A stretch of 64,000 bases of DNA from Candidatus Micrarchaeia archaeon (lineage in GTDB: Archaea > Micrarchaeota > Micrarchaeia > CAILAH01). The stretch lies in NCBI GenBank assembly GCA_038874595.1, contig JAVZCB010000005.1, forward strand, positions 1-64,000, read 5' to 3'. The translations under genes and the position numbers were made by a program. The notes beneath the pieces are model-generated. The model saw only the letters and a program-made list of their open reading frames with translations, was not told the DNA's origin and ran no database searches. Numbering within the stretch: the stretch's first letter is position 1; each line of letters begins with the position of its first letter. Of this stretch, positions 1 through 64,000 are shown one piece after another.

Positions 1-2335
1 AATCAAATCCAACAAGTATTATCTCTTCTTGCCCAACACGCGGGTTTCTTGCCAAACGCACCCAACTGTATTGTATATCTGTTGCGTGGCCAGTGTCATC
101 AATGTACTGTTCAGTTGTGGTTGCAAAGCTTGAAGATGATGCAGGTAACACCCTATACGCAAGGTCCCTTGTCGTAACCGCACTTAAAACACCGTAAACG
201 ACAACCGCATCACCAGTTGCAGTTTCAAACCCAACATCAAACCTTCTTTGTGCTGCCGCTGTCGTCCATACCTGGCCTATGTTATTTGTAACCTGCCAAT
301 TTGCCACGTTTGTGCAGTTGCCCATACATACGTAACCATCCAAATATCCATCATCGCTTAGAGTTACGAGGACAATTTTGCTAGAAATAGGCGACCACTT
401 CACAACAGCCCACCGTACAGGTGACCCTGCGGTTGGAAGTTGAATCTCAGGGCCCCAACTGCCTTCACCGGTAGAATTCCAGAACCGTATCTTTGGAAAA
501 TTGAGGCCGCTGCCTGTATTCGACCTGTAAGCGATTATTGCATTGTAAACGCTGTTATACTCTTGTGCCGAATATGAATATGTATAATTACCAGGTTGCG
601 TCTGGTTAACGGTCTGGTTTGTTGGCTCACCTGTATAAATGCCCATCAACGCGTTATACACATCTATGCGTGTATATGTGTTTCCGCTGTGCTCAACAAA
701 CGTGCCTGACGTCTTGAGCAGGCGCTCCGCATCGGCGGGCAAAACTGAAGAGTTGTAAGAATAAAGAAGTGCATATGATGCGCTCACCATTGCTGCTGAA
801 ATAGAAGTCCCTGAATATGACCGGTCGCTTATGATTATGCCTTCACCAGGGGCAAGGAGGTCAACCATACCGTTTATATTTGAGAAGGATGCAACAGTGT
901 CATCTTTTGTTGTTGCTGCAACAGCGGTCACATTCCTGCCACAGGCCGGCGCGGTTATATAGGCCGCACCATCATTGCCTGAGGATGCAACAACTGATAT
1001 TCCTGTGCTGTATGCACCATCAGCAGCCATAACAACTGGGTCGAACTCACAGTAGCCCGTAAACTGGCCACCTCCAAAACTCATTGAAATAACCCTGATG
1101 TTGTGCTCGCTCGCATGCTCCATACAATAGGATATTCCCTGTATTATGGCTGATGAATATCCTGTGCCTGAGGAATCCAGCACCTTTACAGGGATTATTT
1201 TTGCATCGGGAGCAATTGCGTTTATCACTTTTGCCATTCGTGTACCGTGACCGTTATCATCACTCGGGTCTGAATCCCCATTTACAAAATCATACCCTTC
1301 AAACACATTATCTGCTTCGCTTGGATTAACACCTGTATCAAGCAGGCAAATAGCAATCCCTTCGCCAGTTACACCCATATCTGTATGTGCAATTTCCGCA
1401 CCTATCAGATAGGCCGAATCTTCAAGCGAGATTGACATTGGAATGTCTTTATATACCTCTTCTATAATGCCAGAGCTGACCAGTGATAAGAGCGTTTCGT
1501 TATCCAATTCAGTGAATCCAAACTGTACACTGCCAACCTGGACGGCATTGTGTTTGAGCGGGATATTTTTTGGACGTGCACTGGGCGAATACCTGACTAT
1601 AACCTTCTCCTTGCCGCCTTTGGCATATATAACATCGTATAACTCCCGTGAGATTTTTACACCTTTGCCTTCCTTATAAATATCACGCCTTGATAACCTG
1701 ACTGTATCACCATCCGCGCTTTCTACAATTATGCTGCCGGCATTAACCAACTCATCTACGTTCTTAACCACATCTTCAGAACCAACCACGGGGATAGGAA
1801 CCTCCTCTTCTTTTGAGTAGTCATCTGCGTTCACAAAACCATCAGGACTATCCTGCATATTGCCGGCTTCACTTGTGACAGTAATATCTTGCATGTTACT
1901 GCCAACCTGATTTGTGACATTAAGAGATTCATTAGCAGCATTTGTACTGTTGAGCGAAAGTATCTTCCCTGATGTGGCGTTTAGATATTCATCAACATTT
2001 ACAAACATGTCCTCGTCTAGGATTATGTGTACATTACTGTTAGGGCCAGCTATTTCTTCTTTATCATTATCCACGTTTCCCTCTTGCCTTATATAATTGT
2101 CAACATCAATGAAAAGCGTGCTCTGGGAGCCACTACTGTTGGAAGAGTATGAGAAATTGCAATAGCCTGAATAATCACATTCATTATTTATGCTATGGCT
2201 TGCGGATTCCTGCTGGGATGTATCCTGCAATAGCGTACCATTAATCCCAATTTCTAGTAGTATAAGCACGAATAAAAGCAAAGGTAGCATTACAAATGCT
2301 GCTACCGCACCCCTCCCGGGGGACCCCTTCTGCAT
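1..2335 (-). CDS. Secreted S8 (subtilisin-like) serine protease with long C-terminal extension; 3' end runs off the window; absent from ORF track
   Basis: Manual translation from ATG at 2335: hydrophobic N-terminus (MQKGSPGRGAVAAFVMLPLLLFVLILL), acidic spacer, propeptide-like segment, then catalytic motifs LLDTGV, NGHGT, oxyanion ASSGN and SGTSISAAMVSA. No stop found before position 1. Confidence 0.9.
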   Translation of the reverse strand, partial: MQKGSPGRGAVAAFVMLPLLLFVLILLEIGINGTLLQDTSQQESASHSINNECDYSGYCNFSYSSNSSGSQSTLFIDVDNYIRQEGNVDNDKEEIAGPNSNVHIILDEDMFVNVDEYLNATSGKILSLNSTNAANESLNVTNQVGSNMQDITVTSEAGNMQDSPDGFVNADDYSKEEEVPIPVVGSEDVVKNVDELVNAGSIIVESADGDTVRLSRRDIYKEGKGVKISRELYDVIYAKGGKEKVIVRYSPSARPKNIPLKHNAVQVGSVQFGFTELDNETLLSLVSSGIIEEVYKDIPMSISLEDSAYLIGAEIAHTDMGVTGEGIAICLLDTGVNPSEADNVFEGYDFVNGDSDPSDDNGHGTRMAKVINAIAPDAKIIPVKVLDSSGTGYSSAIIQGISYCMEHASEHNIRVISMSFGGGQFTGYCEFDPVVMAADGAYSTGISVVASSGNDGAAYITAPACGRNVTAVAATTKDDTVASFSNINGMVDLLAPGEGIIISDRSYSGTSISAAMVSASYALLYSYNSSVLPADAERLLKTSGTFVEHSGNTYTRIDVYNALMGIYTGEPTNQTVNQTQPGNYTYSYSAQEYNSVYNAIIAYRSNTGSGLNFPKIRFWNSTGEGSWGPEIQLPTAGSPVRWAVVKWSPISSKIVLVTLSDDGYLDGYVCMGNCTNVANWQVTNNIGQVWTTAAAQRRFDVGFETATGDAVVVYGVLSAVTTRDLAYRVLPASSSSFATTTEQYIDDTGHATDIQYSWVRLARNPRVGQEEIILVGFD

Positions 2336-2386
2336 GTGCAATAATCAGCTATAAAGCTCTTAAACATTATATGCAATTGTATTACA

Positions 2387-4465
2387 ATGTATAATTATGC
2401 CAAAAGCGCATTTGCATTACTTATACTTATAAGCCTGGTACACTGCATAGATACACCTGGTGGCAACGTTACAAACCTTGAGCTTAGCAGGTTTTCAAAC
2501 TCAACAAGGTGGGACGGCGTATACGGTGAAGTAATCCTCGGTGCAGGCACCAATTATACGTATACCGTCACTGGAAATAAAGTCGCTCGGCTTAATATAA
2601 TTGCGCAGGACCCACCTTGCACATATGTATCCTTATCAATCCACATAATCGCATACAATGCGAGTTCTATTACACTTCCACTAACGCCCGGTAACATTGC
2701 CAAACTTGATACGTTCATAGGAAACCAAACAGAAAATGCAACACTCACCTTCAAAAACACTTCCAATTTTACGCTGAGCACTGGAACATATATCGGTGTC
2801 CCAACAACATATACTTATGCAAATAGTACTTCCTCTTCAGATTTCAGGATGGGTTATCTGAACGATGCTGCAGGGAATCTCGTATTTATAACCAAAGTTG
2901 TAAGCAACAAGCCAGACTGGAACGGCTCAACAAGCGATTACCAGATAATGCTGCCGCGCAGCACCGGTCCAACCGGATACAACATTACAGCTGATGTGAT
3001 ATACACGTGCCAGCCAACCCCGGGGCCTGGCCCTTCCGGTGGCGGTGACGTGCACCGGCTTTACATATATCCTATAAACACCGTGCAGTCAAAGAAAAGT
3101 GTGCCTTTCCAGCTCAATGCAATTGTAAAAAATACCGGGGGGTTCAACGAGAAAGATATAAGTGTGTTTGTTGAGATGTGCCCGGTTGGCTTTTCGTGTG
3201 GGCAGGCACTGTTGCCTGAACTTAACAAGGGCAAAAGCAATAATGTTACTATCCAGCTTACAGCGGAAGCGGCCGGAGAATACGTGTTAAGCATATGTGC
3301 AAAAAGCGCATATACTAAATACTGTAGAGAGGTTATCGTAATAATTCTTCCTGAATGCTCTGCTGATTTTGAGTGTGACACCCAGGAATATTGCAGTGCC
3401 GGAGTATGCCTGCCAAAAAAGCCCGTGAAGGAAAAATGCACTGCTGGGAATGAGTGCAAGAGCAACCTATGCATTGGTGGCTATTGCGCTGAATGTGAGA
3501 GTAACAGTGATTGCCCGGCTAATGAGCAATGCTCTGCCGGGGTATGCTCAAAAATACCGTGCAGTTGCGGGACCATCAAGAACCACGAGTGTGTGCAGTA
3601 TGAATGTTGTGAAGACTCAATGTGCAGCGGAGAGAAGGTATGCGTTGCGAGCAAATGCGTTGAAAAGGAAATTATACTCCTTTTAGTAAAAGGTGAACTG
3701 ATAGAGGGGCAGGATGTTTTGGTTCGCGTTGAAAATAATAAGGGTGAGCCGGTACCTTTTGCAGTTATAACCACTGAAGACGGGCAGGTGCGAACTGCTG
3801 ATGAGAACGGCTATTCGACAGTGCGTGTGCCGTATGATGGGTTGATACGTGCAACTGCAGAAGGATATCCACAAGCAGGCATACTGCTTGATGTAACAAG
3901 GCTTGGCTTTATCACCGTTGAAGGCACCGTTTATGCAGGCATACCTGCAAAAATTACAATTAAGGATTCCAAAGGGAAGCCGCTTGCAAATGCAATCATA
4001 AGAGTTAATGGAAAGGAGTACATAACAAATGCAAAGGGTGAAGTATGGATTGTTTTTGACTCGGCTGGTAGGTTCGTGCTCAGTGGTGTGAAAGATAAAT
4101 ATCTTATTGCCAATGCGGAAATCAACGTTGTTGAAGCGGGGAAAGGCGCGTGTGGGTTCCCTATCATTTTAAGCGTGCTTTGGTTCCTTCCAAAAGATAT
4201 ATGGGTACTGTGGATTATCTCAACATTTGTGGCATTCATAAACATCGCGATATATGTCCAGAGAAAAAGGGAGGGCAGGAAACTCAGGGCAATAATTTAT
4301 TTCCTGCTCCCACTCGCGCTTGCGATCCCTGATGTTTATGTATTCAGCATCTGCTTTATGTCCAACATTGTAATCCTGCAATTCGCAATTGAGCTTCTCA
4401 TAATACTGAGAAACAGGCTTGTGCACCATCATAAAAGTAATGCAAGGAACAAGAATAAAGGATAA
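2387..4465 (+). CDS. Membrane-anchored surface protein: signal peptide, GGN-W family domain, Pro/Gly linker, Ig/CARDB-like domain, Cys-rich repeats, beta-rich domains, about 3 C-terminal TM helices
   Basis: 692 aa. GGNVTNLELS...RWDGVYG and YQIMLP align with 6353-7027. PTPGPGPSGGG linker, CxxxxxC repeats, hydrophobic C-terminal segments and a basic tail. Confidence 0.8.
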   Translation: MYNYAKSAFALLILISLVHCIDTPGGNVTNLELSRFSNSTRWDGVYGEVILGAGTNYTYTVTGNKVARLNIIAQDPPCTYVSLSIHIIAYNASSITLPLTPGNIAKLDTFIGNQTENATLTFKNTSNFTLSTGTYIGVPTTYTYANSTSSSDFRMGYLNDAAGNLVFITKVVSNKPDWNGSTSDYQIMLPRSTGPTGYNITADVIYTCQPTPGPGPSGGGDVHRLYIYPINTVQSKKSVPFQLNAIVKNTGGFNEKDISVFVEMCPVGFSCGQALLPELNKGKSNNVTIQLTAEAAGEYVLSICAKSAYTKYCREVIVIILPECSADFECDTQEYCSAGVCLPKKPVKEKCTAGNECKSNLCIGGYCAECESNSDCPANEQCSAGVCSKIPCSCGTIKNHECVQYECCEDSMCSGEKVCVASKCVEKEIILLLVKGELIEGQDVLVRVENNKGEPVPFAVITTEDGQVRTADENGYSTVRVPYDGLIRATAEGYPQAGILLDVTRLGFITVEGTVYAGIPAKITIKDSKGKPLANAIIRVNGKEYITNAKGEVWIVFDSAGRFVLSGVKDKYLIANAEINVVEAGKGACGFPIILSVLWFLPKDIWVLWIISTFVAFINIAIYVQRKREGRKLRAIIYFLLPLALAIPDVYVFSICFMSNIVILQFAIELLIILRNRLVHHHKSNARNKNKG
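3353..3663 (+). repeat. Cys-rich protein-level repeats (about 5 units) in the anchor protein
   Basis: ECSADFECDTQEYCSAGVC, KCTAGNECKSNLCIGGYC, ECESNSDCPANEQCSAGVC, PCSCGTIKNHEC, ECCEDSMCSGEKVCVASKC. Confidence 0.85.
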
Positions 4466-4533
4466 GAGATGAGAACCACAAACCCAAGCAATGTGCTTTG
4501 CTTGAAAAAAGCCAATAAAAAAGAGTAAAATAA

Positions 4534-6240
4534 CTAGTTCTTTCTTGAGGCCTTCGGAGGCACCGTTGTGCTGTGCTGCTTGCCCCCCTTAATCTTATCA
4601 AAGAGAAGGTATACAACTAAAATCACAAGTAGCACGATCACACCAAACAGGATAGCATTCATATCTATGCCTGGTGTGCCTGCCGCGGGCACATACTCCT
4701 TTTCAACCCTCTTATTAAGGAACGCTTCACGTGCACCGTAGTTTGCACCACCGATTATGCGAACACCATCATTTACAAGGCCTGGGAATTTCACCATCTC
4801 GCCCTTTCCTGGCTGGAGTGCATATACAGTATCACTACGGATTTTTGTGCTCATAGCTCCATTTATCACAGTCGCATCAGGCCTGAAATAAAGTGGTATG
4901 TTACCGGTATTTGTGTAAGTTATATACAGGTCGCCAGTATTCTTGTCAGCAGTAAACCCAGATATGTTGAGGCTTGACTTGTCAGTGAACTCAACCCTGC
5001 CGACTGGCAACCCCATCATAAACCCTGCCTCGGCAGCACGCTTTGATGAGCCGTAAAGCACTGTTATGTTAGTGAACAGGTCACCACTTTCAACATTTAC
5101 AGGATATGTGCGGCCGACTTTTTCACCTCTCCCAAGCGCAAAGAAATCATCATCACCAACGGTGGATACAAGATTGCCATCTATTAGAAGACGTATCTGC
5201 GATTTTGCGTATTCCAGCGCATTGCCTGTGTTAGCATATGTAACCTCAAGCTGTTTTGTAAGGGTATTATATTCTACCTTCTCTATTGTTAGCCCAAGTA
5301 CCGGCCCGGGAAGCGGGAAAAGCTCAACTTGCCTCATCCCACCTGCTGCAGATGTGCTCTCACCTATCTTGACAAAGGCATGCAGGGCGGTTACGCCCAA
5401 TTCGCTGTTTATTGAGGTCTTAAGGTTGTATATCGGCTGCGTATACTCATTATCAACTATGAGGAGGACTTTTATCTGGCCCTGTGCTGCCTTCTGTTTT
5501 ATGTAATCGTATACATAAGTTGGCGGGAGAGGGCTTACTAAAATTACTGGGTCGTCACCTTTTGCAATAGTATCCTCAAATGCGTTGCCATCTGAAACTA
5601 TCACCTGCCTCTTTGTGGGGTTTTTCTTGAAATACATTTCAACTATTTGGAGATTGTCATCAAACTTGTCACCGTTGTTTATCTCTGTGTATGAAATACC
5701 CTCATTTTCAAGGGCCTTCTTAGATTCTGCATCAATATACCCATAAAGCAAGACTTCGCGCGGGCTTTTTGATTTAAGGAAGCTTACCACTGAATCCAGA
5801 TTGCTCTTATCTATAAATATCAAATACATAGAATTTAACTTGGCATACGCAAGCGCAGAGACTGTATTATAGCCGTATACCGAATCAACAAGTATAAACT
5901 TACTGGCGCCGCTTTTACCTGCAAGGTAGAGATTTGTTTTATATGGGTCTTCAGATTCAAACAGCTCAACGCGATTGCCCATATTCTTAAGGTCGGCTGC
6001 CATCCCAGTTATAACCGGGCTTGACTTTGATTGTATAAGAAAGACGTTGCCGTTTGAGCCTATCTTGCTATATACGAGCCGCGCGTCATACATTGGGCGG
6101 ATAAACACTATGTTTTCCCCTCTAATCGCTGCATAGTATATGCCAGAAACAACGTCCCTGCCATCAAGAGAATTTACAACCACCGTGCTGTGCCCAAGCA
6201 TCATAAAGCAAAGCAAGAATATTAGGAAGCATCTGCGCAT
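4534..6240 (-). CDS. Secreted, C-terminally membrane-anchored protein: alpha/beta repeats (cell-wall-binding-2-like) followed by two Ig-like domains
   Basis: 568 aa. Signal peptide; repeated alpha/beta units (VVVNSLDGRDVVSGIYYAA, ILVDSVYGYNTVSALAYAK); two similar beta domains (VTYANTGN, ITYTNTGN); TM helix plus basic tail. The family call is by eye. Confidence 0.65.
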   Translation of the reverse strand: MRRCFLIFLLCFMMLGHSTVVVNSLDGRDVVSGIYYAAIRGENIVFIRPMYDARLVYSKIGSNGNVFLIQSKSSPVITGMAADLKNMGNRVELFESEDPYKTNLYLAGKSGASKFILVDSVYGYNTVSALAYAKLNSMYLIFIDKSNLDSVVSFLKSKSPREVLLYGYIDAESKKALENEGISYTEINNGDKFDDNLQIVEMYFKKNPTKRQVIVSDGNAFEDTIAKGDDPVILVSPLPPTYVYDYIKQKAAQGQIKVLLIVDNEYTQPIYNLKTSINSELGVTALHAFVKIGESTSAAGGMRQVELFPLPGPVLGLTIEKVEYNTLTKQLEVTYANTGNALEYAKSQIRLLIDGNLVSTVGDDDFFALGRGEKVGRTYPVNVESGDLFTNITVLYGSSKRAAEAGFMMGLPVGRVEFTDKSSLNISGFTADKNTGDLYITYTNTGNIPLYFRPDATVINGAMSTKIRSDTVYALQPGKGEMVKFPGLVNDGVRIIGGANYGAREAFLNKRVEKEYVPAAGTPGIDMNAILFGVIVLLVILVVYLLFDKIKGGKQHSTTVPPKASRKN

Positions 6241-6295
6241 GCTATTAAATTACAATACAAACTTTAAAAAAAGCGGATAGGTATGCTCAACGTAA

Positions 6296-6352
6296 GGGAA
6301 CATTATATTTATAAGTGTTTACGATGATGTATGCGTATCTAAAGGTGGTTAG
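6296..6352 (+). promoter_or_regulatory. Putative TATA box and SD for 6353-7027, in a divergent intergenic region shared with 4534-6240
   Basis: TTTATAAG at 6308-6315; AGGTGG ending 4 nt before the ATG at 6353. Confidence 0.55.
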
Positions 6353-7027
6353 ATGAAGAAGGTGCATATAATATTAGCCCTCATACTAATGCTTGGTATA
6401 GGGCTTTTGGCGGCAATACAGCCGGCAAACGGGTGGAATGTTATTTCAACAGGTAGATATGCTACCCCTACTGTACAGGCAAACCACACAACACAGGGTG
6501 GAAACGTTACCAATATGGACTTGAGCCAGAATAGGTCAACCACAAAGTGGGCTGGCTACTGGGGTAACGTGAGTGGAATAATATTCCTCAGCCCGGCAAC
6601 TGCTGTGTTTTACAAATGGGTGTGGGCACCTGCAAACGGTGGTGTAGTATGCGCTGTTGCTGCACCAAGCGGATTTGACTGGAGCGGAGTACAAAGTGTT
6701 GTTGCAAGTGCAATTGATACAATATGGAATTTTGGAACTGCAACAGACAATGCTGCAAACACACTGACCCAGGCAACATGCAACGTCAATATTGGCGGCA
6801 CGAGCGTAACCTCAATCGGTAACAGGACAGGTGTTGGCGGGTTTGAAACTTGTGCGGTTGCAGATAATGCGGCACCGGCTGCAAAGAGTGACCTTGCATT
6901 CTGTGTTAATGTAAGTGGTGCTGGCAACCTGTTCAACGGCCAGACCGGTAACTATGAGCTGCTCGTCCCAACCAACAAGACGATAGGTGCAACTGAGACC
7001 TACTACTTCTGGATGGAGATGAGATAA
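6353..7027 (+). CDS. Small secreted stand-alone GGN-W family domain protein; candidate major filament subunit
   Basis: 224 aa. Signal peptide; Ala/Thr/Gly/Asn-rich and beta-strand-like; 4 Cys conserved in the two C-terminal-domain paralogues; ends ETYYFWMEMR; no TM anchor. Confidence 0.8.
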   Translation: MKKVHIILALILMLGIGLLAAIQPANGWNVISTGRYATPTVQANHTTQGGNVTNMDLSQNRSTTKWAGYWGNVSGIIFLSPATAVFYKWVWAPANGGVVCAVAAPSGFDWSGVQSVVASAIDTIWNFGTATDNAANTLTQATCNVNIGGTSVTSIGNRTGVGGFETCAVADNAAPAAKSDLAFCVNVSGAGNLFNGQTGNYELLVPTNKTIGATETYYFWMEMR

Positions 7028-7037
7028 AAAAGAAGAT

Positions 7038-7070
7038 TTAATTTTTCTTTTTCTGCTTTTGGTTTTGCAA
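7038..7070 (+). terminator. T-rich archaeal-type terminator after 6353-7027
   Basis: ttaatttttctttttctgcttttggttttg between convergent genes. Confidence 0.45.
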
Positions 7071-7071
7071 T

Positions 7072-7656
7072 TCAATACGATGCCCTTTTCTCAACTGCCT
7101 CCCAGTCAACTGCACCCATAAATGCATTAATGTAGTCTGCTTTTTTCAGACCATAGTCAAGCATATATGCGTGCTCAAATACGTCCATTACCAGTAATGG
7201 GGTGCACCCTGTGAAATGGCCTACATCGTGCTCGTTTATCCATACATTAAAAAGGCGCCCGCTTGATTTATCATAGTAGAGAATAACCCATCCAATGCCG
7301 CGCATTGTGCCCATTGCACGAAAATCCTTCTCCCATAATTCATAAGAGCCCCATTCCTTCTCAATAAGCTGGCGTAATTTGCTGGTGCTATTGAGTGGCC
7401 TGCCACCCTTTATCATATTGCCAAAATAAAGCTCGTGCAACCGCATACCGTTAAACTCCCACCCCAATCTCCTATTAAGCTCGCTGTAATCTGGAGTGCC
7501 AAATTTTCCTTCCTTTTCCATTTGCATTATGCTCTGGTCCAGCTTGTTGAAGTTTGCAACATACCCCTCATACAACTTAAAATGGTTTTCAAGGAGCGCA
7601 TTGCTGAATCCAGAAGTGCCTAAAAGTGCCCGGAAATCTTTCTGCTTATATGCCAT
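7072..7656 (-). CDS. sod: Fe/Mn superoxide dismutase
   Basis: ENHFKLYEGYV, LHELYF and DVFEHAY metal-ligand motifs; 194 aa. Confidence 0.92.
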   Translation of the reverse strand: MAYKQKDFRALLGTSGFSNALLENHFKLYEGYVANFNKLDQSIMQMEKEGKFGTPDYSELNRRLGWEFNGMRLHELYFGNMIKGGRPLNSTSKLRQLIEKEWGSYELWEKDFRAMGTMRGIGWVILYYDKSSGRLFNVWINEHDVGHFTGCTPLLVMDVFEHAYMLDYGLKKADYINAFMGAVDWEAVEKRASY

Positions 7657-7725
7657 AGATTATTTTGAGGAAAAAAGCTTTTTATACGCTACACACTTAC
7701 GATGAGTAGGTTCAAAATAAGTACG

Positions 7726-8402
7726 CTATGGCACCTGTTTCTCCTTTGTCGTTATCTTGCAAGTAGATGCCGGATAGATTTCAAATAAGTGCACTATGAT
7801 TCCGTGGACGGTTGCCAATCGGGAAGTACAAGGCCGAAATAATGTATTCCAGATATGTGCACTGTGATTCCAGGTTTTTTCATCAAGAGGAATCGTAACG
7901 TTTCTATGAGCTTTGGTTCTTTTCATCAAGAGGAATCGTAACGTTTCTATGGGCCTTGGTAAGAATGCCTGTGTATTTGGATACTGGTGAGCACAAACAA
8001 TCAAGAGAAATCGTAACGTTTCTATGAGCTTTGGTTCTTTTCATCAAGAGGAATCGTGACCTTTTTTACAAAAAGTATAAGCCGTACTGTATCAGTAAGG
8101 CCGTCTTTGCTTACAGTATGCTCTGCCACAATCCTTCCAAGGCGCGAAACTGATGGCTCATACTCAAAATTCATATTGAAGCCTTGGCACGACAGCGCCT
8201 CCACATACTTTTGGGATTCGCACCAGCCGAGCTTCTTGCAGAGATCATCAACCTGCAGATACTTGTCATAATTGCTTGCCTTATCATATGCAATGTCCTC
8301 TTCCTTATCCCCACACTTCCTCTTTGTTTCTATCAGGTTGCCACAAACCTTCCCGAATATTCTCATCCTTGCCTGTTTCATTGATAAAATTATGGAAGGC
8401 AA
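7726..8402 (-). pseudogene. Orphan gene apparently split by a repeat expansion (ORFs 8022-8402 and 7726-8004)
   Basis: Both ORFs contain VTIPLDEK, encoded by the outer repeat copies. Removing the 161 bp between them gives one 171-aa frame. Confidence 0.5.
7877..8060. repeat. 43-bp direct repeats: two tandem pairs separated by a ~40-bp unique segment
   Basis: Unit ttttcatcaagaggaatcgtaacgtttctatgagctttggttc. The 'catcaagag' anchor lies at 7881, 7924, ~7999 (variant) and 8042 (partial copy). Confidence 0.95.
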
Positions 8403-8469
8403 TTATCTAAAACTTATTGCGTTTTATGACCAAAACCTATATTAATAAACTAGATGCTAATTGAAAATA

Positions 8470-8802
8470 ATGGGAAATGGTTCATCTTTCGTATCAAAAA
8501 ACGATAGTGAGTGGAAAAAGAAATCGGCACGGGCTCTCTTCAATGCTGTAAAGGAGGGGAATGCTGAGCGTGTTGAGGCACTCATCAAAAGGAGCGTCGA
8601 TGTAAATGTCAGGGATAATAATAACAGGACTCCTATCATGCACGCGGTTATGCTGGATAATATAGAAATCGCAAAACTGCTGGTTAAGTACGGCGCAGAT
8701 GTAAATGCAAAGGATATCTACGGAAGGTCGGTGTTACAGCTAGCTGAGGAAGGAAGCGGCTCACTCGTGGAATTCCTGAAAGAGCACGGGGCGGAATATT
8801 AA
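8470..8802 (+). CDS. Ankyrin repeat protein
   Basis: ALFNAVKEGNAERVEALIKRSVDVN; RTPIMHAV...LLVKYGADVNAKDIYGRS. Confidence 0.9.
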   Translation: MGNGSSFVSKNDSEWKKKSARALFNAVKEGNAERVEALIKRSVDVNVRDNNNRTPIMHAVMLDNIEIAKLLVKYGADVNAKDIYGRSVLQLAEEGSGSLVEFLKEHGAEY

Positions 8803-8890
8803 ATCAAGTTTTCATAGTGGGAGGCACACTGGAAACGCGCTTTGAAAACCTTTTAAACAGTAGGAGCCACAAAACATTAGCGGTGTTTGT

Positions 8891-9910
8891 ATGCCAAAAG
8901 AGCTTGTTGAAGAAGAAACAATAGAGGAGTTTAATGCCGCAGAGCTTGATGAGGAAAGGTCTACAAAAAAAAGGCCTAAAACATTGGAGGACCTTCCTGG
9001 GATTGGAAAAGCAACTGCTGAAAAGCTGAGAAGTGCGGGTTATGATTCTTTTGAGAAGATTGCAGCCGCCTCGGCACACGAGCTTAGCACTATTGCTGAG
9101 ATGGGGCTTGAAACTGCAAAAAAAGCAATTGGGGCGGCGCGCGATGCTCTTGAGATGGGGTTTGAGAGTGCCGATGTTATACTTGAGAGGAGAAAAACGA
9201 TTGCTAGGATAAGCACCGGCTCAAAAGAGCTGGATAAGCTCCTTGGTGGGGGTATTGAAACACAGGCAATAACAGAATTTTATGGGAAGTTCTCATCAGG
9301 TAAAAGCCAGGTTGGGTTCCAGCTTGCAGTGAATGTGCAGCTGCCACCTGAGGAAGGTGGCTTGGGCGGCGGGTGCCTGTTCATAGATACTGAATCTACA
9401 TTCAGGCCAGAGAGGATTGTGCAGATGGCTGAGGCAAAGAATATGGACCCACAAGCAGTGCTAAAGAACATCTATGTTGCACGGGCTGTAAATTCAGACC
9501 ATCAAATCCTGCTCGCGGATAAGGCTGCGGACATAATAAAAGAGAAAAACATCAAGCTTATTGTTGTAGACTCAATGATGTCCCAATTCAGGAGTGATTA
9601 TACGGGAAGAGGTGCACTGGGTGAAAGGCAGCAGAAGCTGAATAAGCACCTTCACCAGCTGCAAAAGCTCGCAGATATGTATAATATTGCCGTGTACATA
9701 ACAAACCAGGTGATGGATAAGCCGGATATACTGTTTGGAGATCCTACTGCACCAATAGGGGGTCACGTGCTTGCACATAATGCAACATATAGGGTATACC
9801 TAAGAAAAGGGAAGAACGAGAAAAGGATTGCTAGGCTTGTTGATTCACCAAGCTTGCCGGAAGGGGAGGCAATATTCGGTGTAACTGAAAATGGGATTGA
9901 GGATGTATAA
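8891..9910 (+). CDS. radA: DNA repair and recombination protein RadA
   Basis: N-terminal HhH (LEDLPGIG), Walker [32 protein letters not shown]. Confidence 0.97.
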
Positions 9911-9985
9911 TTTTCCCAAATTATGGGCCTTTTAAGGCAGGCGATGGTTGTAGTAAAGAAATTGGGAGTGAGAATGTATAATTTT

Positions 9986-10174
9986 TCACTTTTTTACAAG
10001 GGCGCAGGCCTTAACATTTTCGCTCAGCTCGTTCCAAGTGCTTGAACGCACCTGCAACCGCTTGATTGCTTTTCTATTTATAACCTGCTCACCCGATGGT
10101 GTGTTATAGCACACATCATCATTTATCATCCTTACGAGCATCAAAGCCCCAACTGAGATTTTTTTGTTTGCCAT
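9986..10174 (-). CDS. Small hypothetical protein
   Basis: 62-aa ATG ORF filling an otherwise non-coding gap. Confidence 0.4.
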   Translation of the reverse strand: MANKKISVGALMLVRMINDDVCYNTPSGEQVINRKAIKRLQVRSSTWNELSENVKACALVKK

Positions 10175-10264
10175 ACATTTTTATGGTAATTGTAGTATAT
10201 ATACTTTTCTATAAAGTTCCTTATACACAGAAGCTTTATTATATGTCCATACGTAAATAATATT

Positions 10265-11359
10265 ATGCAAAATCCAAAAATAGATACAAGTTTGCTTATT
10301 AAGATGCCAATCAGCAAGAAAATATCCGAATCCATCAACGCATTGAGTTTGGGCTACCTTGAGCCTAATGATAGCATTCTGGAAAAACTTCAGAGTAAGG
10401 CACAAACCCTCTATGATGTATACAAGTTATCAAAAAGCTTGGTAAAAAGCAAAAACATAAGGCACAAGCTTCTAGGAAGGAGCTATGGGATTTTTGTAAT
10501 GAGATTAACTTGCAGGGAGAACATTGTCATAACACATCCTCAAAAGAGGCAAAACACAAGAAGGTTTTCGGAAAAATCACCTAAGAAATTATTTGAGAGA
10601 TTTGCTGGCACGGAAACATCAACAAGCTCAAAAATTAGGAGTGTCACGCTCAAAGTACTCAACAAAAATTTCAGTGAGAAAGATTTTCAGTCTTTCATAG
10701 AACTGACACAAAGCGCAGGAAAAAAGGTATGCAGGGAAGTAGACCTTCCTTACGCCCCGGATGAAATCCTGGATTGGAAAGAGGAAGTCAAAAACGGCAA
10801 CAGGACAATTATTATTGCAATGCGGGATAACAAGCCGGTTGGCACGCTTTCAATTGTTCCTGGCAGCCTCCCGGTTGTACGTGTAATAAACGGGAACCTT
10901 GACAACAAAATAACCGCAATTGCAGGATATGACATTACAGCTGAATTTGTGCTTCCAGAATACAGGCGGCAGGGAATTTGCAGGAAGATGGAAGAGCGTG
11001 CAGATGAGATTGTTACTGAGAAGGCTGCACAGGGTGAGATGGTATACAAATCAATTTCAACTGGTATGAGGGCATATGAGATTATGGACAGTGTGCTCTC
11101 AGACCTTATGGAGATGCCTAAGGAAGAGATAGAAAACACGCCCACCGTTATTTTGTTCAAGATGTATGCAGACCTTGACGGCAAGAAACTAACGGAAGAA
11201 CACTTAAAAAAGATGAGATATGTTATAGACAAGATAGATATTAACCCATCTGCTACCGCAATTCGCATACTGCTCGATGAAAAGGTAAAGAACGGCAAAG
11301 CTGAGTTTGTGGGGCATTCGGTTGACGGTGCAGAGCCTGTTTACATAATAAAGGGATAA
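10265..11359 (+). CDS. Orphan protein with central GNAT acetyltransferase-like domain
   Basis: Acetyl-CoA-binding motif A-like FVLPEYRRQGIC, preceded by IIIAMRDNKPVGTL. Confidence 0.65.
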   Translation: MQNPKIDTSLLIKMPISKKISESINALSLGYLEPNDSILEKLQSKAQTLYDVYKLSKSLVKSKNIRHKLLGRSYGIFVMRLTCRENIVITHPQKRQNTRRFSEKSPKKLFERFAGTETSTSSKIRSVTLKVLNKNFSEKDFQSFIELTQSAGKKVCREVDLPYAPDEILDWKEEVKNGNRTIIIAMRDNKPVGTLSIVPGSLPVVRVINGNLDNKITAIAGYDITAEFVLPEYRRQGICRKMEERADEIVTEKAAQGEMVYKSISTGMRAYEIMDSVLSDLMEMPKEEIENTPTVILFKMYADLDGKKLTEEHLKKMRYVIDKIDINPSATAIRILLDEKVKNGKAEFVGHSVDGAEPVYIIKG

Positions 11360-11396
11360 TTTTTAGTATAAAGCAGTTGCAATTTACTTACATCAA

Positions 11397-14213
11397 TTAC
11401 CTTAAACCAAAGTATAGGTAATACGTTTCCAGCTGCCCTGCACCATACGCAACTGGAAGGATAATCTCAAAATCAGCTGGCACACCATTGAATGCTGTGC
11501 CTGTTGAATTTACATTTGTGCAAAAGAGCAGATTATTCTTTTGAGGCTGAAGCTTTGTCTTAATTATACAAGTAACGAAGCCTCCCGCTGAACCTGTATC
11601 TGCATAGTAGCAGTTTGTTATGTTCCTGTTGTTTATAGTTATATTGCAGCCTGGCTGCCTAAATGTATTTGAACCTGAGTCAGAAACACTTCCAAAACCC
11701 CATGCAAAATCAATATCTGCTCCTGAAGCACCACGCGCAGAACCTGATAACAAAGAACTGTTTGTTGTAGCACACACAACTCCTCCATCTGCAGCATTCC
11801 AAGACCAACGGTAAACATAATTTGTTATGTCGCCCATAGCACTTGTAAGATATATCTCATTAGTTATGCTACCATAAAGTGCTGCCCACCTGTCTGTAAG
11901 TATGCTTGAACTTAGGTTAAGATCACTTATATTACCTCCCTCTATTTTTATATTGCTGCTTATAATATCGCCTTTCCACCTTTCAAGATTTGTTATGTTC
12001 GTAGCATTTGTATGGAATAGATTTATCGGCGTGCCATTAAAAGCATCCAATACAATAAAAGTATCATTTGCAGTAAGCGTCGTAAATCCCAACTTGGAAC
12101 AGGTAACATTGTATGTGTGATCATCCGGCTGTGTGACATTTATTAACCTAATGTATATGTTTGTGCTTTCAGACATTGTGTATGTGCTACCATTAAAAAG
12201 TGTCAAAATACATGTTGCTCCGCTTATATGTGAGCTGTCAGTTGAATTTGAATAATTGGCTGTGAATGTAATTGTCTGGTTTGAGTATTTTGGGCCGTTA
12301 TTATATATTATCAGATTGGCATTTCCACCATACGCATATCCTGAAAAAGATGCAGCATCAAATAAAAGAATGCCCCCACTACATTTTAAGTTTGAGCAAA
12401 CAGACGGAGGGCATGTGCTCCCACTGGAAGAGATCGTTGATTTTGATATATGAAAATTATCTGCATAAATAAGATTAGTTCTAGTAAAAGAGGCACAATC
12501 GTTAACATACAACTTAACCTTTGACAACGTATTCATTGAAGGCAATTCATCTGAATCAAGAGAAACAAAATCTGGGCGCAAGAAAACTGTCCTACTATTA
12601 GATAATACCCCGTTCGCTGAGCTTATTGAAGGATAATTGATTATGCCTACGCTTTGATTATACCCATAAGTAACATTTGAAATTTCTGCATTTGCATTTG
12701 CAAGAGAAATAAACGTTGACGCGTTTGAATCATAAATAGACATATTATAAAGCTTCACCCCTGAAAGGGCATTCTTTGTTGTGTTAATCTTTACCAAAAA
12801 AAGTTCTGCATTCCCAGAAACTGAGGAATACCCACTCCCAACATAGTTCCCCTCTTTATCAACTGCTACAGAGCTTAAAAAGCTTGAAACACCCATAAGA
12901 TTTCTCCAGTGCCACAAGAGATTTCCGTTAGAGGTTACTTTTATAATGCTCTGTTCAAGGGTGCTTGGGATATAATCATAGCCGGCGATTAGGTAATTGT
13001 TATCCTGATCAACTTTAATATTAGTAAGTGAATCAAACCCTGAACTTGGGTTATACTTCCATACCCATAGCGTTTCACCTTCTGGTGAAATTTTAACAAC
13101 AATCCATTGAGCATTGCCGGGCGTGTAATCATATCCAACAGCAATGTAATTGTTATCTTGATCAACTGTTATGGAATTAAGCGTATCATATCCAGAGCTT
13201 GGATTATATGTCCAATTCCATATTTGTGTTCCAGAAGGGGAGAATTTAAAGACCCTCCATCTCATATTTCCAAGTGCATTATCATACCCGGCAAATACGT
13301 AGTTTCCGTCATGATCAACAGCAACGCTGGTCAAATAATCTGAAGTTGTACTCGGGTTATGTGTCCAACTCCATATTAAACTTCCAGAAGAGGATATCTT
13401 CACAGCCCGAAACTCTAAGTTACCCGGAGCATTATCAATGCCTACTGCAATGTAATTGTTTTCATTATCTACAGCAACCGCTGCAAATCTGTCAGAACCA
13501 CTGCTCGGGTTCTGTGCCCAGCTCCATATGAGCTCTCCCTCCGAAGATATTTTTACCATCCTAAGCTCGTTGTTACCAGGTATGGTATCATAACCAACTG
13601 CAATATAATTGCCTTCTCGGTCAACATCAACATAAACTAAAGAATCATCCCCACTGCTTGGATTAAGCGTCCAGTTCCAAATGCCGGTACCTTTTGGAGA
13701 AAACTTGGACACTAAAAACCTATTATTTCCTAAGCTACCATCATAACCTGCTACTACGTAATTATTGTCCTGGTCAGCACTTACTGAAAAATATATATCA
13801 CTTAGTGAGCTGGGATTGGTTATATAATACCAACTGACATTCCTTGTGTTTTCATTTATGTCAAAAATGCTTATCGCATTGCCAAAATTTTTCAAAACCC
13901 CATTCTTAACAATCGTCCCACTATAACGACTAAAAATTGCATTTCCCAAACCAGTATTACTAATGACTGATCCATTAAGGTCTATCTGGATGTTGCTTTT
14001 GTTAACTACAAATAATGAATATGGGGAGATAGTTGTAAAGTCGCCCTTGCATAATACTACATCATCTATTACATAGAAGGATTTCCCGCTAGTGGAAATA
14101 TTAACCAACTTTCCACTCCACGTATTAGCATTATTTAAATCAACACACGTGGGATAAATACTGGCTATTGCTATAATGTTAAGTAGCAATATAACCAAAC
14201 TACCCCTACACAT
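11397..14213 (-). CDS. Large secreted protein: beta-helix-like segment, 7-repeat beta-propeller, Ig-like domain and C-terminal GGN-W family domain; candidate tip adhesin
   Basis: 938 aa. Signal peptide; seven ~51-aa repeats; C-terminal ~205 aa aligns with 6353-7027 and 48370-48998; no TM anchor. Confidence 0.8.
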   Translation of the reverse strand: MCRGSLVILLLNIIAIASIYPTCVDLNNANTWSGKLVNISTSGKSFYVIDDVVLCKGDFTTISPYSLFVVNKSNIQIDLNGSVISNTGLGNAIFSRYSGTIVKNGVLKNFGNAISIFDINENTRNVSWYYITNPSSLSDIYFSVSADQDNNYVVAGYDGSLGNNRFLVSKFSPKGTGIWNWTLNPSSGDDSLVYVDVDREGNYIAVGYDTIPGNNELRMVKISSEGELIWSWAQNPSSGSDRFAAVAVDNENNYIAVGIDNAPGNLEFRAVKISSSGSLIWSWTHNPSTTSDYLTSVAVDHDGNYVFAGYDNALGNMRWRVFKFSPSGTQIWNWTYNPSSGYDTLNSITVDQDNNYIAVGYDYTPGNAQWIVVKISPEGETLWVWKYNPSSGFDSLTNIKVDQDNNYLIAGYDYIPSTLEQSIIKVTSNGNLLWHWRNLMGVSSFLSSVAVDKEGNYVGSGYSSVSGNAELFLVKINTTKNALSGVKLYNMSIYDSNASTFISLANANAEISNVTYGYNQSVGIINYPSISSANGVLSNSRTVFLRPDFVSLDSDELPSMNTLSKVKLYVNDCASFTRTNLIYADNFHISKSTISSSGSTCPPSVCSNLKCSGGILLFDAASFSGYAYGGNANLIIYNNGPKYSNQTITFTANYSNSTDSSHISGATCILTLFNGSTYTMSESTNIYIRLINVTQPDDHTYNVTCSKLGFTTLTANDTFIVLDAFNGTPINLFHTNATNITNLERWKGDIISSNIKIEGGNISDLNLSSSILTDRWAALYGSITNEIYLTSAMGDITNYVYRWSWNAADGGVVCATTNSSLLSGSARGASGADIDFAWGFGSVSDSGSNTFRQPGCNITINNRNITNCYYADTGSAGGFVTCIIKTKLQPQKNNLLFCTNVNSTGTAFNGVPADFEIILPVAYGAGQLETYYLYFGLR
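12780..13832 (-). repeat. Seven ~51-aa (153-bp) beta-propeller blade repeats
   Basis: Consensus WxWxxNPSSGxDxLxSVxVDxDxNYIxVGYDxxPGNxxxxVxKISxxGxxI, read seven times in the translation. Confidence 0.9.
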
Positions 14214-14304
14214 AAAGAGTAATCAAAGGGAACTTTTATATATATTATATATAAACCCTAAAAAATGAGACATATAAACTACTCAATCTTCAAAATGTGA
14301 GCAT

Positions 14305-15252
14305 ATGAGAACAATAATATTTGGAACTGCTGAAATTCGAAAGGCTGCAAAAATAATCCGAGATGGTGGGCTGGTGGCATTTCCCACCGAAACGGTGTAT
14401 GGGCTAGGTGCAAATGCACTCGATGAAAGAGCCACCAAAAAAATATTTGAGGCAAAAGGAAGGCCCTCTGACAACCCGCTGATCATACACATCGCAAGCA
14501 AGCGGCAATTACACAAGATTGCAAGAATACCTGAAAACAGAAAGGAAATTGTACGAGTGCTCATTAACAAGTTCTGGCCCGGCCCATTAACCTTAATACT
14601 GCCGAAACGAAAGACCGTGCCGAAAACAGTCACCGGCGGCCTTAATACAGTTGCTGTCAGGATGCCAAAAAACAAGATAGCGCTGGAGCTTATTAAAAAA
14701 GCTGGAGTGCCAATCGCCGCACCTTCCGCGAATATATCTGGAAAACCCTCTGGAACTTGTTTTGAGCACGTGCTTGAGGATTTTGATGGGAAAATTGATG
14801 GGATAATAAAATCAAGAAGCTGCAAGATAGGTGTTGAGTCAACTGTGCTTGATTTAACTTCCAGGGTGCCTACAATACTGCGGCCTGGCGGGGTAAACTA
14901 TGAGGAACTGAAAAGGGCAATACCAAAGCTCAAAGTTGCAAAAGGCAGGGGAGGCAAGATAAAATCCCCTGGGATGAAATACAGGCATTACTCACCAAAT
15001 GCAAAAGTCATACTCTTTGAGAAAAACAGCAAGCTGGAGAATTACAAACTGGGCTTAGAAAAGAAAGGAAAAAGAGTTATTGTTATATACCCGGAGAGCT
15101 CATTGAGGTTTTCATGCAGGCTGTTTAAAGTGTTCAGGGAATGTGATAAGAAAAAAATAGATTACATACTCATTCCTGCAATAGAAAAGAAAGGGATTGG
15201 CCTTGCAATAATGAACAGGATAGAGAAAGCTGCTGCCAGCGTTGTAAGATGA
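14305..15252 (+). CDS. sua5: L-threonylcarbamoyladenylate synthase (Sua5)
   Basis: VAFPTETVYGLG, KGRPSDNPLIIH, APSANISG; Sua5 domain PGMKYRHYSP. Confidence 0.96.
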   Translation: MRTIIFGTAEIRKAAKIIRDGGLVAFPTETVYGLGANALDERATKKIFEAKGRPSDNPLIIHIASKRQLHKIARIPENRKEIVRVLINKFWPGPLTLILPKRKTVPKTVTGGLNTVAVRMPKNKIALELIKKAGVPIAAPSANISGKPSGTCFEHVLEDFDGKIDGIIKSRSCKIGVESTVLDLTSRVPTILRPGGVNYEELKRAIPKLKVAKGRGGKIKSPGMKYRHYSPNAKVILFEKNSKLENYKLGLEKKGKRVIVIYPESSLRFSCRLFKVFRECDKKKIDYILIPAIEKKGIGLAIMNRIEKAAASVVR

Positions 15253-15260
15253 ACTGCTCT

Positions 15261-15833
15261 CTACTCCCGCTTATTTATTTTGTAAAGAGCATAACGTATT
15301 ACCCCATCATCCATCATAAACTCCATATCGTTAAGCATCTCAATAAGCAATGGGATTGCTTTCTGGGCTGGGTTTCCTATCCTGCCGAGTGCAATAACAC
15401 CGCATATTTTTGAGTTATAATTATCAGAGGCCCTAATAAAATCAATCAATGGGTCTACGGCTTCGCTGCCTATCATCTCAAATATGTCTGTAAGCCTTGA
15501 AAACTTGGAATCGTTTTTCCCATCTATTCGCAGTATCAATTCCGGAACTGCATACTTTCCTATTTCTGCAAGCCGTTTTTGGGCCTTGCAGTATATGTTT
15601 GGGTCCTGATGATTTAATGACAGGTCGACCAATAAAGGTATAAGCCTTTTCCTGTCTTTCAGGCTAAGCTCTGGAATTCGCATAAGTGCGATTTCCTGAA
15701 ACCTAACATCGCAGTTATTTAACAGCCATTTAATATGCCTAAAACTGGCTTTTCTTTCCAAAGCTTCAAACTCTTCAAAGCTAATGACCTCAAAACACGT
15801 TAGCCCATCTTTCTTTTTTGCTTTTTTAGCCAT
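15261..15833 (-). CDS. HEAT-repeat protein
   Basis: LAEIGKYAVPELI, IGSEAVDPLI, ALGRIGNPAQKAIPLLIEML; GGTGA SD before the ATG at 15833. Confidence 0.8.
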   Translation of the reverse strand: MAKKAKKKDGLTCFEVISFEEFEALERKASFRHIKWLLNNCDVRFQEIALMRIPELSLKDRKRLIPLLVDLSLNHQDPNIYCKAQKRLAEIGKYAVPELILRIDGKNDSKFSRLTDIFEMIGSEAVDPLIDFIRASDNYNSKICGVIALGRIGNPAQKAIPLLIEMLNDMEFMMDDGVIRYALYKINKRE

Positions 15834-15863
15834 AATCTCACCATCATTAAGATACATCTGGAT

Positions 15864-16667
15864 TCAAAACTCCAGTGCCTCATTAATCTTCTTGAACTTT
15901 TTATGTTTTGGGATTTCTTCCCTCATCACCTGTATAAACTCGTTTCTCTCAAGCCTGCTGTTAGCTTCTAGGTAATAGTCAATCTTATTCCATACTTCTT
16001 CAGCTTTTATGAAACCGCTGTAAATAAGCTGGTTAAATGTAATAATTAGGTCATATGCCATCTCATTTAGCATTTTCTTATTGAATTTAACTATCAACGC
16101 CTTCTCCAAATCTATAACTCGTATTTCAAGCATATCATTAGTCTTTAAGAGGTGTTCTTTATCATTAGGATTAGGTATTACTATAAAATTTCCAAGATGC
16201 CCATCCCTGTGTAGTATTATTTCCTTCATGTTGCCAAGGTGCAACTTTCCCATCGCAAACAAAATCCCCTTTAAGATTTTCTCCCTATGGGCATCATTTA
16301 ATTTTGAGGCGTTGAGATTGATTGGAGGTATGCCATCAAAGAACTCCAAAGCGACCAGCCCGCCTGTGGTGTATTCTCCCCTGAGCAAGCCGCCGGCAAT
16401 TGGTGTTATGTCTGTTATCGTTTCTGCTTTAAGGGTCCTTTTGAATTCCTGCTGGGCCTTGTCTGACTGCTTTATAACATAATTGTCAATCCTGGATATT
16501 TGGCGGTTGCCATAAGAAGCAGCATCCAGGTCAATAGAGCATAATCTTGTGCCTATTGCCCCCCTAAAATAATTAAAGAGTAGGTTCCCAACCTCCTGCC
16601 TCCTCAAAGGAGTTTCTATTATGTAGCTCTCATTATTGAGCTTAAACTTGCTTACAACTGTCTCCAT
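15864..16667 (-). CDS. Protein-kinase-like fold protein (Kdo/WaaP- or RIO-like)
   Basis: YVIK lysine, catalytic loop HRDGHLGNF, DFG-equivalent IDLE. Confidence 0.7.
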   Translation of the reverse strand: METVVSKFKLNNESYIIETPLRRQEVGNLLFNYFRGAIGTRLCSIDLDAASYGNRQISRIDNYVIKQSDKAQQEFKRTLKAETITDITPIAGGLLRGEYTTGGLVALEFFDGIPPINLNASKLNDAHREKILKGILFAMGKLHLGNMKEIILHRDGHLGNFIVIPNPNDKEHLLKTNDMLEIRVIDLEKALIVKFNKKMLNEMAYDLIITFNQLIYSGFIKAEEVWNKIDYYLEANSRLERNEFIQVMREEIPKHKKFKKINEALEF

Positions 16668-16729
16668 GTATCTATGTTAAAAAAACCTGCTTAAAAACAT
16701 TTCTATTACTCTTCACAAAAAACCAGGAT

Positions 16730-17515
16730 TCATTTACACAGAAAGAGGCCAACAACAAGCCCTATCATATAACCTATGTAATGTGCAACTGTGTTTACCA
16801 AATAAAATACACCCGGTTGTGGTAACATCACAATGAATGGCAGCGAAAACACAAGAACCGCAGATGCAAAAAAAAGCATTGATCTTAAAATATACTGCTT
16901 GGGGTTACCTGCATGTTTTAGATACTGCTTCCAGATATAAGATAAGATAGTAACTATCGACTTAATGTTAACTGCAATAAGACCTACCAGCACGGCAAGT
17001 ATTATCATAAAGGATAAAGGATAACTTTCAAGCAATTGTGGGTTTGTGAATGCGAGAAGGAAGGTGTTAATGCCCAGAATTATCAAGAGTACTGGAAGGA
17101 TATCCTTAACACCCCAAAAATCGCGCATATGCAGACACACAATGTAAAGGAAGAGGCCGGCGAACGCGGAAGATATTCCTGAAAACCCAAACGCCTCACC
17201 CAGAGGGAGTATCAGCAAGTTGGTTACAGAAATAATTACAGGTACTATAACAAACAGGAAAAATAATAGCTGTGGCGTGATGCGATGAATCTCTCCCATC
17301 AGGGTTAAAGATATGATAATAGCCATATAAACTAAGAGATTTGAGAGGAGATGCTCGAGGGATGTGTGCACATAATTTGATGCAATTATGGATAGAATAT
17401 TTGGGGAGGATATTTTTAATATGAGATAATCTTCCTTCCATTGTTGCGGCATAAGATAGATTGCGAATATGAGGATAGGGATGAAAACCAATAAAACAAC
17501 AGTGTTTGAGTTCAT
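16730..17515 (-). CDS. Rhomboid-family intramembrane serine protease
   Basis: Multi-TM; NYVHTSLEHLLSN, catalytic GFSG, AHYIG. Confidence 0.85.
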   Translation of the reverse strand: MNSNTVVLLVFIPILIFAIYLMPQQWKEDYLILKISSPNILSIIASNYVHTSLEHLLSNLLVYMAIIISLTLMGEIHRITPQLLFFLFVIVPVIISVTNLLILPLGEAFGFSGISSAFAGLFLYIVCLHMRDFWGVKDILPVLLIILGINTFLLAFTNPQLLESYPLSFMIILAVLVGLIAVNIKSIVTILSYIWKQYLKHAGNPKQYILRSMLFFASAVLVFSLPFIVMLPQPGVFYLVNTVAHYIGYMIGLVVGLFLCK

Positions 17516-17568
17516 ATTGGGAAATTTAGCTTAGAAAGAAATAAATTGGGTTTTCCCGTTATGCTGTT

Positions 17569-18678
17569 ATGCACGTACAAACCGGCACTGCCAACCTTCC
17601 CTTACATAATGGAAAAGCACCCAGCTGGCTTTTTGAGAAAATGATTAAATTATCAGGGCTGATTGCGGAGCATATCATAGATGAATATGGAAGCAAGGAA
17701 TTTTTAAGGAGGATTTCTGACCCTTTTTTCTTCCAGGCGCTTGGCTGTGTGGTTGGGTTTGACTGGCATTCAAGCGGGCTTACAACCACAACGTGCGGTG
17801 CACTAAAAGAGTATACAAAAGAAAAAGATATAGGAATCCACGTTGCTGGCGGGAAAGGAAAAGCTTCAAGAAAAACGCTTGATGAGATTGAAAAGAGCGG
17901 AGCGGAAAATACTGAAAGATTAAAATATGCAAGCAGGATCATTGCAAAGATTGACAATTCGGCTGTACAGGATGGTTACCAGTTATACCACCATTGCATA
18001 TTTTTTGATGATAATGGGGAGTATGCTGTGGTGCAGCAGGGACTGAAAGAGGACTCTGGCTATGCGCGCCGGTATCACTGGATTTCAGAGAAAATAAAGG
18101 ATTTTGTAAATGAGCCGCACAGCGGTATTGCCGGGAACTTTGAGTGCGGTGTCCTTGATATGACCTCTAAGAACAATGAGAATGTAAGAAACACGTCAGT
18201 AGACCTGATTAATGATAACCCCATCCACCTGTACAAATATTTTGATAGGCAAAAAACACTCCTGGAATTCTGCAAGGAAGAAGAGGGTGATACCCTGAAC
18301 ATGAGAAAGGGGCATTGGATAAAGGGGTTTGACCTTACTGAAAAAGATAAACAGATATTAAGAAGGGCTTATGAATTGCAGCCGTCAAATTATGAGGAAT
18401 TGATTATGATTGAAGGGATAGGGCCCAAAAAAATCAGGGCGCTGGCCCTAGTATCCGATCTTGTTTATGGGGCAAAAATAACGTGGAGGGACCCTGTTAA
18501 ATACTCGTTTGCGCATGGCGGTAAGGATGGGACACCGTTTCCGGTGGATAAAAAAACGTACAATACTACAATAAGCCTGCTGGAAAATGCACTCTATGGG
18601 GGAGGAGTTGAAAAATTAAAAACGAGGGAATGCATAAGAAAACTGCAGAATATTATTATTCCTAACCAACCCTGCTAA
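17569..18678 (+). CDS. DUF763 family protein
   Basis: LPLHNGKAPSWLF, DPFFFQALG...DWHSSGLTT, SFAHGGKDGTPFPV. Confidence 0.88.
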   Translation: MHVQTGTANLPLHNGKAPSWLFEKMIKLSGLIAEHIIDEYGSKEFLRRISDPFFFQALGCVVGFDWHSSGLTTTTCGALKEYTKEKDIGIHVAGGKGKASRKTLDEIEKSGAENTERLKYASRIIAKIDNSAVQDGYQLYHHCIFFDDNGEYAVVQQGLKEDSGYARRYHWISEKIKDFVNEPHSGIAGNFECGVLDMTSKNNENVRNTSVDLINDNPIHLYKYFDRQKTLLEFCKEEEGDTLNMRKGHWIKGFDLTEKDKQILRRAYELQPSNYEELIMIEGIGPKKIRALALVSDLVYGAKITWRDPVKYSFAHGGKDGTPFPVDKKTYNTTISLLENALYGGGVEKLKTRECIRKLQNIIIPNQPC

Positions 18679-18973
18679 TGAAAATAACAAGCTCCAGCAT
18701 CTCATTTCTCTCCAGTCCTGTAAGAGTAATCCGGTTTTCATTTTGAATCACGTTGAACCCTTTTAATGAAAGCCCTATTATTAATGCAATTGTTGAATCC
18801 ACTCTCTCTTCCAAATCCTTCTCTGATGCCTCTTTTAGGAAATTATGTATTTTTACATACTCCTTATAAAACACACTCCTGTTTGGGTCTATCTCTTTCC
18901 ACTTACCGAACAGCATCCTCCTTTTTGCATTAATTGAAAAATGTGTTACTTTACAGCCGCGTAAATCAAGCAT
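18662..18973 (-). CDS. Hypothetical protein
   Basis: 103-aa ATG ORF filling the gap, with GTGGTG upstream. Confidence 0.55.
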   Translation of the reverse strand: MLDLRGCKVTHFSINAKRRMLFGKWKEIDPNRSVFYKEYVKIHNFLKEASEKDLEERVDSTIALIIGLSLKGFNVIQNENRITLTGLERNEMLELVIFISRVG

Positions 18974-19035
18974 TGCACCACTGCTAAATTATGCCAGGGT
19001 TATGATTTTAAGCATTACCAAAATTATGTTATCTG

Positions 19036-20097
19036 ATGTATAAAATCAAGGAAAACCCGGAAGATTTTGTGGTTGATGAAATACTAAGCGATGGCACGTT
19101 TGTTTCTGAAAGCTATAAAAAAGATGGAGAAGGTAACGGTGCGTTTGTATGGGTCGGGGTAAAGAAGGTAAACTGGAACACAATTGACCTGGCAAGGGAG
19201 ATTGCAAAAAGAATGGGTGTAAGCGAGAAAAGGGTAAACTATGGAGGGATAAAGGATAGGGTGGCTGTTGCATACCAGGTATTTTCAATAAATACACGGG
19301 AAAATTGCGAAGCAGCTAAGGAAACCATAAACCGCATAAAAGATGTTAAGGTTATTGGATGCTGGAGAAGCAACAGGTGGATTAAGAATGAGGATTTTGT
19401 GGGGAACAGGTTTGAGATAACACTAAGGGAATGCGATACCGATTTTGGCAAAATAAAGAGAATTGATAAGTTCCCAAACTATTTTGGCGAGCAGAGGTTT
19501 GGCAGCATACGCCAAAACTCGCACGTTGTAGGGTTATACCTGCTCAAAGGAGATTATGATAGTGCGCTTAAAGAATACTTCTCTGGTGAGTTGGATATGA
19601 AAGAGAAGGAGATGTATGAGAAATCAAAAAGATATGGGGCAGAAAAATTCATCAAGACTTATTGGAGAGTTTTTAACCTGTGCCTGAGCGCGTTCCAGTC
19701 GCGTTTGTTTAACGAGGAAGTTGAGATGAGAATCCGTGACGGCAGGACAGGCGTGCTTAAAGGTGAGTACGCCTGCGGCAGGAACAAATTAGGGTTTGCG
19801 GATGTAGGTGTAGAGGGAAATGAATTTACTGTTGTGCAACTCGTTGGTGGTAAATGTATCGTAAATGAATACAAAAGCTCGCTGCTTCAAAAGTACAAGC
19901 TGGAAACTGAGGATTTCGAAAAAGCCGGCCTCAAGGGCGGGTGGAGAACGCTGTATGCGCCTATACTGTGGGAAGGAATAGAAAACATTTGTGAGGAGAA
20001 AAAAGGCAATACGGTTCGCTTAAAGTTTATGCTGCAAAAGGGGTCATATGCCACTGTTGCAATCAGATCGGTTATGGGGGATGAAATTTCCATTTAA
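19036..20097 (+). CDS. truD: tRNA pseudouridine(13) synthase TruD
   Basis: PEDFVVDE, GIKDRVAVAYQ, GNRFEI, FPNYFGEQRFG, KGSYAT. Confidence 0.93.
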   Translation: MYKIKENPEDFVVDEILSDGTFVSESYKKDGEGNGAFVWVGVKKVNWNTIDLAREIAKRMGVSEKRVNYGGIKDRVAVAYQVFSINTRENCEAAKETINRIKDVKVIGCWRSNRWIKNEDFVGNRFEITLRECDTDFGKIKRIDKFPNYFGEQRFGSIRQNSHVVGLYLLKGDYDSALKEYFSGELDMKEKEMYEKSKRYGAEKFIKTYWRVFNLCLSAFQSRLFNEEVEMRIRDGRTGVLKGEYACGRNKLGFADVGVEGNEFTVVQLVGGKCIVNEYKSSLLQKYKLETEDFEKAGLKGGWRTLYAPILWEGIENICEEKKGNTVRLKFMLQKGSYATVAIRSVMGDEISI

Positions 20098-20138
20098 AAA
20101 TATTTATCCCCTTACTTCTGCTAATAAGAGGTGTTGTT

Positions 20139-20519
20139 ATGCCGAAAAAAACTCAAAAGGGAAAGGATACTGAAACTGCAAATGAAAAGGACAGCTACAT
20201 ACTGGGTGCGCTTGCATACCTGCTTGGGTTCCTGGCCATACTGCTGTATTTCATAAAGAAAGAGGACAGGTTTGTCAGGTTCCACTCAGTACAATCCTTG
20301 GTGTTCTGTGTTGTGTGGTTTGTGGTGTTTGTGGTCCTGAGCATAATACTTACAGTTGTGTCAGTGGTTACTGCAGGTGTGGGCTCAATCCTCTCGCTGT
20401 GCATGTTCCCGCTTGTTCTTGTCGTGGTTGCTGTGGCGTTATACGCGGCTTGGAAAGCGTTCCAGGGTGAGATGTGGCACATGCCTGTCATTGGGGACTT
20501 TGCTGAGAAATATGCATAA
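20139..20519 (+). CDS. DUF4870-like membrane protein
   Basis: GALAYL...KKEDRFVRFHSVQS...KAFQGEMWHMPVIG. Confidence 0.8.
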   Translation: MPKKTQKGKDTETANEKDSYILGALAYLLGFLAILLYFIKKEDRFVRFHSVQSLVFCVVWFVVFVVLSIILTVVSVVTAGVGSILSLCMFPLVLVVVAVALYAAWKAFQGEMWHMPVIGDFAEKYA

Positions 20520-20537
20520 TTTCTTTCTTTTTAATAC

Positions 20538-20915
20538 CTATTTTTTCTTTGTAAAATCATAACCGCATTCAGTACAGAATTTTGCCGCTGGGTCATTTGA
20601 CATATGGCATTCAGGACATACCCTAAACCGCGGTACTGCCTCCCCGCCAGCAGTTGCACTTGCCTTTACAGATATCTCCTCTTTATCCCGGTCAAAAGCA
20701 GCCCAGTATATTATTTGGGCAAGGCCGAGCACGCTTATCATTATTATAACATTAGTTGCAAGCGACATCAGCCCACCGCATGAGAAAGGGCCAGTATCCT
20801 CACAGTTTGGGTCTAACTGCCCAACAAGCGCTGGGATATACATATAGAATAATATAAAAAGTGCCACTCCTAGGAAGAGATTCAAAAGACCATAAAACAG
20901 CATCTGCCGGCCCAT
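20538..20915 (-). CDS. Two-TM membrane protein with C-terminal zinc ribbon
   Basis: Two hydrophobic segments; CPECHMSNDPAAKFCTECG. Confidence 0.8.
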   Translation of the reverse strand: MGRQMLFYGLLNLFLGVALFILFYMYIPALVGQLDPNCEDTGPFSCGGLMSLATNVIIMISVLGLAQIIYWAAFDRDKEEISVKASATAGGEAVPRFRVCPECHMSNDPAAKFCTECGYDFTKKK

Positions 20916-21029
20916 AAGCTAAAATATGCGCAAATAAATAAAAGCATAAAATATAGAGAAGAGATAACACCAAATCCAATGACAACCAAAACTAAAAGAG
21001 CAAATCAAAAAACAAAAAATATAGTTTGC

Positions 21030-21470
21030 TTATTTCTTTGCAGTCAAGAGGTATATCGCACCGCCTATAAACCCAAGTATGAGGTTAGTTATAAGCGAAA
21101 TGAAGAACATCATCGCAACACCAATTATGCCTCCTGCTGCTGTAATACCTATTCCCATAACATCCTGTTGTGTGCCTATAGCCGTGCCAATGTTAAACAA
21201 TGCAAGAAGCATCAACACGACAGTGCCGACGATTGCTGCCGTAAATGCATAAACTGCATTCTGCACTGCCAAGCCGCCCCAGTCACCGGCACGAATCTTA
21301 CCTATGCTGCCAACTAGGTACCCACCAATTATAACCAGTAGTGGTGCAAGGAAGCAGTTACATACTGTAACCATTACCCCCAGGAAAGGAATCAGGCTAA
21401 GAATGCCAGGTATAACGCCCACCAATATCCCGAGCGCAACCCCTAATATTATTGAAGTGATAAAACCCAT
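21030..21470 (-). CDS. Gly-rich 4-TM membrane protein
   Basis: 146 aa, almost entirely hydrophobic; GAGGTG SD upstream. Confidence 0.7.
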   Translation of the reverse strand: MGFITSIILGVALGILVGVIPGILSLIPFLGVMVTVCNCFLAPLLVIIGGYLVGSIGKIRAGDWGGLAVQNAVYAFTAAIVGTVVLMLLALFNIGTAIGTQQDVMGIGITAAGGIIGVAMMFFISLITNLILGFIGGAIYLLTAKK

Positions 21471-21505
21471 ATCTACACCTCTTAAAGTATTTGGGGCGCA
21501 TCTTT

Positions 21506-22216
21506 TTAATCATTCCTGCAACAATCCCAAAAGGCATTTACAAAAATGAACATGCAATAAGATAGAAACACAAATGCAATAGGGGATACAAACACGAGCC
21601 CTATAGCTGATAACAGTGCCGTAACGGAAGATAACACAAGAAGGAGCACAATTATATAGAACATACCTTTAATTGCATTTCTACTTATGAAACGGAATGC
21701 GTTCTTGAGTGCATTTAGTGGTGTTGCTCCGGCCTTAACCATATACACCGGGGAGAATAGCATTACCACAAAAATAAACATCGCCACTGTTGAGGCTGCA
21801 ATAGCAACCACTCCCGGTCCTGAACCTGCTGATTGTCCCGCTGCACTGTATGAAAACAGGAAATAAACAACAAGAAAGAAAAATGCAAGCACAAGTGAAT
21901 CGTAGATAACTCTATAAAAATCCCTCACTTGCACATTAAGCAGCTCATGGTAAAATAATATGATAAGGATTGATATTGGCAGAAAAACTGAGTATGAGAA
22001 CGCGCTGAAATCCGGAAATAGCACCAGTGCACCTGCATATAAAAACGCAACGATAAGGGTAAGCACGGTATATTTTAGCAAAAGCACTGTGTTTGGTGCA
22101 ATCCCATCATACCCTTTCTTGAAAGAGATGAAAACCTTTTCTGTGCCTTCAGAAAATTCAGATTTCACTTTTGTAAAAAACCCTTCCTTATTGCCCTTGC
22201 CTGCCATCCATATCAC
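21506..22216 (-). CDS. Multi-pass membrane protein
   Basis: About 6 hydrophobic segments; directly downstream of mre11. Confidence 0.7.
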   Translation of the reverse strand: MIWMAGKGNKEGFFTKVKSEFSEGTEKVFISFKKGYDGIAPNTVLLLKYTVLTLIVAFLYAGALVLFPDFSAFSYSVFLPISILIILFYHELLNVQVRDFYRVIYDSLVLAFFFLVVYFLFSYSAAGQSAGSGPGVVAIAASTVAMFIFVVMLFSPVYMVKAGATPLNALKNAFRFISRNAIKGMFYIIVLLLVLSSVTALLSAIGLVFVSPIAFVFLSYCMFIFVNAFWDCCRND

Positions 22217-23331
22217 TTTGCGTTATTATTAGCAGATGCATTAATAAAATACTGCATAAGTGACCTGTCATCTGCTTCGCACATCATTTCAAATGCCTCC
22301 TCAATATTGCTAATTGCAATACCGCGCCGTGCCGCTGCCTCTTTCAATATGGTGATTCCCCGCTCGCGTATGGAGGTATTTGACGCAGTAATCTGTTGAA
22401 TATCTCCGAAATGCATTTCCACAGGTTCAGATTCTCTGGATATGTTTACAAAAAGATGACACTTATCAGAGTATTGGTCGCGCAATGCACTTATCTCAGG
22501 TTGCACAAAAGATGCTATGCTCCCTGTTATGTCAATGCGGACGATTGGATGGCTTGTTAGGTCAAGCTGGGCAAGCTTCTCTGCAATTGCCTGTTTTAAT
22601 GAAATTCCCTCTTTTGCTTCCACTGTAAGATAAATGAAAGGGCGGGTCTGGATTGTTATGTATGTATATCTGCGGGTATTCGTATCATATATGTAAAAGC
22701 CTTTTTCCCTTTCTTCACGGCGAACCTGTGTCAGCACCGTGCTTCCTGGGATTAAAAGCAGCTTCCCCGCCTTCTCAAGTGAGTAATTCTTATGTAAATG
22801 GCCATCAACGTAAAGCTCAAACCCTGGAGGCAGGTCATCCATCGTAAGGCCACTCTCGACCTGTGGCATCAGCTCCTTGAGATTTTGGTGGAACATGAAT
22901 ATGTTGAATGCGCCTTCAACTGGCTTAGGCGCAAGGCGCTCCAGTGCAGCCTTTGCATATTCCTCGGGGACGCCCGCCATACCATACACTGCAACCTTTT
23001 CACCATCCTTCTCAAAAATAACGTGACGCCCGTGGCAGCTTTCTGCAAGCCCTGCTTTTGTAAGTATGTCAACAGGGTTTGCAAACCCGTGCGGCCTGCG
23101 CTCGTGCGTCCCGTGTATCACGATTGCTTTCTTGTGCAGTTTCCTGAATACTTCGATTGCGCGGGCGATTACCTCCTGCTTTGGCGTGCGCGAGTCAAAC
23201 AGGTCTCCTGCAACAATGAGCAGGTCTGCCTCATCCTGCGCCTTAAGCAATGCCTGCTCAGCCTGGATAAAGCTATCATCATAGAAACGGTCATAGCCAA
23301 AATGGAAATCCCCTAAAATTGCAACCTTCAC
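22213..23331 (-). CDS. mre11: Mre11/SbcD-family DNA repair nuclease
   Basis: GDFHFG, AGDLFD, IHGTHE, MFHQ and DGHLH phosphoesterase motifs; probable GTG start at 23331. Confidence 0.88.
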   Translation of the reverse strand: MKVAILGDFHFGYDRFYDDSFIQAEQALLKAQDEADLLIVAGDLFDSRTPKQEVIARAIEVFRKLHKKAIVIHGTHERRPHGFANPVDILTKAGLAESCHGRHVIFEKDGEKVAVYGMAGVPEEYAKAALERLAPKPVEGAFNIFMFHQNLKELMPQVESGLTMDDLPPGFELYVDGHLHKNYSLEKAGKLLLIPGSTVLTQVRREEREKGFYIYDTNTRRYTYITIQTRPFIYLTVEAKEGISLKQAIAEKLAQLDLTSHPIVRIDITGSIASFVQPEISALRDQYSDKCHLFVNISRESEPVEMHFGDIQQITASNTSIRERGITILKEAAARRGIAISNIEEAFEMMCEADDRSLMQYFINASANNNAK

Positions 23332-23428
23332 GTAATGATTAGGGAAATTGCATATAAAACGATTGCTGTACAACTGCCAGCGTTTTGCTTAAAAATATTC
23401 CGTGCAAAGTTAGTTTGAGTGGAGCATT

Positions 23429-23671
23429 ATGTCAAAACAGGAGCATATGAATTACCTAATGGGAATTGGCATCTCCGATGTAGATGCTGATACTGTATAT
23501 GACTGCATTGCCACACGTGAGGTGTGCACGTGGACAAGTGTAGATGCTGTGCCTGATGATACAGAGCAGAAGGTAAATGAATACCTCAAGCCGTATGGCC
23601 TGGAAGTAAAGATTATCCCTGTGGGTGTAAGCGGCAGGTATATTTGGGAAGTCAAGAAAACACGGGCTTAA
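23429..23671 (+). CDS. Small hypothetical protein
   Basis: 80-aa ATG ORF with GGAG upstream. Confidence 0.6.
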   Translation: MSKQEHMNYLMGIGISDVDADTVYDCIATREVCTWTSVDAVPDDTEQKVNEYLKPYGLEVKIIPVGVSGRYIWEVKKTRA

Positions 23672-23728
23672 CAACCAAAACGGGTATTAACTGAGTTAAA
23701 TGCGGTTTTTAATTTAACGCGGCTATTT

Positions 23729-24274
23729 ATGGGTATGTACGTTTACGAGCCATCAGATGACTCATACCTCCTTGCAGAGGCGCTAAAAGGAATTAGGTGC
23801 AGGAGATTCCTGGATATGGGATGCGGCACTGGATTGCAGGCCATGTCTATAGGGAGTGCGGATGAGATTGTGTGCGCAGATATAAACAAGGATGCTGTTG
23901 ATTACGCAAGGGAAAATGTAAAAAGAAAGGATATCACAAAGATTGAGTTTGTAGTGAGTGATTTGTTTGAGAATATCGTAGGAAGGTTTGATGTTATTGC
24001 ATTCAACACACCTTATCTTGATGAGGGTGAGCCGCGCGATTTTGCGTGGACACATATGCAGAACGGAAAGGATGTGATAGAGAGATTCATCACTGAGAGC
24101 AAAGAACATCTTGAAAAGGACGGGCAGGTTTTTATAGTCATTTCAGATAGGGACTATGACCATTACAAAAAAATTGCTGAAGAAAACGGCTATGCCTGGG
24201 AGAAGATACGTGAGAAAGCCCTTTTCTTTGAAAAGATATTTGTAATACGCCTGAGTATAAAACAGCAGTGGTGA
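23729..24274 (+). CDS. HemK2/PrmC-like methyltransferase
   Basis: YEPSDDSYLL, LDMGCGTG, FNTPY (NPPY variant). Confidence 0.88.
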   Translation: MGMYVYEPSDDSYLLAEALKGIRCRRFLDMGCGTGLQAMSIGSADEIVCADINKDAVDYARENVKRKDITKIEFVVSDLFENIVGRFDVIAFNTPYLDEGEPRDFAWTHMQNGKDVIERFITESKEHLEKDGQVFIVISDRDYDHYKKIAEENGYAWEKIREKALFFEKIFVIRLSIKQQW

Positions 24275-24278
24275 TATT

Positions 24279-24980
24279 ATGCGCATTGTGCTTGTTGAGC
24301 CCCTCTATGACATAAACGTTGGGAAGATATGCAGGGCAATGAAGAATTTTGGGTTCAAAGAGCTTTATATAGTAAACCCGCAGGCGCGGCTCGGGCATGA
24401 GGCTGAGAAGTATGCAAAGCACGCTTCAGATATCCTACGGAATGCAAGGGTAATGAGCACATTTGAGAACGCCGTTAAGGGATGCTACCCCGTGATAGGG
24501 ACTACTGCTTCATTTGAGAAGGGAAGCCGAGAGCTTGTACGGCTTGAACCGCTCGGAAGCATTGCTATGATGGGCGGGCTGAAGCATGCAGCAATCGTGT
24601 TCGGAAGAGAGGATATCGGGCTCAGCAGGGAACTCCTGCTAAAGTGTGACCTGGCGGTTTATATTGAGACAAGCGCAAACTACGAATCGCTCAATTTATC
24701 AAATGCTGTGGCAATAGTGCTTTACATGCTTCGGCAGGATAAAAGAGTGATGGATGCGCCATTACTCCCAGACAGGAAAGTAATGAGAAAATTGATTGAA
24801 TACGCTGGCTTGCTTGTTGACAGTGTTGAGGGGGAGTTAAAAAATGGGGAAAAGTGCAAACGCGCTTTAAAGAACATATTCGTGCGCAGCAAGCCCTCAG
24901 ATGAGGAGGTCAGGTCTGTGATTTGCGTGCTTAGACGTATACTTAAGAAAGCCCGAAATAAAAAAACAGATACGTGCTAA
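24279..24980 (+). CDS. trmJ: TrmJ-like SPOUT tRNA methyltransferase
   Basis: IVLVEP...NVGKICRAMKNFG, VFGREDIGL, SLNLSNAV. Confidence 0.88.
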   Translation: MRIVLVEPLYDINVGKICRAMKNFGFKELYIVNPQARLGHEAEKYAKHASDILRNARVMSTFENAVKGCYPVIGTTASFEKGSRELVRLEPLGSIAMMGGLKHAAIVFGREDIGLSRELLLKCDLAVYIETSANYESLNLSNAVAIVLYMLRQDKRVMDAPLLPDRKVMRKLIEYAGLLVDSVEGELKNGEKCKRALKNIFVRSKPSDEEVRSVICVLRRILKKARNKKTDTC

Positions 24981-25011
24981 GCCCGATGAAATAAGAATTA
25001 AAATGGCAATA

Positions 25012-26205
25012 TTATTCTTTATTCTCATCATCAACGTGGTAAAACTTCCTTTGTGGAAGTGCGCGCATGCAAGCCCTGAACTGCTCAAGCAGCTCTTCAT
25101 CTACAATTTCTTTTTCCTTCCCGTCAATTATTGCCTGTTTCTTTGCAATGTATTCCTCTGAAGGGTATGGGGAGCTATACCATAAGCGGGCGTAATGTGC
25201 CGTATCCTCTGGCATCTTTGACGGGACTGAATTAAGCGCACCGAGCTCCGCGCCTGCAATGTCGTTTGGAAGTGCATTCTTGCGCGGGTAGATGTGCACG
25301 TGCATCCTGTAATACTTGCTTGGGTGCACCGAGCTGTTCCTCAACTCACAGATAGGGGCATTATGAAATACCATATTGAAATTCATTACATACCTGTAAA
25401 AATAAAGGAATGGGAATATGCCCCACGCAGGCTGTATTACAGAAATGCGGTCGTCCCGTACCTCAAGCTCAACAACAGATGATACTGGCTTCTTTGATAT
25501 TATGATTATCTCGTCCGAGAATCTTGGAGCAAAAGGTGCACCTATATACACATCACTGTTTGAGAAAATCTTTCTTGAGCCATCCTGCTCTTCGTGTGCA
25601 ACATACTGGTCATAAAGGTTGTTTCCTGTCAAAAAATAGTATTTCCTCGCAAGCTCAATCTCGTGCTTTATTTGTGAATATGGATGAATATAATCGAGTA
25701 TTGTAAACTGCGAATGTGGGTGCTGGCGGGATGCGCCGGCAAACGGCCCCCAATTTGTGAAAAACAAGTATGATTCAGCGCCCACACTGTATGCATAGTT
25801 TGCAAGGTCCCACATTGCCTCCATCATTGAGGTAAGGTCTTTTTGCTCGAGCTCTGATGGAAAAAGCCGATGCAATACTGGAGAGTCATCGTGATTCTTC
25901 CTGAAAGGAGGATAGATTGTGACGAACTGGCCTATGCTCCAAGGGAAATAGTTTGGCACGCTTACCGCACCACCCTCGTGGTGCTTTCTTGGCTCTGGTG
26001 TATTGAGGTATGGATTGCAGAAATCGCAATTCTTCTCATACTGCACAAGCGTGCGCAAGGTATACATCCTTCGTTTTGCACGCTCTTCTGAAATATACGC
26101 TGCAAAATCTGTTAAGGGGTCTATACGAAGAAACACCTTGGCAATCTTTTCGGCGCCGTTAAGATAGAGCTTCTGCTCGAGCACGCGCTCCTTAAGCTCC
26201 ATCAT
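25012..26205 (-). CDS. GalT-like (HIT superfamily) nucleotidyltransferase
   Basis: RIDPLT...SEERAKR, CDFC, VPNYFP, NWGPFAGASRQHPHSQ (HxHxQ). Confidence 0.8.
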   Translation of the reverse strand: MMELKERVLEQKLYLNGAEKIAKVFLRIDPLTDFAAYISEERAKRRMYTLRTLVQYEKNCDFCNPYLNTPEPRKHHEGGAVSVPNYFPWSIGQFVTIYPPFRKNHDDSPVLHRLFPSELEQKDLTSMMEAMWDLANYAYSVGAESYLFFTNWGPFAGASRQHPHSQFTILDYIHPYSQIKHEIELARKYYFLTGNNLYDQYVAHEEQDGSRKIFSNSDVYIGAPFAPRFSDEIIIISKKPVSSVVELEVRDDRISVIQPAWGIFPFLYFYRYVMNFNMVFHNAPICELRNSSVHPSKYYRMHVHIYPRKNALPNDIAGAELGALNSVPSKMPEDTAHYARLWYSSPYPSEEYIAKKQAIIDGKEKEIVDEELLEQFRACMRALPQRKFYHVDDENKE

Positions 26206-26238
26206 ATCCCCACGTAAATTAAAATAAGAAAATAAGGA

Positions 26239-26604
26239 TTATCTCCTTCTCTTAACAATCTTCATCTTTGAAGGAGTAAGAAGTATCTTCTCGTTGTCAA
26301 TCCTTGCAATATCACCACGGATTTCCTTTGCATACTCCTTAAGCTTATCGATAACTGCTGTGAGCACCTTTTCATTCTTGAGCATTGGCGTGATGTTCAA
26401 GAGAATGACATTCCCGTTGTTCAGCTCGGTCTTTATTTCTGCAAGCACAGCGGTATTCTCAAGCGCAACCGGCTTAACGTATGCGACCGCTTCTTCCTCC
26501 TCGGTAGCAAGGTTCTCAAGGTCTTCAGAATCAAGATATTCCTGTAGATTCATGTCCTTTCCGCCCAGTCCGAGTGCGTCAGTAAACTTCTGCAGTATAC
26601 CCAT
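26239..26604 (-). CDS. sepF: Cell division protein SepF (archaeal type)
   Basis: ELNNGNVILLNI...GDIARIDNEKILLTPS; N-terminal amphipathic helix; AGGTGG SD before 26604. Confidence 0.85.
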   Translation of the reverse strand: MGILQKFTDALGLGGKDMNLQEYLDSEDLENLATEEEEAVAYVKPVALENTAVLAEIKTELNNGNVILLNITPMLKNEKVLTAVIDKLKEYAKEIRGDIARIDNEKILLTPSKMKIVKRRR

Positions 26605-26833
26605 TGTACCACCTGTCAACTATTTCTACAATAAATATTATAAATATGAATTAAACCTCACTTCATAAAAATAAATGAACCTGATTGCATGCAATACGCG
26701 TGCTTGTTTTTTATGATGGGAGATTCTATATAAGCCTAGTTGTAGTTCTACTATTTTATGAATGAGAAAGAAATAGTGGAATTAAGTATTTAAAATATCG
26801 TGCGCTTAATCTGCTGCTTGTTTTGAGTGTGGT

Positions 26834-28018
26834 ATGATGCTGACATTTGAGGAGCTGATGGAAAGGAGCGGTGTGTTTAAGGATATGAATATGCTTTCAC
26901 CGCATTACATCCCAGATGTCCTGCCTCACAGGGAAGAAGAAATTGAAACCATAATGAAAACCGTTGCGCCTGCTCTTAAGAATACAAAACCAAAAAACAT
27001 GTTCCTCTATGGCAAGACAGGTACCGGCAAAACTTGCTCAACCCGCCTAGTGATGGAAAAGTTCAATGCAATGAATAAGAATGCCATCATGAGATATATG
27101 AACTGCAGGATTTATGATTCAAGGTACAAAATCATATTCAAGATAGTTAATGATGTATGCAAAGAAGATGCAAAAATGGGGTACCCTCTCTCAAAGCTTT
27201 ACGAATCAATGCTGGAATGGGTTGAGCAGAACAACACGCACACCATAATTGTGCTTGATGAGATTGATATGGTTGATGATGTCGACGACCTGGTGTACAC
27301 CATGACAAGGATAAATGATGAGCTTGAGCGCGGTAGTGTCTCAATAATAGGCATTTCAAACCGCTTACATTTCAAAGAAAAACTCGACCCGCGCAGCAAG
27401 AGCGCATTGTACGAGAAGGAAATCGTGTTCAGGCCTTACAATGCAACACAGCTGTACGAGATACTCAAGCAGCGGGCGGAAGGTGCCTTCATAAAGGAAG
27501 GTGTTGAAGACGCCGCTATAAGGCTCGCAGCCGCAGTTGCTGCACGAGAAACTGGCGATGCGAGATATGCTGTAAAGCTCCTGCACAAGGCCGGTGTAAT
27601 AGCAAATGAAAATGGGGATTTGAAAGTTACTGAAAAGCACGTGGAAAATGCAAGAAAGAGCGTCGATGAGGATCTGGTTGTTGAGGCAATCACCACCCTG
27701 CCACAGCACGAGCAGATTGCGCTGTATGGGATATCTTTATTGCAATTAAAAGGCAGCGCATATAAGAGGCTCGGTGAGGACGGCCAGGACATATTCATGT
27801 CCGGAGAGGTATATGAAAGTTATGTAAAAGCGTGCAAAAGCCTTTCCGTAACCCCAAGAAGTGCGCGATGGTTCTCTGAATACTTAAATGATTTGGATAT
27901 GCTTGGGCTGATTGCACTGACATCTTCAGGAAAGGGGACGCGTGGGCAAACGCGGTTTATTAAGCTGGCGTATGACCCTGCAAGGATAAAGGCCATTGTT
28001 GAGAAAATATTCAGCTGA
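26834..28018 (+). CDS. cdc6: Orc1/Cdc6 replication initiator
   Basis: LPHREEEI, Walker A YGKTGTGKT, VLDEID, GDARYA; winged-helix end LDMLGLI...GTRGQT. Confidence 0.96.
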   Translation: MMLTFEELMERSGVFKDMNMLSPHYIPDVLPHREEEIETIMKTVAPALKNTKPKNMFLYGKTGTGKTCSTRLVMEKFNAMNKNAIMRYMNCRIYDSRYKIIFKIVNDVCKEDAKMGYPLSKLYESMLEWVEQNNTHTIIVLDEIDMVDDVDDLVYTMTRINDELERGSVSIIGISNRLHFKEKLDPRSKSALYEKEIVFRPYNATQLYEILKQRAEGAFIKEGVEDAAIRLAAAVAARETGDARYAVKLLHKAGVIANENGDLKVTEKHVENARKSVDEDLVVEAITTLPQHEQIALYGISLLQLKGSAYKRLGEDGQDIFMSGEVYESYVKACKSLSVTPRSARWFSEYLNDLDMLGLIALTSSGKGTRGQTRFIKLAYDPARIKAIVEKIFS

Positions 28019-28117
28019 TTTTTGATGACGTATACTACCCTATTACAAGCAGGCAATGCAAAAACTGAATAGTATCTAAGCACGAACATTTAATTCAAGA
28101 TTTTTTATATGTGTCTG

Positions 28118-28915
28118 CTAGCATTTAATTCCCGAAACAAAAAAGAAAGTTTTCCCTTTTATAAGCCATAATAACTGAGATAACAAATCGCTATTTAGCA
28201 CTGTTTCCGGTGAAATATGCAACACCCTGATGCTGTTTTGTTTGAACATCCCCCTAACTTCTTGAAGCGTATGATAGGACTCATAAGGGACTGCGTAGCG
28301 GTCGTAAACTGTTTGTTGTGATGCGCTCCCTTTAAGGATACAGCGGACAGGAAATGAATTTACAAAACCCATAATACGCTGGGGATTTTTGTTGAATGCG
28401 CTGTGGAGGAGCCATCGTACTGTACGGTAGTGTACCCGGCTATATTTGTTGTATAAACCGAGAATAATTCTACCGTTCGGCTTAAGATGCCTTGAGAGGC
28501 TTGAGACGCCGAGCGATACGTTTGGCGTATGATGAAGCACTCCACTGCATAATACAAAATCGAACTTTTTTCCTAAATTAAAGGTTAATATGTCATCACA
28601 TACAAATTCAATATTGTCACTCACATCATGCTTTTTTGCCAACCTTTTTGCATAAGATAATTGTTTCTCGTTTATGTCAAGTGCAGTAACTCTTGCTCCG
28701 AGTTTTGCAAAATAAACCGCTTTTTCACCAGTACCGCAGCCTGCATCCAGCATTGTTTTTCCTTCCAGCTCAGTTTCATTCCTAAGCCCCCATAACGAAA
28801 CGAACTTGCGCATCAGCTGCTTATGCCTTTTTGAAAAAGGATATATAAGGGGATAGGGATAAGATGAATAGAAAGAATATACCGAGCTGGCTATTTGCGC
28901 ATCCGAATATGATAT
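28118..28915 (-). CDS. Class I SAM-dependent methyltransferase (start uncertain: ATG 28813 or ATA 28915)
   Basis: LDAGCGTG, FDFVLCSGVLHH; frame stays open for 34 codons upstream of the first ATG. Confidence 0.8.
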   Translation of the reverse strand: MSYSDAQIASSVYSFYSSYPYPLIYPFSKRHKQLMRKFVSLWGLRNETELEGKTMLDAGCGTGEKAVYFAKLGARVTALDINEKQLSYAKRLAKKHDVSDNIEFVCDDILTFNLGKKFDFVLCSGVLHHTPNVSLGVSSLSRHLKPNGRIILGLYNKYSRVHYRTVRWLLHSAFNKNPQRIMGFVNSFPVRCILKGSASQQTVYDRYAVPYESYHTLQEVRGMFKQNSIRVLHISPETVLNSDLLSQLLWLIKGKTFFFVSGIKC

Positions 28916-28950
28916 TCAAACCACCTAAAAAATACAAAGAGTACAAAAAA

Positions 28951-30366
28951 TTACCTGACCTCACTTGGATATCCTTTATTTCTGCTTCTTGATAATGCTG
29001 CATAGTCGCTCTGGCCTGCACGAAAGACACTGCCGTATGAGTCAAGCAGCTGCTCCTCAATCGATTGCGCACGCTTTATTGCACGCTCAACGTGTTCCTT
29101 TGAAATAAGTGATGCACCTTCAAATATTGCAATATCTCCCGCCATCTTTATGATGCCGCTAAGGTCACGAAGCCTTAATGTAAGACCGTCCTTTCCATCA
29201 ATCTGCCTCGCGCGCAATTTTGATTCCTGTATTATGCGCATGCACGCATCATAAGATGCATGTGGTATCCTCCCATCTTTTGCAATCTCCTGCGCTATGA
29301 ACTGTACCATTTTCTCGCGGTTTTTCTCGTTATCCGGCATAACCGTATTAAGCAGCACTTCATAACCAGAACCTATAATACGTGAGCGTAGGGGTGGAAG
29401 TATTGCGTGCACATCATTGATGTTAACTGCACCTACAAGAATGAAATCGCACGGCACGTTATCAACGCGAACAACCGCACCTGTGCTCGTTGAATTCCTG
29501 CCTACTATCGGGAACTTTTTCTCCTGCATTGCTGTTAAAAGATACCTTTGTAACTCACCAAGCGTTGAAAGCTCATCAATGAACAGGACACCTTCGTGTG
29601 CTTCGTGTATTGCCCCGGGCACAACACGCTCGTGCGGCGGTATCCCAATATCCTTGTGGCCGCCGTACGGGTCGTGCCTTACATCACCAAGCAATTCCGA
29701 TTCTGACGCTCCTGTCGCCTGCACAAAAGTATTCCTGTCAAGATGGACCAGGATTTTTCTCTGCTGCTCACCACCTGCGCGCGTCCTGTTTTTGTATACC
29801 TTAACCTTTGTGCCCGCACGCTCATAGGTAAGCTCTTCCTCCTTGCCCTCAGGGGTTATGCGCTTCATCAGGACCTTATCATCGCGCGAGATGCGCGGCG
29901 CACTTGAGAACATATCTTCAATATTACGGTTTCTCCTATACTTTTCGGCACCGCAGTATAAGCATATGTTTGATTCCGGATCGCTTATTGTCCCGCATTT
30001 CCTGCATCTAAAGCCCAGCCTTTCAGAAACGTAGTATGGGGCATCGCGCGGGTCAATCAGCTTTGCCTTAAGTATTTCCTTTTTCTCACGTTCAATATCC
30101 TCTGCGGTTTTTATCTCAAGAATCGGCCTGTCAGGGTTCTCAAAATTGCTTAAAACAGCAATCTGCTGCGTAGGCTTTGGAAGTGCGGATGAAATTGTGT
30201 TTGCAATAAAGCTCTTGCCAGTACCTGGTGGGCCAACCAAAAGCAGGTGCCTCCTCTGCTTCGCAACAATATGCGCTATTTCAAGAACGTGCTCCTGCCC
30301 AATCACCCTTTCAAGAGGGCTTTCAGGAATCTTTATTTCAGAAGTACTCTCAAAAGATAGAGGCAT
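28951..30366 (-). CDS. LonB-like AAA+ ATPase lacking the protease domain
   Basis: LERVIGQE, GPPGTGKS, LLGDVRHDPYGG, PGAIHEAHEGVLFIDE, LRSRI; ends shortly after the AAA module. Confidence 0.88.
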   Translation of the reverse strand: MPLSFESTSEIKIPESPLERVIGQEHVLEIAHIVAKQRRHLLLVGPPGTGKSFIANTISSALPKPTQQIAVLSNFENPDRPILEIKTAEDIEREKKEILKAKLIDPRDAPYYVSERLGFRCRKCGTISDPESNICLYCGAEKYRRNRNIEDMFSSAPRISRDDKVLMKRITPEGKEEELTYERAGTKVKVYKNRTRAGGEQQRKILVHLDRNTFVQATGASESELLGDVRHDPYGGHKDIGIPPHERVVPGAIHEAHEGVLFIDELSTLGELQRYLLTAMQEKKFPIVGRNSTSTGAVVRVDNVPCDFILVGAVNINDVHAILPPLRSRIIGSGYEVLLNTVMPDNEKNREKMVQFIAQEIAKDGRIPHASYDACMRIIQESKLRARQIDGKDGLTLRLRDLSGIIKMAGDIAIFEGASLISKEHVERAIKRAQSIEEQLLDSYGSVFRAGQSDYAALSRSRNKGYPSEVR

Positions 30367-30442
30367 ACGAAGTTAAGACCACACAATGTTTAAAAATACT
30401 TCTCAAAAGCAATTTTTACGACAAATGACGATGTGTTATGTT

Positions 30443-31090
30443 TCAATCTTTACGTCGTAAATTGTGCTTTTGGAGAATATCTGAAAGAAGTGATACAAGG
30501 TAAAATCCAATAAATGCGCCTGCTATAAATCCCGTCAAGCCGCGAATCAGGTTTGTGCTCTCCCACATCCCAAGAAGTTGTGCTGTGCCATCTAGTCCCA
30601 TAGGTATGAGCCCTACAAAGAGAAACAGCAGTGATGGCGTTTCTGGAATAAGCCTGCGGATATAAAGAAACGCAAGCCCTGCAAACACCATTCCTATATA
30701 TAGCGCTGTATCCCGTGAGCATACAACAAACTTATACCCTATCATTCCATCTCGCTGCACCATCTCGGCCCTGTTTCTTCCTATTTGTGATACTGAGTAT
30801 GAGAATACACCATCCCATGCATGTGATGCCGGAGTAAACACGGTACGGACTATCGCGGTCCCGTTGTAATCATGAGGTATACATTCCCCAACAGACCACG
30901 TACCGCTTGCATTAAAAATGCAAAATGACCTGTAAATCCACTGGTGGCAGAGCGGCTCACCGGCAATATAAAGCCCTCTCGCAACATCTGAATAGCCAAG
31001 ATGGGCAGCTATAGGGCCGCCAAGTGTAAATGCAAGAAGTAAAAGTGAAAAAGACATGTACAATGTGAAGCTTAGCAGGAACTTATCCAT
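30443..31090 (-). CDS. DUF2085-like membrane protein
   Basis: LCHQWIYRSF, VCSRDTALYIG, PMGLDGTAQLLGMWESTNLIRGLTG. Confidence 0.85.
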   Translation of the reverse strand: MDKFLLSFTLYMSFSLLLLAFTLGGPIAAHLGYSDVARGLYIAGEPLCHQWIYRSFCIFNASGTWSVGECIPHDYNGTAIVRTVFTPASHAWDGVFSYSVSQIGRNRAEMVQRDGMIGYKFVVCSRDTALYIGMVFAGLAFLYIRRLIPETPSLLFLFVGLIPMGLDGTAQLLGMWESTNLIRGLTGFIAGAFIGFYLVSLLSDILQKHNLRRKD

Positions 31091-31142
31091 TGGTCGTATA
31101 TAATAGCAACAATTATTAAATTGTTAAAGCCTGAACTGAGGT

Positions 31143-32477
31143 ATGAGTAGTTTTCTCACAAGGTGTAAAGAGGCGCGTGATGAAATCAGCAAAATGGAGG
31201 ATGTGCTAATTGTTCATCATTACGATGCTGATGGGCTTAGCAGCGGCGCGCTCGTTGCGGCTGCACTTGAAAAGATGGGAAAAGCATACTCCCGCCTCTG
31301 CTTTAGAAAACTTACTCAGAAGGAGCTTGGGGAGATTGCACAAAGAAAGGAAAAGGATGTGATACTTGCTGATTTTGGAGGTAGCGTCCAGGAAGAGCTG
31401 GCCAAGATGGAAAAGAGGCGCGTTGTTATTATTGACCATCACATTTGTGAAGAAGGCCCAATACTTCAGGTTAATCCCAGGCTTTTTGGGATTGATGGAT
31501 CTCGTGAAATGTCCGGCTCATCCACAGCGTATTTCACGTTTGGGTTTCCTGAGCTGTCACCAATAGGGATTGTTGGTGCGGTGGGGGATGTCCAGGCACC
31601 GCTGTATGGGTGGAACAGGAAAATGCTAGAAGAAGGAATTAAAGGCGGGTTCGTAAATGCTTACAATGACCTTTGCATGTTTGGGCGAATGAGCAGGCCG
31701 CTCGTGCCATTTCTACTTTACTCAACAGACCCGTTCGTACCTGGGCTGACCGGTAATGAGGGGAATGTTCTTGATTTCTATAATAAGCTGGATATACCCG
31801 TAAAAGATGCTGACGGTAAATGGAGGTCTTACATGGACCTAACTGAAGAGGAAAAGCTGCGCCTGCGCTCTGCACTCGTATCATACCTCTATGAGAAAGG
31901 ATATAAGAGAACGGCGGCATCATTAATCAGGGAAGTGTACGAGCTGCTTACATATCCCAAAGGCACAGAGATGCGGGATGCGAGCGAATTCTCAACACTA
32001 TTGAATGCCTGCGGCAGGCACAACGAGCCCGATGTTGGCGTGAACGTGCTACTTAAGGTGCAGGGCGCATATGAGCGTGCAGAAGCGCTGCTCGAGCACC
32101 ACCGGAAGATGCTGCGTGAGGGTGTTGAATATGCTCAGAAAGTAATAGTTGATATTGGGCCGTTCTATTTTGTTGATGCGAGGGGAGTTATTGATGATGG
32201 GATTATAGGTGTTGTTGCAGGGATGCTGTACAGCACCATATCTCCTGACAAGCCCGTGCTTGCGATTGCGCTTGATGCGGACGGGAAAATAAAGCTGAGC
32301 TCGCGCGGCACGCGCACGCTCGTTGAAAACGGCCTGAACCTAGGAAAAGCACTCGAGAAGGCATGCAGTGGAATAGGGGTTGGTGGTGGGCACGATATTG
32401 CAGCTGGCGCAACCATTGAAGCAGACAAGCTGAATATATTTCTTGAGCGGTTTGGGAAAGAAATGCTTGTACAGTAG
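31143..32477 (+). CDS. RecJ-like DHH/DHHA1 phosphoesterase
   Basis: HHYDADG, LADFG, IDHH, GAVGD, GGGHDIAAGA. Confidence 0.9.
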   Translation: MSSFLTRCKEARDEISKMEDVLIVHHYDADGLSSGALVAAALEKMGKAYSRLCFRKLTQKELGEIAQRKEKDVILADFGGSVQEELAKMEKRRVVIIDHHICEEGPILQVNPRLFGIDGSREMSGSSTAYFTFGFPELSPIGIVGAVGDVQAPLYGWNRKMLEEGIKGGFVNAYNDLCMFGRMSRPLVPFLLYSTDPFVPGLTGNEGNVLDFYNKLDIPVKDADGKWRSYMDLTEEEKLRLRSALVSYLYEKGYKRTAASLIREVYELLTYPKGTEMRDASEFSTLLNACGRHNEPDVGVNVLLKVQGAYERAEALLEHHRKMLREGVEYAQKVIVDIGPFYFVDARGVIDDGIIGVVAGMLYSTISPDKPVLAIALDADGKIKLSSRGTRTLVENGLNLGKALEKACSGIGVGGGHDIAAGATIEADKLNIFLERFGKEMLVQ

Positions 32478-32479
32478 AA

Positions 32480-32573
32480 TAACTCAAAAATAATCCTGGA
32501 GCCCGCGCATCTTCTTGAATGGTACAAATAATGCAATAGGGCACAGCGGATAATTCAGAAATAATCCTGGAGC
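32480..32573. repeat. 23-bp imperfect direct repeat duplicating the rnhB 3' end
   Basis: taactcaaaaataatcctggagc (32480) vs taattcagaaataatcctggagc (32551). Confidence 0.75.
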
Positions 32574-33193
32574 TTCTGCTGGTTCGCAAGGATTGTTTCA
32601 ACTGTGCTCCATCTCATTCTTACATACTCTTTTCCTTTGCCGGTGCGGAGCATCTCACGCACAGCAGCAACAGTTGATTCGTCTGATGGGTAACCCGACT
32701 GGAAATTATAGCCGACCTCGTCACGGATCCTGTCTATCTCCCAATCACGGATTACCTTTGCCACAATCGATGCTGCACTAACAACCGGATAATTAAAATC
32801 AGCCTTGTGCTCTGCCCTGATGTGCAACTTCCTTGTCATATGCCTTGCTATGCGGTGCGCAAAATTTTGCTCCGTCACATCTGGTGAGTCAACGAGCACT
32901 TCGTGCGGCTCAAGCGGAAGCTCATCAAGCAGGTACGCTTCCTTCATCGCCTCAATCTCATTCAGTGAGAACCTCCTCATCAGCTCATTAAGCTCTTTTG
33001 CAGTGATTAGCACAAAAGAAGTGTAGAACTTCTTTCGTATTTCAGGAAAAAGCGATTCCCTTTCAGCACGCGTGAGCAGTTTTGAGTCTGCAAGCTCAAG
33101 CGATAAAAAATCCTCCTCTTCACCGCACACAAGAGCAATTGAAAGGGGACCGAGAACGGAGCCGCGCCCCGCCTCGTCAATTCCTGCAATCAT
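32555..33193 (-). CDS. rnhB: Ribonuclease HII
   Basis: GIDEAGRG, LADSKLL, KADFNYPVVSAASIVAKV, SGYPSD. Confidence 0.96.
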   Translation of the reverse strand: MIAGIDEAGRGSVLGPLSIALVCGEEEDFLSLELADSKLLTRAERESLFPEIRKKFYTSFVLITAKELNELMRRFSLNEIEAMKEAYLLDELPLEPHEVLVDSPDVTEQNFAHRIARHMTRKLHIRAEHKADFNYPVVSAASIVAKVIRDWEIDRIRDEVGYNFQSGYPSDESTVAAVREMLRTGKGKEYVRMRWSTVETILANQQKLQDYF

Positions 33194-33206
33194 AAAACCA
33201 GAATAT

Positions 33207-33467
33207 TTAAAGGGCAATGGATTTCTTATCTACAATAATGTAGTCAGACACTGCCATAACAGCATCATACGGCAATACTGTATGCCCCTGGTCATCCTTC
33301 TGCATTTTTGATGCGAGCAAACTGTCAAAGCTTGCTTCCAGGACAAGTGTCTGTAGCTTACCTCCGGTCTCGGCAACCTTGATGTCAACGAGCCTACCGA
33401 GCTCCTCGCCATTGCTTGTTATTATTTTCTTTCCTGCCAATTGTTTCGCTAAAACATATTTCGGCAT
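33207..33467 (-). CDS. PRC-barrel domain protein (CdpB-like)
   Basis: LAGKKIITSNGEELGRLVDI...LPYDAVMAVSDYIIV. Confidence 0.88.
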   Translation of the reverse strand: MPKYVLAKQLAGKKIITSNGEELGRLVDIKVAETGGKLQTLVLEASFDSLLASKMQKDDQGHTVLPYDAVMAVSDYIIVDKKSIAL

Positions 33468-33571
33468 AAAACCACCAAACGATTAGACATACACATAAAA
33501 CTATTTAAATGTGTGCGCAAGAAAGACGTCACTGTCGAGTTTTATAAATATTTGTCGAACTTGTGGTGGGA

Positions 33572-35626
33572 TTAGCCAACGCTGCCTTCCGGAATCCTCA
33601 GTGTCCTCACCGGTTTGCCTGCAACCAGGACTTTCCTACTGTCAACATAGAGCTCATAACTTTTTATAGAGAGGGCAATACCTTCAAATTCCTTAATCGT
33701 TATTTCATCACGCGGCTTCTGTAATATACCCTCAGCAACAACCTTATCACCTGGCCGTGAATGTGGCACACTCAGCACCTCAACCTCATCACCAGACATT
33801 GCAGCAAGCAGCATCCCTGCAGACTCAATACCACGTATCTTCGCCGGCTTGAGGTTTTTTACTATGATTACCTTCTTGCCAACAAGCTCTTCCGGCTTGT
33901 AATATGGTGCAAGGCCGGAGACAATCTGCCGTATGCCATCACCCATTGAAACTTTCTCAACGTACAACTTCTCTGCGTTCGGATGCTTGTCAACTGAGAT
34001 TATCTCGCCTATCTCAAGGTCCAGGTCTGCAAACGTTATAGGCTGTTGGGATAAAGATGAGGTTAAAGTTTTTTGCTGTTGCGCCTGCGCCATTGCAGCA
34101 GCTACCTCTTTTTCATCAATCTTCCTGAAAACGGGCCTTGGCTCTCCTAATGCGTGTCCCGGCTTTAATGATAACACACCCAAATCATCCCACCCGCGCC
34201 TTTCAATACCAAGCTGCTTGAATATTTCTTCGCTTGCGTGCGGGATGTAAGGCCATAACAGTATTGCAAGGTCCTTCGCTTGGTTTGCAAGGATATAAAG
34301 AACTGTGGATGCGCGCACCTTATCCTCCTTAACTGCCTTCCACGGCGCGTTCTCCTGGAAATACTTGTTTGCACTGCTGGAGAATTCCATAACTATACCT
34401 AGCGATTCCTTGATTCTCATCTGGTCAAGAAGAGAGGTTATGCGCTTGCACCTATCCTCTTGTGCTAAGATAAATGCCCTATCTTGCTCTGTAAGTGGGC
34501 CGTAAGGCACCTTCCCATCAAAATTATTCTTTATGAAAACGATTGTCCTGTTAATAAGGTTACCTGCATTTGCAACAAGCTCATTGTTGTTCTTCTCAGC
34601 AAGCACCTTCTCAGAAAAGTCACCATCCTCAAATGTTGAGACTTCGCCCAGGAGGCAATACCTAAAAGCATCTATACCAAACCGCTGGACAACCCCAAAC
34701 GGGTTAACTATATTCCCAAGGGATTTGCTCATCTTTTCGCCGTTAACTGTAATATAACCATGCACAAGAATAGATTTGGGCACAGGCAAGCCTGCTGAGA
34801 GTAACATTACTGGCCAGTAGATTGCATGGAACCTCAGTATGCCCTTCCCTATTACGTGCACGTCAGCAGGCCAGTATCTTGAAAACTTTACATCATCAGA
34901 ACCATACCCAACCCCTGTGAGGTACGTGCCAAGCGCATCAAACCACACATACATTATCTGGTTTGGGTCGCGCGGTACCGGGACGCCCCAGCCGCGTGCA
35001 CGCTTCACTGAGCGTGATATGCTGAAATCCTGGAGGCCTTCCCGTATGAAATGAAGCATTTCATTCATTCTTGATTCTGGGATAACTTTCAGCTTCCCGC
35101 TAGTAATCATTTCCTCGAGCTGCTTCTGGTATTTGGATAACCTGAAAAAATAGTTCTCCTCCTCAACAACTTCTGGCGGTTTCTTGTGCTCAGGGCATAG
35201 GCCATTCTCAAGCTGGTGCTCTTCGTAAAACGCCTCGCACCCTACACAATAGAGGCCGCGATAATTCTTCTTGTAGATGTCACCTGATTTGGTGCACAAT
35301 TCCCACATCTTCTGGACACCTTTTCGGTGCTCCGCACTCACAGATGTTCTCACAAAAGAATCATAAGACAGTCCCAACGTATCTGCAAGCTTCCTGAAAC
35401 GCTCGGCGTTCTCGGCGCACAACTCTGCAGGTGTTATTCCCTTGGCTTCTGCGGCCTGTACATTCTTAAGGCTGTTCTCATCCGCACCTGTAACAACGTA
35501 TACATCATCACCGCGCAATTTATGGTAGCGCGCAAGCACGTCTGTCTGGATAAACTCAAGTGCGTGCCCAAGGTGTGGTGATGCATTAACGTATGGGATT
35601 GCAGTTGTAATGTAATACTTTGCCAT
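33572..35626 (-). CDS. metG: Methionyl-tRNA synthetase with C-terminal tRNA-binding domain
   Basis: HLGH, YVWFDAL, KMSKS; C-terminal HPNAEKLY...SAGMLL. Confidence 0.97.
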   Translation of the reverse strand: MAKYYITTAIPYVNASPHLGHALEFIQTDVLARYHKLRGDDVYVVTGADENSLKNVQAAEAKGITPAELCAENAERFRKLADTLGLSYDSFVRTSVSAEHRKGVQKMWELCTKSGDIYKKNYRGLYCVGCEAFYEEHQLENGLCPEHKKPPEVVEEENYFFRLSKYQKQLEEMITSGKLKVIPESRMNEMLHFIREGLQDFSISRSVKRARGWGVPVPRDPNQIMYVWFDALGTYLTGVGYGSDDVKFSRYWPADVHVIGKGILRFHAIYWPVMLLSAGLPVPKSILVHGYITVNGEKMSKSLGNIVNPFGVVQRFGIDAFRYCLLGEVSTFEDGDFSEKVLAEKNNNELVANAGNLINRTIVFIKNNFDGKVPYGPLTEQDRAFILAQEDRCKRITSLLDQMRIKESLGIVMEFSSSANKYFQENAPWKAVKEDKVRASTVLYILANQAKDLAILLWPYIPHASEEIFKQLGIERRGWDDLGVLSLKPGHALGEPRPVFRKIDEKEVAAAMAQAQQQKTLTSSLSQQPITFADLDLEIGEIISVDKHPNAEKLYVEKVSMGDGIRQIVSGLAPYYKPEELVGKKVIIVKNLKPAKIRGIESAGMLLAAMSGDEVEVLSVPHSRPGDKVVAEGILQKPRDEITIKEFEGIALSIKSYELYVDSRKVLVAGKPVRTLRIPEGSVG

Positions 35627-35638
35627 TGCACACGCCCC

Positions 35639-36748
35639 CTAACATTTGATTTTGATTATTATCATTCCATCCTTGTACCGTGCATTCTTTTCAATGTGCG
35701 AAAGTGCCTTGCTTATCTCATGCTCACTCCTGCCTTGCTTCTTAAGCTGGCGGACAAGATGTATCATCTGGTCTATATTATGATAATTCCTATGTATGTA
35801 AGCTGCAGATGCGCGTGCGTTCCTCTCCTTAGTCTCAAGCCCGGCAAGCCGCTCTTTTACCTTTGCCAGTGCAAGCTTGCGGTGCTCTTCCGTTTCTGCT
35901 GCTCCTGCATCCGTATCATCTTCTGAAAGTGCTGGCTCGTATATCGTATCAACCATTTCAAGCACAGATTTGAATTTTATCTTTTCATACTCGCTGCTCT
36001 CATATTTCGTAAGATGCGCAACAGAATAATCCACCAGTTTGCCGTCCTTCTTGTATATGTAATAATTGCCCTCAGCACACACGCCCTTAATCATATACAA
36101 CAGGCGTTCCTTGTCTTCTGCGTTTGGCTCGCGCTCAGAGCGCGGGTCGATGCCGGCGCGCACAAATGCCTCCTCTAAGTATTTTGGCGCTACCGCAACC
36201 TGTGACAGGATGCCTGCCATTAGTGTCTTCTTACCGTGGAGGGTAATGTGCCTCGGCTCAATAGAAAAAGGTGAAGTTTTTGATGGGGGAAATAGGTATG
36301 GTACTCCCTTTCTCAGCTCTCTTCCACGCCAGCTTTCACGCCTGTAAATCACATCTATCACATTGTTATGGTCTGCATCACATAGGATTATGTTGCCGTT
36401 TGAGAATAGTTCAATAACGAGCTTATAATGCTTCCCATGCGAGGTTATGCTGAATATGAGTATGCGCTCAAACCCTGGCTGCTCTATGTTATCAATCACG
36501 CCGTTTGTGAGGCGCTTACGGAGTGCCATTATGAAGTTTGACGGCTGCTCTGGTGATGGGATTTCCCTCTTAGTTGAGGTTATATAATCCGGCAGCTGTA
36601 TTAAGAGCGTAAACTTCCCATCTTCGTTTGAGACCTGGACCTTGAATAGCCTACTTGTCACCTGGTAAATCTTGCCTATCCTTGAGCCCATAAACCTGCC
36701 GCTCATCTCCTTGGCAATATAGAAATACTCTAGGTCTGCAAGCTGCAT
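35639..36748 (-). CDS. NFACT/RqcH-family protein, N-terminal part only
   Basis: PSNFIMALRKRL, QPGFERIL, LVIELFSNGNIIL, YLFPP; ends after a coiled coil. Confidence 0.82.
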   Translation of the reverse strand: MQLADLEYFYIAKEMSGRFMGSRIGKIYQVTSRLFKVQVSNEDGKFTLLIQLPDYITSTKREIPSPEQPSNFIMALRKRLTNGVIDNIEQPGFERILIFSITSHGKHYKLVIELFSNGNIILCDADHNNVIDVIYRRESWRGRELRKGVPYLFPPSKTSPFSIEPRHITLHGKKTLMAGILSQVAVAPKYLEEAFVRAGIDPRSEREPNAEDKERLLYMIKGVCAEGNYYIYKKDGKLVDYSVAHLTKYESSEYEKIKFKSVLEMVDTIYEPALSEDDTDAGAAETEEHRKLALAKVKERLAGLETKERNARASAAYIHRNYHNIDQMIHLVRQLKKQGRSEHEISKALSHIEKNARYKDGMIIIKIKC

Positions 36749-36799
36749 GAATAGGTTATATTAGTTATGTTTAAATAATGCGACCACTATTTTTATAGT

Positions 36800-37261
36800 A
36801 TGAGGTCTGGTGTGCAGGCCAGGGCCAGTGATAAGGCAGCGTTGGCCCTTATTAGCGAGCAGGAAAAACTTACTGGTGGCAAAGCCAGAGAGCAGAAAGG
36901 ACTATTGGAGATTATCAATAGCGGCTTTAAGCGTATTACTGGATTCATAATAGATAGTCAAAGAAAAAAGGAGTCTATAGAACGGATAGATAACAAGCTG
37001 GATAACTGTATGAAAAAGCTTGAGACGATTTATGAGAGCACGGGAAATCCGATACTAAGGAGGGCCGTTCTTGATTCAATTGAGAAAATTAAGGAGATAT
37101 ATTCACTGCACGTGCTTGAGATTGAAACTATGTATTCATCAAATGAAAAGATTGAGAATAAGCTCGTGTTTTACAAGGTTATGGAGAGCGATGCGATTGA
37201 AGATATGGATGATGTCGTTTCGCAGCTGAAAAAAATGCTTGTGAATCCTGAAAAAAGGTAA
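36800..37261 (+). CDS. Hypothetical helical/coiled-coil protein
   Basis: 153-aa ORF rich in E/K/I. Confidence 0.6.
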   Translation: MRSGVQARASDKAALALISEQEKLTGGKAREQKGLLEIINSGFKRITGFIIDSQRKKESIERIDNKLDNCMKKLETIYESTGNPILRRAVLDSIEKIKEIYSLHVLEIETMYSSNEKIENKLVFYKVMESDAIEDMDDVVSQLKKMLVNPEKR

Positions 37262-37309
37262 GCACAACTAATGACAACTAATGATAAAGAAAATAAATAC
37301 AGGTGTAAG

Positions 37310-37492
37310 TTAATCTTCGCATAGCACAAAAAAACTGCTGTGATAAGCGTGTGCTTGAGTGGTTGGCCTCATAAATCCTGAATAGATTAATCTTCACATA
37401 GCACAAAAAAACTGCTGTGATAAGCGTGTGCTTGAGTGGTTGGCCTCATAAATCCTGAATAGATTAATCTTCGCATAACACAAAAAAGCTGC
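37310..37492. repeat. Intergenic 77-bp tandem repeat (about 2.4 copies)
   Basis: Unit starts ttaatcttc at 37310, 37387 and 37464; the first two copies differ by one base. Confidence 0.95.
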
Positions 37493-37503
37493 ACCTGCCA
37501 GCA

Positions 37504-38514
37504 CTAAATAACCTTTATGTCTATTACATACTGGTCTGTATCAGGAGAATATGTGCGCACACGGCGCGTATATATTATTTCTGCCGGCCTGCCAAGCAAA
37601 GATAATGCTTCATCGCATAACTGCTTGACTGCACCTTTTTGTGCAAACCCGTAAACGTGGATTATACACCCATTCTTTGCAGTGTGTGATACATAAGGCA
37701 AGAATGCAAGCGCATCTTTCGGGAGGGGCATTATTATCCTGTCAGCCCAGTCATTAAACTTCTTATCCTTGAGCACTTCCTTCACGTCACCCTGGACTGG
37801 GATTACCTTGCCTTCAACCTTGTTGAGCTTGACATTCTCAACCGCATACTTATGGCCTTCCGGATTCAATTCTATTGAGTATACGAGTATGCTCCGCTCT
37901 TTTGCTATTATAATGGGGAACGGTGCAACACCTGAAAACAACGCAAGGATATGCTCACCATCCCTTACTTGCTTGAGTATCCGCTCACGCTCGTGCGAAA
38001 GCCGGGGCGAAAAATATACCTTTGACACATCAACCTTGAACCTGCACTTACGTTCCTTGTGCACCGTCTCAGTCCTGTGCTCACCAGCAAGATGCCTCAA
38101 ACCGCGTACCCTATACTCACCGGCAATACCGCTATCCTTCGCAAAAACAGCCCTGACATTCTTATGCAGCCTTAAAATCTCACTGCCTATCTCCTTTTCC
38201 CTGGATTTCAAACTATCTGGTATTTCTATTATTGCAATGTCGCCTATTATGTCAAATGAGCGGATTTCCCTTATCCCAAGTGATTGTGCGATCGTTCTTG
38301 GCCTGCGCTCGCGTGGCTTGACTTGGGCCATTACAACTTCCTTACCTTTAAGATAAGGATGGTCTGCGGTTGAAAGTGGAAAATAGATATATGAGGAATC
38401 ACTTTTTATCGTGTAATTGTTATCAAGAAGGTTAAGCTCAACAAGCTTTTTCCTTGTTAACTCTCCCTCCTTTTTTTCAACTTTCAGACATGGGATATCA
38501 TTCATGGCCTGCAC
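37504..38514 (-). CDS. trm5: Trm5-family tRNA (guanine-37-N1) methyltransferase
   Basis: FDIIGDIAII, GEYRVR, VYFSPRLSHER, ELNP, DRIIMPLP. Confidence 0.9.
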   Translation of the reverse strand: MQAMNDIPCLKVEKKEGELTRKKLVELNLLDNNYTIKSDSSYIYFPLSTADHPYLKGKEVVMAQVKPRERRPRTIAQSLGIREIRSFDIIGDIAIIEIPDSLKSREKEIGSEILRLHKNVRAVFAKDSGIAGEYRVRGLRHLAGEHRTETVHKERKCRFKVDVSKVYFSPRLSHERERILKQVRDGEHILALFSGVAPFPIIIAKERSILVYSIELNPEGHKYAVENVKLNKVEGKVIPVQGDVKEVLKDKKFNDWADRIIMPLPKDALAFLPYVSHTAKNGCIIHVYGFAQKGAVKQLCDEALSLLGRPAEIIYTRRVRTYSPDTDQYVIDIKVI

Positions 38515-38586
38515 CCAAAACTTAAACCACGCCTCATAATTTATACGCTGCTAACCTTCCTGATGTTAAAAGCACTCAACCAACAC

Positions 38587-38967
38587 CTAAACCAAATCAT
38601 CCACTGTCCTGTTGATTAGCTGTGCCTTTTCCAGTGAGATTGATGCATTATCTGACAGCTCGCCTACACGTATGAACAGCCAGCCAGCACGCGGTACACG
38701 CCACGCAACATATGCTGAAACACTCGTGGACTCTTCCCACTTCTTAAGGAGCTCATACTGCTCTTTACGCAGTGAGAGGCGCTTGCTGTTCCACGCCTTG
38801 CACTCAAACACATACGCCTCCATCTTCCTGAATGCGAGAAGGTCCGGGGCGGTTGTGTACACTCCTGAGCCAGCTGCACGGACTACCATAAAGCCGCGCT
38901 GTGCAAGCAAATCTGCAAGCTCGCGCTCAAACCGCGCGCCTTTTGAGTATGAGTTTTTCAGGGACAT
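38587..38967 (-). CDS. hjc: Holliday junction resolvase Hjc
   Basis: KGARFERELADLL...GFMVVRAAGSG...PDLLA...FECK. Confidence 0.93.
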   Translation of the reverse strand: MSLKNSYSKGARFERELADLLAQRGFMVVRAAGSGVYTTAPDLLAFRKMEAYVFECKAWNSKRLSLRKEQYELLKKWEESTSVSAYVAWRVPRAGWLFIRVGELSDNASISLEKAQLINRTVDDLV

Positions 38968-39058
38968 ACAAGATAATTTAGGAAACTTAAAATAAAAAGC
39001 AAATCAAAGGGAAATTCCTTTAACTAATCTAGCAATTACCAAAACCTTTTCTAATTTA

Positions 39059-40321
39059 TTATCCTGTGCTTGCCGAGTACTTCTTCTCAAGCACCGGTTC
39101 TGCCTTGACAATCTCATCCCCTACTATATAAACCTCAAACTTCCCAATTTCTGGGACGCCGGCCTTTACCGTGCTTGGGAGAATGGCAGTGACATACATA
39201 CTCCTTACATAATACTCCTTCCCACCTATCGGTATCGCAATGTTACCGGTTGATGCGTTGCACACCCTATACACTTCCACGGAGATGGGCGTGTAATTTA
39301 TGCTTTGCAGCGCATTTGCAATTTTCTGCTCGTCACCTTCATAGTTAAACCTCATTTCAAGCATGGGCGGCGAGAAGGAGACGTTAACTGTATTGTTTGT
39401 AACTTTCGCAACCACATCACTTATCTGCTCCTCCGTGTATGTATAGTTATCATAAAACACCAGCTTGTTAAACTGCACCACATAAAGGCCTGGAAGGTAC
39501 TTCTTTATCTCATTAATCTGTGTTTTGTTAAATGTATCGGTTGCATACACTGTGGTATCGCTTACATAGTTGAACCTGATGTTTGTTGCATTAATGGCTT
39601 TGAGGGATTCGTTGAGGGCATCGAGCGACCTGCGCACACCTTCCCTATCGTGCCACATAAAGTACATTCTTGCATAATGCTCCGGATATAACTTTAACGG
39701 GAGCACCGGCATATCTACAACTTCGGTGCGCGCAAGTGGGGTCAGCTTTGCGCCTACCACTTGCCCCTTATATATCTGGACAAGTGCGCTGAAGTACAGC
39801 TGCTCGCCCTTCGCGTACGGCTTTGCAACGTTAATCTTGCTCATTGGTATTGATGCCTTTACCTTGCTGCCGTTCTGAAGAGTAAAATCAAATGCCTGGC
39901 TGCTGTTCACATACGCCTCCAGCAGCATTGTCACATTTTGGTCCAAGGACATCAGGTTCGATGCGACAGGCAGGGTATCATCCCCCGACGATAATGTTAC
40001 TGTGATATACTGTGGGTTTGACTGGTCCAGGTAAATGACCTTATTGCCCGCCTGCAACTGCTTCAGGTAAGCCATTGCTGCAGCATTCGGTCGCGTGAGC
40101 CGGATTACTGGAGAATATGAATTAACTACTAGCATAACGTTCCCCATCCCCACCGAAAGGCTCATCTCCTCTTCTTCAGGTAAGTTCTGGGTCTGGCTTG
40201 TCTGGCCACCGTTTCTAGGCTGGTGCATAAACCACGTAGCAAGTGTTGAAAGCACAAAGATAACTGCAACGAGTACTACGATTGCCTGTATTATCTGCAT
40301 GCGGGTCAGGCTAAGTTTCAT
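39059..40321 (-). CDS. N-terminally anchored extracellular hypothetical protein
   Basis: Probable start MKLSLTRMQ at 40321, which avoids overlap with the PPIase; single TM; many N-x-S/T sequons. Confidence 0.7.
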   Translation of the reverse strand: MKLSLTRMQIIQAIVVLVAVIFVLSTLATWFMHQPRNGGQTSQTQNLPEEEEMSLSVGMGNVMLVVNSYSPVIRLTRPNAAAMAYLKQLQAGNKVIYLDQSNPQYITVTLSSGDDTLPVASNLMSLDQNVTMLLEAYVNSSQAFDFTLQNGSKVKASIPMSKINVAKPYAKGEQLYFSALVQIYKGQVVGAKLTPLARTEVVDMPVLPLKLYPEHYARMYFMWHDREGVRRSLDALNESLKAINATNIRFNYVSDTTVYATDTFNKTQINEIKKYLPGLYVVQFNKLVFYDNYTYTEEQISDVVAKVTNNTVNVSFSPPMLEMRFNYEGDEQKIANALQSINYTPISVEVYRVCNASTGNIAIPIGGKEYYVRSMYVTAILPSTVKAGVPEIGKFEVYIVGDEIVKAEPVLEKKYSASTG

Positions 40322-40386
40322 GGGTTTGATTAAGGGGATAAAGTTTAAAGTGTTTTGGATTTGAATAGTGCCGGAAGGTGTTATGG

Positions 40387-41082
40387 ATGGCAGTAGAGAA
40401 AGGTGATTTGGTAAAGATAGAGTATACTGCATATACAAAGAGCGGCGATGTCATTGACACGACTGATGCTGAGAAAGCAAAAAAAGGCGGGATATTTGAC
40501 CCAAAGAAAAAATATGGCGCTGTGGTAATACATGCAGGCCATAACGATGTGCTGGAAGGTGTTGATGAGGGAATCATTGGGATGGAAGAAAACGTGCCGA
40601 AGGAATTTGAGATCCCACCTGAAAAAGCGTTTGGAAAAAGAAACGAGGACCTGGTAAGGATAATCCCGCTCAAGCAGTTCAGGGAGGCAAATATCAACCC
40701 TGTGCCAGGTCAGGTTATTAATATAGATAATACGCCCGCAACTATTAGGGCTGTGAACAGTGGTAGGGTGGTTGTGGATTTCAATCATCCATTGTCTGGG
40801 GTCCCGCTGAAGTATGAGGTTAAGGTGCTCAAGGATGCAAAATCGCTTCAGGATAAGGCGTTATTGCTTTCGGAGAAGTATGAGATGAAGGCAGATGTGA
40901 AGGTATCTGGAGATAATGTTTCAGTAGACCTTGGTGTGAGCATATTTGATGATAAGAGGGCGCGCGACTCTGCAGCGGTTGCACTTATTGCACGCGAGCT
41001 GAAAGAGCACGGTGCAAAGAAAGTCCAGTTCAAGGGTGAATGGAAGCTTTCAGATGAAAGTGCCAACAAAAAAGAGCATTAA
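40387..41082 (+). CDS. FKBP-type peptidyl-prolyl isomerase (long archaeal type)
   Basis: GDLVKIEYT, IPPEKAFGKR, VVVDFNHPLSG. Confidence 0.93.
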   Translation: MAVEKGDLVKIEYTAYTKSGDVIDTTDAEKAKKGGIFDPKKKYGAVVIHAGHNDVLEGVDEGIIGMEENVPKEFEIPPEKAFGKRNEDLVRIIPLKQFREANINPVPGQVINIDNTPATIRAVNSGRVVVDFNHPLSGVPLKYEVKVLKDAKSLQDKALLLSEKYEMKADVKVSGDNVSVDLGVSIFDDKRARDSAAVALIARELKEHGAKKVQFKGEWKLSDESANKKEH

Positions 41083-41105
41083 GCACTACTGCCACGTTCC
41101 TGGAA

Positions 41106-41990
41106 TTAACGTGCTGACGTATTTAGAAACTTGAGCGCTTTCAATGCGCTCTTTTCCTTATCTTTTATCTCAAGCATTAAATCAAATTCTATCCCTTTTG
41201 TATGAGAGAGAAACTCTGCAAAATCCTTGATATCTATTGAATTCGCGTGCGTACCTGGCCTTGCACCGCGCTGCTGCGAGCAGTAATCACACATTAACGG
41301 GCCGTCCGGTTCGGCCCACGTGTTCTCAGCAAGTAGCATTGCGTTGCGCACACTTTCACCATTATTATTCAAGGAATGGTGAAAACTATCAAACAGCACT
41401 GGCACACCCGTAATGCTGTTAAGCCGCAGGCAGTCCTTCAATGAGAACTGATGGTCATCATTCTCAACCACAACGCGCTTGCGCACTGAGGCGGGGAGCG
41501 CCCTGTACCTTTCAGCGAACCTCTCAATCGCAGCGGCCTTATCTCCATAAATACCACCAACGTGGATTTGGATTTTTGCATCTCTTCCCAGGCACATCAA
41601 ATCAAGAACCTTGGCGTGGTATTCTAGCTCTGCAATGCTTCTCTTAACCACATCATCATCAAGTGCATTAATCAGGACAAACTGGTCCGGGTGCATTGAA
41701 ATGCGTATCCCATTTTCCTTTATGAGCTTGCCTATACTCCTGAACTTCCTGGCAAACTTGCCTGCCCAGTCATATGTGCAGATGGGGTGTGATGCAAACG
41801 GGATTAGGTCTGAGGAAATCCTGAAGAAAAGTAGGCCGTTTTCTACGTTGAATTGGAGTATCTTCTCGAGGCAGGCCAGATTATTTGTTATGTGTGTTTC
41901 CATGTTCTGCTCTGAGTACGACGCAAGCCTGAACGTGGTGTTTGAAGTGCATCCAATACCTCTGTTTATGCACGGGTATCCAATCCGCAT
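41106..41990 (-). CDS. uvsE: UV DNA damage endonuclease UvsE
   Basis: RIGYPC, FFRISSDLIPFASH, SMHPDQF, IHVGG, VENDD, FDSFHH, MLEIKDKE. Confidence 0.94.
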   Translation of the reverse strand: MRIGYPCINRGIGCTSNTTFRLASYSEQNMETHITNNLACLEKILQFNVENGLLFFRISSDLIPFASHPICTYDWAGKFARKFRSIGKLIKENGIRISMHPDQFVLINALDDDVVKRSIAELEYHAKVLDLMCLGRDAKIQIHVGGIYGDKAAAIERFAERYRALPASVRKRVVVENDDHQFSLKDCLRLNSITGVPVLFDSFHHSLNNNGESVRNAMLLAENTWAEPDGPLMCDYCSQQRGARPGTHANSIDIKDFAEFLSHTKGIEFDLMLEIKDKEKSALKALKFLNTSAR

Positions 41991-42124
41991 CAGAAAATTT
42001 CTGCTGCAACATTAAAAATAATTATTAGTTAACACCGTTACTACCAACAAGTGTGCTGTGTGCTGCTTATTGAGTTTTATTGAGATTCTTATTGATAATA
42101 CCAAGTGCCTGCGCGCTTTTTTGC

Positions 42125-42814
42125 CTATCCTTTTATGACAGTGCCATTGTGCGGCCTACCACAAATGGCTTTCTCCACATCGGCCATATTTCTCCCGGTA
42201 ACAAAGTGTGCTTCTATCCCGGAGCGGGCAAGCAGCTTGCAGGCCAGCACATCAAATATGAAATTCTCACCTGCTTTTCTTGAGTCTTTCACGGCTGCAA
42301 GCATAACAAGCTCATTTGAAGTCATCTTCTTGATTTTTTGTGCGTTGCTATCCTTCCGCGGGTCACCTGTATAAATCGCATCGACATTGCTTATGTTAAC
42401 TATCCTTTTTGAGCCCACACGCTCAGCAAGCAGGACTGCATCAGTATCGGTGGTGATACCTGGCAGTGTGCCCCCCATAACAACAAAATCGTTTGTAACA
42501 AGGGCCTGTGCGGCCTCATCAAACGTCTTTGGCAGTGTTTTGTATGCCTTCTCGTGCAGTGCTGCCAATATCAAGTATGCATTCTGCCACGTGCTCATTA
42601 TGGCCGCCTGGTCTGCAAGAAACTCGTTGGGCGTAATCTTTCTCATTGCACGCGCGTAGGTGCGTGCTGCCGCGCCACCACCCGTCACTATAGCAAATTT
42701 GTACTTGTTTGAAAGCTTTAACAAAAGAGCAGCTATCCTTTTTATGTACTCAATATCTGGCTCGCCAGGGACAATAAGGCTACCACCTATCGAAAGTGTG
42801 ATTACCGGCTTCAT
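42125..42814 (-). CDS. pyrH: UMP kinase
   Basis: SIGGS, VTGGGAAARTY, MGGTLPGITTD, NVDAIYTGDP. Confidence 0.93.
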   Translation of the reverse strand: MKPVITLSIGGSLIVPGEPDIEYIKRIAALLLKLSNKYKFAIVTGGGAAARTYARAMRKITPNEFLADQAAIMSTWQNAYLILAALHEKAYKTLPKTFDEAAQALVTNDFVVMGGTLPGITTDTDAVLLAERVGSKRIVNISNVDAIYTGDPRKDSNAQKIKKMTSNELVMLAAVKDSRKAGENFIFDVLACKLLARSGIEAHFVTGRNMADVEKAICGRPHNGTVIKG

Positions 42815-42898
42815 GATAAGGTGTATGCAAATAATGTTAAAAATATGCAATCATGCAAAAGGACCGCATGCCTTAATGCTGGATTATGTTACACCCAC

Positions 42899-43567
42899 TC
42901 AATAGCAAAAATGCCTCTTGAAGAGGTAATCTGCAATATTGTTGTTGCCGCACATGCGTGCTATATCAATTGCAGTATGCTGCCATTCATCCTCAAACAA
43001 TATCCACGCGCCATTATTAACCAGCATCCTGGCTATGCGCATGCTACCGCTCGCTGATGCAAACATCAACGCCGTGGAGCCAGAGAAGTTGCGTGCATTG
43101 ACATCCGCTCCTGCATCAATAAGCATCTTTGCAATTGTTACTTCGCTAAGTGATGCCGCCCACATCAGTGCGTTGTCGCCAAGCACTGTCGGCAGGTCAA
43201 CCTGTGCGCCTGCATTGAGCAGATGGGATACAATCCTAATCCTGTTGCACATTGTAGCCAATACTATTACAGGTGTGCCCTCATCATCAACCACGTTTGG
43301 GTTTGCACCGCTTTCAAGCAGTGCTTTGACCGCACCGCTGTCACCTTTCAGGGTAGCATAAATAAGTGCATAGCCGAGCTGTACGTCATGTCCCTGCTTG
43401 TAAATCCAATTTAAGTCAGGGATGAGCTTATTTATCTTGTTTGTCAAGGGCAGCATAGCATTTTTTCGAAAACTGTTTATCCTATGTGCCTTCTCTGCGG
43501 GGGACTGCGAAGGCTCAACAATAAAATCGCATGCCTGCACTGTTGCTGTTTTCATCTGGCTGATCAT
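42899..43567 (-). CDS. Ankyrin repeat protein
   Basis: 4-5 ankyrin repeats (LLESGANPN, LLNAGAQVD, LIDAGADVNARNFSGSTALMFA). Confidence 0.9.
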   Translation of the reverse strand: MISQMKTATVQACDFIVEPSQSPAEKAHRINSFRKNAMLPLTNKINKLIPDLNWIYKQGHDVQLGYALIYATLKGDSGAVKALLESGANPNVVDDEGTPVIVLATMCNRIRIVSHLLNAGAQVDLPTVLGDNALMWAASLSEVTIAKMLIDAGADVNARNFSGSTALMFASASGSMRIARMLVNNGAWILFEDEWQHTAIDIARMCGNNNIADYLFKRHFCY

Positions 43568-43783
43568 TTTGCCCCACTCAGTATATATTATTGTATTTCA
43601 TACTTAAAAACATTTTGATAGCAGGAAAAGCTAAAACAGGTTAAAAATCATAAAAGCGCTTTTTTTGAAAATTATAGTGAATAGAAGCTTATAAAAGCGA
43701 ATTGCGCTTTTATAATTGCTTTTTTGCTCAAACAGATTAACTAAGGTGTTTTTTGCCTCTAAAAAAACAAAGAAAAAGCGTTA

Positions 43784-43846
43784 CCGCCTGAAAAGTTAAG
43801 ATTAAATATGGGCATAAAATTTCCGCCTGAATTTTAAGCTTAAATA
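43784..43846 (+). promoter_or_regulatory. Direct repeat / duplicated promoter-like element upstream of the RNR gene
   Basis: ccgcctgaaaagttaagattaaata (43784) and ccgcctgaattttaagcttaaata (43823). Confidence 0.5.
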
Positions 43847-43927
43847 GAAATTGCTATAATGTATTGGTGCGGGGGGTTAAGTAAAATCGCATGCCTATGA
43901 GTTTTACTGCCTAAGCGGGGTGTTTTA

Positions 43928-46783
43928 ATGGGAGATTATCCAAAGGAGATAATTAAGCGTGATGGACGGAAAGTCCCTTTTGAAATTAACAGGATGAAAA
44001 ACTCAATAAAGAAGGCAATGATTGCTGAGAATTCTTACAAGGCCGATATGTTAGAGAAGGTTGTGGCAGATGCGCTCAAGAGCATAAACATGGTGTTTAA
44101 GGATAAAACCCCTACAGTTGAGGAGGTCCAGGATATAATTGAAGTCGCGCTCATGAAGAACAACCTGTTTAGGGTTGCCAAGTCATACATCATATATAGA
44201 AACGAGAAGACAAAGCTTCGGGAGGAAAAAAAGAAGATACTAAATAAGACTGAGCTTGATGAGGTTGACAAGAGGTTCAGTATAAATGCACTGCGCCTGC
44301 TTGCTGCGCGGTATCTCATAAAAGATGACAAGGATATGCCTGTTGAAACACCAAAGCAGATGTTCCAGCGTGTTGCGCTTGCAATGTCCCTACCTGAGAT
44401 ATTTTATGATACTCGTGTATATTCCAAGGAGCCGAAGTTTATCATAAGAAAGGAGGATGCGGATATTGAGCTTGCTGAGTATGCACAGCGGCTTGATGAC
44501 TATGATAATAAGTATAGCCTGAACGGCTACAAGATTAACAAATGGAATTTTAGCAGGATGATTGCACTGTACAGGGAGCTTGCGCAGGAGGGCAGGATGA
44601 AGATACGCTTTACCGAAGTGCTAAAAATGCTCGAAAGGGGAGAGTTTACGCGTGCAGCAATGATTGCACAGCGCGCGTTTGACCTTATGACAAGCAAGGA
44701 TTTCATGCCAAACACACCAACATTGGTTAATGCTGGAAGGAAACTTGGAATGCTCTCCGCATGCTTTACGCTTGATGTTGAGGATGACTTGGAATCAATT
44801 ATGAAGCTGGCGCACGACTGCGCAATAATACACAAGAGCGGTGGCGGTACCGGAATGAATTTCTCAAAGCTACGGCCCGAGGGAGACATTGTAGCCTCAA
44901 CAACCGGAGTGGCAAGCGGCCCAATCTCCTTTATGAGGATGATAGATGCCGTATCCGAGGTAATCAAGCAGGGCGGGGTTAGGAGAGCTGCAAATATGGG
45001 TATCCTTGAGATATGGCACCCGGATATAGAAAAGTTTGTGACTGCAAAGGGGAAGGAGGGTGTTTTGGAAAATTTCAATATATCTGTTGGGATAACCGCG
45101 GACTTTTGGCCGTACCTTGAGAGAGGGGAGGATTACCCGCTCAGGCATCCACGAACAAACGCTATCATAAGAAAGACTGACCCGAGAAAACTGTTCAACC
45201 TGATTGCATATAACGCCTGGGCGTCAGCTGACCCGGGTGTTCTCTTCTTTGACAATATCAACAAGAGAAACGTTATGAAACGGCTGCGCGGGGATGTGCG
45301 CGTAACAAACCCGTGCGGTGAGGAGCCACTTTACCCGTATGAATCCTGCAACCTGGCGAGCATAAATGTAGGCAACTTTGTGGTGAAGAACGATTCTGGT
45401 GAGTATGAGTTTGACTGGGAAGCGTATCACGAAACTATAAAATTTGTTGCACGTGTTCTTGACAATATAATAAGCATAAACAAGTATCCTATTGAGGATA
45501 TAGATATCACCACAAAGAAATCAAGAAGGATTGGTGTTGGGCTGATGGGTGTTGCTGATGCGTTGTTCAAGCTGAAGATAAAATACAACAGCAAGGAAGG
45601 GTTCATCTTCTTAAAGAAGCTTGCAGAGCACCTCACATATTACACATACGATTCATCAAGCGAAACTGCCGTGGAAAGAGGTACTTTCCCGATATATGAT
45701 GAGACCGATTATCCGAAAGGTGAGCTGCCTATCGAGGGGTACTATCATAAGGAGGAGTGGACGTGCGACTGGGATGCCCTTGTTGAAAAAATAAAGAGAA
45801 ACGGCTTGAGAAACGCCATGGTCACAACTGCACCCCCAACGGGGTCGATTGGGATGATTGCAGATGCGAGCACTGGGATTGAGCCGGTGTTCTCACTTGC
45901 GTTCGAGAAGAGGGTTTCTGTGGGGTCTTTCTATTACACAAATGAGGTCTTTGAGGAAGAAATCAAGAAGCGCGGACTCTATTCAAGCGAGCTTGTCAAG
46001 AGTATCGTTGATAATTACGGGAGCATCCAGGGACTGCCGGATTCAGTGATGCCTAAAGATATAAAAGATGTATTTGTGACTGCGATGGATATTCACTGGG
46101 CAGACCACATAATGGCACAGGCTGTAATGCAAATGTGGATTACTGATAGCATCAGCAAGACAATTAACATGCCATCCAGCATTACTGTTGAGGATGTTGA
46201 GCAGGCATATCTCATATCGCACGAGCTTGGCTGCAAAGGGATAACTATTTACAGAGATGAGTCCAAGAGCAGGCAGGTGCTTAACCTGAACGGTGAGAAG
46301 AAGGGGCAAAGAGTAGGAGCAAGAATAAGCGATTACACGTTGGGTGTTATAAGGTCGATAATGATCGAGAGACCGTATCTCTCTGATTACCTAAAACTCA
46401 CTGGGGGCACCGCATCAAGCGCTGAAGCGGTTATTACTGCTCCGCTTAAAAGCGTTGTTGAGGGTGGGATTGTCCAAATGAGTGTTGCTGGCTCTGCTGA
46501 AAGCTCGGTAGTTACCTCTGTTGAGCCAATAGTAAATCCTGTTTTAAACAATGGGGAGTTAGGGGAAATAAACCCTGTCATAAAAAGCAATGAGGAAGTA
46601 ATTGTTGGGAAAGAGCATACTAAAGTACGACTTCTAGCTGAATCTGCCGGGAATGTTGTACAAAACCATAAAGTGTCACAGAGTGTTCTCATATGCCCGT
46701 CGTGCGATAGCACAAACGTTGCAAAAGAGTCTGGATGCATGTCTTGCAAAGATTGCGGGTGGAGCGCTTGCACCATTTCGTAA
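43928..46783 (+). CDS. nrdJ: Class II (adenosylcobalamin-dependent) ribonucleotide reductase with ATP cone
   Basis: IIKRDG ATP cone, PNTPTLVNAG, LSACF, TNPCGE, ESCNLASIN, PPTGS, KGITIYRD, C-terminal Cys cluster. Confidence 0.93.
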   Translation: MGDYPKEIIKRDGRKVPFEINRMKNSIKKAMIAENSYKADMLEKVVADALKSINMVFKDKTPTVEEVQDIIEVALMKNNLFRVAKSYIIYRNEKTKLREEKKKILNKTELDEVDKRFSINALRLLAARYLIKDDKDMPVETPKQMFQRVALAMSLPEIFYDTRVYSKEPKFIIRKEDADIELAEYAQRLDDYDNKYSLNGYKINKWNFSRMIALYRELAQEGRMKIRFTEVLKMLERGEFTRAAMIAQRAFDLMTSKDFMPNTPTLVNAGRKLGMLSACFTLDVEDDLESIMKLAHDCAIIHKSGGGTGMNFSKLRPEGDIVASTTGVASGPISFMRMIDAVSEVIKQGGVRRAANMGILEIWHPDIEKFVTAKGKEGVLENFNISVGITADFWPYLERGEDYPLRHPRTNAIIRKTDPRKLFNLIAYNAWASADPGVLFFDNINKRNVMKRLRGDVRVTNPCGEEPLYPYESCNLASINVGNFVVKNDSGEYEFDWEAYHETIKFVARVLDNIISINKYPIEDIDITTKKSRRIGVGLMGVADALFKLKIKYNSKEGFIFLKKLAEHLTYYTYDSSSETAVERGTFPIYDETDYPKGELPIEGYYHKEEWTCDWDALVEKIKRNGLRNAMVTTAPPTGSIGMIADASTGIEPVFSLAFEKRVSVGSFYYTNEVFEEEIKKRGLYSSELVKSIVDNYGSIQGLPDSVMPKDIKDVFVTAMDIHWADHIMAQAVMQMWITDSISKTINMPSSITVEDVEQAYLISHELGCKGITIYRDESKSRQVLNLNGEKKGQRVGARISDYTLGVIRSIMIERPYLSDYLKLTGGTASSAEAVITAPLKSVVEGGIVQMSVAGSAESSVVTSVEPIVNPVLNNGELGEINPVIKSNEEVIVGKEHTKVRLLAESAGNVVQNHKVSQSVLICPSCDSTNVAKESGCMSCKDCGWSACTIS

Positions 46784-46862
46784 GAAAGATGCAAGGAAAT
46801 ACCTGAATGCGGAAGCGTAATACAAGATATAAAAACATTACTAATGAAGTATTGATGGTGTT

Positions 46863-48998
46863 ATGGAATTAAAGTGGGTGCTACTATCCTTTATGTTTAT
46901 CTTATCGCTCATGGTTATTGTAAATGCTGCAGATTGTCCTACACCTATAAGCGCCCCGGGCACGTATGTTATGAGTGAAGATTATGCTGGCGCGCCTTAT
47001 AGTGATCCGATTGTGGATGGAAAAGCGTGTGTAAAAATCACTTCAAGTGATGTCATATTTGACTGCAACAACCACTATATACACAACAATGGAACTGCTG
47101 GATTAACTTATGGTATTCTGGTTGTCAGCAATTTACCAGTAACAAACGTAACAATAAAAAATTGCCGCGGGATTTATGATTATACCGATGGGATATATTT
47201 TCACGAAACACAAAACTCGCGAATTGAAAAAGTAGTTTCAAATAATAACGGTAATGGTTTTGTGGTTAATGGTGGCCAAAACAATACTATTTTCAATAAC
47301 ACTGTGCACTCAAACGAATATGGGATTTCAATATTGAGCTCATCGAAGAATATTGTTGAGAAAAATTACATATATTCACAAAAAGAAGGGGTGATTATAA
47401 CCCTCTCAACAAAAAACACAGTCAAGGATAATAAAATCTATAATAACGTAATTAATGGGATATCCCTAACTTTGTTATCTATGTATAACAACCTCACAGG
47501 AAACACACTTGAGAACAATGGGATACGGGGAGTATATGCAGAACTTGCCTCACACCACAACTATGTCTACAATAATTCAGCAAAAGGAGGGACATGGGGA
47601 TTTAGGTTTACCTCTTCCGGTAATACCACGCTTATAAAAAACACTGCTAGTGAAAGCATAGTAGGATTTCTTGTTGAGCAAAGCGAGAACTGCACCCTAA
47701 AAAACAACATTGCCATAAGAAATTCTGATACTGGTTTTGCGGTGGGACAACTATCACACAGGACAAAGATGGAAAACAACACTGGCTATGGCTCGGATAA
47801 TGGGCTTTATATTGATACAAGCAATAATGTGGTTGTTGACACGTTTACCACATACAACAACGATTTGTACGGGATATATATACTAGATTCTTACGGGGCG
47901 CAGATTAAAAACGTGCACGTGTACAACAGCTCAACAGAGTTCTATGCAGAGTCAGGAGGTGTTACAACTTCCATTAGTGTTACAAACATCACGATAGATA
48001 ATCCAAACGGCGGGTTTGTCAACAAGACGGTCCTTAACATATTTGATACCATAAATAACGGTGAAGAGCTTGCAATTAAGTGGGTGAGGAACACATATCC
48101 CCTACCACCCGGCAAATCTTCGTTTGAAGGCAAGTTCCTTAATATTAGCGGCGTTGCATCCATAAACAAGATAGAATGGCTCTGGACGCTGAGTGAATCC
48201 AGCGGGTACGATGAGGAATCGTTTGAGCTCGCAAAATATAGCGGCTCGGGATGGTCACGCGTAAGTGCAACTCTTGATATTGTACTGCATAAAATGACTG
48301 TGTACAATTTACTGCCTGCGAGCATATACGGGATTCTTGGTAATGGTAGCACACTAAACTACACAATTGCGGACATATACCGCGCAAACGTAACAAACAG
48401 GACAAGCCTGGCAAGATGGAGTGGTACTGGCGAGGCAGGGAGGGCAAATATTGAAGGAGGCAACATCAGCGACCTGAACTTAAGCTCAAGAACACTTACA
48501 GACAGATGGGCTGCTTTCTATGGTGATATTGTAGGTAGTATTTATCTTACAACCAATGCAGGAGGCCTTTCTAATTATGTTTATATGTGGAACTGGGCGC
48601 CTGCATACGGTGGTACTGTATGCGCATCAACTAATTCATCGATGTTAAGCATAAATGTGACAGGCGCAAGCGGCAGGGATGTTGATGGTGCGTGGGGTTT
48701 TGGGGATGCGGCTGATAACGGGAGGAACACGTTTGTCGGGCTAGGGTGTGATATCTTGCTTGGAAGCGCAAACGTAACCGGTGCGGACTTTGCAGACACT
48801 GGTGCAGCTGGTGGTTTCAGGACGTGTGCACTCAAGACAAAAAAATCCCCTTCAAAAAGCAATATGCTGTTTTGTACGCGTATAGATGCAAATGGTGCGG
48901 CCTTTGATAATACACCTGCAAACTTTGAGATTATTGTTCCTACTGCTTTTGGTAATGGTGTGTTTGAGACATACTATTTCTATGCTGCTTTTGATTAA
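46863..48998 (+). CDS. Secreted parallel beta-helix (NosD/PbH1-like) protein with C-terminal GGN-W family domain; candidate tip adhesin
   Basis: 711 aa. Signal peptide; many GIxLxxSxxNxIxNN-type repeats; C-terminal domain (48370-48998) aligns with 11397-12020 and 6353-7027. Confidence 0.82.
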   Translation: MELKWVLLSFMFILSLMVIVNAADCPTPISAPGTYVMSEDYAGAPYSDPIVDGKACVKITSSDVIFDCNNHYIHNNGTAGLTYGILVVSNLPVTNVTIKNCRGIYDYTDGIYFHETQNSRIEKVVSNNNGNGFVVNGGQNNTIFNNTVHSNEYGISILSSSKNIVEKNYIYSQKEGVIITLSTKNTVKDNKIYNNVINGISLTLLSMYNNLTGNTLENNGIRGVYAELASHHNYVYNNSAKGGTWGFRFTSSGNTTLIKNTASESIVGFLVEQSENCTLKNNIAIRNSDTGFAVGQLSHRTKMENNTGYGSDNGLYIDTSNNVVVDTFTTYNNDLYGIYILDSYGAQIKNVHVYNSSTEFYAESGGVTTSISVTNITIDNPNGGFVNKTVLNIFDTINNGEELAIKWVRNTYPLPPGKSSFEGKFLNISGVASINKIEWLWTLSESSGYDEESFELAKYSGSGWSRVSATLDIVLHKMTVYNLLPASIYGILGNGSTLNYTIADIYRANVTNRTSLARWSGTGEAGRANIEGGNISDLNLSSRTLTDRWAAFYGDIVGSIYLTTNAGGLSNYVYMWNWAPAYGGTVCASTNSSMLSINVTGASGRDVDGAWGFGDAADNGRNTFVGLGCDILLGSANVTGADFADTGAAGGFRTCALKTKKSPSKSNMLFCTRIDANGAAFDNTPANFEIIVPTAFGNGVFETYYFYAAFD

Positions 48999-49126
48999 GC
49001 GCTGGCAATTAACAAGAATGCTTTGCATAGGTTATCTTCTTTTGACTTTAGGCAAATACTGGCAATTGGAAACCCACTTCCAAAAGCGCAATATATACCC
49101 TTACCAAAATCACTAGTGGTGGTAAT

Positions 49127-49237
49127 ATGCGAATGGGTGTGGAAGGAATAAGAGTGAAAGACCTTGCAAAGATGCTCAGTGAGAAAGCGGATGTTGTGTT
49201 TGAGAGAAAGACGGGTGTTACTGCTGTGCTGATATGA
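49127..49237 (+). CDS. Putative 36-aa small protein (not in the ORF track)
   Basis: GTGGTGGT-aat-ATG; MRMGVEGIRVKDLAKMLSEKADVVFERKTGVTAVLI*. Confidence 0.5.
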   Translation: MRMGVEGIRVKDLAKMLSEKADVVFERKTGVTAVLI

Positions 49238-49292
49238 GCTGAGAGTGCCTGTAAAAAGATAAGCATATAGTATTTGCGAGGGAAAAGGGGTT

Positions 49293-49757
49293 ATGCCAAA
49301 TGCGCTTGCGCACGTACTTGGTGGAGCGGTGGTTGGGGTACTACTGGCAGCAACAGCCGCGGGAAGTGTTGAGGAAAAGGTTCTTTGTGGCTTCATAGCA
49401 ATTGGGGCTTCACTGCTCCCGGATATAGACCATCCACAGGGGACTGCAAGAAAAACGTACAGGAAAATTGGGTTGGGTGCAGGTGCAATATTATCGTTTG
49501 TATTTTTGCTTTCAATTGGGGTAAGCTTGCCTGCTGCTATTTTTGGGGGAATTATAATGGGTATATTGCTCTTAGGGGTGAGCGAGCTTCTTATTCCCAG
49601 GCATAGGGGGATTATACACTCCTGGAAGTTTGCATTACTGCTTGGGATTGTGGTGTATGCCGTACTACTCCTGCTTAATATAAAAAGCGCAATTGTGCTT
49701 GCATTCGCATTCTTTACTGGATACATATCACACCTTATCCTGGATTATGCATTTTAG
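49293..49757 (+). CDS. Membrane-bound metal-dependent hydrolase (YdjM-like)
   Basis: AH, LLPDIDHP, HRGIIHS, SHLILD. Confidence 0.88.
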   Translation: MPNALAHVLGGAVVGVLLAATAAGSVEEKVLCGFIAIGASLLPDIDHPQGTARKTYRKIGLGAGAILSFVFLLSIGVSLPAAIFGGIIMGILLLGVSELLIPRHRGIIHSWKFALLLGIVVYAVLLLLNIKSAIVLAFAFFTGYISHLILDYAF

Positions 49758-49813
49758 GGTGCATGCATTATTTTAGAGCTTTACCAATTATCATAAGATG
49801 AGTGTATAGAGGA

Positions 49814-51571
49814 TTACTTTACGTGGTAATAGTAATTGCCAACCTCGCGCTGCTCGCGGTCGAGCACCGACCCTTCTTTGTTTATCTTTGGGCGCAGTGT
49901 CTCCTTATCCCTCCTAAGGGTTATGCCAAGCTCTTTGAGGAATGAGTTCATTGCATCAACCTTATCGAGGGGTGAAGATGCATTTCCACTAATGGAAGGC
50001 TGGCCTGAAAACTGTATTAGCCTGCTCGCAATTGAATCAATGAACACGAGGTCGTGGTCAACCACAAGTGCAACCTTCTCCTTCTCGGAAATGTCACGCT
50101 TAATTATCGTGGAAAGGCGCATGCGCTGCTCAATATCAAGGAATGCCGATGGCTCGTCAAAGAGGTATATATCTGCATCAGCAGAGAGCGTATATGCAAT
50201 CGCTAGCCTCTGCATCTCACCACCAGAGAGGTTGGGAACGCGCTTGAATAGCAAGTGCTCCAGCTCGAACTCCTTAATATACGACTGGTCTATTTTGTTT
50301 TTAAGCAAGAACTCCTGTACCGTGCCTTCAAACCCAAGGTCAATGTATTGCGGCTTGTAAGACACAGTCAGGCCTGTGGGCGCATTGCCATTATCTGGTT
50401 TCTCAACACCTGCAATAAGCTTTATGAATGTGGATTTGCCGATTGCGTTTGGCCCGACAATACCTATAACCTCACCACGCCGCGCGTCACCACCTGAAAC
50501 TTTGAGCTTGAACCTGCCCAGGGATTTTTCCATTGAGTCATATACAAACAGCACTTTCTTTGATACTTCTGATGTGGAGAACAGCTCAATGCGGAGGGCA
50601 CGCTCCCTGAACCTGACATTCTCCTCGCGGAGGTACCCCTCCATAAACTCGTTTATGCCGGCCCGCGCATTCTTTATGCCGCTTACCACTCCATAAACGC
50701 CCGGCTCGCCGTAAAGCACGTATGCATAATCTGCAAGATAATCAAGAAGTGCAAGGTCGTGCTCAACAACAATCACCGGTTTTGACTGTGAAAGAAATGC
50801 AATCTCGCGTGCCACGCGCATCCTTTCGTATATATCAAGGTATATGGACGGCTCATCAAAGAAATACAGGGATGCTTCCCTAAGCATTGCAGCTGCAATT
50901 GCCACTTTCTGCAGCTCGCCACCGCTCAAAGAGGAGAGCTTTGACTTAATAAACCCTCCCATATTAAGCCGGTCTGAGATTGAAGCGCGCTTGTTGCCAC
51001 TGTCAAACTCTGCAAGCACCTCTTCAACAGTGCTGTTCGGAGCAAGGCGGGCAAGAAGCTCAACATTCTGGACCTTATAGCTGATTTTATACCCTCCAGA
51101 TTTGACCTGCTCAAAATAGTTCTTTAGCTCCCTGTGTGCTGTTCTTGAGATCACCTCATCAATCGTGAGCTTTTTTGAGAAATCCATAAAGTTAGGGAGC
51201 AGCTTGGCAGACATAATTTCAAGTAATGTTGTCTTACCTATGCCGTTACGGCCAATAAGCGCCACTACACCTGACTGCTTAGGTAGTGCAAAGTTGTAAA
51301 GGCGAAAAGAGTTCACACCATACTGAAAGATAGGCTCGCCTGCCTCACCTGCAAGGTTTATTACGCGTATCGCTGAAACAGGGCATTTCTTTGGGCACAG
51401 GCCGCACCCGGTACACAGCACTTCATCTATTACAGGAAACCCCTTATCATCAATAACAATAGCATCTTTCCCCATCCTGACTGGGGGGCATATGCTCCTG
51501 CATAAGTAACCACACTTCTCACGTATGCATTTTCCCCTGTCTATCACAGCTATCCTTCTTGGTGCTGGCAT
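49814..51571 (-). CDS. rli: Ribosome recycling ATPase ABCE1/RLI1
   Basis: N-terminal Fe-S Cys motifs (CTGCGLCPKKCP); two ABC domains GRNGIGKT and GPNAIGKS; LSGGE twice. Confidence 0.96.
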   Translation of the reverse strand: MPAPRRIAVIDRGKCIREKCGYLCRSICPPVRMGKDAIVIDDKGFPVIDEVLCTGCGLCPKKCPVSAIRVINLAGEAGEPIFQYGVNSFRLYNFALPKQSGVVALIGRNGIGKTTLLEIMSAKLLPNFMDFSKKLTIDEVISRTAHRELKNYFEQVKSGGYKISYKVQNVELLARLAPNSTVEEVLAEFDSGNKRASISDRLNMGGFIKSKLSSLSGGELQKVAIAAAMLREASLYFFDEPSIYLDIYERMRVAREIAFLSQSKPVIVVEHDLALLDYLADYAYVLYGEPGVYGVVSGIKNARAGINEFMEGYLREENVRFRERALRIELFSTSEVSKKVLFVYDSMEKSLGRFKLKVSGGDARRGEVIGIVGPNAIGKSTFIKLIAGVEKPDNGNAPTGLTVSYKPQYIDLGFEGTVQEFLLKNKIDQSYIKEFELEHLLFKRVPNLSGGEMQRLAIAYTLSADADIYLFDEPSAFLDIEQRMRLSTIIKRDISEKEKVALVVDHDLVFIDSIASRLIQFSGQPSISGNASSPLDKVDAMNSFLKELGITLRRDKETLRPKINKEGSVLDREQREVGNYYYHVK

Positions 51572-51622
51572 GGTGGATATTAAGCTGGCAAGCTATTTAT
51601 TAAATTTGCACATATTGTTTAC

Positions 51623-52177
51623 ATGGAGTTCTGCAAAGGATGTGATTATTCCTGCTGTGGTTATTATAGCATTCCACTAAGTGCAGTAGACATATTTATC
51701 ATACTATCGCACGGGTGGAATGACTTCTTTTATGTTTGTGAAAAGGAGGTGGATGACGGTTACTGCTTCAGGATTAATGGCAAGTTATATGGGTTTATGA
51801 TGAAAAGGCGCATACAGGGAGGGTGCGTTTTTATGAGGGAAGGTGGTGAATACGGCTGCGGCATACATCCATACAAGCCAAGCGTATGTGCAGTGTACCC
51901 TTTCGTGGTGGAAGAAGGCAAAATAAAAATGATGGATAACAGGATATGTGCAAAAGATAGAATACCAACTGAAAAAGACCTTGCAGAAGCACAGACATCT
52001 ATAGAGGCATATAATTATGAGTGGGACCTTCATAAGAAGATTGCGGAAAGGTGGAACAAGTCTTTCCTGTCAAAGTACGGCTGGCCTGGCCTAATCATTG
52101 GATATGTTATAATGCAGATGCTTATATGGAATATTGCAGTAAAATTAGGAAGATTAAAAGTAGATAATGCAAATTAA
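51623..52177 (+). CDS. YkgJ-family cysteine cluster protein
   Basis: CKGCDYSCC, GCVF, CGIHPYKPSVCAVYPF. Confidence 0.88.
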   Translation: MEFCKGCDYSCCGYYSIPLSAVDIFIILSHGWNDFFYVCEKEVDDGYCFRINGKLYGFMMKRRIQGGCVFMREGGEYGCGIHPYKPSVCAVYPFVVEEGKIKMMDNRICAKDRIPTEKDLAEAQTSIEAYNYEWDLHKKIAERWNKSFLSKYGWPGLIIGYVIMQMLIWNIAVKLGRLKVDNAN

Positions 52178-53216
52178 AACAGGTGCAATAATGAGGGCGG
52201 ATATCAACAGGAAAGAAGGTGTGGTTTCGCTTGTTCCGGAAACCGCTGAGGATTTATGGTGTACTTATAAATTAATAACGCCAGGCACGGTTGTAAAATC
52301 ACACAGCACGAGGAAGTACAAGCCGCAGGGCAGCAATAGGGAGGAAAGGATAAGTGTTAATATTACCATTGAGGTTGAGAAGTGCGAGCTGCACAAGGAT
52401 TCCGGTAGGCTGCGGGCGACTGGCAAAATCCTGGAAATACGTCCTGAGGATATAGCGCCTGTTGGATCACATCATACAATTGAAATAGAAATCGGCGAGC
52501 AGGTCAGGATAATCAAGGAATGGAAGGATTTTGAGCTTGATATGCTGCGTGATGCTGTCAAGGCAAGCAGGAGAAATATCATAAGCATAGTCCTAATTGA
52601 TTATGACAAGGCGATGTTTGCCTCGCTCAAGCAATATGGCATTGAATTCGGGCTTGAGCTGCATAATACCTCATCCAAAAAAGACAAGAATATAGAGACA
52701 GGTGGCTTTTTCAGTGAGATTGCTGGCGAGCTTGAGAAGATTGAGGGCACAATAATTATTGGTGGGCCTGGGTTTGCAAAGGATAACTTTTATGCATACT
52801 TAAAAAATGAAAAGCCGGACATTGCAAAACGCGTTAAAGTTGTTTCGGCATCAAACAATGAGCGCAGTGGTGTATATGAGCTGCTGAAGAGCGAGGAAAT
52901 GCACCGCATACTTGAAAATGAGCAGATGCACACGGTGTTCAGGGATATTGAGAGGTTCTTAGGCAGTGCTGGCCGCGGTGATGGGCTTTCAGCATATGGC
53001 AGGGAAGAGCTACTCAGGGCAGCTGAAAGCAGTGCTATTGACGTGCTGATTATACTTGACACAAACCTGTGGGGGGATGCTTTTTACGAAAAGCTTGTTG
53101 ATGAGGTTAAGGCACACGGAGGCAACATACGCATCGTACCATCTGAAAGCCAGGCTGCAGAGCAGGTAAAGGCATTTGGCGGTGCAATTGCACTGCTAAG
53201 GTATAAGATACAATAA
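52167..53216 (+). CDS. pelA: mRNA surveillance protein pelota
   Basis: LVPETAEDLW, LRATGKI, GSHHTI, GGPGFAK, FGGAIALLRY. Confidence 0.94.
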   Translation: MQIKTGAIMRADINRKEGVVSLVPETAEDLWCTYKLITPGTVVKSHSTRKYKPQGSNREERISVNITIEVEKCELHKDSGRLRATGKILEIRPEDIAPVGSHHTIEIEIGEQVRIIKEWKDFELDMLRDAVKASRRNIISIVLIDYDKAMFASLKQYGIEFGLELHNTSSKKDKNIETGGFFSEIAGELEKIEGTIIIGGPGFAKDNFYAYLKNEKPDIAKRVKVVSASNNERSGVYELLKSEEMHRILENEQMHTVFRDIERFLGSAGRGDGLSAYGREELLRAAESSAIDVLIILDTNLWGDAFYEKLVDEVKAHGGNIRIVPSESQAAEQVKAFGGAIALLRYKIQ

Positions 53217-53295
53217 AAACATAAAAGAGGAAAACGTGCCGCAGTTATAAAACCTACTTTTTGCTTATATGTTGGCCTGAAGGTATAAAGCATAT

Positions 53296-53724
53296 TTAGT
53301 CATTTTTAATACCTTCAGTTGGCAGTTTGTGTGCTGAAAAGCCGCTTTCACCTTCAATATCCTTCTCTGTTCCCAGAAGAAGGACACCTGAAAGGACAAG
53401 CTCGCTCAACGCTGATGACATCGCCTGCACCACTGGGTCGGAAATGTCAAGCTTCTGATGGCGTATGAACTTCACAAAAAGAGGCTTCACCTCTTCCTCG
53501 GTGTAATGTGCCCTATTCCTATCAAACCTATCTCTACTTCTGTTCATCTCCCTAACCACGTGTTTCAAGAAGCCATCAATACTAAACGTAAGCAGCTTCT
53601 CCCCACCCGTGGTATACAGCTTAAGCTGGAACTTGTCCTGCGCACGAAGCCTTTCCGGCTGTGAGAACTTTCCATTGTTTACCTTGTGGTGTATTACAAA
53701 CGGGGACATCAAATCACTTAGCAT
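53296..53724 (-). CDS. Hypothetical protein
   Basis: 142-aa ATG ORF filling the gap. Confidence 0.6.
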   Translation of the reverse strand: MLSDLMSPFVIHHKVNNGKFSQPERLRAQDKFQLKLYTTGGEKLLTFSIDGFLKHVVREMNRSRDRFDRNRAHYTEEEVKPLFVKFIRHQKLDISDPVVQAMSSALSELVLSGVLLLGTEKDIEGESGFSAHKLPTEGIKND

Positions 53725-53810
53725 AGTTATTATTAATAAACTTTTCTATTCCTGGCAGTTGGTTTTTTGCCGCATTCTCAAATAAAAGCATTCATATATA
53801 ATATCCATCC

Positions 53811-54887
53811 ATGCGTATACATTTTATGATAAACGGTGTTGGGCAGGGACATGTATACAGGACACTTCCTATTATGAAACAGCTTGCAAAAAGGCATAAG
53901 ATAACTGCTTCCTCATTTGGGGACGCCCTGCGCATACTTGAGGAAAACGGATACCCTGGTGCATACGAGCTAAAGCCATTCGGTGATGTTGTTGCACAAG
54001 GCTTTAAAGTAAACATAAAACAGAGCCTCCTGGATAATGCAAAAAAGCTTGGGCCGGGCCTCATAAAAAGGACAAGTGATATCATAACAGACTGCAGGGC
54101 AGATGTTGTGGTTGTAGATGGGTACCTGCTTGGGTTGTTCGTAGCAAAAATGCTCAGAAAAAGCACCGTAACAATCGCAAATTGCACAAAGCTGTGGTAT
54201 GTGTTCCCAAAAATAAGCAATATCGTTGAAAGTGGCTCTGATATATTCTCAAAAAGTGTTGTTGACAGCTCCGATATAATAATCGTGCCTGATTTCACGC
54301 CGCCGTTTGACTTCTCGCGTGATAACCTAAGTTATTTCGGCAGTGCCAGGAAGTTCCATTTTGTTGGGCCAACGTCACTTATTGCTGAGGACAAAAAAGG
54401 CAGGAGACCGCTTGTAAGTGTCGGTGGGACACGGATGCAGCATAAAAGCTTTGAGCATATCGCTGAGCTTCTTGATAAAATGGGGTACAACCCAATAATG
54501 GCAGATGGCCACCTAAGCGAGGAGGATATGGCTAGTGCTATTGCACAGGCACCGTTTGCTGTAGTCCACGGCGGCCATACAACCATCATGAATGCTGTGA
54601 GCGCAAACACGCCGGTAATCTCAATCCCATTAAAGGGATATACTGAACGGGTGAACAATGCACAGGGTGCTGAAAGGGCCGGATGTGGTGTTGTGCTCGA
54701 CCCTGAATTTATAGATTTGGATGTTTTGAAAATTGCAATAGGTAAAATTAGGTCAAACTACATAAGGGAAACAACAACCCTGTTCTCCCACACTGCACAC
54801 GCTATGGAAGGGCATAGAAAGGCCGCGGCGCTGATAGAGAAATTAGAGGAAAAAACGATACAAAAAAAGCGCCATAAAATATTCTAA
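53811..54887 (+). CDS. GT-B glycosyltransferase (MJ1255-like)
   Basis: NGVGQGHVYR, VSVGG, HGGHTTIMNA, PVISIP...ERVNNA. Confidence 0.85.
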   Translation: MRIHFMINGVGQGHVYRTLPIMKQLAKRHKITASSFGDALRILEENGYPGAYELKPFGDVVAQGFKVNIKQSLLDNAKKLGPGLIKRTSDIITDCRADVVVVDGYLLGLFVAKMLRKSTVTIANCTKLWYVFPKISNIVESGSDIFSKSVVDSSDIIIVPDFTPPFDFSRDNLSYFGSARKFHFVGPTSLIAEDKKGRRPLVSVGGTRMQHKSFEHIAELLDKMGYNPIMADGHLSEEDMASAIAQAPFAVVHGGHTTIMNAVSANTPVISIPLKGYTERVNNAQGAERAGCGVVLDPEFIDLDVLKIAIGKIRSNYIRETTTLFSHTAHAMEGHRKAAALIEKLEEKTIQKKRHKIF

Positions 54888-56123
54888 CTAACTGCTTCTG
54901 GTTCTCTTGGCACCTGTCCTGCCGGTAATGCTCCCTGGTTTTGGTTTGAAAAATATCATCAGTAATGCCGCAAGCAGTGAAGCTGCACCCCCAAATATGA
55001 ATGTTGCCTCTGGAGATACAACTTTCCAAAGGTATCCTGCAATAACGCTTGAAGGCAATGCTGCAATCCCGATAGCCATCTGGAACATGCCCATTGCTGT
55101 GCCCCTTAAGTTTGTTGGGGAAAGGTCAGAAGCATACGCTTTCTGCACTCCTATAAATGCTGCTGTGGATATTCCATAAAGCACGAATAACAGCAACATC
55201 GCGCTTGTAGAATTAAGAATTGCAAAGCCGAACAGTATTGCAGCAAACACAACATAGGATATTATGAGAATTGCCCGCTTGCCTATCCTATCCGCATATT
55301 TACCAATCGGATATGAAAATGCCGCCTGGAATATGTTGTAAACGATATATAATAGTATTGAAATGAGCAGCCCTTCTGTGAGGCCGGCTTTCATTATAAA
55401 AAACATATAGCTGAAATTTGCAAGTGTAAACACCGCTGTTATTCCGGTAAATACCAGCATATCACGCGGCAGCGCCTTCACAGCCGAAAGAAAATTATAC
55501 TCTTTGCCGGTTGGCTTAAACTTTGGCTCTTTCACGAGTACAAGAGGGATTACTGAAAGTATTGCAATAATCCCAGCAAATGCAATTATGAGAGAATACT
55601 CACTTAATGTGGGCTGGGTGAATACATACATTAGCAGAAGAAGAACTGCAACTGAACCAAAAATTGCACCTACCGTATCAAGTGCCTGGTGCAGTCCAAA
55701 GCCCGCACCGCTCTTATTAGGCAGGAACTGGCTTATCATTGCATCGCGCGGTGCATCACGCATGCCCTTGCCCACGCGCTCCAATGATGCCGCACCAAGA
55801 GCAAGAAAGGGTGATGGTGCAAAAGCCAGGAAAAACTTGAACAAGGCGGAGGTTATATAACCTGCATAAACAAACACCTTTCTTTTACCTATCTTATCAG
55901 ATATATACCCAAATAAAATCTTCAGAAAGCTTGTTATTGAATCCCTTATCCCCCCTACAAGCCCTATCAGGACGGAATCGCCACCAAGTGCTGCAAGGAA
56001 AAAAGGTAGTATGGGCATTATCATCTCACTGCTGAAATCGTTTAGGAAGCTGACTACACCAAGCAGTGTTATGTTCTTCACACCTTCTTTCTCTTTTTTA
56101 GGTACATTCGCTTTCTGATTCAT
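54888..56123 (-). CDS. MFS transporter
   Basis: About 12 TM; GYISDKIGKRK and GKYADRIGKR motif A; probable start 56123. Confidence 0.93.
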   Translation of the reverse strand: MNQKANVPKKEKEGVKNITLLGVVSFLNDFSSEMIMPILPFFLAALGGDSVLIGLVGGIRDSITSFLKILFGYISDKIGKRKVFVYAGYITSALFKFFLAFAPSPFLALGAASLERVGKGMRDAPRDAMISQFLPNKSGAGFGLHQALDTVGAIFGSVAVLLLLMYVFTQPTLSEYSLIIAFAGIIAILSVIPLVLVKEPKFKPTGKEYNFLSAVKALPRDMLVFTGITAVFTLANFSYMFFIMKAGLTEGLLISILLYIVYNIFQAAFSYPIGKYADRIGKRAILIISYVVFAAILFGFAILNSTSAMLLLFVLYGISTAAFIGVQKAYASDLSPTNLRGTAMGMFQMAIGIAALPSSVIAGYLWKVVSPEATFIFGGAASLLAALLMIFFKPKPGSITGRTGAKRTRSS

Positions 56124-56173
56124 AATACAAAATAAGATGAAAAAGCTTAAATTGTGCCATGGCATTAATATTG

Positions 56174-56514
56174 TGAGCGGTTGGTGGGCAGCTTACGGTG
56201 CCTTTCTTTGGTGCAGCTTTCTTTAGAAAGCTGGGAACTTGATAAGCTCCTGTACACCAAAAGAAAGGTACTGAGGAAGGTCCACCCACGCAGAGCTCTG
56301 ACTGCATTAATATTGCAGATGGGGGAACAGAAACGGTACCCTCCCCGCCTTATGGGATGAGGATAACGACTTCGGTGGGATAAGGGATGAAACGGCCTCC
56401 TGTGCAGGGCTGTGAGCGTGCAAGCCCTTTCGGGCGCTTAGACAAATGCTGCCAAGATGAGCATATCCATAAGGAAGTGCATCTTACAGAAGGTGGCCTA
56501 CAACCAGCCGCTCA
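56174..56514 (+). ncRNA. rnpB: Archaeal RNase P RNA
   Basis: P1 tgagcggttggt pairs with accagccgctca; CR-I GAGGAAGGTCCACC; ACAGAAAC and TGAAACGG; CR-V ACAGAAGGTGGCCTA complementary to CR-I (P4). Confidence 0.92.
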
Positions 56515-56524
56515 TTAAAAATAA

Positions 56525-57988
56525 TCAGTGCTTTGCCTTCTCCAGCAATTTTATGGTCTCAAGCACCACTGAAATCCCTGAACCTGTACAGCCAAGGTCT
56601 ACTGGAGGGATTGGCTTGTTTCTGTATGCTGTGCCTGCAATATCCAAATGTATCCATTTCGCTTTTGATATAAAACTGGAGAGGAATGCAGCGGCGGTTA
56701 TTGCACCAGCCTCACCGGTGTTTGTAACATTTGCAATGTCTGCAAACTTACCTTTGTTCATCTCTGAGTACTCCTCCCATAAAGGCATCTGCCATATTTC
56801 ATCAAAACTTTCTGAGCTTGCCTTTTTCATCAAGCTGGCAAATTCATCATCGTTTGAAAACATGCCTATGGCATAGGAACCCAATGCAACAACACATGCA
56901 CCTGTAAGCGTCGCAAGGTCTATCATGTAATCTGGCTTATACTTATCCTCTGCATATGCCAAAGTATCAGCCAGCACAAGCCTGCCCTCTGCATCCGTGT
57001 TGAGTATCTCTATCGTCTTGCCATTGTATGCTCTTACGATATCACCGGGCTTTGCGGCACACCCTCCGGGCATATTCTCCGTACAGGGCATTAAGCCTAT
57101 CACATTGATTTTTGGTTTCATCTCAGCCACGGCCTTCATTATACCTAGCACTGCACACGCACCGCTCTTATCAAATTTCATATCCTCCATACCTTTGCTT
57201 GGCTTAAGTGAGATGCCCCCGCTGTCAAATGTAAGGCCTTTACCTGCAATAACAACAGTTTTCTTTGCACCTGGGCACGTGTATTCCAGGATTGAAAGTG
57301 TCGGCTCCCTTCCACTTCCGCTCGCAACTGCAAGAAACGCATTCATCCCCATTTTCTGCATATCTTTCCTTGAAATAAGCTTGTACTTAAGTCCTGTGCG
57401 TGATGCGAGCTTTTTTGCTTCCGCTGCCATAAGCTGCGGTGTAGCGACGTTTGCCGGCTTGTTTGCAATGTCGCGCGCAAAATTTATTGACTCTGCAATT
57501 TTTCTCGCTTCATTTGCGGCTGCAACAAACTCCTTTTCTACATAAAGGAAAATGTGGTTAGGCGTAACACCATCTTCATCTTTATTGCTCCCACCCTTCT
57601 CCCCTGTCTTGAATTCTTCGTATTTATGCACATTTACAAAAAGGGCATATGTGAGGTTCTTCAAGTGCAACTGCTCAAGGCCGCGCCCATCAATCACCAG
57701 TGAAGGCGTACGAAGCGCCTTCGCAAGCCCAATCACGGCGCTTGGAATCCTGCGCGCATGCCTCGGCTTGAATTTTTCTTTCTCACCTAACCCAACAAAA
57801 ATTATTCCATCTATGAAAGCGATTTCACCCACCTTTGCTAAAAATTTGTTCTCTGATAGCTTTTTTGCGTAATTACCATACCCCGTAGATATAGGTTCCG
57901 CTACACCCTTCCCACTAAAACATAACACTGCGTGCACTGGTCCCGATAAGTCTTTTTCAATAATCTCAACCTTAGGCTCCTTTACCAT
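56525..57988 (-). CDS. pepA: Leucyl aminopeptidase (M17)
   Basis: GKGLTFDSGG, MKFDKSG, NTDAEGRLVLAD, DLATLTG, HLDIAG. Confidence 0.95.
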   Translation of the reverse strand: MVKEPKVEIIEKDLSGPVHAVLCFSGKGVAEPISTGYGNYAKKLSENKFLAKVGEIAFIDGIIFVGLGEKEKFKPRHARRIPSAVIGLAKALRTPSLVIDGRGLEQLHLKNLTYALFVNVHKYEEFKTGEKGGSNKDEDGVTPNHIFLYVEKEFVAAANEARKIAESINFARDIANKPANVATPQLMAAEAKKLASRTGLKYKLISRKDMQKMGMNAFLAVASGSGREPTLSILEYTCPGAKKTVVIAGKGLTFDSGGISLKPSKGMEDMKFDKSGACAVLGIMKAVAEMKPKINVIGLMPCTENMPGGCAAKPGDIVRAYNGKTIEILNTDAEGRLVLADTLAYAEDKYKPDYMIDLATLTGACVVALGSYAIGMFSNDDEFASLMKKASSESFDEIWQMPLWEEYSEMNKGKFADIANVTNTGEAGAITAAAFLSSFISKAKWIHLDIAGTAYRNKPIPPVDLGCTGSGISVVLETIKLLEKAKH

Positions 57989-60075
57989 AGATACACCTTT
58001 TTCTTCCTACTATTTATGTAAACTAATATAAAAGAAAATGCTACAAGCACACCTAAAACGGCACAAGCCTTTGCCACGTCCCCGCCAGGTATACCATCTA
58101 CATAAAACTTCTCTTCATGTTCCCGCTCTATACCTGCCTTATCAATCCAGACCACCGAAAGAACATGCTCGCCCGTTTCAAGTAAGGTGCCTTTATCATC
58201 TTTGACTTCCACCCCATCAACATAAACTGCATATGCGATGTAAGGTCCATATACAGCGAACTTGTACTCGCGGCCATCACTGCTCTCTTTTGCAACTGTG
58301 AGCACCGGCTCAAAAACTTCGTATGCCCCTTCGTATGTATACGTTTCAGTATAAAAGTTAGCCACCAATTTTAGCTTGTGGCTGCCTGGTGATAAAGGTA
58401 TGTTGTAATCGAGCACATAAGAAGGAGCTGAAGAATTGTCATAAAATACCTCTTTGCCATCTATATAAACTCTTATATTATATGTGGTGTTACCAGTCAC
58501 TTGAAAGGTTGCTGTAAACCTTCCAGTGCCATCAGAAGGGATTGATGTTGTTAATGATAAGTTATCTACTTTATAAATGGTGTTTGAATAAGCGGGAGTG
58601 CTGGTGGGCAACCGTATCACCTGGACGTGCACGCCATCATATACAAGGATAGAGTTTGTAAGCCCATCACTCAAATCAACTGTAACTTGTTTGGCTAACT
58701 GCGGAGATGCGTATACTTCATCTATACCCCTGTCCTTAACCACAGTAAGATTTTTTGGTGTTATCGAAACAAGCTTAAGTTCAGCTTTACGCTGGTCATA
58801 TTTTGATAATATCGCGCTAAACTTCTTTGCCGTCTTTTGGCCGCTGCTAATGCTCAAAGGGATCTTATCAGAGCCAAAACTGTGGGATATCCATACCGGG
58901 CAGTAATACTGGTAATTGTTTGAGAGCACCTGCGAAACCTTAAATGGAATAATCACATAATTCTTGCCTGGATGCACCAGCAAATTAATTGAAGAGTCAT
59001 CAAACCTAATAATTTCAGCTTCGCTTTCACATGGCACTGCCTGGGCGCTAAAAAGCTGGTACTGCACGCTATCAATTTCAATAATGATTGCTCCATCATC
59101 CCCTGGGGCAAGCTGTGCTGGAAGTGTGTAAACTCGATAAGACGGTGTGAACTTGGTATAATTCAGGACAACGATGTCTTCGGTACTTCCACCAAGAGCG
59201 CCTCTACCTTCCCAGACCATATTCCCATATTCTGAGTGTGACATTGCGCGTGCCCTTTCAATCAGCTCTGCACTTGTATCATTGCTGAAATACATAGGTA
59301 TATGTGTTGCATCTATATACCCCACCTCAAGCCATGTTGGGTCAACACCAACCCATTCACCTATATAAACTTCGGCCCATGAATGTAGCTGCCAACCATA
59401 CTTTGGTGAATAAACATAACCCAATACAGAACGGGAAGGGTATCCTAGTGAACGGGCGAGAGCAATAAAAAGATTGGTAAATTCAACACATACCCCTCGC
59501 GGGTTGGACATAACATCGCTTGAATTTCTGTTCTTTCCCATCTCATTTATATCATAAGAAACATAGCTGTTGACCCAAACTGCGAGCGCTGCTATCTTAT
59601 CTATGTCCTCCTTGTAGCCAGCAGTCACGGCGCGTGCTTGTTTGTGTATTTCAGGTGTGATTATTATGTGCTCTGTCCCAGCAAGATACTCCGCCCCTGC
59701 TTCTTTTGCAGAATAGCTGGTTGGAAGAGAGTGTACATACCTGCTAACAGAGCTAATATTTGCAGAGATAGAATATGAATAGCTCCTGAAACTTTTGTCG
59801 TAATATATCCGTACTACCTGATTTCCACCTTCTTTTGTTATTTTTGCCTCAGGCGGGATTGAAAGTGCCACGTGCTGATAACCAGTATCTTGCGGGACAG
59901 CTAGGTTGATGCTTAATCCATAAAGCTCCCCAGCAGTTGAGGATATCCTACCCTCACGAGAGAGCTGCGCAGTAAGCGAAGAGATTAGGGTGGGGTTGAT
60001 ATTTTCAAACTGTGCATTTGCAAGCTGGAATAAGAGCAATATGTACAACATTGCAAATGACACACTTCTTCTCAT
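57982..60075 (-). CDS. Secreted, membrane-anchored transglutaminase-like domain protein
   Basis: Signal peptide; GVCVEF, HSWAEVY, VDPTW (Cys-His-Asp); C-terminal TM plus basic tail. Confidence 0.88.
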   Translation of the reverse strand: MRRSVSFAMLYILLLFQLANAQFENINPTLISSLTAQLSREGRISSTAGELYGLSINLAVPQDTGYQHVALSIPPEAKITKEGGNQVVRIYYDKSFRSYSYSISANISSVSRYVHSLPTSYSAKEAGAEYLAGTEHIIITPEIHKQARAVTAGYKEDIDKIAALAVWVNSYVSYDINEMGKNRNSSDVMSNPRGVCVEFTNLFIALARSLGYPSRSVLGYVYSPKYGWQLHSWAEVYIGEWVGVDPTWLEVGYIDATHIPMYFSNDTSAELIERARAMSHSEYGNMVWEGRGALGGSTEDIVVLNYTKFTPSYRVYTLPAQLAPGDDGAIIIEIDSVQYQLFSAQAVPCESEAEIIRFDDSSINLLVHPGKNYVIIPFKVSQVLSNNYQYYCPVWISHSFGSDKIPLSISSGQKTAKKFSAILSKYDQRKAELKLVSITPKNLTVVKDRGIDEVYASPQLAKQVTVDLSDGLTNSILVYDGVHVQVIRLPTSTPAYSNTIYKVDNLSLTTSIPSDGTGRFTATFQVTGNTTYNIRVYIDGKEVFYDNSSAPSYVLDYNIPLSPGSHKLKLVANFYTETYTYEGAYEVFEPVLTVAKESSDGREYKFAVYGPYIAYAVYVDGVEVKDDKGTLLETGEHVLSVVWIDKAGIEREHEEKFYVDGIPGGDVAKACAVLGVLVAFSFILVYINSRKKKVYLW

Positions 60076-60575
60076 ATGCGCACCCTTATGCGATTGTTAA
60101 TCTTGGTATTCTTATAGGCCCGCACTCTTAGCGACCTGCCCTTAGCTTTCAGAAAGCCAAGCGCATCATTAAGTATATTGTTATGGTCAAAAGCCAGCCT
60201 ACTCTTGAGCGCTTCGTGTACCGGAAGCCACACGGCACATTGGGCATCGCTTCCCGGATGGAGGCGCACTTTTCTGGTCGTACAGTAAAATGCTACGCTT
60301 ACTGTTCGGCGCGGGTCCCTTCTCGGAGAGGAATACACGCCTATGATACACTTTGGTATGACGCGGATGCCTGTCTCCTCATAAACCTCACGGATAACAC
60401 AATGCTCCATTGTTTCACTTTCTGATAAGTAGCCCCCTGGCAATGCAAACCAGCCCTTAAAAGGGGCAGCTTTCCTGCGTACCAAAAGCACCCTTTCACG
60501 ATTAATAACAACACCGTCCGCTGCGATAGGCCTGTATACACGTGCATCCCTGATATTGCGATGGGTTGGGCTCAC
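60072..60575 (-). CDS. NUDIX hydrolase
   Basis: PGGYLSESETMEHCVIREVYEETG; RDPR; LAFDH. Confidence 0.92.
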   Translation of the reverse strand: MSPTHRNIRDARVYRPIAADGVVINRERVLLVRRKAAPFKGWFALPGGYLSESETMEHCVIREVYEETGIRVIPKCIIGVYSSPRRDPRRTVSVAFYCTTRKVRLHPGSDAQCAVWLPVHEALKSRLAFDHNNILNDALGFLKAKGRSLRVRAYKNTKINNRIRVRI

Positions 60576-61751
60576 CTAATCACTCTCGCTTTTTGTTGTT
60601 GCACCGAGCAGTTTCAGTTCATCATCCTCAAACCCAAAAAAATCAAGCGGCTTGCCCTCTTTCGCCATTATCTTTATCAAAGGCACATACTGCTCTGCAT
60701 CCGTAAGGCTGCAATGGCATTTCTCAGCAATCTTCCTGCGGATTGACTTGCGCAGTGCGCGCTTCTCTGAGCTGATGCTCATTGAACGGAGGAACTGCGG
60801 GAACTCGTACTTTGAAAACTTGTGATACTTATGCTCCTTAGACATTGCAACGCCTGCAAGCACAAGCGCATATGAGTATTTCTGGAGTTTCCATACCTGC
60901 CTGTTAATCACCCTGCCATCAAACACATCGGCACGTGATAGGAAATTGTACGCGAGCGCAATCTCCTCTGGCTTCTCATATTCCACTGAAATGTTATTCT
61001 CAATCCATAATTTCATCAAGCCGTAATCCACTGTCGTGCCATCAAAAGAGCGCATTGCATCCTGGTAAGTCTCTGCCTTAAATAAGCTCTTCACGCATTC
61101 AAATATGAGCCTATCACGGTCGCGTATTGATGATGGAGAATACGCGTGCAGGTCAATTATTGCAGAGCGCAAGTCGCCTCCAGAGCCGTCTGCTATCCTG
61201 TCAAGGATGTCGTCAGATACCGTAATGTCCTCCTCTTTTGCAATACGGGCGATTACTGAGCGCACAGTCCTTTTGTTGATATGCTTCATCTCAAGGAACT
61301 TGCACGCAGTACGTAATGGATATAACTTTTTGTCCCACGCATCGTTTGCTGTCAGGATAACTGGCTGTTTTGCGGCCTCAAGCACAGATGCTATTGCCGA
61401 TGCACCGCCACGGTCTGCCGTGCCCTGCAGTCCGTCTACCTCATCTATCAGGATAAGCTTGCGACGCGAGAACAGGCCTGCTGATGACGTTGCTGCACCC
61501 ATTATGCGCTCAACGTTTTCCCTGTTGCGGGTATCCGAAGCGTTAAACTCAAGGATTTCCCAGCCCATCTCCGATGCAAGCGCATATGCGAGCGCTGTTT
61601 TCCCAACACCGGATGGGCCATAAACCAGAAGTGGCTTCTGCCTTTTGCCGCTTTCAATAAGCAATGCCCATTTCTTCACTTCCTCAACTACATCACTGTT
61701 ACCTGCAAACTCGGCAAGAGATTTTGGGGCGTGCTTCTGGTAAAGGTGCAT
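60576..61751 (-). CDS. rfcL: Replication factor C large subunit
   Basis: GPSGVGKT, EFNASDTR, LIDEVDG, GDLRSAI, LSRADVF. Confidence 0.93.
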   Translation of the reverse strand: MHLYQKHAPKSLAEFAGNSDVVEEVKKWALLIESGKRQKPLLVYGPSGVGKTALAYALASEMGWEILEFNASDTRNRENVERIMGAATSSAGLFSRRKLILIDEVDGLQGTADRGGASAIASVLEAAKQPVILTANDAWDKKLYPLRTACKFLEMKHINKRTVRSVIARIAKEEDITVSDDILDRIADGSGGDLRSAIIDLHAYSPSSIRDRDRLIFECVKSLFKAETYQDAMRSFDGTTVDYGLMKLWIENNISVEYEKPEEIALAYNFLSRADVFDGRVINRQVWKLQKYSYALVLAGVAMSKEHKYHKFSKYEFPQFLRSMSISSEKRALRKSIRRKIAEKCHCSLTDAEQYVPLIKIMAKEGKPLDFFGFEDDELKLLGATTKSESD

Positions 61752-61854
61752 AAATTATATTAGGTATGGAATATTTTAATTATAGCAATAAAGCCGAAAA
61801 AGGCGGAAATGGCTTATTGCCGTTGCACGACCAACTCTGGAAATTGCCTCTCTA

Positions 61855-64000
61855 TCATTTGCTGCTTGGGGACCAGTACTTTTTTGTACGTATAAACTGC
61901 TCGCGGGCATGCAGCAAATCAAGCGCCAGTGAACGCTCATCCTTATGCATTCTGGAAAGTATGCGTGCGGCTGTTTCAGTGCCTACACCGTAGGTTGATA
62001 GCGCAAGCAAGGCACGCTTACCATATGATATATAAAGAGATGAGCGCCGCATCAGCTCATCTTTTGGGAGTACCCTGCGCTCATTTTCTGGTGAAGGTGC
62101 CAGCAAAACGCTTGAGCACTTTGGGCATTTCTTTGGAAGGGAAGACACGTGGCCATAAAATACATTATTACAATGCGCACATACAAACTTGAACGTTGTA
62201 GGCATCTTATCAAGAAGCACCATTGCAGCACTTTCAGGTATCTCAGGAAACAACACCTGTGAGCCTGACATATAATCTAGCACTTCCAATGCAAGCGCAT
62301 CAAGCTTCCGGAGCACCTCAAACTCAAACCCTCCCTTCGCAGAAAGGAAATTCTCAATAAAAGCCTGGGCAGTGCCACAGTCACAATACCTGTACATAAA
62401 GTAATCGTGCGCTTCCCTGTATGCAAGCGAAGCTGCCAGCTTTGAAATGTAATGTGGAGGGTATCGGCCGTGCTTTTCAGACAGGCCATAGTAATATGCC
62501 TCCTGAGAGAAAAGATATGAGAACGTTGTGTTCTTATGAAGTGTTGCGGAGATCTCGTTATATACGTTTGTACCGGAAGCTATTTGAGCAAGCGAGTCTT
62601 TTGATACTGGATACGGGAGCCGTATGAAGACTGCGTATGGGGATGATTTTGCAACTGCTGCTGCACCAAAGTATGCTGTGAGCCTGCCTGCAAGCGCAAG
62701 TGCAAGCGCATTGTTTGCGGTGCTTCCAAGAAATGTATATATTATGAGCATATCAGCGAATGCACAAACCTTTGGCTTGGGGCCTACCCCTATCCTGGCC
62801 CTAACATCAGATGTTATCTCCCTCTTAACAGGTATCTGCTCGCCTTCCCAGTCAGGTATTGCCAACACGTATGAAGGCGAATGCGCAACCTCAACAGACT
62901 CTTCCCCAATGCTTAAAACACGCCACGGTGTACCGCGGGTTATAAACACGTCACCTTCGTTAAGGGAAAGCACAAACCTTTCATCGAGGTATCCTATGAC
63001 ATGGCCGTTGAAACTCATCTTATACTTGATGCTTGAAGGGATTGTGCTGAGCCGTGTAAAGTAAAACGCGCGCGTGTGTAGCGTTTTCCTTGCCATCCTC
63101 CCATCATAAAAAATAATGCCGTTCCTATGGAGTTCTGAAAGTAATATCCTGAAATCATCAAAAGTTATCGTGGAATAAATGGGTGTGGCCGAAACGAGCT
63201 TGTCATATAGCTGAGTGTCCTCAGCATGCCTGCACATAAGAAGCTCTCCTGCAACTGCATGGCCAAGCACACCTAAAGAAGGGTAGATGATGTCCTCATC
63301 TTCAAGATGATGGGATTTTGCGCGATCGCTTATTACCTCTGCTTCATTGAAGTCAAACTCGTTATGTGTAATTATTATCCCGCGCGGGGTTCCTGTAATC
63401 GCGTGCCCGCTCCTGCCGATGCGCTGCAATGCCTTCCTAACCTGCTTTGGTGAGCCAATATGGATTACAAGGTTAACATCACCTATATCTATGCCCAACT
63501 CAAGCGAGGAGGTACAAACCAGGCCTCGCACCCTGTTCTGCTTGAAATCATCCTCTATTTTCTCGCGTTCCTCCTTGGAGAGCGAGCCGTGGTGGACACC
63601 TATGCTCGCTCCTTTTGAGATCAGGTGGGAGCCTATGAGCTCCGCCATATATCGAGTATTCGTAAAAATTAATGTCTTGCATTCTTCCAAATTATCGTTT
63701 ATGACGCGGCACATAAAATCCAGGCGGGCATCTTCTGTTTTTCCTGTAGCCCGGATTACTTGTATCTCTAGGTTATTTGATGGTGTCTCCTGAACAAGCA
63801 ACCAATTATCACGAAATACAAACCTTGCAGCAGAATCGGGGCTCTTAAGTGTTGCACTTATTGCAACAGTCTGAAAGGATGCGATTGAACGCAAACGTGT
63901 AAACGCAAGCGCGAGCTGTGCACCGCGCTTGCTGCCTATGAGCTCATGCAGTTCATCTACTATCACATACCGCAGGTTGCGCAAGTATGTGCGGAATGAT
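61855..64000 (-). CDS. lhr: Lhr-like SF2 helicase; 5' end runs off the window
   Basis: VDELHE, SAT, HHGSLS, SSLELGIDIG, QRIGRSGH, IPDWEGE; C-terminal Zn ribbon plus GVG; frame open to 64000. Confidence 0.9.
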   Translation of the reverse strand, partial: SFRTYLRNLRYVIVDELHELIGSKRGAQLALAFTRLRSIASFQTVAISATLKSPDSAARFVFRDNWLLVQETPSNNLEIQVIRATGKTEDARLDFMCRVINDNLEECKTLIFTNTRYMAELIGSHLISKGASIGVHHGSLSKEEREKIEDDFKQNRVRGLVCTSSLELGIDIGDVNLVIHIGSPKQVRKALQRIGRSGHAITGTPRGIIITHNEFDFNEAEVISDRAKSHHLEDEDIIYPSLGVLGHAVAGELLMCRHAEDTQLYDKLVSATPIYSTITFDDFRILLSELHRNGIIFYDGRMARKTLHTRAFYFTRLSTIPSSIKYKMSFNGHVIGYLDERFVLSLNEGDVFITRGTPWRVLSIGEESVEVAHSPSYVLAIPDWEGEQIPVKREITSDVRARIGVGPKPKVCAFADMLIIYTFLGSTANNALALALAGRLTAYFGAAAVAKSSPYAVFIRLPYPVSKDSLAQIASGTNVYNEISATLHKNTTFSYLFSQEAYYYGLSEKHGRYPPHYISKLAASLAYREAHDYFMYRYCDCGTAQAFIENFLSAKGGFEFEVLRKLDALALEVLDYMSGSQVLFPEIPESAAMVLLDKMPTTFKFVCAHCNNVFYGHVSSLPKKCPKCSSVLLAPSPENERRVLPKDELMRRSSLYISYGKRALLALSTYGVGTETAARILSRMHKDERSLALDLLHAREQFIRTKKYWSPSSK

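Follow-up and report, generated by a model that had tools for sequence, protein, structure and literature searches.

Chaperone-usher pili (FimA/FimH, PapA/PapG/PapH) combine an N-terminal donor strand with an acceptor-only tip adhesin and a terminator, and type V pili use a C-terminal donor strand. Much remains to be learned about how DPANN archaea locate their hosts and stay attached to them. DPANN cells have been described with thin filaments, whose protein identity was not established (PMC11329633). The Pam pili of the CPR are Sec-secreted donor-strand fibres of small-genome symbionts and are built without an usher. They comprise an acceptor-only tip (PamT), a membrane anchor with an N-terminal donor (PamR) and membrane-tethered helpers (PamC/D); their pilins are two-domain proteins of 39-55 kDa with the donor in the linker and were reported in CPR only (PMC13278184). 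The Elr/WxL pili of Enterococcus contain a small free subunit, an N-terminal donor, a large adhesin that carries the subunit's domain C-terminally, a membrane-anchored helper of two Ig domains and a basal terminator, and Elr was reported as confined to Bacillota (10.64898/2026.10.17.759780). In archaea, threads, AbpA/AbpX, cannulae and tafi are non-type-IV fibres that share strands. According to the accessible parts of these reports, they come from Thermoproteota and haloarchaea, not from DPANN; tafi are Tat-dependent and cannulae chaperone-free (PMC9715654, PMC9245690, PMC12518558, PMC11821415). SPEARE and other giant DPANN proteins are secreted and adhesin-like, one of them with an N-terminal serine protease. 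The available portions of the sources present SPEARE proteins as single membrane-anchored chains with an inner ATPase and describe no shared polymerising domain or fibre (PMC6642349, PMC10266531).

Here, we analyse a Micrarchaeota locus that, known from sequences and models alone, would build a Sec-secreted, probably N-glycosylated, non-type-IV donor-strand pilus, a reading to which we assign a probability of roughly 70%. The likely use of such a fibre is adhesion to cells or surfaces. Each subunit would carry a GGN donor on its N-terminal arm and a groove beside a Trp-containing strand, and the donor of one subunit is predicted to occupy its neighbour's groove. A giant groove-only adhesin, here the subtilase/beta-helix giant, would initiate assembly, which would proceed at the membrane by addition of free subunits and occasional passenger-bearing subunits. 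As the motif distribution suggests, assembly would stop once the anchor donates its strand and fills its groove itself by means of a second, internal donor copy. A CWB2-Ig-Ig membrane protein would act as assembly chaperone or platform.

In our best reading, the proposed pilus works like the Pam and Elr/WxL pili, for which the same parts list has been published (PMC13278184; 10.64898/2026.10.17.759780), and homology to them was not detected. Sec secretion, the missing usher and the small-genome symbiont recur here, and PamT, PamR and PamC/D resemble the proposed parts. In contrast to the two-domain Pam pilins, the subunit is a single domain of about 200 residues with an N-terminal arm, and the locus differs further in its CWB2-headed helper, giant caps and in-line passengers. 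The Elr/WxL parts listed above likewise have their counterparts, but the anchor's C-terminus has membrane helices and a basic tail in place of LPxTG/sortase, and no WxL or DUF916/DUF3324 Pfam match was obtained in 150 subunits or 37 accessory proteins. Unlike chaperone-usher pili, the proposed fibre would need neither usher nor outer membrane, and its donor pairing is parallel in the model; among the matches listed, Fim/Pap pilins showed no fold match to the subunit. No match between the domain and TasA, AbpA, thread, cannula or tafi subunits was present among the listed phmmer, profile and fold results, a finding compatible with remote homology. Compared with SPEARE proteins, as far as the accessible text describes them, the giant encoded here would end in the shared domain without a membrane helix and the anchor of the window has no ATPase, although HerA-fused anchors of other lineages match the plan of ectodomain, helix and ATPase in part.

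The locus and its genome

The genome is a Micrarchaeota MAG of 918 kb in 7 contigs. The window, by which we mean the whole stretch of 64,000 nucleotides analysed, lies on contig C5. Named homologues are from Micrarchaeota, and most of the stretch is also present in an independent hot-spring metagenome; no RNA dataset with the stretch was among the matches listed. All six open reading frames singled out by the initial annotation were found where it had placed them. The first (1-2341, reverse strand) encodes the 5' part of a giant secreted protein with an S8 subtilase and is cut by the contig end. It is followed by the genes for the membrane anchor and proposed terminator (2387-4465, forward strand, 692 aa), the accessory protein (4534-6240, reverse strand, 568 aa) and the stand-alone subunit, which we propose to be the major shaft subunit (6353-7027, forward strand, 224 aa). 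The 112-bp gap given for this gene group was confirmed, and so was the 51-bp gap, provided that the ATG at 2335 is the start of the subtilase gene; with the TTG upstream of it, at 2341, the gap would be 45 bp. Further downstream are the genes for two passenger subunits. One (11397-14213, reverse strand, 938 aa) has beta-propeller-like repeats and a C-terminal shared domain (approximately 11397-12011), the other (46863-48998, forward strand, 711 aa) a right-handed beta-helix and the same C-terminal domain (approximately 48381-48998). A second, paralogous locus was identified on contig C2 of the same genome. Its genes encode a free subunit, a protein paralogous to the accessory protein and 31% identical to it, an adaptor-like protein and a giant of 4,861 aa. 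Including this locus and an open reading frame that ends contig C4, at least four further copies of the shared domain are located outside the window.

The shared domain and its distribution

A domain of about 200 residues had been noted four times in the window, and BLAST and HMM comparisons place this similarity above chance. The free subunit is 32-33% identical to the two passenger copies (BLAST, E about 1e-32), which share 55% identity with each other. BLAST detects the anchor copy only weakly (24% identity, E 4e-4), but a leave-one-out HMM (E 3e-8) and the family HMM (E 3.5e-32) both pick it up. The earlier description of three shared motifs, four Cys and a terminal ETYY strand was borne out, and across the family the four Cys are found in only 44-55% of the free subunits.

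The family comprises 1,594 clusters at 50% identity. Within the phylum, 301 genomes were sampled and 71 of them have the domain, with a patchy distribution by family: among the genomes searched in two large families, the domain was found in 0 of 75 and 0 of 54. It also occurs in Woesearchaeota, Pacearchaeota, Diapherotrites and some Methanosarcinales, including Methanoperedens. Methanosarcinales are not DPANN symbionts. A paper on Methanoperedens filaments was considered as a description of the family and rejected, its subject being cytochrome nanowires. Our literature search, which covered a minority of subscription journals, returned no paper on the family. The three architectures of the domain are found again, as is the accessory gene, in loci from Micrarchaeota, Woesearchaeota, Pacearchaeota and Methanosarcinales, and twice in the present genome; in nine of 79 loci the subunit, accessory protein, anchor and passenger are all encoded within the limited flanks available. 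The architectures found across these loci support the initial proposal that one fold is reused as shaft, anchor and adhesin carrier.

Searches of Pfam, NCBIfam and PDB sequences with the subunit (phmmer and profile) gave no match, and an Atlas search returned unnamed archaeal clusters only. Its model had no clear fold match in the Foldseek PDB and viral libraries, and in a wide VIA-align comparison, with the donor strand missing from the model, the best Z was 3.1 and no pilin stood out. Absent fold matches do not establish a new fold, the more so since the monomer model lacks the donor strand. More tentative than the pilus itself, and in our judgement well short of an even chance, is the wider view that these loci represent an undescribed, widespread class of DPANN pili with a fold of its own. 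This class would consist of a polar donor-strand fibre, a CWB2-headed membrane chaperone, multi-thousand-residue adhesin caps (here with a protease), in-line passengers and, in Pacearchaeota-type loci, a membrane HerA-type ATPase as its root, and would be a main organ of host capture.

Predicted strand exchange between subunits

The subunit, a 22-kDa protein with 7 N-glycosylation sequons, consists of a signal peptide (residues 1-21), an N-terminal arm, the predicted donor strand with the GGN motif (residues 47-57; 6491-6523, forward strand), the acceptor strand starting at the invariant W66 (residues 66-73; 6548-6571, forward strand) and a terminal strand at the C-terminus. Signal peptides were assessed by eye and by conservation; that of the subunit has a class I-like site with a conserved A21 (88%). 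A motif scan for class III signal peptides, the hallmark of type IV pili and archaella, yielded candidates on contigs C2 and C6 and none in these genes; the Sec-type secretion suggested earlier is supported.

Confidence in the monomer model sets in at residue 61. The preceding arm (residues 21-60) has a pLDDT under 50, although G50 within it is invariant. A model of three copies reached a score of 0.72 (runs 0.73, 0.38 and 0.72), compared to 0.00 for the best of 3 controls; at least 50% of the contacts agreed between the runs and the partner pLDDT was at least 77. The single run at just 0.38 speaks against the pilus reading. In a benchmark, 20 of the 30 proteins whose structures were solved as pairs attained this score mark, and so did 1 of the 23 with single-chain structures; both figures are only approximate for three copies and our own alignment. 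The predicted interface is asymmetric and involves residues 42-63 of one copy and residues 62-82, 99 and 201-221 of the next. Within it, the donor 47-57 runs parallel to strand 66-73 of the next copy and touches residues 99 and 201-221. The pairs T47-A67, N51-A67 and G49-P206 covary, which is not independent of the model because both draw on the same evolutionary signal. In the model, the GGN strand of one copy enters the next and links the copies head-to-tail, in agreement with the strand exchange anticipated in the initial annotation. The findings that this annotation had listed as counting against it, namely a self-complete monomer, a match of the domain to a known S-layer protein or enzyme, or a lack of co-occurrence across genomes, were not encountered.

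Donor and acceptor strands across the family

We classed the donor and acceptor strands of the family by profile scores. The resulting distribution is a line of support separate from the structural model, and the counts, taken from related genomes, are not independent events. In 140 of 142 free subunits and in 22 of 22 anchors, the donor motif is present and precedes the acceptor Trp by about 16 residues. The copies that bear passengers separate cleanly: 44 have the donor and 21 lack it, and roughly ten further passenger copies, which were left unscored, look donor-less by eye. The acceptor strand of the anchors is decayed, with a median score of 4.8 compared to 34 in free subunits. The best second donor-like match in most anchors is located 21-23 residues after the Trp, and such a match scores 5 or more in 12 of 24 anchors compared to 3 of 143 subunits. 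In the anchor of the window, the second donor-like strand (residues 63-71; 2573-2599, forward strand) has a borderline score of 4.8 and lies 21 residues after the acceptor Trp, at the fixed offset of the family. We propose from the sequence that these residues may complement the anchor's own groove. A cap with only an acceptor, shaft subunits with two ends and a self-plugged anchor that bears a donor make up the set which a polar strand-exchange chain requires. The features of a cap and a terminator are seen at the sequence level, and head-to-tail strand completion in the predicted model only.

In the anchor, the donor directly follows the signal peptide; next come the shared domain (residues 25-207), a Pro/Gly linker, a CARDB-like Ig domain, Cys-rich repeats, an Ig-like stalk, C-terminal membrane helices and a basic tail. 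No ATPase domain was found in this protein. HerA-domain-fused anchors of the family were confirmed in other lineages (Pacearchaeota-type).

The model sets no chain length, and both the three-copy arrangement and the strand distribution fit a short chain equally well. The locus could then encode a strand-linked stalk or connector in which a few subunits join the adhesin to its membrane anchor for modular display. The several to ten domain copies of many genomes, many of them fused to huge passengers, would agree with such a stalk. However, free subunits outnumber C- and N-terminal copies in the 79 loci (148 versus 29 and 24 by automatic classification, ratios that are biased because the loci were found via a free subunit). 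They are expanded to as many as six or seven per locus, resembling a set of major and minor pilins, and no feature of the subunit limits chain length. We give the stalk an outside chance and prefer the pilus, for which the analysis names a subunit and a specific donor strand (residues 47-57), together with a strand rule by which the cap, shaft, in-line passenger and anchor members of the family can be told apart by their sequences alone. If true, the pilus would account for the attachment of many giant DPANN surface proteins that lack membrane anchors, add a strand-exchange fibre without a fold match in the libraries searched, and offer a candidate means for such cells to hold partners or surfaces.

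The accessory protein

The accessory gene is the most conserved partner of the subunit and was found in 38 of 79 loci. Its product was modelled with a pLDDT of 89 and consists of a CWB2-fold trimer (approximately residues 13-287), two Ig-like domains (313-520) and a membrane helix (527-551). The N-terminal 275 or so residues match Clostridioides difficile SlpA (7acz) with a Z of 19.5 and an rmsd of 3.4 over 264 aligned residues. Matches to SlpA, Cwp8 (Z 19.2) and Cwp6 together span Z 19.0-19.5, rmsd 3.4-4.7 and 261-279 aligned residues, so that the three CWB2 repeats are present as a trimer according to the fold match. Identity to these CWB2 proteins is 12-17%, and the accessory protein differs from them by its two Ig domains and membrane helix. 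A weak PF04122 match was obtained in 10 of 37 accessory proteins.

This likeness, together with the sequon-rich subunits, would suit an S-layer-like envelope lattice in which the domain is the lattice subunit, with the passengers as decoration and the CWB2 protein as the anchor, the role of the CWB2 region in SlpA. But the model predicts a single polar head-to-tail contact, the donor-less caps together with the self-plugged anchors point to a two-ended chain, and the domain is distributed too patchily across the phylum, as described above, for us to regard a lattice as anything but improbable.

For the pilus, our best guess by analogy is that the accessory protein may be a membrane-bound assembly chaperone or platform, since membrane-bound two-Ig chaperones assemble the Pam and Elr pili (PMC13278184; 10.64898/2026.10.17.759780). 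Its Ig pair shows a weak Foldseek similarity to WxLIP (E 3e-8, but rmsd 15), and no PapD/FimC match of the Ig domains was among the matches listed. A donor-mimic strand was looked for in the protein and none was recognisable. Derived from analogy and synteny, the chaperone role is the weakest step of the proposed mechanism.

The passenger subunits

The two passengers of the window had been regarded as distal tips. According to the profile scores, both keep donor and acceptor strands, and the separate donor-less class fits the cap, so this assignment does not stand. Judged by their strands, 11397-14213 and 46863-48998 are probably in-line subunits. In all free and passenger copies the domain reaches the exact C-terminus, as would also be expected if the domain were a monomeric fold complete in itself and served at the C-terminus as a tag for sorting, folding or glycan binding, the free copies then being soluble binding proteins. 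The arm could indeed fold back, parallel pairing of residues 52-57 with 68-73 within one chain being geometrically possible. Such a tag leaves unexplained the N-terminal copies in anchors, the loss of GGN in one class and its duplication in another, and the score of the three-copy model compared to the controls also argues against it; we consider it very unlikely.

The subtilase as a probable part of a proposed giant capping adhesin

The subtilase reading frame has no stop codon and runs off the contig start. Its S8 domain (residues 326-546) contains the Asp/His/Ser motifs and is followed by a further module. A search for a complete S8 giant in the order revealed only another incomplete copy, and in contigs spanning the window start a join to C4 was not seen. 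The homologue P0233 is 67% identical to the subtilase protein, and over its last 187 residues it matches, with 64% identity, the beginning of the reading frame at the end of C4 (126741-129059), which has a donor-less copy of the shared domain at its terminus. From these homologues, with the C5-C4 join not present in the assembly, the two reading frames are very probably continuous. Complete relatives share the post-protease module, show no match to the protease and carry the same donor-less domain at their end; P0244, P0249 and P0258 are the same giant proteins with other N-termini. In six loci such a giant adjoins the anchor or accessory gene. The bridge provided by P0233, the protease-less relatives and these neighbourhoods indicate that the capping adhesin very probably carries the protease as an exchangeable passenger. 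We propose from the sequence that the subtilase giant may cap the fibre via its donor-less domain; no membrane helix was found in donor-less caps.

The initial annotation had considered the subtilase as a maturation protease, and the idea of a type V-like pathway, in which its cleavage of the subunits triggers strand exchange, draws on the catalytic motifs and on a position next to the anchor in five loci, but is highly improbable given that within the limited flanks no subtilase was found in the other 74 of the 79 loci, that the same giants carry other N-termini, that the closest full S8 giant adjoins a ribosomal operon and that the predicted donor is N-terminal here. A maturation protease encoded elsewhere in the genome would be compatible with these observations. 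The subtilase reading frame also begins with an N-terminal hydrophobic stretch that could be an uncleaved anchor.

Locus variants in other genomes and on a second contig

In some loci of the Pacearchaeota/Woesearchaeota type (L060:3637-7281, L067:3742-7140 and the similar L081, L084, L085, L092 and L111), the anchor does not end at the membrane helix but carries a HerA/FtsK-like ATPase on the cytoplasmic side. Among all of these loci, the extension was checked for two. A different arrangement is found at L114:8052-13397, where one subunit lies between two accessory-like genes, with an anchor after them.

The genome from which the window derives carries a second locus on contig C2 (C2:76877-109530; L001 and L002), which encodes a 4,861-aa donor-less cap, a free subunit and a paralogue of the accessory protein. 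It also encodes a 528-aa protein with the donor at its N-terminus and without a membrane helix. A second domain of this protein weakly resembles parts of the neighboring 567-aa and 2,818-aa proteins. The 528-aa protein may be an adaptor that connects to a second linking system; beside it lies a 640-aa membrane-anchored protein. Type IV pilin-like genes with candidate class III signal peptides are located elsewhere in this genome (C2:59817-60491, C2:192515-193421, C6:8598-9065 and C6:44083-44589). Therefore, it probably possesses a separate type IV system.

Neighboring genes and the contig start

An unnamed secreted family of ~320 aa, often encoded downstream of subunits (L086:13021-13998 and 21 other loci), gave no Pfam match; judged by eye, the strand pattern at its C-terminus looks pilin-like or WxL-like. 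Between tandem subunit genes, many Woesearchaeota/Pacearchaeota loci harbor a gene for a ~205-aa protein resembling a winged-helix regulator (L111:9382-9999 and 27 other loci). In the window, the subunit gene is followed by apparent housekeeping neighbors (7072-9910), recognized from sequence only: what is probably an Fe/Mn superoxide dismutase (7072-7656), a short protein with ankyrin repeats (8461-8802) and RadA (8891-9910).

At the contig start (1-545), the assemblies from three runs are interrupted around position 500-545, which may be because the module after the subtilase (ORF 1-2341, minus strand) is common to many unrelated giant proteins. In one run, positions 1-544 are covered by a much deeper contig.

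Follow-up and report, generated by a model that had tools for sequence, protein, structure and literature searches.

Gene 6353-7027 raises the question of why a small exported archaeal protein shares its domain with a membrane-anchored neighbor and with larger exported proteins, and whether that shared domain lets these proteins join one another at the cell surface. The gene lies in a window of 64,000 nucleotides (contig C5:1-64000) of a genome (918 kb, 93.5% complete) that was searched as a whole. A first-pass annotation of the locus had proposed that the protein is likely the major subunit of a filament in which, as in TasA-type fibers, an N-terminal segment is passed as a donor β-strand, from tip to shaft to anchor. 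Here we report that the gene product is an undescribed archaeal extracellular module in free-standing form, and we weigh how that module may assemble.

The subunit gene and its product

The residues directly after the invariant Ala21 of the product (IQPA) are kept in the alignment of orthologs, and its C-terminus is free and conserved (YYFW.E.). The interval between signal peptide and GGN, put at about 27 residues in the first-pass annotation, measures 27–28 residues, with GGN starting at residue 49 (nt 6497). Three of the seven sequons (N44, N51 and N60) lie in the arm, the region ahead of the β-rich core. The TATA box, Shine-Dalgarno motif and T-rich terminator that had been listed for the gene were all seen by direct reading of the sequence (Table 1), and the T-rich tail is common to the subunit gene and a convergent superoxide dismutase gene. 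The genes flanking the locus are ordinary archaeal genes, RadA and superoxide dismutase among them.

Two familiar kinds of pilus were considered and rejected. Because its leader is a classical Sec leader, ending in Ala and followed by polar residues, the subunit is not an archaeal type IV pilin or archaellin with a class III signal peptide. A chaperone-usher pilus is rejected on the neighboring genes, which encode a CWB2-like transmembrane protein, an anchor and a subtilase giant, and on the archaeal host. The label "major subunit" finds no support for this copy, because its codon bias gives no sign of high expression (ENC at the 44th percentile).

Table 1. Coordinates of the subunit gene, its parts and signals, and related or neighboring genes in the window
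Feature	Coordinates	Strand	Basis and remarks
Subtilase-domain gene (Peptidase_S8), cut by contig end	2..2335	-	Domain match
Anchor, 692 aa	2387..4465	+	Family domain directly after signal peptide; GGN at nt 2459
Accessory protein, 568 aa	4534..6240	-	Signal peptide, CWB2-like repeats, Ig/CARDB-like domains, C-terminal TM helix
TATA-like box TTTATAA	6308..6314	+	39–45 nt 5' of start codon; direct reading
Shine-Dalgarno-like motif GGTGG	6344..6348	+	4 nt before ATG; direct reading
Stand-alone family subunit	6353..7027	+	224 aa; Sec signal peptide; 7 N-glycosylation sequons
Signal peptide, residues 1–21	6353..6415	+	Ortholog alignment
Pre-GGN segment, residues 22–48, with R34-Y35 motif	6416..6496	+	Absent in anchor-type proteins; unplaced by AlphaFold
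GGN strand, residues 49–58	6497..6526	+	Most conserved stretch of the family; unplaced by AlphaFold
β-rich core, residues 63–224, about 10 strands	6539..7024	+	Ortholog alignment, AlphaFold, covariation
T-rich 44-bp intergenic tail, candidate archaeal oligo-T terminator	7028..7071	+	Direct reading
Passenger 1, 938 aa	11397..14213	-	Propeller-like delta-60 repeats, then C-terminal family domain
Passenger 2, 711 aa	46863..48998	+	Parallel β-helix (NosD-like), then C-terminal family domain

Relatives of the subunit within the window

The window holds four copies of a domain of about 200 residues, which align at 25–33% pairwise identity. In the anchor GGN begins at residue 25, and the family domain is followed by a CARDB domain, a Cys-rich DUF7107 region, CarboxypepD_reg-like domains and three C-terminal TM helices. 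The family domain of passenger 1 spans approximately 11400-12083 (or 11397-12083), with its pre-GGN segment at 11942-12010; that of passenger 2 spans 48303-48995, with the segment at 48387-48455. These results bear out two earlier readings: both passengers carry an equivalent of the subunit's segment, with R-[YW] exactly 12 residues before GGN in all three unanchored proteins, and the anchor is without it, its GGN following the signal peptide directly. The C-terminal domains of the passengers are 41% identical to a stand-alone paralog encoded on another contig (C2) of the genome versus 32–33% to the window subunit, and both passengers may belong to, and assemble with, the C2 cassette. Passenger 1 has a GC3 in the lowest 5% of the long ORFs of the genome, which suggests recent acquisition or fast turnover.

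The accessory protein is encoded between the anchor and the subunit. A profile of 17 accessory orthologs matches the CWB2 region of the Clostridioides difficile S-layer protein (7ACX, E 1.2e-5), and Pfam CW_binding_2 matches 6 of the 17. The CWB2-like repeats are a bacterial cell-wall-binding module, found here in an archaeal membrane protein. Residues 317–360 also give a weak NCBIfam row to the archaellum stator ArlF (E 3.8e-5). The accessory is a membrane-anchored protein, possibly glycan-binding, and may serve as an assembly or tethering factor.

Residues 367–778 of the subtilase match the first 412 residues of a protein of 2,875 aa from another genome (L034 339-8966) at 84% identity. Since this full-length relative ends in a C-terminal family domain, and its gene adjoins a subunit/accessory/anchor cassette, gene 2-2335 probably encodes the N-terminal part of a further giant passenger. 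The same relative makes a role as maturation protease unlikely.

Distribution of the arm across the family

Searches with the stand-alone protein returned 87 near-length homologs in a 90%-clustered database, the close ones annotated as Candidatus Micrarchaeota, Anstonellales or Bilamarchaeaceae, which places the host among the DPANN archaea. Among Micrarchaeota the identity is 50–84%, which is high for a surface protein and which we count in favor of the chaining model given below. An exhaustive search yielded 559 cluster representatives at E up to 0.001. We collected 280 proteins: 179 stand-alone proteins (approximately 215–260 aa), 53 C-terminal fusions (domain within 15 residues of the C-terminus, in proteins of up to 5,626 aa) and 48 anchor orthologs.

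The first-pass annotation had staked its proposal on the anchor orthologs consistently lacking the strand. All 48 lack the pre-GGN segment; in each the leader is followed within 3–5 residues by TEGGNVT. The segment is likewise absent from every protein with an N-terminal family domain (N-domain protein) found downstream of the accessory gene in other lineages, and from the N-domain proteins of the second locus of the genome, Iainarchaeum, Nanoarchaeota and Methanoperedens. The C-terminal fusions keep it in 53 of 53 cases, with the consensus LYGANVTNVT...R[YWF], then AGN..TEGGN, and of the 159 family sequences with the [RK][YWF] motif, 127 have it 11–12 residues ahead of GGN. Family-wide conservation is highest in the GGN strand (0.65), intermediate in the core (0.50) and lowest in the pre-GGN segment (0.39). 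Judged from the alignments, the pattern of presence and absence is more than chance and amounts to a phylum-spanning rule.

Only N-domain (anchor-type) proteins extend past the domain on its C-terminal side, and only unanchored ones on its N-terminal side. This topology agrees with modules that all face the membrane in one orientation, the anchor being at the base. Natural tandem domains, which would make a built-in dimer, were found in none of the 280 proteins. At one locus (L036:16386-17729, G083:C34) two stand-alone genes, 44% identical, stand in tandem in the same frame with one TGA and 33 nt between them, and loci of Woesearchaeota and Pacearchaeota hold up to four tandem subunit copies (L115).

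Pfam and NCBIfam scans of the subunit gave no family match. With hmmscan against Pfam-A at E up to 1 there was only a chance row to PGM1_C, and a profile search against PDB sequences at E up to 10 gave 0 matches. Our literature searches found no description of the family.

A conserved cassette in DPANN archaea and Methanoperedens

The genome carries eight copies of the domain, including those of a second paralogous cassette outside the window (C2:76877-109530). That cassette encodes a 224-aa stand-alone paralog with strong codon bias (ENC at the 2nd percentile), a 579-aa accessory paralog, and a 528-aa N-domain protein without TM helix in which the family domain again comes right after the leader, along with exported proteins of 567 and 640 aa and giants of 2,818 and 4,861 aa. 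A third subfamily of the domain forms the C-termini of the 4,861-aa protein (C2:94945-109530) and of a 604-aa protein (C4:126741-128555); it has a Cys- and Trp-rich segment in place of the GGN arm.

The subunit gene adjoins an accessory ortholog in 16 of 16 loci from other Micrarchaeota genomes. An anchor-type gene lies beside the pair in 13 of these 16, and giant proteins with the C-terminal domain are often adjacent. The distribution within the phylum is patchy, with the family present in 35 of the 151 genomes of the phylum sample. A scan of species-representative genomes gave 186 loci, from Micrarchaeota, Iainarchaeum/Diapherotrites, Woesearchaeota, Pacearchaeota, Nanoarchaeota/Nanobdellota and Methanoperedens/Methanosarcinales, and an accessory gene lies at most 3 kb from a family gene in 39 of the 79 loci kept from the wider scan. 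In Iainarchaeum, Nanoarchaeota and Methanoperedens the genes again follow one another as subunit, accessory, N-domain protein. In these other lineages the N-domain protein begins at GGN (GGY in Methanoperedens) and the subunit has 22–30 extra residues. The cassette is syntenic from Micrarchaeota to Woesearchaeota, Nanoarchaeota and Methanoperedens. Three loci in Methanoperedens/Methanosarcinales MAGs (L086, L096 and L119) place it outside DPANN, with GGN changed to GGY, which may reflect gene transfer, mis-binning or ancient presence; because Asn is replaced by Tyr there, glycosylation of the GGN Asn is not the universal reason for the motif.

Predicted fold and covariation

The subunit was modeled as a single chain with AlphaFold2 from 46 orthologs (mean pLDDT 79), and an ESM Atlas model is of similar quality. 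The core (residues 63–224) forms 10 strands, mostly above pLDDT 90 after residue 91; the first core strands (63–90) are at about 70 and residues 25–62 below 50. The model of the anchor N-domain, from 48 orthologs, has a pLDDT of 86, with 95–98 over residues 41–210, and residues 20–35, which hold the GGN strand, are again below 50. AlphaFold usually leaves unsatisfied donor strands unplaced, and we count in favor of chaining that the cores are confident and the conserved arm is unplaced in both the stand-alone protein and the anchor. Folding of the segment within its own subunit was the outcome named beforehand as speaking against the donor-strand proposal; single-chain prediction, a weak probe of this, leaves residues 25–62 out of the fold.

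In all N-domain proteins about 8–10 extra residues follow the third core strand, modeled as a hairpin (65–68, 71–74). Because of this extra hairpin, and because the anchor core has a pLDDT of about 97 versus about 70 in the matching part of the subunit, the models suggest that the anchor could complete its own sheet, with a self-sufficient fold rather than an open acceptor. It also keeps a candidate donor element, since the invariant GGN strand at its N-terminus is unplaced. The description of the anchor as an acceptor-only terminator is therefore unproven, and the models allow that the exchanged element may be larger than was proposed and its polarity reversed.

Fold searches returned no convincing relative with either model. 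For the subunit all Foldseek rows had E > 0.4, and the VIA-align wide search (48,161 representative PDB chains) gave a best Z of 3.5. For the anchor the best Foldseek rows were to polyomavirus VP1 and cohesins (E 0.015–0.13, TM approximately 0.1), with a best VIA-align wide Z of 3.3. No thread, TasA, AbpA, CanA or pilin chain was listed with either model. In so far as the models are right, the fold appears new.

Mean-field DCA (mfDCA) was run on 241 aligned family sequences (effective number 221; 24,310 pairs). The two inferred disulfides served as a control: the Cys pairs C143-C167 and C100-C184 come 3rd and 13th in the ranking. Three ladders involve the arm: residues 31–34 of the pre-GGN segment with 52–56, at modest ranks of 37–240 among the 24,310 pairs; residues 45–48 with 64–69, at ranks 16, 19 and 26; and residues 54–57 of the GGN strand with 98–102, in core strand 97–102, at ranks 24–243. 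The pairs R35-T64 (rank 11) and Y36-S62 (rank 33) add to these. The predicted strand order is pre-GGN, GGN, core, as read from couplings in which contacts within a subunit and contacts with a neighbor look alike. With this order the GGN strand of the anchor would be an exposed N-terminal edge, and a free GGN edge is the geometry required for the addition of a neighbor's pre-GGN strand. The connecting loops (8 and 6–7 residues) are long enough that the arm-core contacts could also form within one chain.

Proposed assembly through the arm

In the reading that we find explains these observations best, the module comprises an N-terminal arm of about 40 residues, made up of the pre-GGN strand with its R/K-aromatic motif and then the invariant GG-x-[VI]-T strand, and behind it a β-rich core of about 165 residues. 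The cassette provides the subunit, the membrane-anchored CWB2-like protein and a stalk-tip module protein, the last membrane-anchored in the window locus. Modules would join head to tail via the arm: the pre-GGN strand of each subunit would add to the sheet edge that the GGN strand forms in the neighbor one step closer to the membrane. The anchor, sitting at the base, would then need no pre-GGN strand; stand-alone subunits would lengthen the chain; and passengers (β-helix, propeller and subtilase giants) would join via the same module at their C-termini and so be displayed at the cell surface.

We infer the contacts between subunits, the direction of donation and a fiber as the product on comparative and predictive grounds. 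On this basis, assembly mediated by the arm in one polarity or the other has about an even chance of being right, and the specific scheme, a head-to-tail chain with the proposed polarity and a basal anchor, is tentative and falls appreciably short of that. Also counted for chaining are the three architectures of one module (stand-alone, C-terminal fusion and N-terminal anchor), the rule of arm presence and absence, the adjacency of stand-alone and accessory genes, and the covariation of the arm. Counted against it are the position of the pre-GGN segment as the least conserved part of the module, its modest DCA ranks, and the closer relation of the passengers to the C2 paralog. As for the donor-strand polarity proposed at first, the absence of the segment from anchors and the edge geometry implied by covariation speak for it, and the GGN strand, left unplaced in the anchor too, speaks against it.

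The alternative that survives best, though we consider it unlikely, is that the arm folds in cis, residues 22–62 wrapping one edge of their own β-sandwich, and that anchor-type proteins swapped this outer strand for an internal hairpin during divergence. Association, if any, would then occur via other surfaces, in a two-dimensional envelope lattice or small stalked oligomers with a CWB2-like tether. The ladders seen by covariation are local, and as hairpins of a single chain they would be sterically feasible; the N-domain proteins do have the extra 8–10 residues and a core that is very confident without the arm, and the resemblance of the accessory to the CWB2 part of an S-layer protein would suit a lattice. 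It would also suit this alternative that no canonical S-layer N-domain (PF05123, S_layer_N) was detected in the protein or the genome, but that search is uninformative, as the model matches only 5 of the 151 genomes of the phylum. Against folding in cis, a simple local hairpin was left unplaced in two independent AlphaFold models despite their confident cores, at about 21 kDa the subunit would be a small S-layer protein, and the strict cross-phylum rule of presence and absence would be left as a coincidence of subfamily divergence.

Strand exchange might instead run in the opposite polarity or involve a larger swapped element, with the GGN strand or the whole arm as donor; we regard this as distinctly improbable. 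Here a self-complete anchor, acting as a donor-only nucleator, would supply the first free subunit with the GGN strand from the anchor N-terminus; TapA (PMC10151520) and the proposed cap Saci_0405 (PMC9715654) are precedents. No element of the family is more conserved than the GGN strand, which stands at the mature N-terminus of every anchor and is unplaced there while the remaining domain is at pLDDT 95–98; it co-varies with core strand 97–102, and the first core strands of the stand-alone protein are at only about 70. The evidence for this scheme comes from pLDDT and covariation. The scheme accounts neither for what the pre-GGN segment does nor for why anchors in particular have lost it, and the most distal subunit would have an unsatisfied arm while attached to a huge passenger.

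Least probable of all, and very unlikely in our judgment, is that the pre-GGN segment serves as a cis cap or propeptide, covering the GGN edge until it is cut off near GGN, so that all classes come to share the N-terminus of the anchor and passengers are released or held non-covalently. Anchors do begin 3–5 residues before GGN, where such a cut would fall, a double glycine marks the junction, the loci also encode subtilase domains, and the segment is the least conserved part of the module. But the subtilase, most likely ending in a family domain, would itself be a passenger, the cut would detach passengers from their sole recognizable attachment module, and the R/K-aromatic motif has a fixed spacing and co-varies with residues 62–64.

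Chaining through the arm thus remains our preferred reading. Its broadest form is a widespread, undescribed archaeal surface-polymer system with a new fold, found in DPANN archaea and Methanoperedens, in which arm exchange chains subunits from a stalked base protein and attaches giant adhesins or enzymes, and a CWB2-like protein is the assembly or tethering factor; we put this somewhat below an even chance. If true, many ultrasmall archaea would use it as their attachment apparatus, to present the proteins that contact the host. How DPANN archaea attach to hosts, and how giant proteins without recognizable lipid anchors are held at the cell, is largely unknown, and the family is a specific candidate that can be put to the test. 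It combines a single small, conserved subunit with a cassette of three genes kept in several archaeal phyla, a confidently predicted fold without PDB counterpart, and, in the presence or absence of the arm, a simple sequence rule that predicts the order of assembly.

Comparison with known systems

By analogy, the functionally closest systems are chaperone-free donor-strand polymers, membership in any of these families being unsupported by sequence. The nearest parallel is the thread of Sulfolobus acidocaldarius (Saci_0406), for which strand donation was shown by cryo-EM and for which Saci_0405, with a donor strand but no acceptor site, is the proposed cap (PMC9715654). As in the threads, the subunit described here is a β-rich, heavily N-glycosylated protein of no Pfam family, made with a Sec signal peptide rather than as a type IV pilin, and has conserved residues right after the cleavage site: IQPA..W and the R/K-aromatic motif follow the Sec leader in 46 orthologs. 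Both systems also encode in the same cluster a paralog without one of the two complementation elements. They differ in that our searches gave no PDB sequence or fold match to the threads and strand donation is here a prediction, and in that the variant paralog is stalked (membrane-anchored in the window locus) and accompanied by a CWB2-like protein and giant passenger fusions.

TasA fibers of Bacillus subtilis, with their nucleator TapA, polymerize outside the cell without a chaperone; each subunit completes its neighbor's sheet with an N-terminal strand, and a dedicated partner starts the chain (PMC9674648, PMC10151520). Archaeal relatives are the AbpA bundling pili (PMC9245690) and the CanA cannulae (10.1101/2024.12.30.630787). 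A polymer of this design, with its own chain-starting partner, is what we propose for the window system. As to the likeness to TasA-type fibers put forward in the first-pass annotation, sequence and fold searches listed no similarity to TasA-type or any solved filament subunit, with no match to the TasA/camelysin family (Peptidase_M73) in Pfam at E up to 1 and none among the structure-search rows; the gene neighborhood is different, and the module here is also a C-terminal tag on giant proteins. The Pam pili (PamA/PamB) of ultrasmall CPR episymbionts, thin donor-strand-exchange filaments built of unannotated lineage-specific proteins, offer an analogous biology in their ultrasmall lifestyle, but they are bacterial, reported as exclusive to CPR, made of Ig-like pilins and served by the chaperone-like PamC/D (PMC13278184).

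Two further systems resemble parts of the cassette. The CWB2 triad of C. difficile SlpA (7ACX/7ACY) compares with the accessory protein only, through the profile match to its CWB2 region; the archaeal host has neither peptidoglycan nor PSII polymer, and the accessory has its own C-terminal TM anchor and Ig-like spacers. In the cohesin-dockerin pairs of cellulosomes, to which Foldseek gave only weak rows for cohesins (E 0.03–0.13, TM approximately 0.1), one shared module likewise attaches diverse large extracellular proteins to a cell-anchored scaffold, but in the present family the same domain is found on both partners and also as a stand-alone copy.
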